From the NCBI GenBank assembly GCA_944363835.1, contig CALVVJ010000001.1, positions 1 through 56,056 on the forward strand: a stretch of 56,056 bases of DNA. The letters are read 5' to 3'. This stretch comes from an uncultured Bacilli bacterium (GTDB taxonomy: Bacteria; Bacillota_I; Bacilli_A; RF39; UBA660). A model generated the notes under the pieces. That model was not told the origin of the DNA and did not search any database. It was given only the letters and a program-made list of their open reading frames with translations. Position numbers and translations under genes: made by a program. Below, in pieces: positions 1 through 56,056 of the stretch (position 1 is the stretch's first letter; each line of letters opens with the position of its first letter).

Positions 1-20
1 GGGGGGGGGGGGGGGGGGGG
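1..20. other. 20-nt poly-G run at the contig edge (probable sequencing or assembly artefact)
   Basis: The window opens with 20 consecutive G in an otherwise very AT-rich sequence. This is typical of no-signal poly-G read ends. It also creates the apparent GTG start of the first ORF. Confidence 0.6.
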
Positions 21-439
21 TGTTGGAGGGGAGTAATATTGTTAATGTTAAACAATTATTGAATGATGAAACAAGAGATTACATTCTTATAATTAAAGAA
101 GCTGGTAAATTTTATCGTGCTTATGATATTGATGCACTCATTATTAATATGTTAATTGGTTATCAAGTTACCATGGGACCAAAAATAGGCTTTCCCGACA
201 ATGCTTTGTCTAAAGTAATAAATAGACTAGAAGAAAATAAAATTTCATATCGTTCTATAGTAAAAGGACAAATTGAAAAAGAATATAATTATAAAAAACT
301 AAATCAATACAATAAATTTGCAAGCATTGCTAGAAAAACTGCAGATTTAAACAATCGACTAGATTTAATTGTAAAGAAAGTTAAAAAAGCAGATGATGAA
401 AAAATATCTGAAATTATTGAATATTTAGAAAATGTTTAA
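20..439 (+). CDS. MutS domain I-like small protein (MSL-type DGR accessory); the 5' end may be truncated by the contig edge
   Basis: The segment DYILIIKEAGKFYRAYDIDALIINMLIGYQVTMGPKIGFPDNALSKVINRLEENKISY follows the MutS mismatch-binding domain I pattern (vlfr.GdFYElfgeDA....L.i.lt....ipmaGvP.h.l..yi.kLv..G.kV). It overlaps the next ORF by 8 nt, which suggests an operon. The start is created by the poly-G artefact. Confidence 0.6.
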   Translation: MLEGSNIVNVKQLLNDETRDYILIIKEAGKFYRAYDIDALIINMLIGYQVTMGPKIGFPDNALSKVINRLEENKISYRSIVKGQIEKEYNYKKLNQYNKFASIARKTADLNNRLDLIVKKVKKADDEKISEIIEYLENV

Positions 440-788
440 AATTGTTGGTAATGATTTTAACATTCTAAATAAATATAAAATATTTATTATAGAATTGGAT
501 AATTTAATCGAAAATATACCTCGTAAAGATTACTTTTATAAAGATAAAATAAGAAAAGTATCAAATTACATTTTAGAATTGATTCTAAAATGTAATTATG
601 AAACTGATAATTCTAATATTAATTATTATGTAACTAATATTAAAGGAAGTATTGCTTATTTAGACTTTTTACTAGATAGGTTATATGATATGAAATATAT
701 TAATGAAAAGAATCTTTATAAAATAACTTTAAAGTTAATTGAAATAAATAAAATGGTAATAGGATGGTTAAATAATAAATGCAAGTGA
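432..788 (+). CDS. avd: Avd (accessory variability determinant), four-helix-bundle protein
   Basis: The protein is 118 aa and its ORF overlaps the RT start by 10 nt. Its pattern IPRKDYFYKDKIRKVSNYILELI ... GSIAYLDFLLDRL..KYINEKN...EINKMVIGWL matches the Avd / 23S-rRNA-IVS four-helix-bundle family layout. Confidence 0.75.
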   Translation: MFKIVGNDFNILNKYKIFIIELDNLIENIPRKDYFYKDKIRKVSNYILELILKCNYETDNSNINYYVTNIKGSIAYLDFLLDRLYDMKYINEKNLYKITLKLIEINKMVIGWLNNKCK

Positions 789-1843
789 ATTTAAGTGATT
801 TAAAACTAGTTTATGAACAAGAAATAAGAAAGAATGTTAAAAATAGAAAAAAGATATTTAAGTTTGAAACTCAAAAACTAGAATATCTTTTAGATATAAA
901 AAGAATATTAGAAAATAATTTATATGATGGTGGAAGATATAATATATTTCTAATATATAAACCAAAACTAAGGGTGGTGATGAGTCAAAGTATTTATGAT
1001 AAAGTAATAAATCATTATGTATCAAGATTTATACTTATACCTAAATTAAGTAAATATTTAAATAATAGAAATTGTGCAACAAGAAAAAATATGGGAATTG
1101 ATTATGCCATAAAATTATTTAAGAAAGATATTGAAAGTTTTAAAAAGTATAAAGAATTTTACTTTTTAAAACTAGATATTTCTAAGTTCTTTTATAGCAT
1201 CGATCATAACGTTTTATTAAATCTTATAAAAGAAGATTTAACAAGTGAAGAATATGATTTAGTTAAAGTAATACTTGATAGTACAAATAAACCATATATA
1301 AATAAAATAATAAGTAATTTTGAAAATAAGTTAGGTATAACTTTACCAAAATATGAATATAATAAAGGCTTACCAATTGGTAACCAATCATCACAATTTC
1401 TAGCCATATTTTACTTAGCAAAATTACAACATTTCATGATACATAATTTACATTTGAAGTTTGTCAATTATATGGACGATTATGTAATCATCCATCAAGA
1501 CAAAGTATATTTAAAGAAATGTTTAGATATTATTACTAGTAAATTATCTAATGAATATAATTTGTTAGTAAATAAAAATAAAACTTATATATCATCATCT
1601 AAAAATGGTATACCATTTTTAGGATATAATTGTAAAGCTATAAATAATAAAACAATAATTAGATTAAAGAGTAATAGTAAGAATAATATTAAAAAAGGTA
1701 TTAAAAGAACTAAGTATTTATTTACTAACAATTTAATAAATTTTGATAAATTATTTAGTAGTATAGAAAACTATAAGCATAGTTATCCATATACTACAGC
1801 TAGTGATGCCTATAATATTTTTAATAGATATTGGGGTGGGTAA
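779..1843 (+). CDS. DGR reverse transcriptase
   Basis: RT motifs are present: FFYSIDH, LPIGNQSSQFLA (the DGR-specific I/LGxxxSQ motif 4, nt 1376-1396), YMDD (nt 1469-1480), NKNKT and IPFLGY. The TR starts 9 nt after the stop codon. Confidence 0.93.
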   Translation: MQVNLSDLKLVYEQEIRKNVKNRKKIFKFETQKLEYLLDIKRILENNLYDGGRYNIFLIYKPKLRVVMSQSIYDKVINHYVSRFILIPKLSKYLNNRNCATRKNMGIDYAIKLFKKDIESFKKYKEFYFLKLDISKFFYSIDHNVLLNLIKEDLTSEEYDLVKVILDSTNKPYINKIISNFENKLGITLPKYEYNKGLPIGNQSSQFLAIFYLAKLQHFMIHNLHLKFVNYMDDYVIIHQDKVYLKKCLDIITSKLSNEYNLLVNKNKTYISSSKNGIPFLGYNCKAINNKTIIRLKSNSKNNIKKGIKRTKYLFTNNLINFDKLFSSIENYKHSYPYTTASDAYNIFNRYWGG

Positions 1844-1851
1844 TTCTTATG

Positions 1852-1946
1852 TAACTCCGAACTCATCGAACTCGAACAATGTGTTCAACGTGAACAACAA
1901 CGGCAACTTGAACAACAACAACGCGAACAACGGCAATTCTGCCCGG
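1852..1946 (+). repeat. DGR template repeat (TR)
   Basis: This 95-bp segment is 81/95 identical to 3323-3417. All 14 differences lie at TR adenines. It is rich in AAC (16 AAY codons in the VR frame) and is locally much more GC-rich than its surroundings. Confidence 0.93.
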
Positions 1947-2047
1947 GAGAGCCCTAAATGTTTGATGTTTAATTGGTTAAGGCTAGTTAAGAATAAGCAT
2001 TAAGGACATGAATTATCCAAGAGTATAACTCTAAATAAGTGATAGAT

Positions 2048-2069
2048 GGAAAAGTCTACGGACTTTTCC
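2048..2069 (+). other. Stable hairpin with a cUACGg tetraloop in the non-coding spacer 3' of TR
   Basis: The arm ggaaaagtc (2048-2056) pairs with gacttttcc (2061-2069), enclosing the loop tacg. The flanks gatag / ctatc can extend the helix. It sits in the 150-nt non-coding segment 1947-2096. Confidence 0.5.
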
Positions 2070-2096
2070 TAGAACTATCACAGATAAAGGAATGCT

Positions 2097-2387
2097 ATGA
2101 ATGAAAGAGTAAACATATTAAGAAAATTATATCCAAATTATCTAATATTAGTAAAACATAAAGATAAAATAAAATTTGTGGGTATTGATAAAATAATTGT
2201 AGATACATTTGGATTAAAGAAACTAAAAAATGTTAATAAATTATTATTAGATAATTTGGATATAAAAATATTAGAAGAATATGACAATAACTTATATGAA
2301 AAACACTACATAAAAATAAAATTATTAAAAATAGTTAATATACTAAAGGAAGGGCTAAAAGATGAAAAAAAGATTAATAATTATTAG
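2097..2387 (+). CDS. Small DGR-embedded protein, weakly similar to the N-terminal part of ORF 20-439 (degenerate MutS-I-like?)
   Basis: The protein is 96 aa and its ORF overlaps the target gene start by 26 nt. By eye, LYPNYLILVKHKDKIKFVGIDKIIVDTFG aligns with RDYILIIKEAGKFYRAYDIDALIINMLIG of the first ORF. The GxFY core is not conserved. Confidence 0.45.
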   Translation: MNERVNILRKLYPNYLILVKHKDKIKFVGIDKIIVDTFGLKKLKNVNKLLLDNLDIKILEEYDNNLYEKHYIKIKLLKIVNILKEGLKDEKKINNY

Positions 2388-3501
2388 TATTGTAATAGTT
2401 GTAATATTTATTAGTATTATAGTCATGGGCTATAATACTAATAGTAATAAAACTTTTACTCAAGATGGAGTAACTTATGCATTAACGCTTGATGGAGCAA
2501 GTACTAATTCGTTTCCATCTAAAGGAATGTACCGAGCAGATGTTACTTGTGAAGGTGCTACAGGAACATGGCTTTATGATGAGTGGCAACTGGCTATTGA
2601 AGATATTACAAGTGATAATATAACTTGTGATATTGATTTTACAACTATTTCTCAAACTAACCTCAATAGTTATATTATGAATCTTAGTGGTAGTGAGCAA
2701 GGCACAGGACAAGTGGTTAATGAAAATGGATATCGCTATGAAGGCAAGAATCCAAATAATTATGTATGGTTCAATAATGAATTGTGGAGAATCATCGGGG
2801 TATTTGATGAAAACTCACATGGACAATCTGGCCAAAATCTAGTAAAGATAATTAGAAATGATTCCATAGGTGGATTAGCTTGGCACAAGTCAAATACGAA
2901 TGATTGGACAGTATCAAGTTTAATGAATTTGTTAAATGGAGCATATTTGAATAGTGAAAACGGTACTGGTGGAGAATATTGTTATGGATATTCAACAACA
3001 GTTCCTGCAGGAAATTGTGATTATACAGAATCTGGAATAAATGATACATATAGACCAATGATAGAAAATGTAACTTGGTATTTGGGAGGATATTCAAGTA
3101 CAAGTGCAACGGCAGAAGCATTCTATGGGTATGAAAGAGGAGATACAGTATATAGTGGAAGACCAACAAGTACTACAGGGTATATAGGCCTTATGTATCC
3201 AAGTGATTATGGATATAGTGTACTAGCTAGTTCATGTGCAAGAACAACAAATTTAGGTTCATATAGTAATTCAACATGTGCAGGACAAAGCTGGATGTAT
3301 GGGCAAGGCTATGAATGGACAATTACTCCGTACTCGTCGCGCTCGAACGGTGTGTTCATCGTGAACTACTACGGCAACTTGAACAGCAACAACGCGTTCA
3401 GCGGCAATTCTGCCCGGCCTGTCTTGTATCTAGACTCTTCTGTCTATGTAATTGACGGAAATGGATCTCAAAGTGATCCATACATAATAGGAATGGGATA
3501 A
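2362..3501 (+). CDS. DGR target (variable) protein, N-terminally membrane-anchored extracellular protein
   Basis: It has an N-terminal signal anchor (MKKRLIIISIVIVVIFISIIVMGY). The VR (3323-3417) encodes TPYSSRSNGVFIVNYYGNLNSNNAFSGNSAR near the C-terminus. The tail is ARPVLYLD...GNGSQSDPYIIGMG. Confidence 0.9.
   Translation: MKKRLIIISIVIVVIFISIIVMGYNTNSNKTFTQDGVTYALTLDGASTNSFPSKGMYRADVTCEGATGTWLYDEWQLAIEDITSDNITCDIDFTTISQTNLNSYIMNLSGSEQGTGQVVNENGYRYEGKNPNNYVWFNNELWRIIGVFDENSHGQSGQNLVKIIRNDSIGGLAWHKSNTNDWTVSSLMNLLNGAYLNSENGTGGEYCYGYSTTVPAGNCDYTESGINDTYRPMIENVTWYLGGYSSTSATAEAFYGYERGDTVYSGRPTSTTGYIGLMYPSDYGYSVLASSCARTTNLGSYSNSTCAGQSWMYGQGYEWTITPYSSRSNGVFIVNYYGNLNSNNAFSGNSARPVLYLDSSVYVIDGNGSQSDPYIIGMG
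3323..3417 (+). repeat. DGR variable repeat (VR)
   Basis: This is the counterpart of TR 1852-1946, at an offset of 1471 nt. Nine TR AAY codons are recoded here (Y, R, G, I, Y, Y, S, F, S). The 3' end cggcaattctgcccgg is identical in both copies, like an IMH (initiation of mutagenic homing) sequence. Confidence 0.93.
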
Positions 3502-3509
3502 CCTTTAAT

Positions 3510-3540
3510 CCTCCGCCGGCGGCTGTCCCCGCCACGGAGG
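3510..3540 (+). promoter_or_regulatory. GC-rich hairpin immediately after the DGR target gene (candidate target-recognition cruciform and/or terminator)
   Basis: The sequence is cctccg-cc-ggcgg-ctgtcc-ccgcc-a-cggagg, giving 6+5 bp of G:C-rich stem in a ~30% GC genome. It starts 9 nt after the stop codon and has no T-run after it. Confidence 0.6.
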
Positions 3541-3599
3541 CCGAGTTATCAACAAACTCTTGCGATATCATAGTAATTATGATACCATAAGTTTGGTGA

Positions 3600-6500
3600 T
3601 TGACTATGGCTAAATATATGAGTATAACAGATATAATTAATAATACAAATATAAGTAAGTATTTTACTATTCAAGAACTTTACCAAGCATCTTCTATTTT
3701 ACCAAGGTGTGAAATAGAACTGCTTGATAAAGAAGAAACTTTTGATAGTAAAATATTTTCTTTTTTTATGGAAGTTCACAATTACTATTACGAACATTGT
3801 GGAGTAGAAATAGAAATTAAAGATAATGATATAATTAATATATCTTGTACATGTCATAATTTTGAACATCATGATAAATGTATTCATGTTGCTGTAGTTA
3901 TTCTTGCTTGTTACAAAATCTTATTTCCGATTTTTTCTGATCCTAAAAGAATATCTAATGCTATATTAGAACAATTTTTAGTAAATAGTAAACCTACAAT
4001 AAAGAAGGAAGTAGATTTAGAATTAAAACTAGATATTAATAGCAGTTATTATCATGAATTTTTAGAACCTAAAGTTAATATCGGCGAAAATAGATTATAT
4101 AGCCTAAATAATAAAGTAAGTGCATTTAAGAGTGTTTATGAAGATGGAGTAGGTGAAGTAAAGTTTGGAAAAAACTTTACTTTTAATCCGGAACTTAATT
4201 ATTTTAATGAAGAAAATAGAAAAGTTATTGATGCATTCTTAGAATATACCGGAGGAGTAAATGGAAGATATCATTCTCCTCAAGAATTAAAAAGATTCTT
4301 AAGTAAAATTAAAGATATAAGATTTATCTATAATGATTATTTAGTTAGTGGAATAAAGAAAGGATTTCCTCTAAAAACTAAATTAAGTAAAAATAGTGAT
4401 AATTATAATCTAAATTTTGATACTAATGAATTTAATTTATTAATTGATAATGATTATGAATATGTCTTTTATAAAGGAAGTATATATCACTTAAATAAAA
4501 AAGAAAGAGAATTATTAGAAACAATAATTGATAATGAACTAAATAATATTACTATCGAAAAAGATAAAGTAAATGTATTTACTAAAGGCTTAATGAATAT
4601 TGTTAAAAACAATATGGATGTTGATGCATCAGTTGATGATATAGTTGTAACTAAAGATATAGTATGTGAATTATACTTTGATTTAAGAAGAGATTATATA
4701 ATATGTGATGTTATATTTATCTATGATAAAGAAGTAGTTAATTACTTTGATGCAAATTCTCTAGTCCTAAGGGACATGGAATTTGAATCAAGGGTTATTA
4801 ATGACTTACTTATGTATTCTTTTGAAATAAAGAACAATAAATTAATACTTGTTGATTTAGAAAAAGAAGTAAAGTTTATTGAAGATGGTTTAGAAGAATT
4901 ATCAAGTAAGTATGTAGTATATACTACAGAAAAATTTAAGAAGATGAATATACGTAAGAAAACTAATATTACATCGATGTTTGGTATAGGTAAGGATAAC
5001 ATATTAAGTTTTAATTTTTCTCTTGGAGATATACCTAGTGATGAATTAGTAAATGTATTTAAAAGTATTAAAAATAAGAAAAGATATTATAAATTAAAAA
5101 GTGGTGATATTCTAAATCTAGAAGATGAATCATTGCAAGAACTAGAAAATCTAACAGAAGAATTAGAGTTAACTGATGAAGATATCATAAATGGTCATGG
5201 AAGTATACTTAAATACCGGGCAATATATTTAGATAGTCTAAAAAATACTAAGTATAGTAATATAATTAAAACTGATAATTTATTTGATAATTTAATTAAA
5301 AACTTTTATGCCTTCAAAGATAGTGAACTTACTTTGAAGGACTTAAGTCAGTTAAGAGATTATCAAGTAACTGGTGTTAAATGGTTGTATAATTTGGATA
5401 AAACAGGCTTCGGAGGTATTCTTGCTGATGAAATGGGACTAGGTAAGACTATTCAAATAATTTATTATATTAAAGAGATGTTATTAGAAAATAAAGATTA
5501 TAAATTCTTAATAGTTGTACCAACTAGCCTCGCTTATAACTGGGAACATGAGTTTGATGAATTTGCACCGGAAATTAAAAAGACAATTTGTGTCGGTAAT
5601 AAAGAAAGAAGAATTAAGATATTAAATGATTTAGATAATGTGAGTGTCTTAATTACTACTTATGGTATTTTAAGAGAAGATGAATTATTATATGAAGATA
5701 AAAATTTCCATGCTGTAATTATTGATGAAGCTCAAAACATTAAAAATAATATGGCAGGTATTACTAAAGTTGTCAAAAATATCAAAGGAGATGTTAAGTT
5801 TGCTCTAACTGGTACACCACTAGAAAATTCAATATTAGAGTTATGGAGTATCTTTGATTTTGTTATGCCTGGTTATTTAACTAGCCTAACTAAATTTCAA
5901 AGTAAATATAAAATAAAAGATTTTAATGAGGATAGTGAAACTTTACTTAAAGGATTATCTCATCAAATAAATCCATTTATCTTAAGAAGAAGAAAAAAAG
6001 ATGTTATTAAAGAATTACCTGATAAATTAATAAATGATATTTATATTGATTTATCCGATGAACAAAAAAAGTTATATGCGGCGGAGCTTGAACGAGTAAA
6101 GAAAGAAATGGATGAAATAATAGAAAGTGGAGGAATGTCTAAAGCAAGATTCTTAATTTTACAATTACTTGTAAAATTAAGACAGATTTGTATTGATCCA
6201 AGTATTATTTATGATAATTATGATGGGGGAAGTAATAAAATAGATACATTAATTAATATTATTAATGAATATAGTGCTAATGGTCATAAAATGTTAATAT
6301 TCTCATCATTTAGAACTGCTCTTAATTTAGTTAAAGAAAGACTAGATAAAGAAAAAATTAAATATTATATGATTGATGGCGGAGTAAGTTCAAAAAGTAG
6401 AATTAACATGGTAGATGATTTTAATTTAAGAAAGGATACCAAAGTATTTTTAATAACCCTTAAGGCTGGTGGTACAGGACTTAATCTTGCTTCTGCTGAT

Positions 6501-6767
6501 GTTGTGATTCACCTAGACTTATGGTGGAATCCCCAAGCGGAAAATCAAGCAACTGATAGAGCCCATAGAATAGGACAAAAAAATATAGTGGAAGTAATAC
6601 ATTTAATTTCTAAAGGTACTATAGAAGAAAAAATATTGGAACTGCAAAATAAGAAAAGAATGCTTAGTGATAAATTAATTGATGGGGAAGTTCGAGATAA
6701 GAATTTATTATCTGAATTAACTGAAGAAGATATTAGAAATTTACTTGCTTATGAAAATAAAGAATAA
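3600..6767 (+). CDS. SNF2-family helicase with an N-terminal SWIM zinc finger (YwqA-like)
   Basis: It has a SWIM CxCx(n)CxH motif (ISCTCHNFEHHDKCIH). SNF2 motifs are present: LADEMGLGKT, DEAQNIKN, LTGTPLEN. Helicase C motifs are present: TLKAGGTGLNL, WWNPQAENQATDRAHRIGQ. The start is ambiguous (TTG 3600, ATG 3606 or ATG 3618). Confidence 0.9.
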   Translation: MTMAKYMSITDIINNTNISKYFTIQELYQASSILPRCEIELLDKEETFDSKIFSFFMEVHNYYYEHCGVEIEIKDNDIINISCTCHNFEHHDKCIHVAVVILACYKILFPIFSDPKRISNAILEQFLVNSKPTIKKEVDLELKLDINSSYYHEFLEPKVNIGENRLYSLNNKVSAFKSVYEDGVGEVKFGKNFTFNPELNYFNEENRKVIDAFLEYTGGVNGRYHSPQELKRFLSKIKDIRFIYNDYLVSGIKKGFPLKTKLSKNSDNYNLNFDTNEFNLLIDNDYEYVFYKGSIYHLNKKERELLETIIDNELNNITIEKDKVNVFTKGLMNIVKNNMDVDASVDDIVVTKDIVCELYFDLRRDYIICDVIFIYDKEVVNYFDANSLVLRDMEFESRVINDLLMYSFEIKNNKLILVDLEKEVKFIEDGLEELSSKYVVYTTEKFKKMNIRKKTNITSMFGIGKDNILSFNFSLGDIPSDELVNVFKSIKNKKRYYKLKSGDILNLEDESLQELENLTEELELTDEDIINGHGSILKYRAIYLDSLKNTKYSNIIKTDNLFDNLIKNFYAFKDSELTLKDLSQLRDYQVTGVKWLYNLDKTGFGGILADEMGLGKTIQIIYYIKEMLLENKDYKFLIVVPTSLAYNWEHEFDEFAPEIKKTICVGNKERRIKILNDLDNVSVLITTYGILREDELLYEDKNFHAVIIDEAQNIKNNMAGITKVVKNIKGDVKFALTGTPLENSILELWSIFDFVMPGYLTSLTKFQSKYKIKDFNEDSETLLKGLSHQINPFILRRRKKDVIKELPDKLINDIYIDLSDEQKKLYAAELERVKKEMDEIIESGGMSKARFLILQLLVKLRQICIDPSIIYDNYDGGSNKIDTLINIINEYSANGHKMLIFSSFRTALNLVKERLDKEKIKYYMIDGGVSSKSRINMVDDFNLRKDTKVFLITLKAGGTGLNLASADVVIHLDLWWNPQAENQATDRAHRIGQKNIVEVIHLISKGTIEEKILELQNKKRMLSDKLIDGEVRDKNLLSELTEEDIRNLLAYENKE

Positions 6768-6842
6768 TTCTGTTTCGCAAAAAGAAAAAAAATTGCTTTT
6801 TGCGAAATGACATGATACAATATTATCAAGAGGTGAATACAC

Positions 6843-8042
6843 ATGAAAATAATAAAAAGGGATTATTTAGAAAAATTGATAAATGCCATAGGAACTCCAG
6901 ATATTAAAGTTATAACAGGGATAAGAAGAAGTGGTAAATCAGAACTACTTGCCATGTTTAAAGATTATGTTTTAAATAGTGATAAAGATGCCAACATAAT
7001 ATTTATTGATTATAATTTGGTTGATTTTGAAGATCTAAAAGAATATAAAAAATTAATAGAATACATTGATGACTTATATAAACCAAATAAAAATAATTAT
7101 ATTATGATTGATGAAGTTCAAATGTGTGATGGATTTGAGAATGCTATTAATAATTTTCATGCCCAAAAGAAATACGATATTTATATTACAGGATCTAATG
7201 CTTTTCTATTATCTAGTGATTTAGCAACTCTTTTTACAGGTAGACAATTTAGCATTGAAGTGTATCCGTTTTCTTATAAAGAATTTCTAGAATATTATGA
7301 TTATGAAAATACTGATAATAATTTTGATAAATTTGTCTTAGAAGGTGGTTTTTCTGGATCATATTTATATAAAGAAATTGAAGAAAAATATGATTATATA
7401 AAAGAGGTTTATAAAACATTAATTGTTAGAGATATAGTTGATCGAAATAAAATAAAAAATATACCATTAATGGATAGTATAAGTGATTTTCTAATAGACA
7501 ATATTTCTAGAATAACTTCTTACAGAAGTATTACAGAAACATTAAAAAGTAATAAAATGGATGTCAATGATAAGACAGTTGGAACATATATAAAATATTT
7601 ATGTGATGCTTTTGCTTTTTATAAAGTTAGAAGATATGACATTCAAGGAAAAATGTATTTGGCTACTCAAGATAAATATTATTTATCTGATCATGCTGTT
7701 AAATATGCAATAGAAGGAACTAAGAATATGAACTATGGTAGTATATATGAAAATATTGTTGCTATGGAATTAATTAGAAGAGGATATGAAATTTATGTTG
7801 GAATATTATATGATAAGGAAATAGATTTTGTAGCAAGTAAAAGAAATGAAAAAATTTATATTCAAGTATCTAGTGATTTAGGTAATGATTTTGAAAATGA
7901 AACTTTCAAAAGAGAAGTAACTCCATTACTTAAAATAAGAGATGCCTATCCTAAAATGATAATTGCAAGGACACATCATGATATGTTTACTTATGAAGGT
8001 GTACAAATAGTAGATATTAAGGATTGGCTTTGCAATAAATAA
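6843..8042 (+). CDS. AAA-type ATPase of the DUF4143 family
   Basis: It has a P-loop (GIRRSGKS) and a Walker B-like motif (YIMIDEVQ). The size is about 400 aa, and the C-terminal region is typical of the AAA_14/DUF4143 architecture. Confidence 0.8.
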   Translation: MKIIKRDYLEKLINAIGTPDIKVITGIRRSGKSELLAMFKDYVLNSDKDANIIFIDYNLVDFEDLKEYKKLIEYIDDLYKPNKNNYIMIDEVQMCDGFENAINNFHAQKKYDIYITGSNAFLLSSDLATLFTGRQFSIEVYPFSYKEFLEYYDYENTDNNFDKFVLEGGFSGSYLYKEIEEKYDYIKEVYKTLIVRDIVDRNKIKNIPLMDSISDFLIDNISRITSYRSITETLKSNKMDVNDKTVGTYIKYLCDAFAFYKVRRYDIQGKMYLATQDKYYLSDHAVKYAIEGTKNMNYGSIYENIVAMELIRRGYEIYVGILYDKEIDFVASKRNEKIYIQVSSDLGNDFENETFKREVTPLLKIRDAYPKMIIARTHHDMFTYEGVQIVDIKDWLCNK

Positions 8043-8052
8043 AGAATTTGAT

Positions 8053-8095
8053 AGTAAAACTGCCAAACAATGTTGGCAGTTTTACTATTTTTTTA
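8053..8095 (+). terminator. Rho-independent terminator
   Basis: A 14-bp stem agtaaaactgccaa / ttggcagttttact is followed by a T-run. Confidence 0.7.
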
Positions 8096-8130
8096 TCTTA
8101 TAGGAAATTGCATTATTTAGTAAAAATCAA

Positions 8131-8159
8131 TTGACATACATACGTTTGTTTGTTATAAT
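8131..8159 (+). promoter_or_regulatory. Consensus sigma-A type promoter inside the miniature element left end
   Basis: TTGACA (8131-8136), a 17-nt spacer, then TATAAT (8154-8159) preceded by TGt (extended -10). Confidence 0.6.
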
Positions 8160-8247
8160 TGGTTTATCAACTAAAGGGGGGAATAGAATATAGTTGAAAT
8201 AATAAGAAAAAATATGTATTAATTGAGTGTTATAATAATGGAACATA

Positions 8248-8357
8248 TAGTAGGGTGGCGACCATCCGAAACTGGTCTATGGAGAGTTCGAAGGACTCTG
8301 TGAAGTAGAAATGCCTTGTAGTGATGCAAGGATGCCAAACTTGTTTGGCTTTTGTTC
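8248..8357 (+). ncRNA. Orphan omega-RNA (reRNA)-like scaffold without an adjacent tnpB
   Basis: It is near-identical to 46085-46195, which lies directly 3' of tnpB. Three hairpins are retained, with structure-preserving substitutions relative to copy A. Confidence 0.6.
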
Positions 8358-8571
8358 ATATAGTGATGTAATTATATATTAAAAAATATGAATTACATAT
8401 CCAGAATTTTATGAAGAAAGAGATAGTTTTAAAGGTGTATTTAGAAAGAGTAGTATAATGGATAAAGATATACAAAGTGGTCAAGCTAGTGGTGCAGTCT
8501 AAAAAAAATTAACTTTTTTAATTCTTCGACACAGTTTGACAAATTATTTATTTTCTTTGTGGTAATATAAC

Positions 8572-8585
8572 CCTCCGAAAGGAGG
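8572..8585 (+). promoter_or_regulatory. Hairpin sequestering the Shine-Dalgarno sequence of the Rpn-like gene
   Basis: The sequence is cctcc-GAAA-ggagg, with a GNRA tetraloop. The 3' arm is the SD sequence, 6 nt upstream of ATG 8592. Confidence 0.45.
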
Positions 8586-8591
8586 TAAAAT

Positions 8592-9542
8592 ATGTCTATA
8601 TCAGTAGTTAGTGATAAGCCCAAATTTCTAACAGGCTCTGATGATCGTGTCTTTAAAACACTAGTTAATAGTGGTGAAAAAGGAAAAATCATTTTGGAAG
8701 CAATATTAAAAACTGTTTTTGAAGAGACAGTTGAAGTACTTGAGTTTTTATCAGTAGAACAACCATTAGAAAAAGTAACCGAAAAGAAAAAGACATTAGA
8801 TTGTTTAGTAAAAGTGAAAGATAAATATGTCAATGTAGAGATAAATCTAAATGATTATGATATTGCTAAAGCAGTTAGAAATTTTGCATATTTATGTAGC
8901 TTCTATAGTCAAAACACTAGAAAAGGGCAAACTTATGATACCGAAACTTTATGTGTCCAAGTAAATATAAATTTTGGTTATTCCCCATATAATAGAAGTG
9001 ATAAAATAGTGACTAAAGCATATATGCAAGATGAAGATGGTGTTATTATTGATAATTTTGCTATTTGGAATATGTATGTAGAAAACATCAGACGTTTATG
9101 CTATAATAATTCCAAGGAAAGGGATAAATACCGCTATATATTAATGCTTGATGAAGATAAAGATAATTTAGAATTATTCTATCCAAGTGATGATATAGTA
9201 AGTATTTATAAGGGTGAATTAATGCGACTTAATAGTGATGCTGATTTTGTTTGGGATATAACTGAAGAAGAAGATGCTCAAAAACTATTTAATACTAGAA
9301 TGTATTTAGCTGAGAAAAAGGGCCTGGAAAAAGGAATGGCTCAAGGAATCGCTCAAGGAATTGAGCAAGGAATTGAACAAGGAATTGAGCAAGGAATTGA
9401 ACAAGGAATTGAGCAAAAAAATATTGATGTTATTAAAAACATGCTTAGTCTAAATACTTCTATTGAAGATATTGCTAAAGTTGTTGAATTGAGTGTTGAT
9501 GAAGTAAGAAAAATAATTGTTGCAAATAATTTGGCAAATTAA
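8592..9542 (+). CDS. Rpn-family recombination-promoting nuclease / PD-(D/E)XK putative transposase
   Basis: The core LDCLVKVKDKYVNVEINLN resembles the PD-(D/E)XK D...E.Q/N block. The C-terminal G-x-x-Q tetrapeptide repeats are typical of the family. Confidence 0.75.
   Translation: MSISVVSDKPKFLTGSDDRVFKTLVNSGEKGKIILEAILKTVFEETVEVLEFLSVEQPLEKVTEKKKTLDCLVKVKDKYVNVEINLNDYDIAKAVRNFAYLCSFYSQNTRKGQTYDTETLCVQVNINFGYSPYNRSDKIVTKAYMQDEDGVIIDNFAIWNMYVENIRRLCYNNSKERDKYRYILMLDEDKDNLELFYPSDDIVSIYKGELMRLNSDADFVWDITEEEDAQKLFNTRMYLAEKKGLEKGMAQGIAQGIEQGIEQGIEQGIEQGIEQKNIDVIKNMLSLNTSIEDIAKVVELSVDEVRKIIVANNLAN
9333..9416 (+). repeat. Seven tandem 12-bp repeats encoding (G-I/M-A/E-Q)x7
   Basis: The units are ggaatggctcaa, ggaatcgctcaa, then ggaattga(g/a)caa x5, all in frame within the Rpn-like CDS. 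Confidence 0.95.
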
Positions 9543-9677
9543 ATGTAAGTGTTACCCCTATTAACTTTTAAAATATGTTACTAAAAAATAGAAACTTTGT
9601 TATACTGTAATTGACACTAAAAAATTTATTAATATTCAAAGCTTCACCTTGTTTTCAAGGTTATAGTGTCAAATTAA

Positions 9678-9703
9678 AACTCCGTTAATCACAAAACGGA
9701 GTT
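9678..9703. terminator. Hairpin between convergent genes (bidirectional terminator candidate)
   Basis: The stem is aactccgtt-aatcacaa-aacggagtt, with an A-run upstream and a T-run downstream. Confidence 0.6.
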
Positions 9704-9706
9704 CTT

Positions 9707-11167
9707 TTAATTTAATTCTCTAACTAAATGCATTTCTTTATTAGGAGGCATTATTTTTTCTAATAATTGATATTGTAATGATAAATCTAGAGCTAATTTT
9801 ACCATTACTTCTTTTTCTTTAGTATAATCAGCGCAGACAATTTTTTCTTCCCCATTTGGTAAAATGAAAGTTTTTTTATTGTGTTCATCAACTTTAATAT
9901 TTGCTACTTGATTAGGATGAATTTGATAAATCCGATTATGTAATCTGCCTGAACCTATAAATAATGTTATTTCATTAACAGGATCGACACATAAAGTAGT
10001 ACCAGCAAAACCTGGAGACATAAATGCTTTACCAGAAAGGGGAGGATAAACACTTAGATTTTGGGGGTCTGGTTGCTTCAAATAAACTAATGAACCATAA
10101 AATCTAGTATACTTATCATCATCTTTAAAACCAGTTGCTGTATCACTTATCGAATATACCGTGTCTTTTTTTAAAATATTTCCATTGATTAAAGCTTGTC
10201 CTAATTTTATCATATCATCTTTAGTAGAAAAGAATCCGGCATGTCCTGGTGCAATCCCTTCGAGCTCTCCGATAGCAATTGCCTTAGCATCATGAGGTGT
10301 TCCTGGAACATTATTATATTTGGTAATATCTGTTCCATCACTTTTAATAATAGTGGAGTAATTTTCATTAGCCACTCTATTTAATTTATCTGATGGTACA
10401 TTTAAATGAGTGTCATGCATTCCCAGTGGTTCAAAAAATACAGCTTGTACAAATTCTGTAAAAGGCATTTTACTTACTCTTTCTACTACATATCTTAATA
10501 CCATTGCTCCCATATCTGTGTAGGCGTTATTAAAATTTTGATCTTCTTTTTTATGAACACTAAATAATATTTGTTCAGCCTCTTCTTTAGTTTTAGCACT
10601 ATCAACTCTTTTATCAGTTACAATCATTATTCTAAATTTTAGTAAATCATAAATCGTTATATCTCCTAAATTTTTAAATTCTGGTACATATTTAGTAATA
10701 GGATCGAATACATCTAACAAATCACATTCATTTAGTTTTAATATACTTAATGCCGTAAATAGTTTAGATGTCGAAGCTAAGTCAAATATTGTATCTTGTT
10801 CTATTGCTTTAGGACAAGATACTAAAACACCGTTTTCCATCACATATTCTTGTGCATTACCACATAAAACAGTATCTCTTGTCAAATGTGTCCCAAAATC
10901 GAGTATAACCCCTGGTGTAATTTGCGTTTGATGGACAAAATTATTTATTATTTCCTTTAACCCACTATTTTTAAATAACAAGAATCTTAATGTTGTCAAG
11001 TTAGCATGAGGATTATCTTCAATAACTTTTAATACTGGTTTTAACAAAGATTCATAATCACTTTTCGTAAATATATCTTGTAATACTGGTGAAGTAGTTA
11101 AATTTTGATTCTTTAACAATTCATCAATATATTTTCTATATATAATATAAGCTTTTATGTTATGCAT
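9707..11167 (-). CDS. Serine hydrolase of the beta-lactamase / penicillin-binding-protein family
   Basis: It has the SxxK active-site motif (ASTSKLFTA) and is 486 aa, with an N-terminal extension of about 120 aa. Confidence 0.75.
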   Translation of the reverse strand: MHNIKAYIIYRKYIDELLKNQNLTTSPVLQDIFTKSDYESLLKPVLKVIEDNPHANLTTLRFLLFKNSGLKEIINNFVHQTQITPGVILDFGTHLTRDTVLCGNAQEYVMENGVLVSCPKAIEQDTIFDLASTSKLFTALSILKLNECDLLDVFDPITKYVPEFKNLGDITIYDLLKFRIMIVTDKRVDSAKTKEEAEQILFSVHKKEDQNFNNAYTDMGAMVLRYVVERVSKMPFTEFVQAVFFEPLGMHDTHLNVPSDKLNRVANENYSTIIKSDGTDITKYNNVPGTPHDAKAIAIGELEGIAPGHAGFFSTKDDMIKLGQALINGNILKKDTVYSISDTATGFKDDDKYTRFYGSLVYLKQPDPQNLSVYPPLSGKAFMSPGFAGTTLCVDPVNEITLFIGSGRLHNRIYQIHPNQVANIKVDEHNKKTFILPNGEEKIVCADYTKEKEVMVKLALDLSLQYQLLEKIMPPNKEMHLVRELN

Positions 11168-11309
11168 ATAATCATCACCTTTTTTAAAAATATAAAATAT
11201 ATTATAAAAAAATGCTTAAAATATGTCAATATTAACAAAACCTTCCAAAAAAATCCAATTTTTTAATGCATTAATTTTCGTTTTGTGATATTATTATGAG
11301 GGTGAAAAT

Positions 11310-12563
11310 ATGAAAGAGATAAATAATGATAAAGAAAACAATAATGAAGTAAAAGAAATTAGTTTTGCCAAATACATAATTAATTTAAGATTAAAAAGAA
11401 ATTTAACTCAAAAAGCTCTAGCAGAAAAGATTCAAGTATCTGATAGAACCATATCTAAATGGGAGAATGGTCTAACCGTTCCAGATTTAATTAATATCAG
11501 AAACATCTGTAAAGAACTAGGTGTATCTGCTAATTCTGTAGTTTTAGAAAAAAGAACATTACTAGACCGTTTTAAAGATTTCTTACGTTTATTAAAAATC
11601 TTTTGGAAACACTTATACAATAATATATTTAAATTAATATTTGCCATTCTATTTATTCTTTTAATAATCTATTTTATAAATAATTATAATTCCGTAAGTG
11701 TATATTTATTAAACTATGATAGTAGCAGTATTACTATAGATAAAGGCTATTTTATCAAAACTAAAATAGATACAATATTAATGATAGATAACATAGAACT
11801 AAATAAGGATTATGATTCAGAAATTGATACTTTAGAACTTGAACTTTACATTTTAATGAATGGTGATAAAGTTACTATTTATAAAGATAACGAACTAGGA
11901 GATATATTTATCGAAGAATTGACTAGATACCCAGAAACATTCACAAGTGATATAACTAGAGAAATGACTAAAGGGTTATACTTAACAATAACTATCAATA
12001 ATGAAGAAACTTATGATTGTAAAATAAGTTTTAGAAAGAATTTTAGTAATAATAAATTAGTATATTCTAAATCTTACATAGAAACAGATTACAATAGTGA
12101 TTATAAAATTTTTCTTGGTCATGAAGAAAATATCATATTGGATAAATATTATAATAATTTAAATCCTAGTAATGTAACCTCATTTGATGATGTAATAACT
12201 GATACAGCATCGTATTCAGTAACAAATGATGATAACAAATTGAAAGACTTAGGTTATTCTTATGATAAAGATTCGGATACCTATACCAAAATTGAGAATG
12301 ACAAAACAATAACTTATCAACCAAAGTTTGATTTATTGATAAGTAAAGAAAATAAAAATAATTTGGATTATAGTTTGTACTATTATATAGAAAAAGATAG
12401 AATAAATTATGAAGGCTACGATAATAAGAAAACAATAAATATAAGATTTAAATATTTTGTTAATGAAAATAATCTAGAATGTATAGTTGGAAATTGTCAA
12501 AATTATCAAAAAGAAATAGATTATATTTTGGCTGAATATCAAGCAATTTCCCAAACTCTCTAA
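11310..12563 (+). CDS. XRE-family helix-turn-helix regulator with a transmembrane segment and a large C-terminal domain
   Basis: It has an HTH_3 signature (LTQKALAEKIQVSDRTISKWENGLTVPDL) followed by a hydrophobic helix (IFKLIFAILFILLIIYFI). Confidence 0.8.
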   Translation: MKEINNDKENNNEVKEISFAKYIINLRLKRNLTQKALAEKIQVSDRTISKWENGLTVPDLINIRNICKELGVSANSVVLEKRTLLDRFKDFLRLLKIFWKHLYNNIFKLIFAILFILLIIYFINNYNSVSVYLLNYDSSSITIDKGYFIKTKIDTILMIDNIELNKDYDSEIDTLELELYILMNGDKVTIYKDNELGDIFIEELTRYPETFTSDITREMTKGLYLTITINNEETYDCKISFRKNFSNNKLVYSKSYIETDYNSDYKIFLGHEENIILDKYYNNLNPSNVTSFDDVITDTASYSVTNDDNKLKDLGYSYDKDSDTYTKIENDKTITYQPKFDLLISKENKNNLDYSLYYYIEKDRINYEGYDNKKTINIRFKYFVNENNLECIVGNCQNYQKEIDYILAEYQAISQTL

Positions 12564-12660
12564 TCGTGGAGTGATAACTCTCACGATTTTCTATTGCCAA
12601 AATAATATAAAATTTGCTACGCTGAATACGGACATGGAAGGAGGTTAGAAAGAAGTAGTT

Positions 12661-13467
12661 TTGAAAATTATGAAAGTGATTGCAACTTTCATAATTATGG
12701 TAGCTTTGTGTTGTGTTTCTAATGTTAACGCTGCGATCAGTGAAGAAAATTATGCAGAACTAAGAGAAATATTTTCTGAAGCCAGATTATCAATTATGTC
12801 TGATGCTGAAAAAGAAGAATTAGTAAATGGCGATTTAACTTACAATGAAAAAGTATATCAAGTTACAAAAACAGTTAATAATACATTTATATATTCTGAA
12901 GTAGATTCCGAAACAGCTGACTTAATCGAAGAAAATTTCAACAATGGAATAGCAACTTATGGACCAACACACGAAACGTCTTACAAGAGAATTACCATTA
13001 TAGATAATTATATAGGTAATAATTCTCATAGTATTATGGTCTACACTCAATGGCTAGTTACTCCAGCAACGAAATCATTCGACGTTACAGCAATGCGGAT
13101 TGATGGAGGCTATGTTGTTGAAGGCAGTCAAGATGGTACCCAACTTTATTGGAAAGATGGATCGTATAGTCATGTTACATATGCTTGGAACGGAACCAAC
13201 ATCAGAAAAGCTGATAACGGCTTTGGAATATCTATGAACTTAGTCAATGGTGCATCTTACTTTGAAACTGACATCAGTGCAAATGTAATTTCAACTTCTC
13301 AAAACGCCGTAGCGTACGGTACTTACCAACATGCAGTAACTGATGTTACATTAGATCAATCCCAAAGTTACACTATTAGTCATAATGGATTGGGTAGAGT
13401 ACTAAATTTCTCTAATAGTGTCTACAATCTTTATGATAGGATGGCTGGAGTTTCAATATCATTGTAA
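12661..13467 (+). CDS. Secreted protein of unknown function
   Basis: It has a signal peptide (KVIATFIIMVALCCVSNVNA). No recognisable catalytic motifs were seen. The start is uncertain (TTG 12661 or ATG 12670). Confidence 0.6.
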   Translation: MKIMKVIATFIIMVALCCVSNVNAAISEENYAELREIFSEARLSIMSDAEKEELVNGDLTYNEKVYQVTKTVNNTFIYSEVDSETADLIEENFNNGIATYGPTHETSYKRITIIDNYIGNNSHSIMVYTQWLVTPATKSFDVTAMRIDGGYVVEGSQDGTQLYWKDGSYSHVTYAWNGTNIRKADNGFGISMNLVNGASYFETDISANVISTSQNAVAYGTYQHAVTDVTLDQSQSYTISHNGLGRVLNFSNSVYNLYDRMAGVSISL

Positions 13468-13660
13468 TTCTAGTATGCCGTTAAATTATTAATTTTTAAG
13501 ATTATGAAAGTAGAAATTGCTAATTAATATTTTTTTAAAGAAAAATAATTTAATTTATCGTTTGTCAAAATTTTAATCATTTACGAAGAGTGTTAGATTA
13601 TTGTTGCTGGCTATAGATTATAGAGGTAACTTTATAATAAAAGGAAGGAGAGGGAAGGCC

Positions 13661-13771
13661 ATGAAAGGAAAACAATGTAAAGATCGTGAGGAAGAATATA
13701 AACCAATTTACTTTTATACAATTCCTCGACACTCTTTTTTTAATGGAGTTTGTCATATTATTAGATTTTAA
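13661..13771 (+). CDS. Possible 36-aa small ORF upstream of spoIVA
   Basis: An aaggaaggagaggg purine-rich SD-like tract precedes ATG 13661. The product is MKGKQCKDREEEYKPIYFYTIPRHSFFNGVCHIIRF. There is no other support. Confidence 0.2.
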   Translation: MKGKQCKDREEEYKPIYFYTIPRHSFFNGVCHIIRF

Positions 13772-13810
13772 CTCATACCATTAATTAGATTAACGAAAGA
13801 TGGGTGGGTT

Positions 13811-15289
13811 ATGGAAAAAGAAAAAATTATATCTTCTATAGCAAGACGTGGTAACGGTGAAATATATTTAGGTGTAGTCGGAGCAGTTAGAACAGGAAAA
13901 TCGACATTTATTAAACGTTTTATTGAAAATCTTGTTGTACCTAATATAACAGATGAATATGAGAAAAAACGCTGTTTAGATGAGATTCCCCAAAGTGCAC
14001 AAGGTAAAACAATCATGACTACAGAACCTAAATTTGTTCCGAGTAACGGGGCAACTATTAAAATTAATGAATTCGAAACGAGCATTAAATTAGTAGATTG
14101 CGTTGGTTATGTTATACCTGAGGCTAATGGTTTTGTTGATGAAGATGGCAATCCGCGGATGGTAAAAAGCCCGTGGTTTGAAGATGCTATTCCTTTTGTG
14201 GAGGCAGCAGAAATAGGAACTGAAAAGGTAATTAAAGACCATGCAACAATAGGAATTGTTGTAACAACGGATGGATCATTTGGAGAAATAAGCAGAAATT
14301 CCTACATTGAAGCTGAAGAAAAGGTCGTTAGTGAATTAAAAACTATCGGCAAACCTTTTATTGTAATTTTAAATAGTGTACATCCTACAAATACCGAAAC
14401 ACAAGCACTAGCAAGAAATCTAAGTGATACTTATGAAGTGCCTGTAATACCTATAAGTGCTGAATTAATGAATGAAAAAGAGATAATGGAAATATTAAAA
14501 ACAGCGCTTTATGAATTTCCAGTATTAGATATTAAAGTATCGATACCAGAATGGGTTCATGTTTTACCAAATAAACATGAAATAAAAGCACATTACTTAG
14601 AAAAAATTAAAGAAAGTGTCATTACTGTAGAAAAAGTCAAAGATATCGACGACATTTTGAACCACTTTAATGATTCTGAGTACATTTCCAATTCCTATAT
14701 AAGTGAGTTAGATGCCGCAACTGGGACTGTTACAATTAACTTAGAAAGCACTAATGAACTTTATCAGGAAACATTAAAATCAATTATGGGTGATATGGTT
14801 ACCACTAAAGCAGGATTACTTAAAATCTTTGCTTCATATACAGAAACGAAAGAAGAAATGGAATCTCTTCGTACTGCTGTTAAGATGGCTAAAAGCACCG
14901 GTTATGGTATTGTCTATCCCGGCTTAAAAGAGTTGAAGTTAGAAACACCAGAACTAGTAAAACAAGGAAACCGTTATGGTGTTAAATTAAAAGCTATAGC
15001 CTCCAGCATTCATATGATTAAAGTTGATGTAGAATCGACATTCGAACCAATTATTGGAAGTGAAGTGCAGTCAAAAGAATTAATTAATCACTTGATGCGC
15101 GATTATGAAACCGATGCATCGAGTATTTGGAAGAGTGAAATCTTTGGTCGTAGTTTAGAAACTATTGTCCAAGAAGGCATTCAAGCCAAGCTTAGTATGA
15201 TGCCTGACAATACCCGTTATAAGTTAAAAGATACTGTAACGAAGATTGTCAATAAAGGCTCAAATACGTTAATAGCTATTGTCATTTGA
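13811..15289 (+). CDS. spoIVA: Stage IV sporulation protein A (spore coat morphogenetic ATPase)
   Basis: The N-terminus IYLGVVGAVRTGKSTFIKRF (Walker A) and the 492-aa length closely follow SpoIVA of Bacillus and Clostridium. Confidence 0.93.
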   Translation: MEKEKIISSIARRGNGEIYLGVVGAVRTGKSTFIKRFIENLVVPNITDEYEKKRCLDEIPQSAQGKTIMTTEPKFVPSNGATIKINEFETSIKLVDCVGYVIPEANGFVDEDGNPRMVKSPWFEDAIPFVEAAEIGTEKVIKDHATIGIVVTTDGSFGEISRNSYIEAEEKVVSELKTIGKPFIVILNSVHPTNTETQALARNLSDTYEVPVIPISAELMNEKEIMEILKTALYEFPVLDIKVSIPEWVHVLPNKHEIKAHYLEKIKESVITVEKVKDIDDILNHFNDSEYISNSYISELDAATGTVTINLESTNELYQETLKSIMGDMVTTKAGLLKIFASYTETKEEMESLRTAVKMAKSTGYGIVYPGLKELKLETPELVKQGNRYGVKLKAIASSIHMIKVDVESTFEPIIGSEVQSKELINHLMRDYETDASSIWKSEIFGRSLETIVQEGIQAKLSMMPDNTRYKLKDTVTKIVNKGSNTLIAIVI

Positions 15290-15480
15290 TGATAGCTATT
15301 TTCTCATTATGATAAAAATTGTCAAGAAAAAGTAAATTTTTTAAAGAAAAAACAGATATTTAAGCAAAAAAATGGGCTAAATTGCGAAAATTTATTGATT
15401 TTAGATGTGTTTTTTGATAATCTTAATATGTAAGGATAACATCTTTACAAAAAATTTTAGAATGTATGGGAGGTAAAAAC

Positions 15481-15753
15481 ATGTCTAAAGTAGAATTAGT
15501 AGAATTAATTGCAAAGGAAGCAGGACTTACAAAAGCTGATGCTGCAAGAGCACTTGATGCAACACTTGCTGGTATTACTGCTGGCCTTAAAAAGGAAGGA
15601 AAAGTATCTCTAGTTGGATTTGGAACTTTCTCAGCAAAGAAAAGAGCTGCTCGTGAAGGTATCAATCCATTAACTAAAGAAGCTATTAAAATTCCTGCTA
15701 AGACAGTTGCTTCATTCAAAGCTGGAAGCAAATTAAAAGACGCTTTAAATTAA
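15481..15753 (+). CDS. hup: DNA-binding protein HU
   Basis: The sequence MSKVELVELIAKEAGLTKADAARALDA...GFGTFSAKKRAAREGINPLTKEAIKIPA is a classical HU sequence. GGAGG lies about 6 nt upstream of ATG 15481, and the ORF-track start 15466 overlaps this SD, so 15481 is preferred. Confidence 0.93.
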   Translation: MSKVELVELIAKEAGLTKADAARALDATLAGITAGLKKEGKVSLVGFGTFSAKKRAAREGINPLTKEAIKIPAKTVASFKAGSKLKDALN

Positions 15754-15778
15754 TTTAAAAAAATTAGTTAAAAAAATG

Positions 15779-15807
15779 AAAAGTTGGTGCAAATCAACTT
15801 TTTTTTC
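15779..15807 (+). terminator. Rho-independent terminator of hup
   Basis: The hairpin aaaagttg-gtgcaaat-caactttt is followed by a T-run. Confidence 0.7.
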
Positions 15808-15851
15808 TTGGGTTTTTAGGATATAATATAAAAAGAAGGGAGTAATTAATT

Positions 15852-16895
15852 ATGAAGAAAAGATCGATTATTTTAATTGTTTTAGGAGTAATTCTTCTAA
15901 TTATTCCTTTTTGCTTCAATAATTATAGTATTATCCGTTTAATATTATTAGCTTTAGGTATATTTTTAATAACTTTAAGTTTAGTATTCTTTAAGAAAAG
16001 AAACATATTTTTAATAATATTAACGCCGATTATTTTAATTTGTTTGTCTTATGCTATAGATACATTCTTATTTTATCAATTTAATCGCATTCCTTTATTT
16101 GTTTATGAAATAGAAAGTAGCCCTAAAATGCGTACTTATAATAGTTTTTTCTATCGTATCTTTGATTGTGATGGAAAACTTTCCTTAGATTATGGTTATA
16201 CTGGTGATTATGTATGTGAAGAAGATGACTTAGATACAATTGATATTAATACTTTTTTAGCAGATCCTACTAAAAGTTATGAAGAATATCATAATAAATT
16301 TGTTAAATTAAGTGGCAAAATAAGTAAAATCTCTGGTGCCGAAGCGATTGAACTTAGTTCTTATACTATAGGTGATAATACATTAAATGGTTATGTAAAT
16401 TTTAATACAAATTACGTAGTAAGAATTAATGTTGCTGAGTCTTTAAGTGCTTATCGAATTTATGATAATATTACTGTTATAGGACGAGTTACTAGTAAAA
16501 CTAATGAAAATGAAGTTGTAGTAATAAACTTAGATGATACGATGCTAATACCTAGTGATATATATGATACATATAGTTATGAATTAGTTAATAGTTCTAC
16601 TGCTGAGTTAACTAGTTTAGTAAGTGAACAAAATTATTATTTATATGGTATCTCAGCATTAAATGTTAAATATGCCAATGATGCTATTTATGAACTTAGT
16701 TACCTAATTACTGATTCAAGAATAACTTTAGATGATATCATCAGTGAAGCAAGTGCTACCAATTTATACGATGAAGAAGAAGTATTACAAGCTAAATTAT
16801 ATGAATTAGATAAGTTTAATGTCTTAGTATGTGAAAATGACAAAAAAATAATTGGTAATAAAGATTTTGACTTAACTATTGATTTATGCAAATAG
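15852..16895 (+). CDS. Membrane protein of unknown function (three N-terminal TM helices plus an extracytoplasmic domain)
   Basis: It has hydrophobic N-terminal segments and an RBS-like gggag upstream. No recognisable motifs were seen. Confidence 0.6.
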   Translation: MKKRSIILIVLGVILLIIPFCFNNYSIIRLILLALGIFLITLSLVFFKKRNIFLIILTPIILICLSYAIDTFLFYQFNRIPLFVYEIESSPKMRTYNSFFYRIFDCDGKLSLDYGYTGDYVCEEDDLDTIDINTFLADPTKSYEEYHNKFVKLSGKISKISGAEAIELSSYTIGDNTLNGYVNFNTNYVVRINVAESLSAYRIYDNITVIGRVTSKTNENEVVVINLDDTMLIPSDIYDTYSYELVNSSTAELTSLVSEQNYYLYGISALNVKYANDAIYELSYLITDSRITLDDIISEASATNLYDEEEVLQAKLYELDKFNVLVCENDKKIIGNKDFDLTIDLCK

Positions 16896-16918
16896 GGATT
16901 GACGAAAGTCCCTTTTTT
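16894..16918 (+). terminator. Rho-independent terminator
   Basis: The hairpin agggatt-gacgaa-agtccct is followed by TTTTTT. Confidence 0.65.
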
Positions 16919-16959
16919 ATTGTATACTAATTGTATATCGAGAAAAGGGGAACTGGCCT

Positions 16960-17559
16960 TTGGAACACTATTTTACAAATAATTCGGATTTAAAAAGCGA
17001 AATAAGAGAGTTGCCATACACAATTAAAAATCAAAATTTTAAATTTTTGAGTGACAATGGTGTATTCGCTAAAAATAAAATAGATTATGCATCATCTTTT
17101 TTGGTAACTTCATTTTTAGAGAGTCATCCTGTACTTAATGGTTCCAAAGTTTTAGATGTCGGCTGTGGCTATGGCTTTATTGGCTTAGTTATTGGAAAGT
17201 TAACTAAGGCTACAATCGATTTAATAGACGTTAATAAACGGGCACTACATTTATGTGAACGTAATATAAAGATAAATAAAGTAGATAATTGCAATGCTTA
17301 CTTAAGTGATTGCTATGAGTTTGTTAAAAATAAATATGATTATATAGTAACCAACCCTCCGATTAGGGCTGGTAAGGAAGTAGTTAACAAAATTTTGTTA
17401 GGTGCAAAAGATTATTTGACGGAAAATGGCGAATTATGGTGCATTGTTCATAAAGATCAGGGTGCTAAATCGACAAAAAAGACGTTGGAGAAGTGCTATA
17501 ATGTGGAAGTAGTAGGTAAAAGCAAAGGTTTTTACTGCTTTAAAGCAAAAATTTGTTGA
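16960..17559 (+). CDS. Class I SAM-dependent methyltransferase, RsmC/YbxB-like
   Basis: It has a SAM motif (VLDVGCGYGFIG) and NPPIRAGK. Its position directly upstream of rpoB matches B. subtilis ybxB. It uses a TTG start preceded by aaagggg. Confidence 0.8.
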   Translation: MEHYFTNNSDLKSEIRELPYTIKNQNFKFLSDNGVFAKNKIDYASSFLVTSFLESHPVLNGSKVLDVGCGYGFIGLVIGKLTKATIDLIDVNKRALHLCERNIKINKVDNCNAYLSDCYEFVKNKYDYIVTNPPIRAGKEVVNKILLGAKDYLTENGELWCIVHKDQGAKSTKKTLEKCYNVEVVGKSKGFYCFKAKIC

Positions 17560-17653
17560 CAAAATTCTAATTAGGATATAGAATTTTAAATTGGTGGCAT
17601 ATTTATTTTTTTAAATAGAAATAGTCTTAAAAAATTGTGTATGGGGTGATATC

Positions 17654-20600
17654 GTGGCTTATAAAGTAAAAAAATTTGGTGACTATCGTGAAAGAAGAAG
17701 TTTTTCGAGAACGAAAAACGTTTTGGAGTTGAATGATTTACTAGAAATCCAAAAGAAAAGCTATCAACAATTTTTGGAAGTAGGAATCAAAGAAATATTT
17801 GATGATTTATTTCCAGTGGAAAGTTTTACAGGTAATATTTCTCTAGAATTTGGAGATTATTATTTTGATGAACCGAGATACTCTATCAAAGAAGCTAAAG
17901 AAAGAATGGTTAACTATGCTGCACCACTTAAGGTAGAAGCACGTCTTTTTGTGCATGAAACCGGTGAAGTAAAAGAACAAACTATTTTCTTGGGTGACAT
18001 GCCATTAATGACTGAAGCAGGAACATTTATTATTAATGGTGCTGAAAGAGTAATCGTTTCTCAACTTGTACGTAGTCCAAGTGTCTATTTCAAAAAGGAA
18101 ATCGATAAAAATGGACGTCATATTATAAGTGGAGAATTGATACCTAATAAAGGTACTTGGTTAGAATACGAAACAGATGCTCGTGATGTATTATATGTTC
18201 GTATCGATAGAACTAGAAAAGTAACTGTAACGACACTTTTGCGTGCTTTAGGTTTATCTAGTGACGAAGATATTATTAGTATTTTCGGAGACAATCCATA
18301 TATTGAAAATACTTTAGAAAAGGATAGTACTAATAATACTGATGAAGCATTAATTGAAATTTATGAAAAATTACGTCCAGGAGAACCTGCAACTTTAGAC
18401 TCATCTAAGAATCAACTTATTACAAGATTCTTTGATCGTTTCCGTTATGATTTAGCAAAAGTTGGCCGTTATAAATTTAACAAAAAATTAAATGTTTTAG
18501 ATAGATTATTAGGTCTTACGCTAGCTGAACCAATAATTGATGGAGATAAGGTTATTGTTGAAAGTAATACAGTTATTACTAAAGAAATACTTGAAGAAAT
18601 TCGTCCGTTATTTGCTAGTGGTCTAAATATAAAAGAAATTCAAATTAACAATGAATTAGATGATTATAATAAAGTTCAAACTGTTAAGGTAGTAGACCCA
18701 ACTGATGCTAAGAAAACAATGACAATAATTGGTACTGACCCTTCAGTTGATGTTCGTCGTCTTACAATACCAGATGTGTATGCTTCCCTAAATTATTATA
18801 TAGGATTACATTATGGTATCGGTACTGATGATGAAATCGATAACTTAGGAAATCGTCGTGTTCGTCAAGTTGGAGAACTTATTCAAAATCAATTTAGAAT
18901 TGGTATGGCGAGAATGGAAAGAGTTATTCGTGAAAGAATGACTACTCAAGATATTGAAACAGTTACTCCAAAGACTTTAATCAATATTCGTCCGGTAACT
19001 GCAGCCCTAAAAGAATTCTTTGGTTCATCGCAACTTTCTAAGTTCATGGATCAAATTAACCCAATTGCTGAACTTACTGATAAAAGACGTTTATCAAGTC
19101 TAGGACCTGGTGGACTTTCTCGTGACCGTGCAGGTATGGATGTTCGTGACGTTAATGCTTCCCACTATGGTCGTATTTGTCCTATCGAATCTCCAGAAGG
19201 TCAAAATATCGGTCTTATTACTTCTCTTGCAGGATATGCTAAAGTTAATGAATATGGTTTCATTATGACTCCATATCGTAAAGTTGAAAACGGTGTTGTA
19301 ACTGATGAAATTGTTTACATGACTGCTGATGAAGAAAAAGATTACTATATATCTCAAGCAACTATTAAATTAACTGATAAAAACGAAATAGTTGAAGACG
19401 AAGTTATTGCTCGTTTAAATGGTGATACTGTTTATGTCGATAAGATGCATATTAATTATGTTGACGTTGCACCTTCCCAAGTTGTTGCGATTACAACAAG
19501 CTGTATTCCATTCCTAGAATTCGACGATGCTAATCGTACCCTAATGGGTGCCAACATGCAACGTCAAGCAGTACCTTTGCTTGAAACTGAAGCACCAATC
19601 GTTGGTACTGGTGTTGAATATATTGCAGCAAGAGATTCTGGTTCAACCATTGTTTGTAAAGCTGATGGTGTAGTAGATTATGCTGATGGTTTGAAGATTG
19701 TAGTTAATGTTGCTAAGGGTAAAGATACATATTACCTAGCTAACTTTGAAAGAAGTAATGCTTCATCTTGTATCAATCATCATCCTCTTGTTAAAAAGGG
19801 CGATAAAGTTCATCGCGGACAAGTTATTGCTGATGGACCTTCAACTGATCAAGGCGAACTTGCTTTAGGTAAGAATATGACTGTTGCTTTCATGACATTT
19901 AATGGTTATAACTATGAAGATGCCGTAATACTTAATGAAAGATTAGTTAAAGATGATGTTTATACATCACTTCATATTTCCCATTATGATATCGATTGTC
20001 GTGATACTAAATTAGGACCAGAAGAAATTACGAGAGATATTCCAAATGTTGGGGAAGATGCTCGTAAGAACCTAGATGCTGATGGTATTGTTAGAATCGG
20101 TACTGAAGTTAAAGAAGGTGATATCCTTGTTGGTAAAGTTACTCCAAAAGGAATGCAAGAATTAACTAGTGAAGAAAAATTATTACATGCTATATTCGGT
20201 GAAAAAACTCGTGAAGTAAGAGATACATCTTTGCGTGTTGAACATGGTGCTGGTGGTATTGTTCATGATGTTAAAGTTTATACAAAAGAAAACTCTGATG
20301 AACTACCTGCTGGTGTATCAAAAGTAATAAGAGTATATATTATTCAAAAACGTAAGATTCAAGTTGGTGACAAGATGTCTGGTCGTCACGGAAATAAAGG
20401 GGTTATATCATTAATTCTTCCAGAAGAAGATATGCCTTACTTGCCAGATGGTCGCCCTGTTGATATCATGTTAAACCCTCTAGGTGTTCCATCTCGTATG
20501 AATATTGGTCAAATTCTAGAAGTACACTTAGGAATGGCTGGTAAGAAGTTGGGTGTTCATTATGCAACTCCAGTATTCGATGGTGCAACTTGGGCAGATA

Positions 20601-21250
20601 TTATGGAAGAAATGAAAGAAGCTGGTATGGCCGAAGATGGTAAAGTTGAACTTCGTGATGGACGTACTGGTGAACTATTTGATCATCGTATCAATGTTGG
20701 GGTAATGTATATGGTAAAACTTCATCACATGGTTGATGATAAACTTCATGCTCGGGCTACAGGACCTTATTCTCTTGTTACACAACAACCACTTGGTGGT
20801 AAAGCCCAATTTGGTGGTCAAAGATTCGGAGAAATGGAAGTTTGGGCACTATATGCTTATGGTGCATCACATGTCCTACAAGAAATTCTTACAGTTAAAG
20901 CCGATGATATTACTGGTCGTGTTAAAGTTTATGAATCTTTAGTTAAAGGTAAAGTCATTGATCAAGCTGGTGTACCAGAATCATTCCGAGTTTTAGTTAA
21001 AGAATTCCAAGCTCTAGGCTTAGATGTTCAAGTGATAAATGATTCAGATGAAGTAGTAGAATTTAAAGACATTGAAGAAGACGAAGATGACTCAGATGCC
21101 TTTAGAATCGAAGAAATAGATGTTACAACTAATGATTTACAACCAGAAGAACCTATCGATGATTATGTCGAAGAAGATGAAGAAGAAGATTTAGATGATT
21201 TGGAATTTCCAGGTGTCGAAGAAACTGATACCATGGATGAAGGGGAGTAG
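17654..21250 (+). CDS. rpoB: DNA-directed RNA polymerase subunit beta
   Basis: Conserved blocks run throughout ([53 protein letters not shown]). It uses a GTG start with an SD. It has an acidic C-terminal tail. Confidence 0.98.
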
Positions 21251-24200
21251 GTGAGTTTAATGATAGATGTAAGTAAATTTAAAGGAATAAAGGTAAGTAT
21301 TGCTTCACCAGAAAAGATTCGTTCTTGGTCATATGGGGAAGTAAAAAAACCTGAAACTATCAACTATCGGACCCTAAAGCCTGAAAGAGATGGCTTATTC
21401 TGCGAAAAGATATTCGGACCAACTAAGGATTTCGAATGTAGTTGTGGAAAATATAAAAGATTAAGATATAAAAATATTATTTGTGACCGTTGCGGTGTTG
21501 AAGTAACTCGCTCTAAAGTAAGACGTGAAAGAATGGGGCACATTGAACTTGCTGCTCCTTGCTCTCACATCTGGTTCTTTAAAGGCGTTCCATCTAAGAT
21601 GGGCCTTGTTCTAGACATGTCTCCGCGTGACTTAGAAGAAGTATTATACTTTGTTTCATACGTGGTAATAGACCCAGGTTCTGCACCTTTAGAAGTAAAA
21701 CAAACCTTATCAGATAAAGAATACCGTGCTTATTATGAAAAATATGGTAATTCATTTACTGTAGGTATGGGTGCAGAAGCCATTAAAGAATTACTTAAAC
21801 GTGTTGATTTAGATAAAGAAATCGCCGACTTACGTGCTGAACTAGAAAATACTACTGGTCAAAAACGTATTCGTTTAGTAAAAAGACTTGATTGCTTAGT
21901 AGCATTCCAAGAAAGTGGTAATAAACCTGAATGGATGGTTCTAGATGTATTACCTGTAATACCTCCAGAACTTCGTCCAATGATTCAACTTGATGGTGGT
22001 CGTTTTGCTACGAGTGACTTAAATGATTTATACAGAAGAATTATAAATAGAAATAATCGTTTAAAGAAATTACTTGAACTTGGAGCACCAACTATCATTG
22101 TTCAAAATGAAAAACGTATGCTTCAAGAAGCTGTTGACTCTCTATTTGATAATGGTCGTCGTGGTAGAAGTATTACTGCTGCAAGTAATCGACCACTTAA
22201 GAGTTTATCTAGTATGCTTAAGGGTAAACAAGGTCGTTTCCGTCAAAACTTACTAGGTAAAAGAGTTGACTACTCAGGACGTTCTGTTATCGTAGTTGGA
22301 CCAAATCTTAAGATGTATCAATGTGGTTTACCTAAAGAAATGGCTATTGAATTATTTAAACCACATGTAATAAATGGTATAGTAGAACGTGGTTTAGCCC
22401 ATAACATTAAGGGGGCTAAAAAGTTAATTGATGCTCGTGATGAAGCAGTATGGGATATTGTTGAAGATGTAATTACTGAATACCCTGTGCTATTAAACCG
22501 TGCTCCAACACTTCATAGACTTGGTATCCAAGCATTTGAACCAGTTTTAGTTGGTGGTAAAGCAATTCGTCTTCACCCATTAGTATGTACAGCCTTTAAC
22601 GCTGACTTCGATGGAGACCAAATGGCTGTTCACGTACCACTTTCTGAAGAAGCCAAAGCCGAAGCAAGAATTCTTATGCTTGGGGCTAACAACATCTTAA
22701 ATCCTAAAGATGGAAAACCAATCGTTACCCCATCACAAGACATGGTATTAGGTAATTGTTATTTAACCATCGAATATGCTGGTGAACCTAATGAAGGACA
22801 TGTGTATAAAGACCCTAATGAAGCTTTAATGGCATATGAAAGAAGAGAAATAACTCTTCATACTAGAATTGCTATTCCAGTTAAATCATTTAAATATAAA
22901 TTATTTACCGAAGAACAACAAGATAAATATTTAGTTACTACCGTAGGTAAGATTAAATTTAATGAAATTTTACCAGATACTTATCCATTTGTTAATGAAG
23001 GTACTAAAGAAAACATTGAAGGAATAACTCCAAGTAAATATTTCTTACCAATGGGTGTAAATATTCCAGAAGAAATTGCTAAAATGCCATTAGTACAACC
23101 ATTCATTAAGAAAACATTAGGTCAATTAATTGCTCAAGTATTTAAAAGATATAAAACAACTGAAACATCAATAATGCTTGATAAATTAAAAGATTTAGGA
23201 TTTAAGTATTCAACTGTTGCTGGTGTAACCGTATCTATTGCTGACGTTGTTAGAAGTGATGACAAGCACGAAATTATCGAAAGAGCAAAAGCTAAAGTAG
23301 ATAAAATTAACAAACAATATCAAAGAGGTTTAATTACTGAAGAAGAAAGATATGAAAATGTTATTGCTTCATGGAATAATGCAACCGATGAAATTAAAGA
23401 TGAACTTGCTGAATTAAGTAAGAATAATTATGATAACCCAATATTCATGATGATGAACAGTGGTGCTCGTGGATCTATTTCCAACTTCACCCAACTTGCT
23501 GGAATGCGAGGACTTATGGCTAAACCAGATGGTTCTACCGTAGAAATTCCAATCACATCATCATTCATCGAAGGCTTATCTGTATCCGAATTCTTCTTAT
23601 CAACCCATGGTTCAAGAAAAGGTTCTGCCGATACAGCCCTTCGTACTGCTGACTCAGGTTACTTAACTCGTCGTTTAGTTGACGTAGCTCAAGATATTAT
23701 CGTTAAAGATTACGATTGTGGTTCAGTTCAAGGTTTAGTTGTATATGACTTAGTTAATGACAAAGACGGTACGATTATAGAACCACTTGCAGAACGTATT
23801 TTAGGTCGTTTTGCTTCTAAGAAAATCGTTAATCCTGAAACTAAAGAAGTTATTGTTGAAGCTGGCGAAATGATTACTGAAAATGCTGTCGCTAAAATTA
23901 CTAAAGCTGGTATCAAGAAAGTTGAAATTAGAAGCATTCTTACATGTAAATCTAATAATGGGGTATGTCAAAAATGTTATGGACGTAACCTTGCAACTGG
24001 CAACTTAGTTGAAAAAGGCGAAGCAGTAGGTATTATGGCTGCTCAATCAATTGGTGAACCTGGTACCCAACTTACCATGCGTACATTCCACTCTGGTGGT
24101 GTTGCCCATGGTGGAGATGCCGATATTACTCAAGGGCTTCCAAGAGTTGAAGAATTATTTGAAGCTCGTATGCCAAAAGGTAAAGCAACTATTGCTGAAA

Positions 24201-24937
24201 TTGGTGGTAAAGTTATCGGTATCGAAGAACAAAATGGTAAACATTTAATTACTATTGAAAATGAAGCAGGTGTAAGAGAACATGTCACAAACTACAATAT
24301 GAAAGTTCGTGTCAGTGTTGGAGATACTGTTGAAGCAGGTGATAAACTTACTGAAGGTGTTATTTCACCTAAAGAATTACTTGCGGTAACAGACCCACTT
24401 ACTGCTCAAGAATATATTTTAAAAGAAGTTCAAAAAGTATATAAATTACAAGGTGTTGATATTTCCGATAAACATATCGAAATTATCGTTAAGAGAATGA
24501 TTAACAAAGTACGTATTACTGACGCTGGTGATACTGACTTTGTCGAAGGCTTAACAGTTTCACTAAGAGAATTTACTGAAGGCAATAAACCAGTAATTAT
24601 GGCTGGTAAAGTTCCTGCTAAAGGAAATCCAATCATGCTTGGTATTACTAAGTCTTCTCTTGAAACAGATTCATTCTTATCAGCAGCATCTTTCCAAGAA
24701 ACAACTCGTGTTTTAACTGATGCCGCAATTCATGGTAAAGTAGATACTCTTCAAGGATTAAAAGAAAATGTTATAATTGGTAAATTAATCCCTGCTGGTA
24801 CTGGTTATAAACAATATAGCGATATTAAGATCGAATTAGAAAAAGAAATATTGAATGACGATGCTAGCGAAGTTTTAGAAGAAAAATTAATGGATGATGC
24901 TGATATATCATTAAGTGATTTAAATCCTACAGAATAA
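21251..24937 (+). CDS. rpoC: DNA-directed RNA polymerase subunit beta'
   Basis: It has the Zn-binding motif [35 protein letters not shown] and the trigger-loop region. The real start may be ATG 21260 (MIDVSKFKG...). Confidence 0.98.
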
Positions 24938-24938
24938 G

Positions 24939-24964
24939 AAGATTGCTCCGGCAATCTTTTTTTC
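24939..24964 (+). terminator. Rho-independent terminator of rpoC
   Basis: The hairpin aagattgc-tccg-gcaatctt is followed by a T-run. Confidence 0.7.
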
Positions 24965-25016
24965 TTGACTAAATTCATAAATGTGTTAAAATAACATACA
25001 ACAAAAAGGGGGATTT

Positions 25017-25760
25017 ATGGAAAAAGTTTATGGTTTTACTAATGAAAATATAGGTGATTTTCCAAAACATTTTAATTTTGATAATGCCAATGTCTTAACG
25101 GTCTTAGGAAGTGGAGATCAATATTTTGTATCTCTTTTAAATGGCGCTAAAGATATAGAAGTATTTGACATAAATTACATTGCTTGGTATCACTTTATCT
25201 TAAAATATACAGCATTAAAAGTATTATCTTATGAAGATTTTTGTCAGATGTTTATTATAGATAATCTAGATAATTTAAATATTTATAATAAAATTACGCC
25301 TTATTTACCAGATGAAGTTAGATGGTTTTTTGATAAACTTATTAATTTAGGCAGAAAAATATCTTCAATTAAAATAAAAAATATTATCTTTGATAATGCT
25401 AAAATGAATAATATTCCTTATTTAGATGCTAAAACTTATTACAGACTACAAAGTATATTACAAAGGACAAATCTACCAATATTTTATAATTGCAATTTAT
25501 TAGATATTTTAAAATTTACCCAAAAGTCTTATGATATTGCCTTGTTTTCTAATATTTATCATTATTTAAGTTTAAGTGTAGAAGATTATCAAGAATTTTT
25601 AAATAAAATTAGTTGTCCAGAAATATTAGCATTATATACTTGGATTTTAAATAGGGAAGAAAAAAATAAGTTTATAAATAACGGCTTTGAAGTATACGAT
25701 ATTCCCGGAGTATTACATCAACAAGATTATATAATTAAATTACATCGTAAAAAGCAATAA
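25017..25760 (+). CDS. DUF3419/BtaA-like SAM-dependent methyltransferase-fold protein (tentative)
   Basis: VLTVLGSGDQYFVSLLNGAKDIEVFDINYIAWYHFILKYTALKVLSYEDFCQMF resembles the N-terminal SAM-binding block of DUF3419 proteins. This is by-eye recognition only. Confidence 0.45.
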   Translation: MEKVYGFTNENIGDFPKHFNFDNANVLTVLGSGDQYFVSLLNGAKDIEVFDINYIAWYHFILKYTALKVLSYEDFCQMFIIDNLDNLNIYNKITPYLPDEVRWFFDKLINLGRKISSIKIKNIIFDNAKMNNIPYLDAKTYYRLQSILQRTNLPIFYNCNLLDILKFTQKSYDIALFSNIYHYLSLSVEDYQEFLNKISCPEILALYTWILNREEKNKFINNGFEVYDIPGVLHQQDYIIKLHRKKQ

Positions 25761-25809
25761 TATTTGCTTTTTTTTCTTTATAATAATATAATTAACTAGG
25801 TGATTAATT

Positions 25810-27129
25810 ATGTATGAAAATAAGAAAATATTAATTCTTGGAGCTGCCAAAAGTGGAATTGCTGTTGCTAAACTTTTAGCGGATAAAAATAATGATATTA
25901 CTTTAAGTGATATTAATGATTTAAAAGAAGAAGATAAAAAAAATCTAGAAAATTTGGGAATAAAGATAATAATAACTTCTAATCAAGTAGATTTAATAGA
26001 TACATCTTATGACTTAGTTATTAAAAATCCTGCCATTATGTCTACTAGTGATATAGTCAAAAAGATAGAAGAATTAAATATTAGATGTGAAAATGAAATA
26101 GAAGTAGCGTATCATTTTTTGCCAAAAGATATAACCATAATTGGTGTTACAGGTTCGAATGGGAAAACAACAACTACGACAATTATTTATGAATTATTAA
26201 AAAAACATGGTAAAAGTGTAGTACTTGGTGGTAATATTGGTTATCCTTTAAGTTCTGTATTAGATCAAGTAAAATCTAAAGATATTCTATTGTTAGAAAT
26301 AAGTGATCATCAACTATGCGATATTCACGAATTTAAAACTAATATTAGCATTTTAACTAATATTTGCCCAACGCATTTAGACTATCATGGTTCATATGCT
26401 CATTATATGTTAACTAAAAAGAAAATTTTTAATCTTCATACCAATGCTGATATTGCAGTATTAAATAAAGCAAATGAAGACAGTTTAAAAATAAGTAAGG
26501 ATATTCCATCTAAAAAAATATATTTTAATGATGCTAATAATTATTATAAAGATGGCTTTATTTATCTTCATGGTGAACAATATTTAAATGTAGATGATAT
26601 TCGCTTAAAAGGAAGTCATAATTATGAAAATATTCTTGCAGCTCTTTTAGTGCTAGAAAATTTTAATTTAGATAAGTCTCTTGTCGTTGAATTCTTAAAA
26701 AATTTTGGTGGAGTAGCCCATCGTTTAGAATTTGTAGCTGAAAAGTCCGGAGTAGAATACTATAACGATTCTAAATCAACTAATCCTACTGCCACTATTA
26801 CAGCTTTAAAAACATTTCAAAAACCTATTCATCTTATCTTAGGAGGGCTAGACCGAAATCAAGATTTTAATGAATTAAATGCCTACATGCAACATGTGAA
26901 AAAAATCTATGCTATTGGTAGTGTTACTGACCGTCTTGCAGATTATGCTAAAGGAATAAATATTCCTTGCGAAAAATGTTATAATTTAAGAGATGCTATG
27001 TCTCAAATTGTAAAAAATGTTCAAAATGGGGAAGTAGTTTTGCTTTCTCCAGGCAGTTCATCCCAAGACCAATATGTGAAATTTGAAGATCGTGGGGATG
27101 AATTTAAAAATATAGTTGAAAAAATTTAA
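25810..27129 (+). CDS. murD: UDP-N-acetylmuramoylalanine--D-glutamate ligase
   Basis: It has an N-terminal Rossmann motif (ILGAAKSGIA), the Mur ligase P-loop GVTGSNGKTTTT, and the C-terminal blocks HRLEFV and YNDSKSTNP. Confidence 0.93.
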   Translation: MYENKKILILGAAKSGIAVAKLLADKNNDITLSDINDLKEEDKKNLENLGIKIIITSNQVDLIDTSYDLVIKNPAIMSTSDIVKKIEELNIRCENEIEVAYHFLPKDITIIGVTGSNGKTTTTTIIYELLKKHGKSVVLGGNIGYPLSSVLDQVKSKDILLLEISDHQLCDIHEFKTNISILTNICPTHLDYHGSYAHYMLTKKKIFNLHTNADIAVLNKANEDSLKISKDIPSKKIYFNDANNYYKDGFIYLHGEQYLNVDDIRLKGSHNYENILAALLVLENFNLDKSLVVEFLKNFGGVAHRLEFVAEKSGVEYYNDSKSTNPTATITALKTFQKPIHLILGGLDRNQDFNELNAYMQHVKKIYAIGSVTDRLADYAKGINIPCEKCYNLRDAMSQIVKNVQNGEVVLLSPGSSSQDQYVKFEDRGDEFKNIVEKI

Positions 27130-27175
27130 AGAAAAAGGTATAATTTAAATATATTGATAATAAGGGGCTGATATC

Positions 27176-28687
27176 ATGAACGGACAAAATCCGAATAATA
27201 ATCAATTAAATTCCAATGCCAATAACGGCATAAATGCTAGTGTTTTAGGTAGTGTTAGTCCAAATCCTACCCAAGCAACACCAGTAACTCCAACTCCTGG
27301 AGTAAATAGTGCACCAACATCACCAGTTAGTACACCTATGGGAACAGTACAACCGGCACCAACACCTAATGTGGCACCTAGTCCTCAAACACCGCAACCA
27401 AATTTGAATACTCCAACACCGTCGGTTGCTCCAGTTGGTACTCAAACACCTAATATGAATGCTACCCAACCACAAGTAAATGTAGCACCAAATGTTAATG
27501 TGGCACCAGCACCAACAGCTCCAACTCCAGCAAGCAGTGTTAATCCCGAACCAGTTGCTCAACCAATTCCGGGAACTAGTGGAACACCTTATCAAGCAAA
27601 TAGCTTAACGGGTAATACTGTCGGAGTAGGTACTCCAACAATGGGCCAAGATAATTTAAATTCTAATGGCTTTGTTGAACCTAAAAAAACAGAAAATATC
27701 GGAATTGTACCGCCACCAAGCAATCCAAATGCTAATGAACAAAAAAAGAAAAAAGGAATGAATAAGACTTTGTTTGTTGTCTTAATTATTGTTGCTATTG
27801 CGGCAGTTGCCTTTGGTGTATATTATTTCTTGAGTATAAGTAACAAAGTAAGTGTTACATTAAAAGATGTAACCATCGGAGTAGGAGATACCTTATCAGA
27901 TAATATCAATGATTATGCTACTATTAGTGGTAAAAATGCTGGAAGTTGTACTTTAAATATTCGTAATGTTGATACCCAAACACTTGGATCATACAACTTT
28001 ACTATAACTTGTGGTGATGAATCATTTACAGGTAAAGTAAATGTTAGTGATACAACTGCCCCAGAAGTTAGTTTAAATACTCTATATAAAGTAATAAATA
28101 GTACAGCAACTCTTGATGAATTTGTGGCATCGTGTACAGACCCTTCTGAATGTACTACCGCTTTTGCTAATGAAAATACTTTAACTAGTTATTTAGCAAC
28201 CGCTGGAGGCCCTTATTCAATTGAAATAACAGCAACTGATAACGCAGGTAATACCGGTACTTATAATGCCCAATTATATGTAACACCATATGCTATTAGA
28301 ATATTTAAAAATTGTGAATCGACAAGTAGCGAAGTATCTGGTTATCAAGCAACAAAAACAGTAAGAGATTACTTACCTATGGGTAATAATGATACTGGAG
28401 CCTTAGTTTATTTAGGAGTTTCTCAAAGAATATATACTTACGTATTTACTAATGCTGATGAATATAACTCTGTTATTGGAGATAAACCTCAAACATTAAC
28501 TTTTGATAGTATAACTGGTCAAGCATCTTATGACGATGATAAGTTAACCTTCCAAATAACAACTGATTTAAGTTTAGATACTCTAAATACTGAAGCAGGA
28601 GGAACTTTCCCAACTAATTATACTGATATAGATAACTATTATAAAAATTTGAGTTATACTTGTAATAATATTTCTCCAGCAAGTTAA
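27176..28687 (+). CDS. Single-pass membrane protein: Pro/Thr/Asn/Val-rich N-terminal region, TM helix, extracellular Ig-like domain(s)
   Basis: About 190 aa of low-complexity P/T/N/V sequence come first. Then a KKKKGMNK + LFVVLIIVAIAAVAFGVYYFL anchor follows. After that, VSDTTAPEV...ITATDNAGNTG resembles bacterial Ig-like (DUF5011/HYR-like) modules. Confidence 0.6.
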   Translation: MNGQNPNNNQLNSNANNGINASVLGSVSPNPTQATPVTPTPGVNSAPTSPVSTPMGTVQPAPTPNVAPSPQTPQPNLNTPTPSVAPVGTQTPNMNATQPQVNVAPNVNVAPAPTAPTPASSVNPEPVAQPIPGTSGTPYQANSLTGNTVGVGTPTMGQDNLNSNGFVEPKKTENIGIVPPPSNPNANEQKKKKGMNKTLFVVLIIVAIAAVAFGVYYFLSISNKVSVTLKDVTIGVGDTLSDNINDYATISGKNAGSCTLNIRNVDTQTLGSYNFTITCGDESFTGKVNVSDTTAPEVSLNTLYKVINSTATLDEFVASCTDPSECTTAFANENTLTSYLATAGGPYSIEITATDNAGNTGTYNAQLYVTPYAIRIFKNCESTSSEVSGYQATKTVRDYLPMGNNDTGALVYLGVSQRIYTYVFTNADEYNSVIGDKPQTLTFDSITGQASYDDDKLTFQITTDLSLDTLNTEAGGTFPTNYTDIDNYYKNLSYTCNNISPAS

Positions 28688-28703
28688 ATAAACTTTGCTA
28701 AAA

Positions 28704-28727
28704 GGATGTCATCGACATCTTTTTTTC
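28704..28727 (+). terminator. Rho-independent terminator
   Basis: The hairpin ggatgtc-atc-gacatct is followed by a T-run. Confidence 0.6.
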
Positions 28728-28777
28728 TTGTCATAGTCCTAACAACGTGATAAAATTTTAGTATAATAGGTGATTTA

Positions 28778-29569
28778 ATGAAAAAGAAAAAATGGATTTT
28801 GTATATTGTTGTAGCTTTATTAGTAGTTCTTTTATGTCTTTTATTTGTAACTATCTTTGATTTTGAAAAAGATTCTAAACCAACTGAAGAAGAACTTCCA
28901 GAAGTAACTACCGATTTAATCGATCAACTTTATAGTTATTTGCCATTAAATGAAATGGGCTTACATACTATGTATACTGGATATTATAATACCATTAATA
29001 ATATTAGCAATGATATTATTCTAAGTATGATTTATGAATATATTATAAATAATGATGAATTTAAATTAGAAAGTACCTCAATTGATGAAATGTTATCTTC
29101 TCAAGTAATTTCTAATGCTAGTGATATAACTCCATTATATAAAGTAAAAGTATCAGAAATTAATGCAATATTTCCCAAAATATTTGGTAGCGAAGCCAAA
29201 TTCAAAATTGCTGACTTCCGTTATGATTACAAAACCTTAGCAAAAGTTGACAGTAATAAAGAATACTTTTATATTTATAATAATACACCATTAAATACTG
29301 ATAAAAATGATATAGTATTTAAAAGTATTACCAAATACGCTGTAACTGAAAATAATCGAACAATTGAAATATATGATTATTACTTAAAATGCGATTTGAA
29401 TACTAATAATTGTTATAATGATGAAGAAAAAAGACTATTAAATAGTTCTATTAAATATACTGAAAACTTTGATATTAATAATTATCAAGATAAATTAATG
29501 ATTTATAAACACACTTTTAAATACGAAGATGGTTATTACTATTGGTTTTCATCTGATATTGCTGATTAA
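28778..29569 (+). CDS. N-terminally anchored protein of unknown function
   Basis: It has a signal anchor (KKKKWILYIVVALLVVLLCLLFVTIF). No recognisable motifs were seen. Confidence 0.55.
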   Translation: MKKKKWILYIVVALLVVLLCLLFVTIFDFEKDSKPTEEELPEVTTDLIDQLYSYLPLNEMGLHTMYTGYYNTINNISNDIILSMIYEYIINNDEFKLESTSIDEMLSSQVISNASDITPLYKVKVSEINAIFPKIFGSEAKFKIADFRYDYKTLAKVDSNKEYFYIYNNTPLNTDKNDIVFKSITKYAVTENNRTIEIYDYYLKCDLNTNNCYNDEEKRLLNSSIKYTENFDINNYQDKLMIYKHTFKYEDGYYYWFSSDIAD

Positions 29570-29589
29570 TCTTTTTCAGGGGGTGAATT

Positions 29590-30594
29590 ATGCAAAATAT
29601 TTATAGTCTAGCTTATGACACTTTATTAGAAGCTAGCATTGCTTGTATTACTAAGAAAAAAGGATTTCCATCGCTAGTAGAATTTTTAACTACTCTTGAT
29701 AGTGATCTTGACGATTTAATTTTAAAGCGAACTGCTTCTTTAAATATTGACAAAAATTTTTTTAAAGCTGTAATGATGTTAACCTTTTGTAGTTGTGCTT
29801 ATTTAAATAGCTCTTATGATGTCCGTCGTGAAGTAAATGTCGAAGAAGCCGAAATGCTTAGGGACTATTTGGAGTGTATGGCACCTCAAGAAATTATTTT
29901 ATTATTCTTTAAAAATGATTTTATTTTAGAAGTTCTTTATGAATCTTTTTATAACTATGTCAATAACACTTATATTTATCGCTATTGTTGTTGGGCAAAT
30001 ATTCAAAATGAAAATAAGACTAAAAAATTACTCAATATAAATCCTTTTGTGATTTTAGAAACCGATACCGCTTTACTAGATAAAGGGTTTACACAAACAG
30101 AATTGACAATTCAACTATTTTACGATTTATACGATAAAGCTTTAGAAGAATCTTCTGAAGACACCGAATATACTGAAGAAGAGGACGAAAATATTTTTAA
30201 TAAATTGATTATAAAGAATTTTCGCCGGCTAATTTCTAATCACTTTAAAGATAATGAAAATGAGATTGCTAATTTCTATTCGATGATTTTAGGTATTGTT
30301 TATGAAAATTTAATACTACATACGGAAAAGAAAAAAAGATATCAAAAGCAAAGACTAAATTTAATAAGAAAACTAGAAGAATATTCTCCTGAGGATTTAA
30401 TTTGTCTTTTGCAAACTGATGACAAATTTACATCAGATATAATAAATTTATTTATTTCTTACAATGATTTTTTAGAAAAAAGTGAATTTATAGCCCGTCG
30501 TAGAAATTTTATAAAAAGAGGGGATAGTAATAAATTAAAAGAATTTAACCCTTACTTTGATGAAGAAGTTCAATTGCTAAAAAGATTAAAATAA
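29590..30594 (+). CDS. Hypothetical cytoplasmic protein
   Basis: The ORF is 334 aa, with GGGGTG SD-like sequence upstream. No recognisable motifs were seen. Confidence 0.5.
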   Translation: MQNIYSLAYDTLLEASIACITKKKGFPSLVEFLTTLDSDLDDLILKRTASLNIDKNFFKAVMMLTFCSCAYLNSSYDVRREVNVEEAEMLRDYLECMAPQEIILLFFKNDFILEVLYESFYNYVNNTYIYRYCCWANIQNENKTKKLLNINPFVILETDTALLDKGFTQTELTIQLFYDLYDKALEESSEDTEYTEEEDENIFNKLIIKNFRRLISNHFKDNENEIANFYSMILGIVYENLILHTEKKKRYQKQRLNLIRKLEEYSPEDLICLLQTDDKFTSDIINLFISYNDFLEKSEFIARRRNFIKRGDSNKLKEFNPYFDEEVQLLKRLK

Positions 30595-30619
30595 AAAGTT
30601 CCTATTGATGGGAACTTTT
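30594..30619. terminator. Hairpin shared by convergent genes
   Basis: The sequence aaaagttcc-tattgatg-ggaactttt sits between the stop codons of 29590-30594 (+) and 30618-32186 (-). Confidence 0.6.
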
Positions 30620-32186
30620 ATTCATTTATTAATACAGCATGAACAACATAACGATTATATTCATCGGCGCAAGTTGAAAGAGTAAGTATTTTACTATCTC
30701 CAGATAACGTAACACCAAAATCATAAATACTTCGTTCTTTTAACATATTATAAAAATCTAATCTTTCTTGATCACTTTTAAATATCGTTTGCATGTAATC
30801 AGTAGTGACTGATATCTTATAAACGGCAAATATTTGATATTCTAAATTATCATATAGTGTTCGCAATGATATTATTTGATTTTCAGGATTACTATACCAA
30901 CTATATCTCAAAGTATTTTGTAATGTTCCAAACATAACTCCACTATGATACCGATTATGGCCATATATAATTGTGTTATCACTTATCTTTTCAGCATCAT
31001 TATGATAATCCATAAAAATCCATCCGTTATTATCTTCTTCCATATAATAATTGTGCTTTAAATAATATTCATTATTTATATTCTGAACTACGGGATAATC
31101 AATATTAGTATTATTAACTTTTAACCAACCGACAGTGTCTGGATTTTCTTGCCATAAAGCCGCAATATCTTCATTAATTACCAATTTGTCATTTTCTTCT
31201 TTATTTTCATTTAAATCTGCCATTATCTTTTCTGAATCACTTATTTGAATCACTTGCGTTATTTTTTCTTGTATTTCTGTAACGTTTTTCATCGACATAT
31301 AATTATCATAGAAAACATATCCAAATGAGAAAAAGACAATTAATAAAATTAAATAACTACAGGCTTTTAAAATATTTAAATTAGCCTGTTTAAAAATATT
31401 ATCTCTTAAATATTCATTGCTATAAGCCAATTTAAAAGTAATTTTATATTTTTTACTTTTTCTTTTATTAAACCTTCGCAAATATTCAATAACTTCTTCA
31501 TTATCGATATTTTCATGGATAACTATTTTTATATTTCTCTTGCCGTTTTTCTTAAGTATTGCAATTAAAAACTCTAAATCATTTTTATTTATAGCATTAA
31601 TATTAATTGTTTTTAAATATTTATTTATTTTGCAAAATGCTTCAAAATCTTGCTCATCTTGTTCTGACATTGGGAATTCTATTTTTAAAGTAATCTTATA
31701 AAACAAATTAGAAAATTGACTTAGATCATTTTCCAACATAAAGTTTGATAAAAAAAGAATTTCACTTCTTGTCTCTACCATAATATTGTATTTATCTAAA
31801 TATTCAATCATAAAAGGTTGAAGAGCATAACAATTGACATTTTTGATATAAGACTGCATAATTCCTTCACACATAGCAAATGTTAAAGGACTGTCCTCTT
31901 TTAAAATTAATGTTGTTATTTGTTTATTATTTTTTAAAATTATTATAAAAGGTAAAGCAAATAAATTACTTTCTAAAATAACCGTATTTAAATTATAAGA
32001 TTTTGTTATTTCACTTAAAAAAGTTGCTACAATTTTACTATTGTCATTTATATAATCTAGAGAAAATACTAACTCATTACAACTAATTACATTGGTGTTT
32101 ATAATATTTTTATATTCAGTAGACAACTTTACTTTTTCTTTTACAATTAAGGCGTTATCTTTGATTTTTATTAATATTTTCTTCAT
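30618..32186 (-). CDS. srtB: Class B sortase with a ~270-aa N-terminal cytoplasmic extension
   Basis: The C-terminal ~200 aa carry sortase B hallmarks: TIIYGHNRYH (catalytic His), LTLSTCAD (catalytic Cys) and RYVVHAVL (Arg). A TM helix ACSYLILLIVFFSFGYVFY precedes the catalytic domain. The N-terminal domain has no recognisable motif. Confidence 0.85.
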   Translation of the reverse strand: MKKILIKIKDNALIVKEKVKLSTEYKNIINTNVISCNELVFSLDYINDNSKIVATFLSEITKSYNLNTVILESNLFALPFIIILKNNKQITTLILKEDSPLTFAMCEGIMQSYIKNVNCYALQPFMIEYLDKYNIMVETRSEILFLSNFMLENDLSQFSNLFYKITLKIEFPMSEQDEQDFEAFCKINKYLKTININAINKNDLEFLIAILKKNGKRNIKIVIHENIDNEEVIEYLRRFNKRKSKKYKITFKLAYSNEYLRDNIFKQANLNILKACSYLILLIVFFSFGYVFYDNYMSMKNVTEIQEKITQVIQISDSEKIMADLNENKEENDKLVINEDIAALWQENPDTVGWLKVNNTNIDYPVVQNINNEYYLKHNYYMEEDNNGWIFMDYHNDAEKISDNTIIYGHNRYHSGVMFGTLQNTLRYSWYSNPENQIISLRTLYDNLEYQIFAVYKISVTTDYMQTIFKSDQERLDFYNMLKERSIYDFGVTLSGDSKILTLSTCADEYNRYVVHAVLINE

Positions 32187-32308
32187 TTTCTCACCTATAT
32201 TACTTTAATATGATAACACAAATTTACACATTTTAATATAATTTTTGAAAAAATATGTTGTTTTTTGTATTTTTATGATATAATTTAGACATAATAAAGA
32301 TAGGAGAG

Positions 32309-32869
32309 ATGTGTGTGAAAAAATTATTGAGTGTTTTAGTTATAGGTGTAGTGTTATTTTTACCGTTAGGTGCTAAAGCATTGGATTTAGGATTTAACTG
32401 CGAAAAGAGTTGCCGAAATGAAGATACTGGAGTTTGTGAACAAAGATGTACATTATCCATTTCAGGAAATACTAATCCTGAAGGACTTACATCAGTAACT
32501 CCAACATTTACCATTACTGGTGATGCTGACAAAGTTAGATTAGGAAGTTTAACTGCTGCTAGCGATAACATTATTGCATCAAGTTCTAGAGCTGGTGATG
32601 TAATAACTATGGAATTCGTTTTTACTGGAGCTATTACGGAAGAAAGTTTTGATTTAGGAACTCTAGTACTTGAACTAGATGACAATGCAACTGACTGTAG
32701 TGGTAAATTTGCTCTTAATGGTGTAGAATATCCTGAAATTAAAATTGAAATTACAGAAGAAGTTGAAACTGGCGTAGCACTACCATTGACAATCCTTGCT
32801 TGTGGTGTAGGTGCTGGAGCTGTTATCTACGTTGTAACTAAGAAAAACAAAAAAATATATAAAATCTAA
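32309..32869 (+). CDS. Small secreted Cys-containing protein with a C-terminal cell-wall sorting signal (EVETG motif)
   Basis: It has a signal peptide (KKLLSVLVIGVVLFLPLGAKA). The C-terminus is tripartite: EVETG (nt 32759-32773), a hydrophobic stretch VALPLTILACGVGAGAVIYVV, then KKNKKIYKI. It is divergent from the sortase gene. AGGAGA is better spaced for GTG 32315 than for ATG 32309. Confidence 0.65.
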   Translation: MCVKKLLSVLVIGVVLFLPLGAKALDLGFNCEKSCRNEDTGVCEQRCTLSISGNTNPEGLTSVTPTFTITGDADKVRLGSLTAASDNIIASSSRAGDVITMEFVFTGAITEESFDLGTLVLELDDNATDCSGKFALNGVEYPEIKIEITEEVETGVALPLTILACGVGAGAVIYVVTKKNKKIYKI

Positions 32870-32887
32870 CAAAATATTGTAATTTTT

Positions 32888-32918
32888 AACAATCTTAGGT
32901 TCCTAAGATTGTTTTTTT
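32888..32918 (+). terminator. Rho-independent terminator
   Basis: The stem aacaatcttag / ctaagattgtt is followed by TTTTT. Confidence 0.7.
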
Positions 32919-32946
32919 ATGTTACAATAAGGACAGGTGATTTGAA

Positions 32947-34851
32947 ATGCGTGAGTTTACAGAACAAGAACTAGTTAGAAGAAAAAAACTAGACAATATT
33001 AGAGAATTAGGAATTGACCCTTTCGGTCATAAATATGAAGTAACTGATTTCTCTTTAGATATTAAAGAAAAATATAAAGGTAAATCTCATGAAGAATTAG
33101 AAAATATGCAAGCAACAGTAAGTGTTGCTGGTAGAATAATGTTTATTCGGAAGATGGGAAAAGCCAGTTTCTTTTCTATCAAAGATAAACTAGGAAGTAT
33201 TCAAATATATATATCAATTAATGATGTAGGGGAAGAAACATATAATCTTTTTAAGACAGCTGACATCGGAGATATTGTGGGTATTAAAGGTACAGTTATG
33301 GTTACCCAAACTGGAGAAATAACGATTAAATGTAAGGAATATACTCATTTAGTTAAAGCTTTAAAACCACTTCCAGAAAAATATCATGGTTTGAGTGATG
33401 TTGAAGAAAGATTTAGAAGACGTTATGTCGATTTAATCATGAACGATGATGCAAGACGTGTTGCTTTTGCTCGTCCAAAGATTATACGTTCTATCCAACA
33501 TTATCTAGATAGTAGAGGTTATGTTGAAGTTGAAACCCCAATTCTTGGAACAATCCTTGGAGGAGCTGCTGCCAGACCTTTTATAACCCATCATAATGCT
33601 CAAAATATTGATATGTATTTACGTATTGCTACGGAACTACCTTTAAAACGTTTATTAGTTGGAGGTATGGATGCAGTTTACGAAATTGGGAGGATTTTTA
33701 GAAACGAAGGTATGGACAGAAAACATAATCCTGAGTTTACAACTATCGAATTATACAAAGCATTCTCTGATTTAGAGGGTATGATGGACGTTGCTGAAGG
33801 TATATTTAGTACATGTGCTATGGAATTAAATGGTACCTATGAAGTAGATTTTCTAGGTCATCATATCAATTTAGCACCAGGATTCAGAAGAGCTCATATG
33901 GTCGATTTAATAAAAGAAAAAACTGGTATCGATTTCTTCCAAGACATGAGTTTTGAAGATGCCAAAAAATTAGCTGAAGAACATGGTATTGAAGTCGAAG
34001 AACACTTTGGCTATGGTCATATTGTTAATGCTTTCTTCGAAAAATATGTTGAAGATACAATCGTTGATCCTACTTTTGTTTATGGTCATCCAATTGAAAT
34101 TAGTCCATTAGCTAAAAAAGATTCAAAAGATCCAAGATTTACTCAAAGATTTGAGCTTTTTATCGCCGGTTCGGAATATGGAAATGCTTTTACAGAATTA
34201 AATGATCCAATTGATCAATATGAACGATTTGAAAATCAATTAAAAGAAAAAGATTTAGGAAATGACGAAGCTAATGAAATGGATTTAGACTTTGTAGAAG
34301 CCCTAGAATATGGTATGCCTCCAGCTGGTGGTATGGGTATTGGAATTGACCGTTTGGTAATGTTACTAACTGGTAGTGAAACTATTAGAGAAGTAATTTT
34401 ATTCCCAACAATGAAACCATTAGATAAGACTGCTCCTTCTAAAATTGCTCCAGTTACTCCTGAAATTTCTAAAATTGACTTTTCAAATGTAGAAATTGAA
34501 CCACTATTTAAAGATACTATCGATTTTGAAACATTCCAAAAATCTGATTTTAGGGCAGTTAAAGTTAAAGAATGTAGTGCAGTATCAGGTTCTAAAAAAT
34601 TATTGAAATTTGTTTTAGATGATGGTAGTGGTGTAGATAGAATAATATTAAGTGGTATTCATGATACATATGAACCAGAAGAATTAGTGGGTAAAACCCT
34701 AATAGCTATCACTAATTTAGAAACTCGTAAAATTATGGGAATCGACTCTTGTGGCATGATTATTAGTGCAATTCACCACGAAAATGGTGTTGAAAAACTT
34801 CATCTTCTAATGGTAGATGACGCTATTCCTGCTGGAGCAAAATTATATTAA
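32947..34851 (+). CDS. lysS: Lysine--tRNA ligase (class II) fused to a C-terminal Trbp111/EMAPII-like tRNA-binding domain
   Basis: LysRS blocks are present (FRRRYVDL, FRNEGMDRKHNPEFTTIE, GGMGIGIDRLVMLL). An extra ~140 aa follows: DFRAVKVKECSAVSGSKKLLKFVLDDGSG.DRIILSGIHDTYEPEELVGKTLIAITNLETRKIMGIDSCGMIISA. This matches the MetRS / PheT / CsaA tRNA-binding OB fold. Confidence 0.93.
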   Translation: MREFTEQELVRRKKLDNIRELGIDPFGHKYEVTDFSLDIKEKYKGKSHEELENMQATVSVAGRIMFIRKMGKASFFSIKDKLGSIQIYISINDVGEETYNLFKTADIGDIVGIKGTVMVTQTGEITIKCKEYTHLVKALKPLPEKYHGLSDVEERFRRRYVDLIMNDDARRVAFARPKIIRSIQHYLDSRGYVEVETPILGTILGGAAARPFITHHNAQNIDMYLRIATELPLKRLLVGGMDAVYEIGRIFRNEGMDRKHNPEFTTIELYKAFSDLEGMMDVAEGIFSTCAMELNGTYEVDFLGHHINLAPGFRRAHMVDLIKEKTGIDFFQDMSFEDAKKLAEEHGIEVEEHFGYGHIVNAFFEKYVEDTIVDPTFVYGHPIEISPLAKKDSKDPRFTQRFELFIAGSEYGNAFTELNDPIDQYERFENQLKEKDLGNDEANEMDLDFVEALEYGMPPAGGMGIGIDRLVMLLTGSETIREVILFPTMKPLDKTAPSKIAPVTPEISKIDFSNVEIEPLFKDTIDFETFQKSDFRAVKVKECSAVSGSKKLLKFVLDDGSGVDRIILSGIHDTYEPEELVGKTLIAITNLETRKIMGIDSCGMIISAIHHENGVEKLHLLMVDDAIPAGAKLY

Positions 34852-34860
34852 TGAAAAAAG

Positions 34861-34893
34861 GAATTCTATTTCATTCGATAGAATTCTTTTTTT
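34861..34893 (+). terminator. Rho-independent terminator of lysS
   Basis: The hairpin gaattctat-ttcattcg-atagaattc is followed by a T-run. Confidence 0.7.
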
Positions 34894-34946
34894 AGTCTTG
34901 TATAAAATTTCTTTAATGTTATAATTAAAATAAGGTAGGTGTAGTA

Positions 34947-35669
34947 ATGAAAAAGATAATTATATTAATATTTGGCATTTTTTTAATTAGTGGCTGTAGT
35001 TGTAGTAAAGATGAAAATACCTTAGTAATGGCTACAGAAGCAGGATTCGCTCCATACGAATATTATGAAAATAATGAAATAGTTGGTGTAGATGTCGATA
35101 TAGCCAAAGAAATAGCAGCTGCAATGGGAAAAGAACTAGTAATTAAAGATGTTGCTTTTGATTCAATAATTAACGAAGTAAAAAGTGGTAAAGCAGACTT
35201 TGGTGCTGCAGGAATTAGTTACAGCGAAGAAAGAGCTGAAGAAGTAGACTTTACCATAAACTATACAACTTCTAAACAAATTGTAATAGTTAAAGAAGAT
35301 AGTAATATTACAACTAATGATTTAGATAATTTAAAAATTGCTGTTCAACTTGGTAGTGTTGGTGATACTTTTGTTACGGAAAATTATCCAAATGCGCAAA
35401 TAACTCGTCAAAAGAAGTATTTGGCAGCTATTCAGGACCTGTTAACTGATAAAGTAGATTGTGTAGTTATGGATGAATTGCCGGCTATAGAAATGCTTAA
35501 GAATAATCCAGGTCTTAAGATATTAGATAAAGAACTATTTACAGATAGTTATGGTATGATAGTTAAAAAAGGGAATACTGAATTATTAAATGCGATTAAT
35601 GAAGTGTTAAAAAAATTAGTTGAAGAAGGAAAGATAGAAGAATTTGTTATAAATCATTCTAAAGGGTAA
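34947..35669 (+). CDS. Polar amino-acid ABC transporter substrate-binding lipoprotein
   Basis: It has a lipobox (LISGCS) and an SBP family 3 pattern (LVMATEAGFAPYEY, VDFT.NY). Confidence 0.85.
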   Translation: MKKIIILIFGIFLISGCSCSKDENTLVMATEAGFAPYEYYENNEIVGVDVDIAKEIAAAMGKELVIKDVAFDSIINEVKSGKADFGAAGISYSEERAEEVDFTINYTTSKQIVIVKEDSNITTNDLDNLKIAVQLGSVGDTFVTENYPNAQITRQKKYLAAIQDLLTDKVDCVVMDELPAIEMLKNNPGLKILDKELFTDSYGMIVKKGNTELLNAINEVLKKLVEEGKIEEFVINHSKG

Positions 35670-35671
35670 TC

Positions 35672-36358
35672 ATGAACTTATTGGATAATTTATATAAAAC
35701 TTTAATATATGATAATCGATATCTTTTTTTCTTAGAAGGAATTAAAAACACTATAATAATCGCTTTTTTTGCTGGAATTATCGGGGTAATAATTGGAATA
35801 ATTGTTGCTTTAATAAAAAACTATCATGAAAAAACTAATAAATTAAAAACTCTAAATTTTCTGGCATCATGCTATGTAAATATCATTAGAGGAACTCCAA
35901 CTATTTTACAACTTATGATAATTTACTATGTCATATTTGCCAGTGTCGAAATAAATATTGTCGTTGTGGGTATTCTTGCTTTTGGTATTAACTCAGGAGC
36001 ATATGTTTCCGAAATCATTCGAGCTGGAATAAATTCCATCGATAAAGGACAAATTGAAGCAGGAAGTTCCTTAGGTTTAAATTATCCTAAAATTATGCGT
36101 TATATTATTATGCCTCAAGCTATTAAAAACATTTTGCCAGCTTTAGGTAATGAATTTATTACTTTAGTAAAAGAAACTTCTGTTGGAGCTTACATTGGTA
36201 TTATTGAACTTACTAAAGCCTCAGATATTGTAGCTTCAAGAACTTATGAATATTTCTTTCCTCTTATAATTGCAGCAATAATTTATTTAATAATAACATT
36301 AAGTTTATCAAAACTAATAAAGATAATGGAAAGGAAACTAAATAATGTTAATAGTTAA
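35672..36358 (+). CDS. Polar amino-acid ABC transporter permease
   Basis: It has the [15 protein letters not shown] block and an EAA-like loop ([23 protein letters not shown]). Confidence 0.88.
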
Positions 36359-37067
36359 AAACTTAGAAAAAAGTTTTGGAAAAACCAAAGTATTAAAAAA
36401 TATTAATTTAGAAATAAATGAAAAAGAAAGAATAGTAATTATTGGCCCTTCCGGATGTGGAAAGTCAACTTTATTACGTTGTATTAATCAAATAGAAAAG
36501 CCCACCAAAGGCAAAGTTTTATTTGAAGGAATACCCTTAGATGATAAGAAAACCGATATCAATAAAATAAGAATAAAGATGGGTATGGTTTTCCAACAAT
36601 TTAATTTATTTCCTCATTTAAAAGTAATCGATAATATTATTTTAGCTCCAGTTAAGTTAAAGTTAATGAGCAAAGAAGATGCAATCAAAAAAGGAAAAAA
36701 ACTTTTAAATCAAATTGGTTTAGCAGAAAAAATAAATAATTATCCTAAAGAATTATCGGGAGGTCAACAACAAAGAGTAGCTATTATTCGAGCATTGATG
36801 CTTGATCCAGATTTATTATTATTTGATGAACCAACTTCTGCCTTAGATCCCGAAATGAAGCAAGAAGTTCTGGAATTAATGAAAGATTTGGGAAAATCAG
36901 GACTAACAATGATTGTCGTAACTCATGAAATGCAATTTGCCAAAGAATTTGCTACTAGAGTAATATTTATTGATGAAGGAAAAATTATCGAAGAAGGAAC
37001 ACCGGATGATTTATTTAATCACCCAAAATCATTAAGATTAAAAGAATTTTTAGATAATATCAAATAA
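36345..37067 (+). CDS. Polar amino-acid ABC transporter ATP-binding protein
   Basis: It has Walker A (GPSGCGKST), the signature [15 protein letters not shown], and Walker B ([12 protein letters not shown]). Confidence 0.92.
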
Positions 37068-37132
37068 AAACTATTCAAATGGTTTAAATAAATTTTATTT
37101 GTGGTATAATTAATTTAAAATAAGGAGGATAT

Positions 37133-38374
37133 ATGAGTACAATTAATGTAACAAGTGAGATAAAACCACTTAAAGAAGTATTGGTCCATCGACCAGGAAA
37201 GGAACTGTTAAATCTTACTCCCGATACTCTTCATCGTTTATTGTTCGATGATATACCTTATTTAAAGGTTGCTCAAGCTGAACACGATGAATTTGTCCAA
37301 ATTTTAAGAGATAATGGAGTTAAAGTATATTATCTTGAAGATTTAATGGCTGAAACATTGGATTTCAATCCAGAAATTAAAAAGAAGTTTTTAAAACAAT
37401 TTATTGCGGAAGCTGGAGTAAATACTCCTAAATACCGTGATTTAGTCTTCGATTATTTAATGAGTATTGAAGATAATAAAGAATTTGTTTTAAAGACTAT
37501 GGAAGGTGTCCAAATATATGAATTAGATAGAAATAAAAGAGTAATGGAAAAGTCTTTAGTAGACTTAGTTACTGCTGAAACAGACTTTATAGTTGAACCT
37601 ATGCCTAATTTATATTTTACTAGAGACCCATTTGCTAGTGTAGGTAGTGGTATAGTCCTAAATAAAATGTATTCCGTAACTAGAAGTAGAGAAACAATTT
37701 ATGCTGAATACATATTTAATTATCATCCTAAGTTCCAAGGTGAAGTTGAAAATTACTACGATCGCTATTATGATTGGCATATTGAAGGTGGGGATGTCCT
37801 AAATTTAAATGATCACATCTTAGCTGTAGGTATTTCCCAAAGAACTGAAGCTGGAGCTATTGATAAATTGGCTAAAAATTTATTTAAGAATCCTAATTGT
37901 AAGATTGATACTGTTTTGGCATTTAATATTCCTGAATCTCGAGCTTTCATGCATCTTGATACAGTATTTACCCAAATTGATGTCGATAAATTTACATACC
38001 ATCCAGGTATTATGAAAACTTTACAAGTTTTTGAAATTACTGAAGGTGATGACCCTAATAGTGATGAAGACTTAAATGTTAAAGAAATAAATGATTCACT
38101 AGAAAATATTTTAAGTCATTATTTAGGTATTCCGATAACTCTTATTCCATGTGCTGGTGGTGATGATGTAGCTAGTCAAAGAGAACAATGGAATGATGGA
38201 ACTAATACTTTATGTATAGCTCCAGGAGTAGTGGTTGTATATAATCGTAATAATATAACAAATGATGTATTGAGAAGTCATGGTATCAAAGTAATTGAAA
38301 TGTCTAGTGCAGAATTATCTCGTGGTCGTGGTGGTCCTAGATGTATGAGCATGCCTTTATATAGGGAGGACTAA
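37133..38374 (+). CDS. arcA: Arginine deiminase
   Basis: The protein is 413 aa, with the N-terminal blocks [14 protein letters not shown] and NLYFTRDP and a C-terminal [10 protein letters not shown] with the catalytic Cys. Confidence 0.93.
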
Positions 38375-38375
38375 A

Positions 38376-39374
38376 ATGAATTTAAAAGGGCGTAGTTTTT
38401 TAAAATTGTTAGATTATACACCTGATGAAATTCGTTATTTATTAGATTTAAGCAAAGATTTTAAAAATAAAAAGAAAAATAATGTTGAACATAAATATTT
38501 AAAAGGAAAAAATATCGTTTTGCTCTTTGAAAAAACTTCGACAAGAACGCGCTGTGCTTTTGAAGTAGCTGGTCATGATTTAGGAATGGGAGTAACATAC
38601 TTAGAACCTGGAAGTTCCCAAATGGGTAAAAAGGAAAGTATCGAAGATACTGCTAAGGTTTTAGGGAGAATGTATGATGGTATTGAATATCGTGGCTTTG
38701 CTCAAAGTAATGTTGAAATCTTAGCTAAAAATGCTGGAGTACCTGTTTGGAATGGCTTGACAACCGAATTTCATCCTACTCAAATGTTAGCAGATTTAAT
38801 GACTATTGAAGAAAACTTTGGCCACCTAGAAGGCTTAAATTTGGTTTTCTGTGGTGATGGACGAAATAATGTTGCTAATTCTTTGTTGGTAGCTTGTGCT
38901 AAAATGGGCATAAACTTTACTTTGGCATCACCTAATTCTTTAAGACCAGATTCTGATTTAGTAGAAATATGTGAAAATATCGCTAAATCTAGTCATGCTC
39001 AAATAAGATTTACTGATGATATAATGGCTGCTACTAAAAATGCTGATGTCATATATACTGATGTTTGGGTATCGATGGGTGAAGCCGATGAAGTATGGAA
39101 TGAAAGAATTAAGTTGTTAAAAAGATTCCAAGTAACTAAAGAAGTAATGGCAAATGCTAATTCAAACGCTATATTTTTGCATTGCCTGCCATCTTTTCAT
39201 GATTTAAAAACTAGCATTGGCAAAGAAATATATGAAAAGTTTGGACTTAGAGAAATGGAAGTTACTGATGAAGTATTCCAATCTAATAATTCCAAAGTCT
39301 TTGATGAAGCTGAAAATAGAATGCATACAATTAAAGCAGTAATGTATGCGACATTGAGTGATTATCATGAATAA
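38376..39374 (+). CDS. arcB: Ornithine carbamoyltransferase (catabolic by context)
   Basis: The motifs [17 protein letters not shown] and HCLP are present. It lies between arcA and arcC. Confidence 0.93.
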
Positions 39375-40308
39375 AATAGTAATCGCTCTAGGGGGCAATG
39401 CTTTAGGTAATACACCAGAAGAACAAATGGACAGATTAGAAAGTGTTGCCAAAATAATTGTTAAGTTAATTAAAGAAGGTAATAAAGTAGTATTAACCCA
39501 TGGCAATGGTCCTCAAGTGGGCCAAATTGCTCTAGCGATGGAATATTCCCATCAAGGTGAAGCTAGCACACCTGCAATGCCCTTTGCAGAATGTGGTAGT
39601 ATGTCTCAAGGTTATATCGGTTACCAATTACAACAAGCCTTACAAGATGAACTTGAAAGACAAAAGGTAAAAAAAGATTGTGTAACCGTCATAACACAAG
39701 TACTAGTTGATGCAAATGATGTAGCCTTTGAAAATCCTACTAAACCAATCGGAGCTTTTTATACCAAAGAAGAAGCCGATAAATTAACCAAAGAAAAAGG
39801 CTATACATTTGTAAGTGATGCTGGTCGGGGGTATCGGCGAGTTGTACCATCTCCGATACCAATAGATATTATCGAAAGCCGGGTTATCAAAAAATTAGTT
39901 GATTCCGACATAGTAACAATTGCTGTTGGGGGTGGTGGAATTCCCGTTATCAAAAAAGACAAAATTGAATTATTAGAAGGTATTGATGCTGTAATCGATA
40001 AAGATTTATCTAGCGCGTTGCTAGCTAAATTAATCGATGCCGATTTGCTTTTAATACTAACTTCTATTGATAAGGTATATATCGGTTATAATACTCCAAA
40101 TCAAAAAGAATTATCTAACTTAACTGTAGCAGACGCTAAAAAATATATTGCTGCAGGTGAGTTTGCTAAAGGAAGTATGTTACCCAAGATAGAAGCTTGT
40201 CTAAATTTTGTGACTGGAACTAGTAAAACAGCAATTATTACTTCACTCGATGATGCTCCATTAGCTTTAGAAAATAAAGCAGGTACAACAATTGTAGGAG
40301 GAAATTAA
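39367..40308 (+). CDS. arcC: Carbamate kinase
   Basis: [14 protein letters not shown] and THGNGPQVG are typical N-terminal blocks. ATG 39367 overlaps the arcB stop. The ORF-track GTG 39358 is less likely. Confidence 0.92.
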
Positions 40309-40309
40309 T

Positions 40310-41758
40310 ATGGCTAAACGCAAAAAGTTCATGCTATCAGCCTTTTCAATTATCTTTATTTTGATAATTGCTTTGGCAATATTGTCGCATGTATTACCAA
40401 ATGCTGAGTTTGTTGGTGATGTCATCGTCAATGGTAGTGGTACAGTAGGAGCCAAACTATCTGACGTATTATTATCTCCAATCTTAGGATTTGCTGATGC
40501 AGTCGACGTTTGTATTTTCGTTCTAATTTTAGGAGGCTTTTTAGCTATAATTACTAAAACGGGAGCGTTAGAAACAGGAATTAAGGTTTTGGTCAAAAAA
40601 TTAAAAGGAAATGAATTAGTATTAATTCCTATATTGATGCTTATCTTTTCCATTGGGGGTACAACTTATGGAATGCTCGAAGAAACTGTGGGCTTCTATG
40701 TATTGCTTGCCGCTACTATGGTAGCTGCAGGAATGGATACTATTGTGGGCTCAGCAATAGTTTTACTTGGAGCAGGTTCTGGGGTTTTAGGTTCGACGGT
40801 TAATCCCTTTGCTGTCGGAGCAGCAGTTAGTAGTTTGCCAGAAGGTGTAACTGCTAATCAAGGATTGTTGATTTTTACAGGATTGTTATTATGGATTACA
40901 ACTTTAGTAATTTCTATAATCTTTGTTATGAATTATGCTAAAAAAGTTCAAGAGGACAAAGGATCAACATTCTTATCTTTACAAGAACAAAAAGCAATGG
41001 AAAAGAAATTTGCTGCGGAAATTGAAGGTGCCAAAGATAAAACTAAAGATGTTAAGCTATCAGGAAAACAAAAAGTTACTTTAATTCTTTTGGTTTTAAC
41101 ATTCTTAGTAATGATTGTCGGATTTATTCCTTGGGGCGACTTTAATGTCACAATATTTGATAAGTTTACCGGTTGGTTAACAGGAACTCCTTTAGGTGGT
41201 TGGTATTTTGCTGAAGCATCTGTTTGGTTCTTTGTAATGGCTATTATAATTGGTATTATCAATAGAATGCGCGAAAAAGAAATTGTCGATACTTTTATCG
41301 ATGGTGCTAACGACATGATAGCAGTTATTTTGATAATTGCTGTTGCTAGAGGAGCAAGCGTTTTAATGAGTGTTACTTACTTAGATAACTATATCATCTA
41401 TAATGCTGCTGACTGGCTTTCTAATTTGCCAGAACTAGCCTTTGTGCCACTTAACTACTTATTGCATATAGTTCTATCAATATTAGTTCCATCATCTAGT
41501 GGACTAGCTGTCTTATCAACTCCAATTATGGGAGGACTTGCTAGCGCTTTAGGATATGGCGTAGAAACAACCATAATGACTTTTGTATCCGCTAATGGTT
41601 TAGTAAATTTAATTACTCCGACTTGCGGTGCCATAATGGGAGGACTAGCCTTAGCTAAAGTTGAATATACCACATGGTTTAAATGGGCTTTTAAAATAGT
41701 AGTAACTATTGCCATAGCCAATATTTTAGTTCTAGAACTAATTACTTTGGTATTTTAA
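40310..41758 (+). CDS. YfcC / DcuC-type anaerobic carrier family membrane protein (putative arginine/ornithine exchanger by context)
   Basis: It is a 482-aa polytopic membrane protein with a YfcC-like N-terminal pattern (FILILGGFLAIITKTGALETGI). It is the last gene of the arc operon. Confidence 0.75.
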   Translation: MAKRKKFMLSAFSIIFILIIALAILSHVLPNAEFVGDVIVNGSGTVGAKLSDVLLSPILGFADAVDVCIFVLILGGFLAIITKTGALETGIKVLVKKLKGNELVLIPILMLIFSIGGTTYGMLEETVGFYVLLAATMVAAGMDTIVGSAIVLLGAGSGVLGSTVNPFAVGAAVSSLPEGVTANQGLLIFTGLLLWITTLVISIIFVMNYAKKVQEDKGSTFLSLQEQKAMEKKFAAEIEGAKDKTKDVKLSGKQKVTLILLVLTFLVMIVGFIPWGDFNVTIFDKFTGWLTGTPLGGWYFAEASVWFFVMAIIIGIINRMREKEIVDTFIDGANDMIAVILIIAVARGASVLMSVTYLDNYIIYNAADWLSNLPELAFVPLNYLLHIVLSILVPSSSGLAVLSTPIMGGLASALGYGVETTIMTFVSANGLVNLITPTCGAIMGGLALAKVEYTTWFKWAFKIVVTIAIANILVLELITLVF

Positions 41759-41762
41759 CTAT

Positions 41763-41790
41763 AAACCGCTAAATTATAATAGCGGTTTTT
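41763..41790 (+). terminator. Rho-independent terminator of the arc operon
   Basis: The hairpin aaaccgcta-aattataa-tagcggttt is followed by T residues. Confidence 0.7.
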
Positions 41791-41848
41791 AATTTGCTAA
41801 AAAACTAACAAAGTGCTATAATACTTCCCATCAAAGGGGGAAAATAAA

Positions 41849-42874
41849 ATGTTAAATAAATCTGATTACAATGATATAACGATGTTAATTAACATTAGTT
41901 CAAGTATTTGTCGTAATTTTCAAGAATTGTGTCAGTTAGAAATTGCTGGTAAAAAAGAAAGTCAGGAGTATCAAGAATATTTAGAAGAAGTAAGTAGAGA
42001 TGTAGAATATAAGAATACTTTTCTTAATAGACTTACTACAACACCTGAAAAATGTATAGAAGTAATGAATTACATCAAAAAATTGTCTAGATTTAAAAAT
42101 GTAAAATATGCTTCTGATTATCATATTTCTTTTATTAGTACAACCAGTAATTTATCTGAAGATGAAAGAGTTTTAGCGTATTTACTTAATCAACTTACAA
42201 AAATTATTTTAGATAATCCACAATTTTTGATGTCAAATATTATGAAAAATCTTAATTTACCTGAAATATTACAGAATCAAACTGAAGTATATAATGCTTT
42301 TCAATTTACCTACCAAGCATTACTAATTGCAGATATATATAATTTATTTCTATCCTTAAACGAAAGAAGAATTAATAATACTCAAAATAGTTTTGCTAAA
42401 CAAAGTTTTATTAAATCAAAATATCAATATGGCTTATTAATTCCTTATATTGCAGATAGTTTAATTAAAAGTCGTTTTAATGCTGAAATGCATCCATTCC
42501 TAATAAGTCATAACGCTAGGATAATGCATCCCGTAGTAAAAGAATTTGAGGATTTGATTAAAAAGAATATCTTGCTAGAGAATGCCGAAAAAAGAATGGA
42601 TGAAATAACTAATTATAATGATTTAGAATTGATGAATCCTGAAACTTTAGCCCATGTTTTAAATGCCCAAGATTTATTGCGTTCAGTATTAATTTTAGCT
42701 GATGAAGAAACTACTCAAGCAATTATATCTACTATTGAAGATATCTTAAAGTCAGCTAAAGAAACTAATTTATCAATTAATATTAAGCTAATTTGCCAAA
42801 TACTTGAAGAAGTTATAAAACGTATTCCTGAGGATAAAACGATTCCTCAAATTGTATCTTTCGGTAGAGTCTGA
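41849..42874 (+). CDS. Hypothetical cytoplasmic helical protein
   Basis: The ORF is 341 aa, with a GGGGGAAA SD-like sequence upstream. No recognisable motifs were seen. Confidence 0.5.
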   Translation: MLNKSDYNDITMLINISSSICRNFQELCQLEIAGKKESQEYQEYLEEVSRDVEYKNTFLNRLTTTPEKCIEVMNYIKKLSRFKNVKYASDYHISFISTTSNLSEDERVLAYLLNQLTKIILDNPQFLMSNIMKNLNLPEILQNQTEVYNAFQFTYQALLIADIYNLFLSLNERRINNTQNSFAKQSFIKSKYQYGLLIPYIADSLIKSRFNAEMHPFLISHNARIMHPVVKEFEDLIKKNILLENAEKRMDEITNYNDLELMNPETLAHVLNAQDLLRSVLILADEETTQAIISTIEDILKSAKETNLSINIKLICQILEEVIKRIPEDKTIPQIVSFGRV

Positions 42875-42963
42875 GAAAAAATTTGATAAATATGTGAAAA
42901 AAAGCAATATTTGCTTTTTTTTATTGAAATTGAGTGTTATAATTTTAATCGAGGAGGTAGAGA

Positions 42964-44772
42964 ATGAAAAGTGTATCTGAAAAGCGTGGATTATTAAAGC
43001 TAATTGGTGCAGTATTAGATATTATTGGAATAATATTGATAATAATTGCAATACCTGTAACTGATGTAACAATTGAATCTGTATTGCGTCTTATTGGTGT
43101 CATCATGATTATTGTTGGTACTTATGGAATTTTCTTTAAATCATTTAAGGAAAAATTGACAAAATTAGGTTTAGTTGGTTCTATTTTAATAGCCTTGAGT
43201 TTTATTTTAATAGCTGTATCCGTATTCCTTGATGAATCAGAAGCTAATTTAGTAAATCCTGATATGGCAGCTAAAGTAGTAGGACTTATTTCTTATGTTC
43301 TAGGTGGTTTATTTATAACTATTACTAGCAAAGAACATCGTCTTATGAAGTCATTATTTGTGATTGTCTCAGCTTTGGTAATATTCTCATGGGTTATACC
43401 TTATGGCTATTTTAATGGCGGCGACTTCTATGAATATGGACTTCTGCCAATAGGTATTGTCGATTTAAGTACAGCATTCTATAATGCTCTTACTTATAGT
43501 GCTGATAAAGTTGTATTCTTAATAGTTTTAGCAGGTTTCTATGGTGTACTTACAAAAATTAGTGGCTACCAAAAATTAGTTAGCAATTTAGCTGAAAAAT
43601 TTTCTAGTCATCCAATTTTAGTTTCTGTAGTAATGTCTGTTTTACTATTTGTGCTTACATCTTTATTACGTCAAACATTAATAGTATTACTATTTGTACC
43701 ATTATGTATTTCAATTTTACTTAATATGAAGATTGATAAGCTAACTACTTTTGCAATTACATTTGGTTCAGTTTTAGTAGGTGTTCTTGGAGCTACCTAT
43801 GGAACTGAAGGCTTAATGATGTTTAATAATTACATGAATATGATGTATGGTAGTACAGCTATAGAGATTACAACTGGATTAACATACCGTTTCATAATTG
43901 CTGCAGTAGCCTTAGTTTTATATAATTTCTTCATTTGTATGCGCCTTAAAAAGGTTTTAGCAGATAACAAGAAAAATAGTAAAAATGCTGATATTGAAGA
44001 CGATCCATTCAAGATTGAAGCACCAAAGAAAAAGAGTAGTGCTATTCCTGTTGTGGTAGTTTTATTCATAATAGCAGCATTAGCAATATTAACTCATATT
44101 GCTTGGAATACAAACTTCGGTACAGAAGTATTTATCAATTTCCATGAATGGCTTACTGAACTTGCTCCAGTTGAAGATTTCCCTATAATGCAATATCTTT
44201 TAGGTTCATCTCAAAATGTTACAGCATTCGGTGAGTATACATATCTATTTGTTCTATGTAGCACTTTAATTTTAGCAGCCGGTTTAATCGCTTACTTATA
44301 TCGTATGAAATTTGATGAATTTATCGATGCATTCTATAATGGTACTAAGAAAATATTTAAACCACTTCTTTGTGCCGTTGCGGTTTATTTAACATTTGCA
44401 ATATGTTATAATTCACCAATTATAGTAACAATAACTAATTGGCTACTAAATTTAGTTGAAGGCTTTAATCCTTACTTGACATCACTAACAGCCTTTATTA
44501 CAGCTGCATTAAATAACGATTTAGGCTATACAAGTTATGTTGTTAGTTCATTCCTAATTAGTGTTTATTCTAGCAACTTAGAATTAGTTCATGTTATTTA
44601 TACATCTATGGCTGGTGTTGCTCAAGTATTCTTGCCAACAAGCTTTGTTTTAGTGCTTGGCTTAACTCTAATGAAGTTAGATTATAAGGCATGGTTCAAA
44701 TACATCTGGTTATTCATAGTTGGAATGATCATTATACTACTCGTATTATTTACAGTAGTAACATATATCTAA
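42964..44772 (+). CDS. Polytopic membrane protein, YfcC-like core with an extra N-terminal TM bundle (tentative)
   Basis: It is 602 aa with many TM helices. The block FLIVLAGFYGVLTKISGYQKLVSNLAEKF parallels the YfcC-family block in 40310-41758. GAGGAGG SD is present. Confidence 0.55.
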   Translation: MKSVSEKRGLLKLIGAVLDIIGIILIIIAIPVTDVTIESVLRLIGVIMIIVGTYGIFFKSFKEKLTKLGLVGSILIALSFILIAVSVFLDESEANLVNPDMAAKVVGLISYVLGGLFITITSKEHRLMKSLFVIVSALVIFSWVIPYGYFNGGDFYEYGLLPIGIVDLSTAFYNALTYSADKVVFLIVLAGFYGVLTKISGYQKLVSNLAEKFSSHPILVSVVMSVLLFVLTSLLRQTLIVLLFVPLCISILLNMKIDKLTTFAITFGSVLVGVLGATYGTEGLMMFNNYMNMMYGSTAIEITTGLTYRFIIAAVALVLYNFFICMRLKKVLADNKKNSKNADIEDDPFKIEAPKKKSSAIPVVVVLFIIAALAILTHIAWNTNFGTEVFINFHEWLTELAPVEDFPIMQYLLGSSQNVTAFGEYTYLFVLCSTLILAAGLIAYLYRMKFDEFIDAFYNGTKKIFKPLLCAVAVYLTFAICYNSPIIVTITNWLLNLVEGFNPYLTSLTAFITAALNNDLGYTSYVVSSFLISVYSSNLELVHVIYTSMAGVAQVFLPTSFVLVLGLTLMKLDYKAWFKYIWLFIVGMIIILLVLFTVVTYI

Positions 44773-44797
44773 GGGTTCAAATCGAACTCTTTTTTTG
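44771..44797 (+). terminator. Rho-independent terminator
   Basis: The hairpin aagggttc-aaatc-gaactctt is followed by a T-run. Confidence 0.6.
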
Positions 44798-44800
44798 TCT

Positions 44801-44820
44801 TTATGTAGAATTCTACATAA
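44801..44820. repeat. Perfect 20-bp palindrome abutting the IS left end
   Basis: The half ttatgtagaa is followed by its exact reverse complement ttctacataa. Confidence 0.9.
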
Positions 44821-44858
44821 TTATCTTATAGGAAACTACTTTAATTAACAAAAAACAA

Positions 44859-44887
44859 TTGACACACATACATTTGTTTGTTATAAT
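44859..44887 (+). promoter_or_regulatory. Consensus promoter in the IS left end driving tnpB
   Basis: TTGACA (44859-44864), a 17-nt spacer, then TATAAT (44882-44887) with TGt immediately upstream. Confidence 0.6.
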
Positions 44888-44915
44888 TTATTCATAGTTC
44901 AGGGGGAATGATACT

Positions 44916-46064
44916 ATGGATAAAATATTAAAAGGATATGTTTTTAGATTATATCCAACAGATAAACAAAAAGAATTAATTAATAAAACTATTGGATGTA
45001 CTAGATTTATCTATAATCATTTTTTAGATGAGAAAATAAATGATTATAAAGAAACAGGTAAATCTAAGTCTTGTTATGACCAAATAAAAGAATTACCTAG
45101 ATTATGTAAAGAATATCCCTGGCTTAGTGAAGTAGATAGTTGTAGTTTAAGAGCATCGCTATTTAACTTAGAAGATGCTTATAAAAGATTTTTTAATAAG
45201 CAAAATGAAGCGCCAAGATTTAAAAATAAAGATATAGGTAATAGTTATAAGACTAATAATATAAAAAGTGCTTATAAAGATAAGAGTTATGAAAGTATAA
45301 AAGTGGATTTCAAAAATAAAATAATAACATTACCAAAATTAAAAGAAGTAAAATTTAGAGGATATAGAAATAAAACGAATTTTATAGGTAATATAAAAAG
45401 TGCAGTTATAAGAAGACAAGCAAACAAATATTATGTAAGTGTGTTAGTAGAAGAACCACTAATATTACCTGAATTTATACCAAGAAGTATAGTAGGACTA
45501 GATCTTGGAATAAAAGATATAATTATCACAAGTTATAATGAAAAAATAGAGAATAGTTTATCTTCATTAGAAGTAAATAAAAGAATAAAAGGATTACAAA
45601 AGAGGCTTTCAAGATGTAAATCAGGAAGTAAAAATAGATATAAGATAAAATTAAAATTACAAAGAGCATATAGAAAGTTAAAAAACATTCGTAAATATTT
45701 AATACATGATGTAACCAATAAACTAGTTAAAGAAAATGATATCATAGTAATGGAAGATTTAAATATCAAAGGTATGTACCAACTAAATTCAATAGCCAAA
45801 TCTCTAACTAACATTCCTTTGGCTGAAATAAAACGAGTCTTAGAGTATAAATGCAAGTGGCAAAATAATAAATTACTTACAATAAATAGATTTTATCCAA
45901 GTAGCCAAACATGCTCAGTGTGTGGATATCAAAATAAGAAAGTAAAGAATTTAGCTATAAGAAGTTGGGAATGTCCAAAGTGTGGTTCATTACATGACCG
46001 TGATATAAATGCAAGTATAAATATAATGTTTGAGGGTTTAAAAATGTATGTAAATAGTTTATAA
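44916..46064 (+). CDS. tnpB: TnpB (RNA-guided RuvC-like nuclease, IS605 OrfB family)
   Basis: The N-terminus YVFRLYPT is typical. The RuvC triad is present: VGLDLGIKD, IVMEDLNIKGM and HDRDINASINI. It has a zinc ribbon (CSVCGY...CPKCG). It is 382 aa and appears intact. Confidence 0.92.
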   Translation: MDKILKGYVFRLYPTDKQKELINKTIGCTRFIYNHFLDEKINDYKETGKSKSCYDQIKELPRLCKEYPWLSEVDSCSLRASLFNLEDAYKRFFNKQNEAPRFKNKDIGNSYKTNNIKSAYKDKSYESIKVDFKNKIITLPKLKEVKFRGYRNKTNFIGNIKSAVIRRQANKYYVSVLVEEPLILPEFIPRSIVGLDLGIKDIIITSYNEKIENSLSSLEVNKRIKGLQKRLSRCKSGSKNRYKIKLKLQRAYRKLKNIRKYLIHDVTNKLVKENDIIVMEDLNIKGMYQLNSIAKSLTNIPLAEIKRVLEYKCKWQNNKLLTINRFYPSSQTCSVCGYQNKKVKNLAIRSWECPKCGSLHDRDINASINIMFEGLKMYVNSL

Positions 46065-46084
46065 TATAAATAAGAGAGCAAATT

Positions 46085-46195
46085 TAGTAGGGTGGCGACC
46101 ATCCGAAATTGGTCTATGGAGAGTCCAAAGGACTCTGTGAAGTAGAAATGCCTTGTAGTGATGCAAGGATAGTCAAACTTGTTTGACTTTTGTTC
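46085..46195 (+). ncRNA. omega-RNA (reRNA) scaffold at the IS right end
   Basis: It lies directly 3' of tnpB. Its hairpins are gggtgg-cga-ccatcc, gagtcc-aaa-ggactc, ccttg-tagtgatg-caagg and agtcaaa-cttg-tttgact. It is conserved in two other copies, with compensatory changes. Confidence 0.7.
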
Positions 46196-46208
46196 TTATA
46201 ATAAACGT

Positions 46209-46919
46209 ATGAAAAGTATTCAAGCAATTAAACAAAATATTACTAAATTTAATAAAAAGTGCGATGAACTAGACACATCATTATTAAATTACCTTAATTC
46301 CCAAAATTTATCTTTATTAGATTTTTGTAATCTTATAGGTTTAGATATAACCCTTCTAAATGATATAGCCTTAAAAGAATTGCAAAATCTTCTAACGGAT
46401 AAAAGTACCAGGATATTTTATAATTCGGGAATGACTAGTTTATCACAAGATGAAATCAGTATATATTCATCTAATTTACAAACTAACATTGGTTTTTTAA
46501 ATGATAAAGTAAAATTAACTTGGGATAATAGCACTCAAAATATGGAATTTCAAAATTATGATAGTGAATTTATGGGCACCAGAAAAAATGGCGAAATTTT
46601 AGAAACAATTCATTTTAGTAGCCACTTAGTTATCGACTCTAAAAAAGCCCAAGACCGTATTTTATCTTTAAAATATCCCTTAGAACATGCTGCTTTAAAA
46701 ATAAAATATACTACATATAAAAAGAATGGTGAAGTTTTAAACGACCAATCTTTTCAAATAACTATTAATAATGCGCTACTGTATAGTGACTTAAGAAATA
46801 TTTTTCGAATACTTTATAACTTTAATTATACTTTAGCAGTAACCATTCTAAAACTATATCCGGCATCCTTAAAAATTACTAGTGATGAAGTAACAATGAA
46901 TAATTTTCATACTAGATAA
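46209..46919 (+). CDS. Hypothetical protein upstream of the clpC-like gene
   Basis: This is an open frame. The ORF-track start 46179 lies inside the IS right end, so ATG 46209 is preferred. No motifs were recognised. Confidence 0.5.
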   Translation: MKSIQAIKQNITKFNKKCDELDTSLLNYLNSQNLSLLDFCNLIGLDITLLNDIALKELQNLLTDKSTRIFYNSGMTSLSQDEISIYSSNLQTNIGFLNDKVKLTWDNSTQNMEFQNYDSEFMGTRKNGEILETIHFSSHLVIDSKKAQDRILSLKYPLEHAALKIKYTTYKKNGEVLNDQSFQITINNALLYSDLRNIFRILYNFNYTLAVTILKLYPASLKITSDEVTMNNFHTR

Positions 46920-46954
46920 CCATTATTAACATAGAATTAATTAAGGAGGATTCT

Positions 46955-49051
46955 ATGTTTAATAAATATAGTTTTACTATTAGTAAGATATTTAAAAAAG
47001 CCGAAGAAGAAATGTTTAATCTTCATCATCCTTATGTTGGTAGTGAACACTTATTACTTAGTTTATTAAAGTATGATAAAGAAATTATTCAGATTGCTAC
47101 CAAATATAATTTAACTTATGATAATTTTAAAAAGGAACTTCTTTTAGTTGTAGGAAGTGCCACTAAAGCTAGTTCTTTTGTTTTATATACTCCTCTTTTG
47201 AAAAGAGTTATATCCTTAGCGACTGATGATGCTAAAGAAAGTGGTGAAGAATTAAACTCTAAGCATCTATTTCGAGCCATTATTGAAGAAGGTGAAGGTA
47301 TTGCTATTCGTCTTTTATATGGCATGAATATTAATTTAGATAATTTGTATGATGAATTAAGTATAACTGAACGAAAAAACAATCAAAAACTAGAAATATT
47401 TAAAATAGGAAAAGACTTACAAGACATTATCGACTTTAATGATTTAGTAATAGGAAGAGAAAAAGAACTCAATTTAATTATTGAAACCCTCATTCGTAAA
47501 AATAAGAATAATCCTATCTTAGTTGGAGAAGCTGGAGTAGGTAAGACCGCTATTGTAGAAGAATTAGTACGCCGCATAAAAAGAAAAAATGTTCCTGAAA
47601 GTCTACAAAATAAGCGAATTATTATGTTAGAAATGGGCTCTTTAGTTGCGGGAACTAAATACCGTGGAGAATTTGAAGAAAAATTAACAAAAGTAATAAG
47701 AGAATTAGAAAGTAATCCAGATATTATTTTATTTATTGATGAAATACATACAATTGCTAATGCCGGTGGAGCAGAAGGGGCCATCAATGCCAGTGATATT
47801 TTAAAACCTTACTTAGCTCGGGGCAAAGTAAAAATTATCGGAGCCACTACAACTAATGAATATAATAAATTTATCGCCAAAGATAAAGCTTTAATGCGCC
47901 GTTTTGAATTAATTAAAGTAAGTGAACCAACACTAAGTCAAACTGAAGAAATATTAAATAAAATAAAACCAAGTTTTGAAAAACATTATAATCTTAAAAT
48001 AACTTCTCAAAATATTGTTGATATTGTCAAATTAACTGACAAATATATTATTGATCGTCGTAATCCTGATAAGTCTATCGATATTCTTGATTCTGTTTGT
48101 GCGATGAAAGAAGTAAGTAATACTTCTAATAATATGTTAAGCAAACTACAAATGGAAAAAGAAAGTATCATTGATCAAAAAAAGTTAATGGTCAAGCAAA
48201 ATAATTTCAAAAAAGCCTTAGATTATCATAATGAAGAAATAAAAATAACTAATAGAATTATGCAAGCTAATAAAAAATTAATAAAAATTAGTGAACAAGA
48301 TATTTTAAATTTAATAAGCCGAAAATGTAACATTCCTTTAGGAAATAAAAGAAAAAAATATAAGGATTTAGAAAAACACTTACTTAATAATCTTATTGGC
48401 CAAGATGAAGCTATTAAAAAAATCATTAAAAATATGTTAAATTACTCAGAAGATAAGCCCATATCTTTTCTTCTTACTGGGTCAACTGGTGTTGGTAAGA
48501 CTGAAACTGTAAAATTAATAAGTAAATACTTAAATATAAATTTATTAAGACTAGATATGAGTGAATATAATGAAAGTATTACGGTAAATCGTCTGATAGG
48601 ATCTAGCGCCGGTTATATTGGTTATGATGATGGTGCTATATTTGATAAAATAAAAATGGAACCCTATACTTGTTTATTAGTTGATGAACTAGAAAAAGCT
48701 TCCCCAAGTGTAATTAATCTATTTCTACAAATATTAGATGAAGGATTTATAACTAATGCTAAAGGTGAAAAAATAGACTTTAAGAATACGATGATTTTTA
48801 TGACTAGCAATATAAAAGGCACTCATAGAATAGGTTTTATGAAAAATAGCAACACTTATAATAATGATTTTAGTAAAGAATTTATAGCTAGATTCACAGA
48901 TATTATCGAATATAACGATATAACTGATGATATGTTAGATATCTACTTAAAGAAAAATAATATAAAAGATAAAAATATTATTAAAGACTTTGATGTTCAT
49001 AAAAATGGCTTCCGAGGTTTAAAAAATTATTTAATGAAGACTAAAATTTAA
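46955..49051 (+). CDS. clpC: ClpC-like AAA+ ATPase (Clp N-domain plus two AAA modules), short form
   Basis: It has a Clp_N repeat (HPYVGSEHLLLSLL / SKHLFRAIIEEGEGIAIRLL). D1 has Walker A (GEAGVGKTA) and Walker B (ILFIDEIH). D2 has GSTGVGKTE and LLVDELEKA. A candidate ClpP-docking IGF tripeptide is present. It is 698 aa, against about 810 aa for typical ClpC. Confidence 0.85.
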   Translation: MFNKYSFTISKIFKKAEEEMFNLHHPYVGSEHLLLSLLKYDKEIIQIATKYNLTYDNFKKELLLVVGSATKASSFVLYTPLLKRVISLATDDAKESGEELNSKHLFRAIIEEGEGIAIRLLYGMNINLDNLYDELSITERKNNQKLEIFKIGKDLQDIIDFNDLVIGREKELNLIIETLIRKNKNNPILVGEAGVGKTAIVEELVRRIKRKNVPESLQNKRIIMLEMGSLVAGTKYRGEFEEKLTKVIRELESNPDIILFIDEIHTIANAGGAEGAINASDILKPYLARGKVKIIGATTTNEYNKFIAKDKALMRRFELIKVSEPTLSQTEEILNKIKPSFEKHYNLKITSQNIVDIVKLTDKYIIDRRNPDKSIDILDSVCAMKEVSNTSNNMLSKLQMEKESIIDQKKLMVKQNNFKKALDYHNEEIKITNRIMQANKKLIKISEQDILNLISRKCNIPLGNKRKKYKDLEKHLLNNLIGQDEAIKKIIKNMLNYSEDKPISFLLTGSTGVGKTETVKLISKYLNINLLRLDMSEYNESITVNRLIGSSAGYIGYDDGAIFDKIKMEPYTCLLVDELEKASPSVINLFLQILDEGFITNAKGEKIDFKNTMIFMTSNIKGTHRIGFMKNSNTYNNDFSKEFIARFTDIIEYNDITDDMLDIYLKKNNIKDKNIIKDFDVHKNGFRGLKNYLMKTKI

Positions 49052-49177
49052 GAATTTTACAATTTGGTTAACATGTCTATTTAGGCATGTTTTTCGCATT
49101 TATTTAATTATAAAAAACTAATAGTTGTTTTTCGCCTTTTTATTTGTTATTATGTATCTAAAGGAAGGAACTTTAAG

Positions 49178-49309
49178 ATGAATAAAAGACAAAAAATTTT
49201 TTTAGCAATTACTGGAATAGTTTTATTAACAATTATGGGATTATTTATTTATTTTTTGATAACTAATCCAGAAGTTGAAAAAGAACCTGTAAGTGTAATG
49301 GGTAAATAA
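49178..49309 (+). CDS. Possible 43-aa single-TM small protein
   Basis: An aaggaagga SD lies 8 nt upstream of the ATG. The product is MNKRQKIFLAITGIVLLTIMGLFIYFLITNPEVEKEPVSVMGK. Its stop is 1 nt before the NUDIX gene start. Confidence 0.4.
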   Translation: MNKRQKIFLAITGIVLLTIMGLFIYFLITNPEVEKEPVSVMGK

Positions 49310-49310
49310 T

Positions 49311-49721
49311 ATGATAGAAGTAAAATTATATAATTTGGGTTATTGTAATGAATCTGAATATACTAGAGTAGTTTGTGTATGTCGTTATCGTGGTAAATAC
49401 GTATTTTGTTATAATAAAAAGAGAAATGGTTGGGAAATTCCCGGGGGACATATAGAGAGTGGAGAAACTTGGCAAGAAGCAGCTAAAAGAGAAATGTATG
49501 AAGAAACAGGTGCAACAAAAATTAAAGTAACTCCAGTTAGTGTATATAAAATTAGCACATTTGCTTTATTGTGTTTTTGTGAAATTTTAGAAATGGAAAA
49601 ATTACCAGAAAACTATGAGATGTCAAAAATTATGTTTTCAGATGATTTACCAAATAATCTAACTTATCCAGATACTTTTAAATTGTATTTTAAAACTGTT
49701 AAAGAAAAATTGAATTTGTAA
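49311..49721 (+). CDS. NUDIX hydrolase
   Basis: It carries the Nudix box GGHIESGETWQEAAKREMYEETG. Confidence 0.88.
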   Translation: MIEVKLYNLGYCNESEYTRVVCVCRYRGKYVFCYNKKRNGWEIPGGHIESGETWQEAAKREMYEETGATKIKVTPVSVYKISTFALLCFCEILEMEKLPENYEMSKIMFSDDLPNNLTYPDTFKLYFKTVKEKLNL

Positions 49722-49779
49722 TAGGTTAATTTAATTTAAAAAGTATAGAGATAAATATTTATAAATAAAAAGACAAAAA

Positions 49780-49813
49780 GTAACCGTAATAAAATAGCAT
49801 TACGGTTACTTTC
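49780..49813 (+). terminator. Rho-independent terminator of the NUDIX gene
   Basis: The hairpin gtaaccgtaat-aaaatagc-attacggttac is followed by TTTCTT. Confidence 0.7.
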
Positions 49814-50048
49814 TTATAGAAAATTACTTTAATTAATTCAAAACGGCGCACACATTTGTTCGATGCGATTAATTTATCAACTAAAGGGGATGAAAAAATA
49901 TAGTTGAGATACTTAATTGTTTAAGTAATAATTGTTAACTTGATAAAAAATTTATAAACAATAGAATAAAAATATTAGGTTGGCGACCATCCGAAGTTGG
50001 CACCTTGTAGTGATGCAAGGCGCCAAACTTGTTTGGCTTTTGTTCTTA
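49810..50048 (+). mobile_element. Decayed tnpB-less miniature IS605-family derivative (copy C) with a truncated omega-RNA-like right end (49977-50045)
   Basis: Its left end (tttcttatagaaaattactttaattaa...tatcaactaaagggg) and right end (taggttggcgaccatccgaag...ccttgtagtgatgcaagg.gccaaacttgtttggcttttgttc) match copies A and B. The promoter boxes are mutated and the middle hairpin is deleted. Confidence 0.6.
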
Positions 50049-50104
50049 ATTATACAGCTTATTAGTCACACATTAATATTATTTGGCATTAAGGGACCAA
50101 GGGG

Positions 50105-50127
50105 TAAAAAAAAACACCAATAGGTGT
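50105..50127 (-). terminator. Rho-independent terminator of the tRNA pair
   Basis: On the minus strand, acacc-tatt-ggtgt is followed by T9. Confidence 0.6.
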
Positions 50128-50143
50128 AATGAACTAAAAAAAA

Positions 50144-50220
50144 TGGTCGAGAAGACAGGATTTGAACCTGCAACCCCTTGGTCCCAAACCAAGTGCACTA
50201 CCAAGTTGTGCTACTTCTCG
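50144..50220 (-). tRNA. tRNA-Pro (anticodon UGG), CCA encoded
   Basis: The reverse complement folds as a cloverleaf: acceptor CGAGAAG/CTTCTCG, D stem GCAC/GTGC, anticodon stem CTTGG/CCAAG with loop TTTGGGA, T arm GCAGG-TTCAAAT-CCTGT, and a 3' ACCA. It is 77 nt. Confidence 0.95.
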
Positions 50221-50234
50221 TTTGTAAAAATAAA

Positions 50235-50311
50235 TGGTACGCCCAAAGGGATTCGAACCCCCAACCTCTAGATCCGTAGTCTAGCGCTCTATCCAGTTGA
50301 GCTATGGGCGC
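50235..50311 (-). tRNA. tRNA-Arg (anticodon ACG), CCA encoded
   Basis: The reverse complement is GCGCCCATAGCTCAACTGGATAGAGCGCTAGACTACGGATCTAGAGGTTGGGGGTTCGAATCCCTTTGGGCGTACCA. The anticodon stem is CTAGA/TCTAG with loop CTACGGA. It is 77 nt. Confidence 0.93.
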
Positions 50312-50332
50312 AGAATTTCCCAATGCATTATC

Positions 50333-50361
50333 ATTATATTACAAAAAATAGATAATTGCAA
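50333..50361 (-). promoter_or_regulatory. Promoter of the tRNA-Arg/tRNA-Pro operon
   Basis: On the minus strand: TTGCAA, a 17-nt spacer, then TATAAT, about 21 nt upstream of the tRNA-Arg 5' end. Confidence 0.6.
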
Positions 50362-50654
50362 CTGTTTTTGCTAAAAAACTGGATAGAGCAAGTAGCACAA
50401 TAGTAGTACACTTGGGCTATTCTATAAACCTAGCCTTTAAAAATTGGTTCATATATTTCTTTTAAATCACTTTCTAAAATAGCAAAATCAATACCATGAT
50501 TATGAATTTCTCCAATTCTAGGGCCACTTAAAAAAGTTCCTATTTTGAAACACATTGAATAATTCTATTTTCTATAGTTTTTATAAAGTCAATATTAACA
50601 TATTAGCATAAATAAAATGAAAAAATTGTCAAAAAAAGACATATTGCTTAAACT

Positions 50655-53237
50655 TTATACACCAATAGCAATATGTTTCTTTTTTAAGATATATTTTCTT
50701 AACCAATCTACCGGAAATACTGTCAATGCTATAATGAAAACTAATATTAATTCATTTATTTCCAAGCCATAAGTTCTAAATATTTCCCCACCATTGTAAA
50801 TAATATACAATTGGGCCACAAATATAAAAGTGAATATACATACAAATACTTTATTTTTACTTAAATTAGCAAATATGTTAATTCTTGATGTTCTAGCATT
50901 AAAAGCATTAAATATTCCCATAAATATGAACATCGCAAAATATGCAGTCATTAAGTATTTATTGTTATCTCCCGCTCTAATTAGCGATTTAACTATTGGA
51001 AGTTTTAAAAATAGAATACAAATTATTGCACAATAAAGACCTGTCCAAATAATTTCACTATACATATATCTATTCATTATCTTAGTGCTTTTACTTTTCG
51101 GTGGTTCTTCCATATATTCTGGAAGTGGTGGTTCAAAAGAAAATGCTATACCTGAGAATGTATCCATAATCATATTTAACCAAAGCATTTGCACAATTGT
51201 AATTGGTGTAGCAATTCCTATTAAAGATCCTACAATTGAAAGAATTAAAGCACATGTATTAACAGTAAGTTGATAAATTATAAATTTACGAATACTTTTA
51301 AAGATTGTCCTTCCATACAAAATAGCTTTACTTATTGATAGAATGTTATTATCAAGAATAACAATATCTGCAGCTTCCTTAGCAACTTCAGTTCCACTTC
51401 CCATAGCAAATCCCACATTGGCTTTTTTTAAGGCTGGAGCATCATTAACGCCATCACCAGTCATGCCCACAACTAATCCCATGTTTTCGATGATGCTAAC
51501 TAATCTACTTTTATCTTGAGGAAGTGCTCTAGCAATAACTGCAATACTTGGAAGTCTTTTGGCAACTTCCTCATCACTTAATTTTGCTAAATCTGAACTA
51601 CTTAAAACTAAATTTCTATTTATTGTGATTAAACCAACCTCTTTTGCAATTGACTCAGCAGTGTCTTTTGCATCCCCTGTAATCATTATTGGCTGAATTC
51701 CAGCGCTTTTAATAAGGCGAATTCCTTCAGATGCTTCTTTCCGAAGTTCATCTTTGATATTGACAAAACCAATAAATACTAAATTATTTAAATCTTTACC
51801 ATAAGCAAATGTTAAAACACGCCCAGCTTTTTTAGTATACATATCAATTCTTTTTTGAATAAGACTTTTACTAGATAACTTACTGATATTACCGGAACTA
51901 TTTAATATTTCATTACACTTTGGCAATATTACTTCACTAGCACCTTTGATAAAAATAGTGCCATCAGTTAAAGTAATACTACTATATTTTTGGGTACTGT
52001 CAAATGGTTCTTTTTTCAAAACATTTTGCTTGATACTTGAATCAATTCTAGCAAAATCTAATAAGGCTCTATCGGTAGAATTACCCCCGATAATACTCCC
52101 ACTACTATAAATACTTGCATTATTTATAGATAATGAGGTATATACTTTCGAATAAATTGGACTTTTTTTTATGCTTGATATATCTTTGAAACTTTTTCCA
52201 TCACCAGAAATAAATTCTGTTACTTTTAAAACGCCTTTAGTAAGAGTTCCTGTCTTGTCAGTTAATAGTACATTTAGACTACCAGCAGTTTCAATGCCTA
52301 CAAGTTTACGTACTAAAACATTATCTTTAAGCATCCGTTTCATATTGCTCGATAATACTAAAGTAATCATCATAGGTAATCCTTCTGGGACTGCTACTAC
52401 AATAATCGTTACTGAAAGAGTTAAAGCATATAGAAGATGATCAAACATAACTGGAAAATCAGTAATTGTTGCTTTAATTAAAGATATATCAAAATTGTTT
52501 TCTACCACAATACTTGCAAATAAATAAGATAAACTAGCAAGTATTGCTCCAACATAACCAATTTTACTAATTGTTTTAGCAAGTCCTCGTAATTTTATTC
52601 TAAGAGGACTTTCAGGAATTTCTTCTTGTAATTCTTGAGATATTTTACCAAGAATTGTATTATCTCCAACTAAAGTTATTTTGGCTTCGGCTTCGCCACT
52701 ATAAACTACCGAACCGCGATATATTTTATTTTTTTCTAAAACGTTACCTGTATAACAACTTTCTTTTTTTGCTTCCTTAGTCTCACCATTTAAGGCTGAT
52801 TCATCGAGTGATAAATTTCCTTTGATTAGATAACCATCAGCTGGTACTTTATCACCACTACTAAGAATAACTATATCTCCTACAACGATTTCGTTGATGG
52901 GTATTTCAATTATGATACCATTTCTTTTGACTCGAGTCATAGTTTTACTTGATTCTTCTTGTAAACGGTTGAATGCTTGTTCTGAACCATATTCTGAAAT
53001 ACTTGAAATAAAGGAAGCAAGTAAAATGGCAATTAATATACCAATTGTTTCATACCAATCAAAGTTACGAAATAATACTATCACTTTAATGGCTAATGCC
53101 ATTAAAAGAATCTTAATTATTGGATCTCCGAGGGATTCTAATAATAGCTTCACAAAAGTATTCTTTTTTACTTTAGTTATTTCATTTGTTCCATATTCTT
53201 GCCTTGATTTAACTACTTCAGCATCATTTAATCCCAT
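50655..53237 (-). CDS. Calcium-type (P2) cation-transporting P-type ATPase
   Basis: The motifs DKTGTLT (phosphorylation site), VPEGLPMMITL, MITGDAKDTA and TGDGVNDAPALKKA are present. The GGGAGGA SD fits ATG 53237 (MGLNDAEV) better than the ORF-track start 53258. Confidence 0.9.
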   Translation of the reverse strand: MGLNDAEVVKSRQEYGTNEITKVKKNTFVKLLLESLGDPIIKILLMALAIKVIVLFRNFDWYETIGILIAILLASFISSISEYGSEQAFNRLQEESSKTMTRVKRNGIIIEIPINEIVVGDIVILSSGDKVPADGYLIKGNLSLDESALNGETKEAKKESCYTGNVLEKNKIYRGSVVYSGEAEAKITLVGDNTILGKISQELQEEIPESPLRIKLRGLAKTISKIGYVGAILASLSYLFASIVVENNFDISLIKATITDFPVMFDHLLYALTLSVTIIVVAVPEGLPMMITLVLSSNMKRMLKDNVLVRKLVGIETAGSLNVLLTDKTGTLTKGVLKVTEFISGDGKSFKDISSIKKSPIYSKVYTSLSINNASIYSSGSIIGGNSTDRALLDFARIDSSIKQNVLKKEPFDSTQKYSSITLTDGTIFIKGASEVILPKCNEILNSSGNISKLSSKSLIQKRIDMYTKKAGRVLTFAYGKDLNNLVFIGFVNIKDELRKEASEGIRLIKSAGIQPIMITGDAKDTAESIAKEVGLITINRNLVLSSSDLAKLSDEEVAKRLPSIAVIARALPQDKSRLVSIIENMGLVVGMTGDGVNDAPALKKANVGFAMGSGTEVAKEAADIVILDNNILSISKAILYGRTIFKSIRKFIIYQLTVNTCALILSIVGSLIGIATPITIVQMLWLNMIMDTFSGIAFSFEPPLPEYMEEPPKSKSTKIMNRYMYSEIIWTGLYCAIICILFLKLPIVKSLIRAGDNNKYLMTAYFAMFIFMGIFNAFNARTSRINIFANLSKNKVFVCIFTFIFVAQLYIIYNGGEIFRTYGLEINELILVFIIALTVFPVDWLRKYILKKKHIAIGV

Positions 53238-53406
53238 ATGCTTGTCCTCCCAAAACAAGTATATGTTTGACCATTAAAAATATTCTTTTAAGAATCCAAT
53301 TTGGACAATAAATCGCACTTTATTTTTAAAGAACACATATTACTATATTAAAATGTACTTGGTAAAAACCAAATCATTTGTTATACTTTATATAAGGTGG
53401 TTTATT

Positions 53407-54210
53407 ATGACTAAGAAAAATAAAAAAGAACGTTTACAAGATCGTTTAAAAGAACAAATAAAAACTCATAAAAAAGCATTTGCTCTTTATATGTTTTTAA
53501 GATTATTAGTATTAATAACTCTTGTATTACAATTGCTTCATGGTAATTATGAAAATGCTTTTTTATGTATTCTAACTCTAATTTTATTTTTGATTCCTAG
53601 TTTTTTCGAATCCAAATTTAAATTAGATTTACCAGAAACTTTAGAAATAGTAATTTTATTATTCATTTTTTCAGCAGAAATCCTCGGCGAAATTCAGAAT
53701 TTTTATAGCGTATTTTCCAATTGGGATACAATTTTACACACTATTAATGGATTTTTATGTGCCGCAATTGGTTTTTCTTTAATCGATATTCTAAATCGCT
53801 ATGAGAAATTTCATCTTAATTTATCACCAATATTTGTTGCGATTGTGGGCTTTTGCTTTTCGATGACTATTGGTGTTTTATGGGAATTTTTCGAATATGG
53901 AGCCGACAAGTACTTTCATACCGATATGCAAAAGGATCAAATTGTTGAAAATATCTATTCTGTTTCCCTAAATCCCGAAGGAAAAAATGTTCCAATAAAA
54001 GTAGAAGATATTACGGAAACTCAGATAATTACAGAAGATAACACTTTTGTTGTTTCTGGGTATTTGGATATTGGTTTAATTGATACTATGGGAGACTTAT
54101 TAGTAAACTTTGCTGGAGCAACCGTTTATTGCATAATTGGTTTTATATATGTAAAAAAACGTGATAATGGCAGTTTAGCTCAAAAATTTATAGTAAGAAT
54201 GAAGGACTGA
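53407..54210 (+). CDS. Multi-pass integral membrane protein of unknown function
   Basis: It has several hydrophobic helices. The AAGGTGG SD fits ATG 53407 (MTKKNKKE) rather than 53353. Confidence 0.6.
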   Translation: MTKKNKKERLQDRLKEQIKTHKKAFALYMFLRLLVLITLVLQLLHGNYENAFLCILTLILFLIPSFFESKFKLDLPETLEIVILLFIFSAEILGEIQNFYSVFSNWDTILHTINGFLCAAIGFSLIDILNRYEKFHLNLSPIFVAIVGFCFSMTIGVLWEFFEYGADKYFHTDMQKDQIVENIYSVSLNPEGKNVPIKVEDITETQIITEDNTFVVSGYLDIGLIDTMGDLLVNFAGATVYCIIGFIYVKKRDNGSLAQKFIVRMKD

Positions 54211-54212
54211 TT

Positions 54213-54884
54213 ATGAAAATATTCTTAAGATTTGGAAATGTTTTGGTCATAATATTAATACTATTGTTAGTTTTTATAGCTCTTGACCATTTTAATTATT
54301 TACCTAGTCAAATATTTAGTGATTCAGATTTCGATATTGAATTTATTCCCAGTTCCAAGGATGCTGATGCTGATGGTGTTGATGATTATACTGATATATT
54401 AAATGGTGCTAGGGAATTTGTGGGTCAAAAACCTAAATATAAAAGTGCCTATTATAGTGGGGGATACCCAGATGATGATTATTATGTTTGTACGGACTTA
54501 ATTTGGTATGCATTAAAAGAAGCCGGATATGATTTTAAATCTTTAATCGATGAAGATATAAAAAATAATAAGGAAGATTATGATATAGATATCCAAGATA
54601 CTAATATCGATTTTCGAAGAGTGCGAAATATCCAAGTGTTTTTAGATAAGTATACAGAAAAACTTACAACTGATGCTGAAGATATTGCAGCCTGGCAAGG
54701 CGGAGACATTGTAGTTTATGAAAACCACATAGGCATAGTTAGTGATAAAAGAAATGAAGATGGTCAAAATTATCTTATTCACCATGATGGTTATCATAAA
54801 TATGAAGAGGATGGCCTAACTCGTAAAAAAATAATCGGACATTATCGTTTCAACCTAAATTTAGATGATTTAAACATTGAATAA
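54213..54884 (+). CDS. DUF1287-family protein with an N-terminal anchor
   Basis: GGYPDDDYYVCTDLIWYALKEAGYDFKSLIDEDI ... NIDFRRVRNIQVFL ... GDIVVYENHIGIVSD follows the DUF1287 pattern. Confidence 0.75.
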   Translation: MKIFLRFGNVLVIILILLLVFIALDHFNYLPSQIFSDSDFDIEFIPSSKDADADGVDDYTDILNGAREFVGQKPKYKSAYYSGGYPDDDYYVCTDLIWYALKEAGYDFKSLIDEDIKNNKEDYDIDIQDTNIDFRRVRNIQVFLDKYTEKLTTDAEDIAAWQGGDIVVYENHIGIVSDKRNEDGQNYLIHHDGYHKYEEDGLTRKKIIGHYRFNLNLDDLNIE

Positions 54885-54986
54885 TTGCTAGAAAAGTCAA
54901 AAAAATCATAAAATAACTGTAAAATAGACAATTGTGGTTCAAAAAATGACCCAAATGTGATATAATTTATTGATGTGAGGGGAAAA

Positions 54987-55475
54987 ATGACAATTAATAA
55001 AGAAGTAGAATTTAATAATATAATAAGTGATATATTAAAAAATGCGGCATTTATAGATTTAAAATATGAAATCCACCATGGTATTTCACGTTTGGATCAT
55101 TCATTAAATGTAGCCAGACTTACCTATAAAGCCTGCAAAAAATTACATATAAAAAATTATGAAGAAATTACTCGGGCAGCTTTATTACATGATTTTTTTA
55201 GAACTGAAGATGTTCCTGATAAGTGTTTCTTAAATCATCCGTTGAAAGCGGCAGAAAATTCCAAAAAGAATTTTGAAATATCCGAAATGCAAGAAAATAT
55301 AATCGCAGCTCATATGTTTCCTGTTACTAAAGTATTACCTAAGTATACTGGTAGTTGGATAGTAAGTGGAGCAGACAAAGCTGTAGCTATATATGAATGT
55401 ACTAAATATAAAGTACCACTTACTATTGGTGCTGCCTTCCTATTTTTTATGAATATCTGTTTTATTCAACGATAG
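54987..55475 (+). CDS. HD-domain phosphohydrolase-like protein
   Basis: It has H..N.A ... ALLHDFF (HD motif). The GAGGGG SD lies before ATG 54987. Confidence 0.75.
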   Translation: MTINKEVEFNNIISDILKNAAFIDLKYEIHHGISRLDHSLNVARLTYKACKKLHIKNYEEITRAALLHDFFRTEDVPDKCFLNHPLKAAENSKKNFEISEMQENIIAAHMFPVTKVLPKYTGSWIVSGADKAVAIYECTKYKVPLTIGAAFLFFMNICFIQR

Positions 55476-55559
55476 TTTGTAAACAATCGAATCCAATCGG
55501 TTGTTTATTTTTTTGAATTTTTATGATATTATGTAAATATAGTAGAGGAAGTGGTAAAG

Positions 55560-56056
55560 ATGTCTAAAATTGACAATGAAGCAATTAATAGTATAAAAAT
55601 ATTAGCGCTAGATATGATTGATAAAGCCGGTAGTGGTCATCCTGGTATAGTTTTAGGAGCAGCTCCAATGATTTATGCGCTATATAAAGACCATTTAAAA
55701 GTAATTCCTAGTAAGCCCGATTGGATTAATCGTGACCGCTTTGTTATGTCGGCTGGTCATGGTTCAGCTTTACTTTATTCGATGCTTTATCATGCTGGAT
55801 ATGATATCGATATGGAAGAATTAAAACACTTTCGGGAACTTAATTCTTTGACTCCCGGTCATCCTGAATATCGTGTTACCCCAGGAGTAGATGCTTCAAC
55901 TGGTCCTTTAGGTCAAGGAATTGGTATTGCTGTAGGCATGGCCATGGCTGAAAGATACTTAAATGCAATAAAAAAAAAAAAAAAGAAAAACAGTAGCTTT
56001 ATTGATTATTACACATACTGTCTATGTGGTGATGGCGATTTAATGGAAGGAATTAG
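55560..56056 (+). CDS. tkt: Transketolase, N-terminal part (runs off the window end)
   Basis: The blocks DMIDKAGSGHPG, NRDRFVMSAGHGSALLYS, TPGHPE, TGPLGQGI and GDGDLMEGI are present. The frame remains open to the end of the window. Confidence 0.9.
   Translation, partial: MSKIDNEAINSIKILALDMIDKAGSGHPGIVLGAAPMIYALYKDHLKVIPSKPDWINRDRFVMSAGHGSALLYSMLYHAGYDIDMEELKHFRELNSLTPGHPEYRVTPGVDASTGPLGQGIGIAVGMAMAERYLNAIKKKKKKNSSFIDYYTYCLCGDGDLMEGI
55970..55984 (+). repeat. A15 homopolymer inside tkt
   Basis: Fifteen consecutive A, then gaaaaa, encode IKKKKKKN in frame. Confidence 0.95.

Follow-up and report, generated by a model that had tools for sequence, protein, structure and literature searches.

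A chromosomal DGR of the MSL class with a length-variable G run in an uncultured Bacilli bacterium

Genes of the cassette and their genomic setting

The DNA analysed here, a stretch of 56,056 nt referred to below as the window, opens with a compact series of genes and repeats, all on the forward strand, in which a 5'-truncated, MutS-domain-I-like accessory gene (MSL, 20..439), an Avd-like accessory gene (432..788) and a gene for a reverse transcriptase (RT, 779..1843) of the type found in diversity-generating retroelements (DGRs), RT-based systems that rewrite the tip of a surface protein, are followed by a template repeat (TR), a structured RNA, a conserved small ORF (sORF, 2097..2387) and a target gene, T2 (2362..3501), which carries the variable repeat (VR) and ends in a palindrome. 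The 354-aa RT matches RVT_1 (E=4e-16), and the two motifs on which the first-pass annotation had based its DGR-type assignment were located, IGNQSSQ at residue 200 and YMDD at residue 231. Among solved structures its best match is 8ub7 in the PDB (E=6e-14), a chain of 328 aa that bears no deposited name beyond 'Reverse transcriptase' and that we take to be the Bordetella phage bRT; a group II intron RT (1e-5) and a retron RT (1e-3) fall well behind. The Avd-like product (118 aa, pI 9.1) finds its best matches in the DGR Avd families, DivGenRetAVD in NCBIfam (E=9e-10) and bAvd in Pfam (E=6e-6), both below the curated cut-offs, and its gene, kept in all loci, overlaps both MSL and the RT, in line with the overlapping Avd-like ORF described earlier.

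The gene at 20..439, previously left as an unnamed accessory, corresponds to the already described MutS-like MSL gene: it matches Pfam MutS_I above the gathering score (E=2.5e-4), 12 of 15 members of its family hit MutS_I (best E=2.7e-7), and the top PDB matches of the MSL profile are MSH6 domain I, at a weak E of 0.12. The sORF, which overlaps the T2 start, is a candidate for an extra accessory gene; its 96-aa product (pI 9.6) belongs to a small family, for which 1.84 billion proteins yielded only 64 representative clusters. Every locus holding that stretch has the frame in the same place and without a stop, and codon position 2 is the one that changes least. The sORF is weakly linked to MSL (hhalign probability 61%, E=8e-5), with MutS_I matched by 2 of 51 members, and the structure model of its product (pLDDT 50) is unusable. 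T2 encodes an acidic protein of 379 aa (pI 4.4) with a signal-anchor-like N-terminus (MKKRLIIISIVIVVIFISIIVMG) and has at least 7,784 homologues; its VR region matches DUF6273 at a sub-threshold E of 0.019, and the structure model (pLDDT 31) gives no fold for the variable domain.

Downstream genes in the window include those for an SNF2 helicase, SpoIVA, rpoB/rpoC and lysS, the GC content is 29%, and the RT is 99% identical to that of a Candidatus Onthocola stercorigallinarum MAG (Bacilli), all of which bears out the earlier assignment to the chromosome of a spore-forming, low-GC member of the Bacillota. The same cassette, in the order target 1 (T1), MSL, Avd, RT, TR, small ORF and target 2, is present in about 20 related species-level MAGs; in relatives, the 5' flank consists of TruB, YhcG-like and HTH genes, or a tRNA methyltransferase. 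The absence of phage genes from the vicinity, noted earlier, holds for the window on its 3' side and for the relatives on either side. It is very unlikely that the cassette is part of a prophage or another mobile element, with the variable proteins acting as phage receptor-binding proteins. Phage-borne DGRs are many, gut phages have DUF6273-type targets and the window itself is devoid of the 5' flank, but the neighbours on either side are those just listed, the best phage RT is just 34% identical, the target N-termini are of the signal-anchor type, and the recurrence of the SNF2 neighbour across species fits vertical inheritance.

A contig end within a variable G tract

The contig end lies inside a natural homopolymeric G tract of MSL (1..33), where the sequence is G20-TGTT-GGAGGGGAG, apparently that tract in a degraded read-through. 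One related locus, L026, shares every nucleotide with the window beyond about position 34 and has a clean G10 at this point, preceded by an MSL leader ORF. The first-pass ORF 20-439 has no genuine start at position 20: the frame runs on without a stop as far back as base 2, into the poly-G run, and according to this closest relative the gene begins about 65 nt further upstream, so that the MSL of the window is without its leader of about 21 codons and the corresponding RBS. Since the contig breaks inside the tract, the upstream target T1 is missing together with the leader, as is the operon promoter, and the description of the DGR as complete has to be withdrawn, given that in the relatives another target gene, a paralogue of the first, lies upstream.

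In 10 related loci this site of MSL holds a G tract of 7-12 nt, and among near-identical strains the tract length ranges from about G6 to G11, shifting MSL in and out of frame. In the strain group, G9 was assembled on 20 contigs, G10 on 12, and G8 and G11 on 5; the G9 and G10 alleles, and thereby most assembled MSL alleles of the group, do not share the frame of the leader ATG. Either a phase-variable switch or an artefact of sequencing through the homopolymer may lie behind this variation and, as MSL start codons are present in all three frames, the effect of the tract may be graded rather than on/off.

The repeat pair and its adenine-only mismatches

The TR (1852-1946) is 95 nt long, with a GC content of 47% against 29% for the genome and a composition of A35 C28 G17 T15; the RT stop codon occupies 1841-1843 and the TR begins at the 9th base after it, as reported before. 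The VR (3323-3417) corresponds to T2 codons 321-352. Ungapped re-alignment of the two reproduced exactly the 81/95 identities and the 14 mismatches of the first-pass annotation (1853, 1860, 1865, 1869, 1870, 1878, 1879, 1888, 1896, 1899, 1915, 1926, 1927 and 1930), every one of them at a TR adenine and none at the 60 non-A positions, and the homology ends abruptly on both sides. An adenine-masked scan of both strands of the 56-kb window found no further VR. Read in the VR frame, the TR holds 16 AAY codons, nine of which are recoded in the VR, to Y, R, G, I, Y, Y, S, F and S, the same numbers and residues as first counted, and 33 of the 35 TR adenines lie at codon positions 1 or 2.

With 35 adenines in 95 nt, some excess of mismatches at A would be expected even if TR and VR were an ordinary diverged duplication whose adenine pattern arose by chance or from base composition. 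For 14 mismatches placed at random, however, the probability of landing on the 35 adenines every time is 1.1e-7 (hypergeometric), more than 20 independent TR/VR pairs repeat the pattern, and population variation is confined to the AAY codons; the duplication is judged refuted by the family-wide TR/VR data, and its residual probability is close to nil. Across the family, differences affect 424 of 898 TR adenines and 59 of 1,500 non-A positions, counts for which the alignment matrix was one favouring A-only alignments. Where a species has non-A changes of its own in the TR, its VRs show them as well, with non-A mismatches at 0/60 positions in L016, 0/59 in L021 and 0/64 in L008.

RNA structures around the TR and the hairpin after the targets

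The TR is bracketed by a predicted RNA duplex, the 5' strand of which (UGGGUAAUUC..AUG, 1837..1851) overlaps the RT stop and resembles the 'cPRT Stop' duplex, an element type described by Handa et al. (bioRxiv 10.1101/2023.10.23.563531), and the 3' strand of which lies at 2007-2018. Its predicted energy is between -12.6 and -16.6 kcal/mol in 13 of 13 loci, with compensatory changes from A-U to G-C in L013, L014 and L016 and from C-G to U-A in L016. The structured RNA 3' of the TR (1947..2090), a counterpart of the Bordetella phage DGR spacer ('Sp'), comprises, besides that strand, a 5' domain (1953-2005), a stem-loop (2020-2032) followed by an A-rich run (2033-2039), and a long hairpin (2040-2080), the inner part of which (2048-2069) is a 9-bp stem with a UACG tetraloop that fits the class of Avd-binding stem-loops reported just downstream of the TR for 207 of 278 Avd-type DGRs. 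RNAalifold predicted 34 pairs in this region, 14 of them with compensatory double changes; the share of paired cells is 96.6%, against 37-57% when the partners are slid, and covarying pairs number 14 against 3-5, values that were reached by none of 500 shuffles.

A composite palindrome (3497..3554) overlaps the T2 stop codon and consists of AT-rich outer arms (GATAAC at 3497-3502, GTTATC at 3545-3550) and a GC-rich inner hairpin (3510-3540) with 6-bp and 5-bp stems and a 6-nt loop; its DNA fold has an energy of -13.9 kcal/mol (z=-4.4). T1 and T2 are each followed by such a hairpin in nearly all loci, with stem sequences that vary and pairing that is kept. The motif TTATCAACA (3546-3554), which occurs once in the window, lies 44-54 nt past the stop codon in 17 of 33 targets. 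The T2 hairpin differs from the phage consensus in starting 92 nt past the TR/VR homology rather than 4-34 bp and in having a 6-nt loop instead of GRNA.

Population variation and recent activity

Variation in T2 is concentrated at the 16 AAY-templated codons of the VR: among its 38 closest homologues (about 90% identity or more), residue differences amount to 83% at these sites, 4.8% elsewhere and 2% at non-AAY sites within the VR, and one homologue, P0122, differs from T2 at 13 of the 16 AAY sites and at 3 of 363 others. T2 lies, along with rpoBC, on the strand of positive GC skew and is thus probably co-directional with replication, the target orientation favoured for DGR editing (PMC12875486).

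The copy might nonetheless be silent now, its A-only differences recording past activity of an element that is currently off or decaying. This is improbable, though not to a degree that makes it negligible. The out-of-frame G9 and G10 alleles that prevail in the strain group would fit it, and so would the single identical VR found on several contigs of different assemblies (P0127-P0134), from which it follows that retrohoming is infrequent on the timescale of strain spread. Decay is evident in a related subclade (L002-L004 and L027), where the TR is deleted or interrupted, MSL has stops and the RT is shortened, so that not all members of the family are active. In the window, by contrast, Avd, RT, T2 and the sORF are all intact, no stop interrupts MSL up to the contig end, non-A mismatches are absent, and the TR and its flanking RNA agree with those of the relatives. 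Moreover, strains that are 97% identical differ by a TR polymorphism that has passed into their VRs, which indicates that the transfer is recent; the TRs of the window and L026 differ by a single C/T, and the VR of each strain carries the base of its own TR. Judged from these sequence comparisons, the DGR is recently active.

Proposed mechanism

Taken together, the A-only mismatches, the RT motifs and the 8ub7 match, Avd, MSL, the RNA covariation, the post-target hairpin and the population variation at A-templated codons point to window positions 1-3554 as most of a chromosomal MSL-class DGR of an uncultured, spore-forming chicken-gut Bacilli bacterium (Candidatus Onthocola or a close relative) that works as outlined here, a reading to which a probability of about 0.93 is given; the mutagenic retrohoming first proposed held in every test applied. 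The overlapping same-strand arrangement suggests a common transcript for MSL, Avd, RT, the TR and the RNA that flanks it. By analogy with the Bordetella phage DGR, the covariation-supported structures flanking the TR would recruit the RT-Avd complex and prime cDNA synthesis, and the RT would copy the 95-nt TR faithfully except at adenines. The cDNA would then replace the homologous VR at the 3' end of T2, and of the paralogous T1 beyond the contig end, recoding up to 16 AAY codons of a surface-exposed protein, an outcome shown by the A-only mismatches, the VRs that track their own TR and the population variation. The GC-rich palindrome at the stop codon of each target probably marks the target, in the manner of the phage hairpin/cruciform. 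MSL, and possibly the sORF, would act as accessory factors, for which binding of the mismatched cDNA:target heteroduplex is a plausible if speculative role, and the length of the poly-G tract may gate the amount of MSL.

Comparison with known systems

The DGR belongs to the MSL class already described by Wu et al. (2018, NAR 46:11, PMC5758913), in whose account the MutS_I-type MSL family is a DGR accessory, and the length-variable G run inside MSL is its one unusual feature. With 'Architecture D' as presented there, which includes the Legionella DGR, it shares a small MutS-domain-I-like gene adjoining avd, a chromosomal rather than phage-associated location without an HRDC gene, and a VR near the 3' end of the target gene; compared with the text description of that architecture, the present cassette has two paralogous flanking targets, an extra conserved 96-aa ORF and the variable poly-G in the 5' part of MSL. 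The downstream position of the target, initially considered a departure from the norm, is no such thing, since in this family targets flank the cassette on either side, and the avd-RT-TR core and variable target positions are among the architectures catalogued in the same account.

The DGR of Bordetella phage BPP-1 (mtd-avd-TR-brt) has an RT of the same type as the window element, by motifs and best solved-structure match, and likewise an Avd gene. In both, the TR is rich in AAY and changes at adenines only, a duplex brackets it, the structured RNA on its 3' side includes a 9-bp stem-loop with a UNCG tetraloop, and a GC-rich inverted repeat lies past the target. In the window element, however, the order is avd-RT-TR instead of avd-TR-RT, the location is chromosomal, MSL and the sORF are present, the hairpin starts 92 nt from the homology end, with a 6-nt loop, AT-rich outer arms and an overlap with the stop codon, and an IMH of the (GC)14 type, unlike in BPP-1, was not recognised.

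As in the DGRs of the gut phages nd4 and nd12, whose targets are DUF6273 (C-type-lectin-like) proteins (PMC10743442), one TR serves two targets, and the VR region weakly, at a sub-threshold level, resembles the C-terminal end of DUF6273. The best phage match to the window RT (the 34% identity given above) is that of nd12; here, both VRs are C-terminal and both targets are cellular, membrane-anchored paralogues.

Poly-G contingency loci, known for example from Campylobacter and Neisseria, undergo phase variation by slipped-strand mispairing. The MSL tract resembles them in being a homopolymeric G tract of 7-12 nt early in an ORF, polymorphic in length among near-identical strains with shifts of frame, and almost the sole such tract in an AT-rich genome; it differs in that the affected gene is a retroelement accessory and not a surface structure, and in that its reversible switching is putative.

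Template and Variable Repeats

The ungapped re-alignment of the template repeat (TR, 1852–1946) with the variable repeat (VR, 3323–3417) gives 81 identities over 95 positions, and all 14 mismatches fall on TR adenines, at exactly the positions listed in the first-pass annotation, with none at the 60 non-A positions; the TR comprises 35 A, 28 C, 17 G, and 15 T, and the probability of 14 out of 14 mismatches falling on adenines by chance is 1.1e-7. The homology ends sharply at both edges, and at the 3′ ends of TR and VR, where the IMH/IMH* boundary was considered from sequence only, an identical GC-rich GGCAATTCTGCCCGG is followed by complete divergence. Both repeats are richer in GC (47% in the TR and 55% in the VR) than the window (29%), and an adenine-masked scan of both strands of the 56 kb found no further VR. 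The VR occupies codons 321–352 of the 379 in the target gene T2, i.e., its 3′ part, and, read in this frame, the TR holds 33 of its 35 adenines at codon positions 1 or 2 and contains 16 AAY codons, the adenine-rich codons open to recoding, nine of which are recoded in the VR, just as had been proposed. The locus displays TR/VR differences confined to TR adenines, one of the criteria by which diversity-generating retroelements (DGRs) are recognized.

In the family as a whole, TR and VR disagree at 424 of 898 adenine positions of the TR versus 59 of 1,500 non-A positions, a count made with an adenine-neutral alignment matrix that somewhat favors an A-confined outcome. More telling than this count is that VRs follow their own TR: non-A sites of the TR have diverged from species to species, and each species' VRs carry the same changes, with non-A mismatches of 0/60, 0/59, and 0/64 in the related loci L016, L021, and L008, respectively. 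The TRs of the window and of L026, a related locus, differ at a single non-A position (1886, C or T), and each VR has the base of its own TR, an agreement pointing to recent TR-to-VR transfer. Among the 38 closest T2 homologues, residues differ in 83% of cases at the 16 AAY sites, in 4.8% elsewhere, and in 2% at non-AAY sites inside the VR, and the homologue P0122 has 13 of its 16 AAY sites changed and only 3 of the other 363; the population check suggested in the earlier annotation was thus borne out, in a comparison drawn from assembled contigs, by a concentration of variation at A-templated sites. One VR is common to 8 of the 16 closest homologues listed (six of them within the records P0127–P0134), and its occurrence on separate contigs indicates that retrohoming is episodic, not constant.

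Several assemblies depart from this general picture. The VRs of T2 and of T1, its upstream paralogue in relatives, are identical over the TR-aligned stretch in L009 (4914–4968 vs 12048–12102) and L014 (1533–1618 vs 5170–5255), which could result from assembly collapse, gene conversion, or a shared cDNA. In the closest named MAG contig, L005 (Candidatus Onthocola stercorigallinarum, 3.5 kb), the TR (1459–1554) and its VR disagree at eight non-A positions and by a 1-nt indel, and this TR differs from the window TR mostly at adenines, as would be seen had the assembly combined reads of TR and VR. The subclade L002–L004/L027/L028 resembles a decaying DGR: the TR of L002/L003 (7074–7128) is short of about 30 nt still present in their own VRs, an insertion of about 290 nt with an inverted repeat splits the TR of L004 (7161–7442), L002 and L004 share in-frame stops in the region of the accessory MSL gene (5256–5655), and the reverse transcriptase of L027 and L028 is called at only 301 aa.

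Reverse Transcriptase and Accessory Genes

The reverse transcriptase (RT, 779–1843) matches RVT_1 and carries IGNQSSQ at residue 200 and YMDD at residue 231, RTs of the DGR clade being defined by [I/L/V]GxxxSQ in motif 4 and a catalytic YxDD. The top-scoring solved structure is 8ub7 (E = 6e-14), a 328-aa chain deposited simply as 'Reverse transcriptase', which we take to be the Bordetella phage bRT, ahead of a group II intron RT at 1e-5 and a retron RT at 1e-3; motifs and best PDB match together argue for its placement in the DGR clade. The preceding gene (432–788) encodes a protein of 118 aa with a pI of 9.1, whose best matches, DivGenRetAVD (E = 9e-10) and bAvd (E = 6e-6), are both under the curated cut-offs, and whose position between MSL and RT is kept across loci, suggesting a small basic accessory protein of the Avd type. 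Exact-sequence look-up found neither the RT nor T2 of the window recorded as a called gene, promoter and terminator scans gave nothing above chance level, and Rfam returned only two tRNAs, both distant from the cassette.

The first gene of the window, an 'accessory' ORF (20–439), matches MutS_I with an E-value of 2.5e-4, exceeding the Pfam gathering score, as do 12 of 15 orthologues; the family profile places domain I of MSH6 on top, weakly, among PDB sequences, the full-length protein is 158–159 aa, and a Pfam search of the window's genes found no HRDC match. In Wu et al. 2018 (PMC5758913), the MSL family is defined by a length of 112–283 aa, MutS homology, and occurrence in a DGR with avd and without HRDC, and is reported in 16 of 372 DGRs, invariably with avd, as 'Architecture D'. 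By these features, the accessory gene belongs to the MSL family.

Structured RNA and Target Palindrome

A conserved stretch of 145 nt 3′ of the TR has a predicted fold of 34 pairs, 14 of which show compensatory double changes; 96.6% of the structured cells are paired, against 37–57% in slid controls, and none of 500 shuffles equaled the observed values. The inner stem (2048–2069) is a 9-bp helix closed by a UACG tetraloop; in 207 of 278 DGRs of the Avd type, an Avd-binding stem-loop of this kind was located just 3′ of the TR (Handa et al., bioRxiv 10.1101/2023.10.23.563531). A duplex brackets the TR, pairing 1837–1846, which overlaps the RT stop codon, with 2009–2018; compensatory changes support it in three species, and a stem-loop (2020–2032) and an A-rich run come after it, an arrangement in agreement with the 'cPRT Stop' described in the same study. 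Stem-loop and bracketing duplex correspond to the structured RNA of Handa et al., with the inner stem as a putative site of Avd binding.

Downstream of the VR, a GC-rich inverted repeat (3510–3540, z = −4.4) represents a hairpin that recurs after T1 and after T2, 3′ of their stop codons, in almost every locus, with stems that covary and keep their pairing. The hairpin described by Guo et al. 2011 has a stem of 7–10 bp and a 4-nt GRNA loop and lies 4–34 bp from the VR; that of the window departs from these details, having a 6-nt loop (CTGTCC), an interrupted stem, and a start 92 nt past the homology end, but these features were taken from phage DGRs and are perhaps not diagnostic of the family. 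The motif TTATC(C/A)ACA sits immediately 3′ of the GC hairpin, at 44–54 nt past the stop codon in 17 of 33 targets, and has a single copy in the window (3546–3554). Its occurrence is strongly positional, and it could be read as a DnaA box. This interpretation was set aside: the motif is the near reverse complement of the targets' terminal ATG-TGA-TAA, so that a better explanation is an inverted repeat of which it makes up the 3′ arm, with the motif probably serving as outer arm in a composite palindrome. The composite element is a palindrome of about 55 nt across the target stop codon.

Targets, Small ORF, and Chromosomal Setting

Hundreds of relatives of the RT are present in metagenome assemblies, one of them, 99% identical, in a Candidatus Onthocola stercorigallinarum MAG and others in about 20 further species-level 'uncultured Bacilli' MAGs. 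When the window proteins were mapped on 25 loci, a single conserved order emerged, T1, MSL, Avd, RT, TR, small ORF (sORF), and T2, in which T1 (455–565 aa) and T2 (about 378 aa) each end in a VR and share about 75% identity across the C-terminal 320 residues. The distant locus L020 (RT 46% identical) has its sORF homologue after T1 and before MSL instead of between TR and T2, and L009 carries about 3.7 kb of extra DNA between RT and sORF.

T2 (2362–3501) encodes an acidic protein with a signal-anchor-like N-terminus, and its VR region shows a sub-threshold similarity (E = 0.019) to the C-terminal end of DUF6273; DUF6273 is matched by 4 of 18 members of the target family (best E = 7e-4), and in DGR targets this domain has been modeled as C-type-lectin-like (PMC10743442). 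The T1/T2 profile gave only chance-level matches against PDB sequences, and the AlphaFold models of T2 (pLDDT 31) and sORF (pLDDT 50) were set aside, their poor quality being due to alignments that held close relatives only. Since T2 lies on the positive-GC-skew strand, the same as rpoBC, it is probably co-directional with replication, the orientation in which editing is favored (PMC12875486).

The sORF (2097–2387, 96 aa), between the TR RNA and T2, is without stops in every locus holding the region, changes least at codon position 2, and encodes a basic product whose family, in an exhaustive profile search, comprises only 64 representative clusters, nearly all of 85–100 aa. An origin as an obvious MSL duplicate was initially rejected, with no BLASTP match and an hhalign probability of 0.2% from a shallow profile; a deeper sORF profile raised this probability to 61% (E = 8e-5), and MutS_I is weakly matched by 2 of 51 family members, a weak lead by which sORF may be a shortened MSL paralogue.

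On the 3′ side, the window contains genes for an SNF2 helicase, SpoIVA, rpoB/rpoC, lysS, and arginine deiminase; with these neighbors, the locus is part of the chromosome of a sporulating Bacillota, in line with the setting initially attributed to the locus. The absence of nearby phage genes also holds in relatives, the flanks there being cellular (TruB, YhcG-like, HTH, and tRNA methyltransferase genes), and the nearest phage RT is 34% identical. Directly 3′ of the DGR (3600–6767), the SNF2-family helicase of 1,055 aa carries a SWIM zinc finger at its N-terminus together with a bacterial SNF2-associated domain. It is a frequent neighbor of T2 in the mapped loci, adjoining it in L001, L006, L011, and L015 and, more weakly, in L009 and L025. 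The subclade without this neighbor (L002/L003/L004/L027) has a ToxN-family toxin and a 707-aa protein of unknown family a few genes 3′ of T2 (at about 10.2–13 kb in the coordinates of these loci).

The Contig End and the Poly-G Tract of MSL

The RT of L026 is 96% identical to that of the window, and the two loci are nucleotide-identical from about window position 34. Upstream of this point, L026 carries T1, the T1 hairpin, an RBS, the MSL leader ORF (MKIGNIKIEK...), and then a clean G10 at the site where the window reads G20-TGTT-GGAGGGGAG, indicating a contig break within a natural homopolymer. Roughly the first 33 bases of the window are unreliable, the G20 length and the 13 bases after it being probably erroneous; a pure artefact of two-color chemistry was rejected as the whole explanation of the initial poly-G, as relatives have a real G tract at the same site. 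From the comparison with L026, MSL is cut at its 5′ end and T1 lies off the contig, so that the description of the DGR as 'complete' was wrong; its placement of the target downstream of the TR rather than upstream holds for T2 but is half of the picture, since relatives also have T1 upstream.

Runs of 7–12 G bordering the MutS-I domain on its 5′ side were found in 10 related loci, including some with an RT only 47–48% identical, and, of the 12 G/C runs of at least 7 nt in 289 kb of these AT-rich genomes, 11 are at the MSL site. The tracts, G6 to G12 overall, are located at 1–33 in the window, 5183–5260 in L026, 3432 in L006, 423 in L007, 5244 in L008, 5236 in L009, 1732 in L015, 122 in L019, and 1244 in L021. 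At the assembled lengths, the leader ORF is out of frame with the MutS-I domain in L006, L007, L008, and L026. When the MSL proteins predicted for each tract length were looked up by exact sequence, G8 (P0427, 158 aa, 1 contig) and G11 (P0426, 159 aa, 4 contigs) were in frame with the leader ATG, and G9 (P0428, 147 aa, 20 contigs), G10 (P0425, 141 aa, 12 contigs), G7 (P0435, 140 aa, 3 contigs), and G6 (P0437, 146 aa, 2 contigs) were out of frame. These G6–G11 alleles are in frame at G8 and G11 only, and their flanking protein sequence is identical; MSL start codons exist in all three frames, but a good RBS precedes the leader ATG alone. A programmed frameshift within the tract is unlikely, since the shifts required go in different directions, +1 or −2 G in L026 and −1 in L006, L007, and L008. 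Illumina homopolymer error may account for the differences in tract length; length polymorphism among near-identical strains and frame change together nevertheless give the tract the pattern of a slipped-strand contingency tract.

The tentative reading proposed here, with a probability of roughly 0.3, is that the poly-G is a slipped-strand switch for the synthesis of MSL from its strong start, providing a stochastic gating of hypermutation by which surface proteins would be diversified in bursts within subpopulations; under this poly-G switch, sORF would be a second, shortened MSL-like factor. The literature search found no paper tying DGRs to homopolymer phase variation. In L020, a G9 about 40 nt upstream of the T1 start (3133–3195 and 3182–4993), likely in the promoter spacer, precedes a T1 that starts with the prepilin-type motif GFTLVELL (pilin-like), which hints that the poly-G logic is used more than once.

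Proposed Mechanism and Relation to Known Systems

The component genes and elements, the A-specific rewriting of the VRs under direction of the TR, and the conserved RNA and DNA structures are shown by the data, and on them a mechanism can be modeled by analogy with the Bordetella phage: the TR-flanking RNA would recruit RT-Avd and prime cDNA synthesis, the cDNA would replace the VRs of T1 and T2, and the palindrome would mark the targets. More speculatively, MSL might bind the mismatched heteroduplex, and its poly-G tract might gate the activity. DGRs have been catalogued by tens of thousands, and chromosomal ones are common in gut Bacillota. The locus is a genuine DGR, chromosomal and recently active, that falls into a class described before and is cut by the contig end; as a DGR it adds little, as the MSL class and the avd-RT-TR order had been described. 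The part that could matter more, and the one lead worth following, is the hypervariable poly-G of MSL: if true, a phase-variable accessory gene would offer a testable handle on MSL function and on how cells restrain a DGR. The locus also constitutes a clean natural case, with about 20 related species sharing the same two-target cassette, strong signs of recent TR-to-VR transfer, and a decaying subclade for comparison, and for a Bacillota DGR it provides an RNA model supported by covariation and in line with the cryo-EM picture of the Bordetella phage system.

Follow-up and report, generated by a model that had tools for sequence, protein, structure and literature searches.

A tnpB-less miniature element with a conserved RNA scaffold in gut Bacilli resembles PATEs and may supply its predicted omega-RNA to TnpB in trans

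The locus studied here raises the question of why a genome would carry a consensus promoter and the complete scaffold of a guide RNA without a nuclease gene between them. The DNA analysed, a stretch of 56,056 nucleotides from an uncultured Bacilli bacterium (hereafter the window), contains three related elements (Table 1). Copy A harbours a tnpB gene, and copies B and C are miniature elements (minis). The 17-mer GGTGGCGACCATCCGAA, allowing one mismatch, was found three times in the window against an expectation of 0.01. Copy B is the element that raises the question, and we examined what it is, where it comes from and what its RNA might do.

Concerning the structure of copy B, alignment with copy A agreed with a preliminary description of this locus, which had recognized a tnpB-less miniature element with the ends of a tnpB element. 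At the left end (LE), positions 8093-8167 were 84% identical to 44821-44895, and the right end (RE) aligned in two blocks, 8245-8333 with 46082-46170 (96% over 89 nt) and 8334-8360 with 46172-46198 (89% over 27 nt). As had also been stated, no protein gene is present between the ends; the ORFs are mechanical only, with a length of 46 aa or less, and none is credible. The element is thus real, but the limits proposed earlier (8094-8360) were refined to approximately 8097-8357, with the candidate guide beginning at 8358. In about 45 copies the family-wide homology stops at TTTTGTTC and unrelated sequence lies beyond, and we therefore placed the right boundary of copy B at 8357 and the beginning of the flank at 8358. 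On the left, the boundary is at approximately 8097-8098, right after the T-run of the upstream gene's terminator, with an uncertainty of 1-2 nt. Among eight minis, identity was 36% in the left flank and 32% in the right flank. Inside the elements it was 87.6% in the LE, 92.6% in the promoter, 78.1% in the middle segment and 90.8% in the scaffold.

Copy B possesses no terminal inverted repeats, as the start of its LE (CTTATAGGAA) is unrelated to the reverse-complemented RE end (GAACAAAAGC), and no target-site duplication could be read from the sequences flanking 17 copies. A near-terminal palindrome is found in the RE, the hairpin at 8334-8349, located 8 nt from the end. The LE folds no better than shuffled sequences (z = +0.2), and folding against shuffles gave no convincing TnpA-type hairpin in it. 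A variant 20-nt palindrome is present ahead of the LE of copy A (44802-44821); this palindrome is limited to one LE variant, represented by copy A and loci L030, L031 and L042. In the relic leader, sequence comparison with copy A identified the dead tnpB start as an ATA at 8190 and showed that the first ~20 nt of tnpB are fused to its last ~30 nt, with a short TTAAAA-like repeat at the joint. A second TGnTATAAT box (8228-8236) also lies in this leader, the least conserved of all mini segments. The hairpin described previously in the right flank (8366-8398) was recovered with the folding energy given in Table 1. The orthologous loci L071 and L089 also have this hairpin; the flanks of the other B-type copies are without it.

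Table 1. Features of copies A, B and C and their surroundings in the window, with matches to the scaffold covariance model R1.
Feature	Coordinates	Strand	R1 match	Description
Upstream terminator	8050..8096	+		Hairpin 8050-8089 and T-run; AAA_14/DUF4143 gene; from terminator scan
Mini element B	~8097(±2)-8357	+		Without tnpB; derivative of the 44825-46195 element; ~261-265 bp
Left end, copy B	8097..8130	+		First letters CTTATAGGAAATTGC; homologous to the LEs of copy A and other genomes' full-length copies
Sigma-70 promoter, extended -10, copy B	8131..8159	+		TTGACA 8131-8136, 17-nt spacer, TG 8151-8152, TATAAT 8154-8159
Relic leader, copy B	8160..8240	+		5'UTR, GGGGGG ribosome-binding relic and tnpB end relics; compare 44888-44935 and 46030-46064
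Right end, omega-RNA scaffold, copy B	8241..8357	+	127.3 bits, positions 1-126 (complete), E = 3e-40	P1 and five hairpins
Predicted guide segment, copy B	8358..8377	+		ATATAGTGATGTAATTATAT; flanking DNA directly 3' of transposon end
Flank hairpin	8366..8398	+		Host sequence outside the element; -8.2 kcal/mol, z = -2.5
LE and promoter, copy A	44825..44915	+		TTGACA 44859-44864, TATAAT 44882-44887
tnpB, copy A	44916..46064	+		382 aa; IS200/IS605 (ISDra2-like) type
Omega-RNA scaffold and right end, copy A	46076..46195	+	147 bits, full length	Begins 12 nt past the tnpB stop codon
Mini element C (sister subtype), degraded	49813..50045	+	79 bits, 34 model positions missing	Promoter boxes altered, scaffold deletion

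The right end was then examined with a covariance model, R1, constructed from 24 copies that all derive from other genomes and include no window sequence; the window was searched with filters off. The three copies were retrieved (Table 1), and the next-best match in the window (12.4 bits) was noise. The earlier assertion that the scaffold of copy B is intact was borne out, with 127 bits over all 126 positions and a conserved structure. Only the closing stem P1 (8241-8248 with 8350-8357), which in the family is formed by GAACAAAA pairing with UUUUGUUC, is weakened, by two non-standard pairs. The six helices, P1 and five hairpins, are backed by 29 copies. When 39 pairs were considered, 93.7% of the cells were standard-paired, compared to 34-49% with the partners slid. 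Doubly changed (compensatory) cells numbered 53, compared to 21 in shuffles, and 53 was reached in none of 500 shuffles. One hairpin occurs in two fully compensated forms, GAGUCC/GGACUC and GGACUC/GAGUCC. Some G-U pairs are invariant, and these place the structure on the + strand. The scaffold of copy A folds with z values of -3.2 to -4.3.

In its layout, the scaffold opens with a 5' hairpin and continues with a RAGATH-like module and two 3' hairpins, after which comes the guide. In copy B the module, a k-turn/E-loop resembling RAGATH-18, is situated at 8276-8311. The Rfam model RF03064 (RAGATH-18) scored 30.7 bits with copy B and 32.2 bits with copy A (E = 3-5e-4, in small search spaces), short of its gathering score of 44.9, and at the gathering threshold no match was obtained anywhere in the window. 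The shortfall is explained by the absence of the apical ~38 nt. These results revealed that the right end of copy B encodes a conserved structured RNA that ends at the transposon boundary, the variable flank being the candidate guide.

We next turn to the protein that could use such an RNA. The tnpB product of copy A, encoded 37 kb from copy B, contains the Pfam domains PF12323, PF01385 and PF07282 (HTH_OrfB_IS605, OrfB_IS605 and Cas12f1-like TNB). The RuvC motifs are kept (GLD196LG, ME280DLN and HDRD363), along with two CxxC (zinc-finger) pairs. The protein matched ISDra2 TnpB structures in the PDB with E = 1.4e-68 across residues 6-375, and was far more distant from ISFba1 (IS607-type, PDB 8IAZ; 4.6e-38). 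Against NCBIfam models it scored 383 bits with IS200_TnpB (NF038281), under the strict cut-off of 425, 293 bits with NF040570 (cut-off 100) and 153 bits with IS607_TnpB (cut-off 350). Judged by these domains, motifs and scores, the TnpB is full length and of the IS200/IS605 type, and the earlier claim of an intact TnpB at 44916-46064, with its RuvC and zinc-finger motifs, holds. A reading as an IS607 element with a serine recombinase, prompted by the RAGATH-18 match, was rejected on protein type. No other locus with the exact copy A TnpB protein is on record. Concerning a transposase, Pfam detected no Y1_Tnp among the small window ORFs, and there is no tnpA beside copy A. No tnpA of the Y1 or the serine kind turned up in the window or across ~0.5 Mb of related loci. 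A tblastn search with an approximate IS200 TnpA query also returned nothing in the window or related loci, a weak negative. With no tnpA adjacent or in the window, copy A can be considered a tnpB-only and thus itself non-autonomous element of the IS200/IS605 family.

Copy B, presented earlier as a candidate orphan guide RNA, turned out not to stand alone and belongs to a mobile multi-copy family. When one-genome-per-species contigs were scanned with an exact 18-mer from the scaffold, 60 stretches were retrieved, 47 of them family members. The hosts are nearly all uncultured gut Bacilli MAGs, together with Ca. Onthocola stercoravium and one 'Tenericutes' MAG. In viral contigs the 18-mer gave 11 matches, all of them unrelated coding sequences. 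Orphan and full copies were counted: the related gut Bacilli MAGs of the genome scan hold at least 14 minis with both ends (in approximately 10 MAGs) versus 11 tnpB-bearing copies. Minis and full copies occur together in at least four MAGs. In the Ca. Onthocola stercoravium MAG, the matches comprise four minis without any tnpB-bearing copy, a point against the explanation preferred below, the MAG being incomplete and the search pattern exact. The same ~265-bp plan without tnpB was found at nine further loci, the LE preceding the scaffold core by ~235 nt.

B and C are two subtypes that share deletion breakpoints. Type D minis (L021, L038, L048 and L050, with the degraded relative L042) differ from them in their breakpoints and thus represent an independent deletion, giving two independent deletion types in all. 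Three unrelated loci carry the B subtype: that of the window (with L071 and L089), L009 and L023. L009 and L023 were at one point candidates for copy B orthologues, suggested by BLAST running into the flank, and alignment rejected orthology. In copy C, the -35 box has been swapped for a 13-nt patch and the -10 box carries mutations; the scaffold has lost 36 nt, those that form helices P3/P4 (the central hairpin). Its mutated boxes and lost hairpin had been described correctly, but its use as a model for the decay of copy B had to be abandoned; rather than being copy B in decay, it belongs to a sister subtype that is commoner elsewhere.

PATEs (Dyall-Smith et al. 2011, PMC3119063) are palindrome-associated transposable elements that derive from IS200/IS605 (IS1341-type) elements and lack genes. 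By sequence comparison, copy B is a PATE-type, tnpB-less deletion derivative of an ISDra2-like IS200/IS605 element, non-autonomous and one of a family found at many loci.

We also considered how the element might be transcribed. The promoter of copy B, which had been reported as perfect, matches TTGACA-17-TGnTATAAT at 12 of 12 positions including the TG extension. It corresponds to the parent element's tnpB promoter, with a predicted start site at ~8166, and transcription of the + strand from it can be predicted. The promoter is kept in 9 of 11 minis as well as in the full-length copies, and a gap of 81 nt separates the -10 box from the scaffold start (8241). The other copies each lie directly behind a different hairpin and T-run, and point at the next gene; the hairpin and T-run ahead of each copy is the terminator of the upstream gene. 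As copy B sits right behind such a terminator, it should be insulated from upstream transcription and therefore rely on its own intact promoter. In the terminator scan, the last scaffold hairpin together with TTTTGTTC (8334-8357) scored as an intrinsic terminator just before the guide, so many transcripts may be guide-less. Copy A shares this terminator-like feature before its guide. The preliminary description had regarded the joint retention of promoter and scaffold as selective. We do not follow this argument, since the deletion breakpoints fall inside the ORF and spare all non-coding parts by default; retention of the promoter needs no selection. The ends kept by the minis are also those that a non-autonomous transposon needs to move.

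As for the target-adjacent motif (TAM), the upstream terminator ends with TTTAT(C) at 8092-8097, and we infer this to be the candidate TAM of copy B. The LE junctions of the family share a T-run followed by (A/G)T(C), and the frame is ambiguous by 1-2 nt. Two frames are possible, TTTAT followed by CTTATAGG or TTATC followed by TTATAGG. The latter is favoured by an unoccupied orthologous site at ~34875 in the window, compared with L013, L051 and L056, and the former by its likeness to the TTGAT of ISDra2. With regard to the IS607 reading rejected above, a 'TC' core dinucleotide common to the two junctions fits the minis, not the left ends of L011, L013 and L055.

What the RNA might do can now be addressed. 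We think it fairly probable that copy B is a PATE-type mini whose predicted omega-RNA, loaded in trans by TnpB, protects the insertion site of the mini itself. An internal deletion would have removed nearly the whole tnpB ORF, and the product would then have spread as a family. Placed behind a terminator, copy B would depend on the promoter at 8131-8159, from which transcription would proceed rightward through the ~80-nt leader and the 117-nt scaffold into the flank. The TnpB of a full-length copy (e.g. that encoded at 44916-46064) would bind and trim the transcript to an omega-RNA, and the first 16-20 nt of the flank, from 8358 onward, would become the guide. If a transposase excised the mini, the rejoined empty site, consisting of the T-rich TAM and the flank, would be cut, and repair of the break from a sister chromosome still carrying the element would retain the mini. 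As cutting and repair would retain the mini, the omega-RNA would serve the element and not the host. The mechanism that we find most reasonable is loading in trans guided by the 3' flank, with segment 8358..8377 as the putative guide by analogy with TnpB systems; the homing function, the trans-loading and the TAM of copy B are likewise putative.

Several searches bear on this proposal. The guide has no second match with fewer than three mismatches in the window, where matches at three mismatches number 7 against 3.4 expected. In IMG/VR, it gave six chance 18-mer matches that do not extend and are without a T-rich 5' motif. An empty copy B site was sought in three ways. A gapped pattern of left and right flanks gave no match in the metagenome collection, the left-flank anchor alone gave one contig, which is occupied, and contigs encoding the exact upstream or downstream protein either carry the mini or break inside it. 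These searches recovered no insertion specific to one strain either. With neither a tnpA nor an empty copy B site found, excision, and with it a need for homing, is hypothetical in this lineage.

The same findings can be accommodated by a second explanation, in which copy B is an inert fossil, an inactive deletion remnant that is intact only through youth or gene conversion from sister copies. The failure to find a transposase in the window or related loci agrees with it, as does the fixation of copy B in every strain recovered, with no empty site. Copy C shows that such minis do decay, and further degraded copies exist elsewhere (L001, L042, L056, L057 and L059). Persistence of the element could be followed in a relative with 91.8% identity across 6.5 kb. 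The mini is at the same place with its promoter boxes intact; the whole element displays 3 changes, of which 0 are in the 115-nt scaffold, and the guide has one change, G8363T. A scaffold left unchanged at this distance speaks against a fossil. However, divergence is also low (~2-4%) within 500 bp on either side of copy B, and the low divergence covers the whole 7.5-8.5 kb neighbourhood, beyond the element, as a fossil reading would have it. The unchanged scaffold is therefore of weak significance for constraint. Gene conversion between copies is another way in which a scaffold may be kept intact.

Further points against a fossil come from the wider family. A D-type orphan present in four species-level MAGs displays 11 variable scaffold columns; none of them disrupts a formed pair, two being changes from G-C to G-U, so that its variation avoids pair-breaking. 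In addition, promoter and scaffold are more conserved among the minis than the middle segment, and the B subtype occurs at three loci. Neutral decay of orphans across strains, which the preliminary description had named as evidence against a function, was not seen in the scaffolds of this small sample, the orthologue and the D-type orphan. Taken together, we regard the fossil explanation as rather unlikely, and retain protection of the insertion site by a trans-loaded omega-RNA as our preferred reading.

An explanation that we consider improbable is that the element acts mainly in cis, as a mobile promoter or leader cassette whose strong rightward promoter, lying right behind a terminator, drives or de-regulates the downstream gene, the scaffold being merely a 5' leader. 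All copies do follow one order and orientation, terminator, element and gene, and many right ends, such as those of L021, L024, L029, L033, L048 and L053, lie ~3-30 nt from a ribosome-binding site or ATG. In L048, the mini has a T-box leader (92.9 bits) on one side and a small ORF plus leuS on the other, an arrangement conserved in four MAG species. The orientation bias, however, is equally expected from a T-rich target motif after terminators. In the case of copy B, the next + strand ORF is 235 nt away, behind a hairpin and a promoter-like site of its own, and the terminator-like P6 hairpin would curb read-through. A cassette of this kind would also leave the conservation of RNA structure unexplained.

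More improbable still, in our estimation, is that the dispersed promoter-plus-scaffold cassettes constitute a guide set for a single TnpB, kept by selection on the RNA and in some cases co-opted. The structure-preserving variation in long-lived orphans hints at selection on the RNA itself, and the copy fixed between the T-box leader and leuS in four species is a possible example of co-option. If true, the arrangement would form a natural link from the single transposon with its single guide to a CRISPR-like organization with many guides; alternatively, it would represent a new kind of TnpB-dependent cis-regulator. Finally, the view that the orphan omega-RNA is a domesticated guide, steering TnpB to a remote site on the chromosome, a plasmid or a phage in regulation or defence, the bolder form of the trans-acting guide or regulatory RNA put forward in the preliminary description, is scarcely credible, because the intact promoter and scaffold and the availability of several guides to one TnpB per genome only permit it, while the guide is plain local flank without an off-site match below three mismatches in the window or above chance level in IMG/VR, the flanks of the other family copies are unrelated, and the nuclease motifs of TnpB are kept, unlike those of TldR-type regulators.

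Copy B offers a clean natural case, from uncultured gut Bacilli, of the proposed modularity of TnpB systems, with guide cassettes surviving and spreading without the nuclease. The compact scaffold of ~117 nt, defined by covariation and lying apart from the ORF of a 382-aa ISDra2-like TnpB, may be of interest to those engineering small editors. As to annotation, such repeats break assemblies and put strong promoters right behind terminators, and in one case behind a T-box riboswitch.

Comparison with known systems places these features in context. TldRs (Wiegand et al., PMC10705468) are RNA-guided transcription factors that derive from TnpB and are nuclease-dead, and they illustrate that a TnpB-family guide RNA could in principle serve beyond transposon homing. 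In contrast to TldR, the window TnpB has an intact RuvC D/E/D triad, the guide is the transposon flank, and the RNA belongs to a mobile repeat family.

RAGATH-18 RNA is the TnpB-binding core of IS607 reRNAs and a proven module (Ren et al. 2024, PMC11061315). The window scaffold shares with the ISFba1 reRNA the internal-loop signature UGGAG ... UGAAG ... AGAAA, the separation of the RNA from the coding sequence and the same order of hairpin, module, hairpins and guide. On the other hand, the Rfam scores are low (30.7-32.2 against 44.9 bits), the protein is of the IS200/IS605 rather than the IS607 type (383 against 153 bits), and the AG-rich TAM of the IS607 family is not seen at the copy B boundary. 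As neither the score nor the TnpB type agrees with the definition, we do not file the scaffold as RAGATH-18. The likeness suggests that a RAGATH-18-like k-turn/E-loop module is not confined to IS607-type TnpBs.

The TnpB systems of the ISDra2/ISYmu1 type (PDB 8H1J, 8BF8 and 8EXA) are similar in protein, with the window TnpB aligning over residues 6-375 and retaining RuvC and zinc-finger motifs, as well as in organization, with a right-end scaffold, a guide outside the element and a T-rich target side. They differ in that the window scaffold begins after the stop codon, with no overlap with the ORF, and in the TAM, a TTTAT(C)-like guess here against TTGAT in ISDra2; copy B, moreover, is without tnpB.

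The closest likeness of copy B is to PATEs. An origin through a core deletion mediated by repeats has been described for PATEs (PMC3119063), which often encode omega-RNAs that TnpB must use in trans (Meers et al. 2023, PMC10055086). As in PATEs, copy B is too short for a transposase or nuclease, has IS605/IS1341-type ends and displays neither inverted repeats nor duplication; it carries a short-repeat core deletion, occurs in multiple copies at different loci and harbours a guide-RNA scaffold at its right end. In contrast to the PATEs of haloarchaea or Geobacillus, copy B comes from gut Bacilli, keeps the consensus promoter of its parent along with relic 5' and 3' tnpB codons, and has no evident left-end palindrome. 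Copy B is thus a new instance of a described element type and fits the current model, in which the idea that PATE omega-RNAs are used in trans has already been published.

Every copy of the family, in all family loci, was found to lie immediately 3' of a terminator hairpin followed by a T-run, and all copies were co-oriented with the next gene. The right end was often located just 3-30 nt before the ribosome-binding site or ATG of that gene, and in locus L020, from a related metagenome-assembled genome (MAG), it abuts TGAAAAG, so that the orthologue of the gene at window 46209 has lost its ATG. We also identified an intergenic site without an element at window 34850-34947. At the orthologous position, L013 carries a full element, L051 has a right end and L056 retains a decayed remnant. 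The window sequence at this unoccupied site, a T-run followed by AGTCTTG, is similar to the usual left junction. In L027, a left-end fragment, TCTTATAGGAAAG, follows directly on the right end, a junction of two elements arranged head-to-tail.

Concerning the left end, a variant carrying a 20-nt palindrome, TATGTAGAATTCTACATAAT, was present at window 44802-44821 and in L030, L031 and L042, that is, at four different loci and in two left-end subtypes. The normal left-end start is repeated directly, over 5-6 nt, on either side of the palindrome, which may represent a lost TnpA hairpin or else a very small nested insertion.

An independently derived mini element of a third type (D-type), in which a promoter and the scaffold accompany a relic ORF of 15 codons, was found at positions 4496-4940 of L048, with counterparts in L021, L038 and L050. 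In L048 it occupies precisely the interval that separates a T-box leader (RF00230, 92.9 bits) from a small membrane ORF and leuS. This arrangement of T-box, mini element and leuS is kept in four species-level MAGs, and the strong promoter of the mini element could provide a riboswitch bypass at the leuS locus.

The promoter of copy C, the degraded mini element, was also compared with sequence elsewhere in the window. A 13-nt patch stands in place of the -35 region. The patch plus 14 nt of the left end make up a 27-nt stretch (window 49824-49850) that is identical to 47895-47921 on the minus strand, corresponding to the antisense strand of a ClpC-like gene 1.9 kb from copy C. Taking into account that orthologues indicate the version in the ClpC-like gene to be ancestral, the patch looks, from sequence comparison, like a templated repair that killed the promoter.

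The neighbourhood of copy B, the tnpB-less mini element, was also examined. The downstream gene (8592-9542) gave no Pfam match; it contains at least six tandem repeats of 12 nt at 9315-9416, encoding GIAQ/GIEQ-like units, and its C-terminus displayed a weak match to a PHROG 'transposase'. Genes for a SNF2/SWIM helicase and an AAA_14/DUF4143 ATPase are located upstream, and this gene content gives the region the look of a mobile or defence island.

Near its start, the window harbours a diversity-generating retroelement (432-3501). In a comparison of its repeats, the template and variable repeats were 86% identical, with differences at A positions of the template.

Coordinates of the retroelement components and of the second -10-like boxes in the window
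Feature	Position	Remark
bAvd-like ORF	432-788	weak match
Reverse transcriptase	779-1843	RVT_1
Template repeat	1854-1946	part of diversity-generating retroelement
Variable repeat	3325-3417	at end of ORF 2362-3501
Second -10-like box, copy B	8228-8236	TGTTATAAT
Second -10-like box, copy A	46058-46063	TATAAT, overlaps tnpB stop codon

In both copy B and copy A, the full element, a second -10-like box is present 5-12 nt 5' of the scaffold. As TATAAT/TATAAA-like boxes precede the scaffold in most family copies, the guide RNA may have its own dedicated promoter. We also found a RAGATH-18-like k-turn/E-loop module at 8276-8311 in copy B and 46113-46148 in copy A. In a published survey, RAGATH-18 was found solely with IS607 TnpBs (PMC11061315), whereas the TnpB whose guide RNA carries the module in the window is of the IS200/IS605 type.
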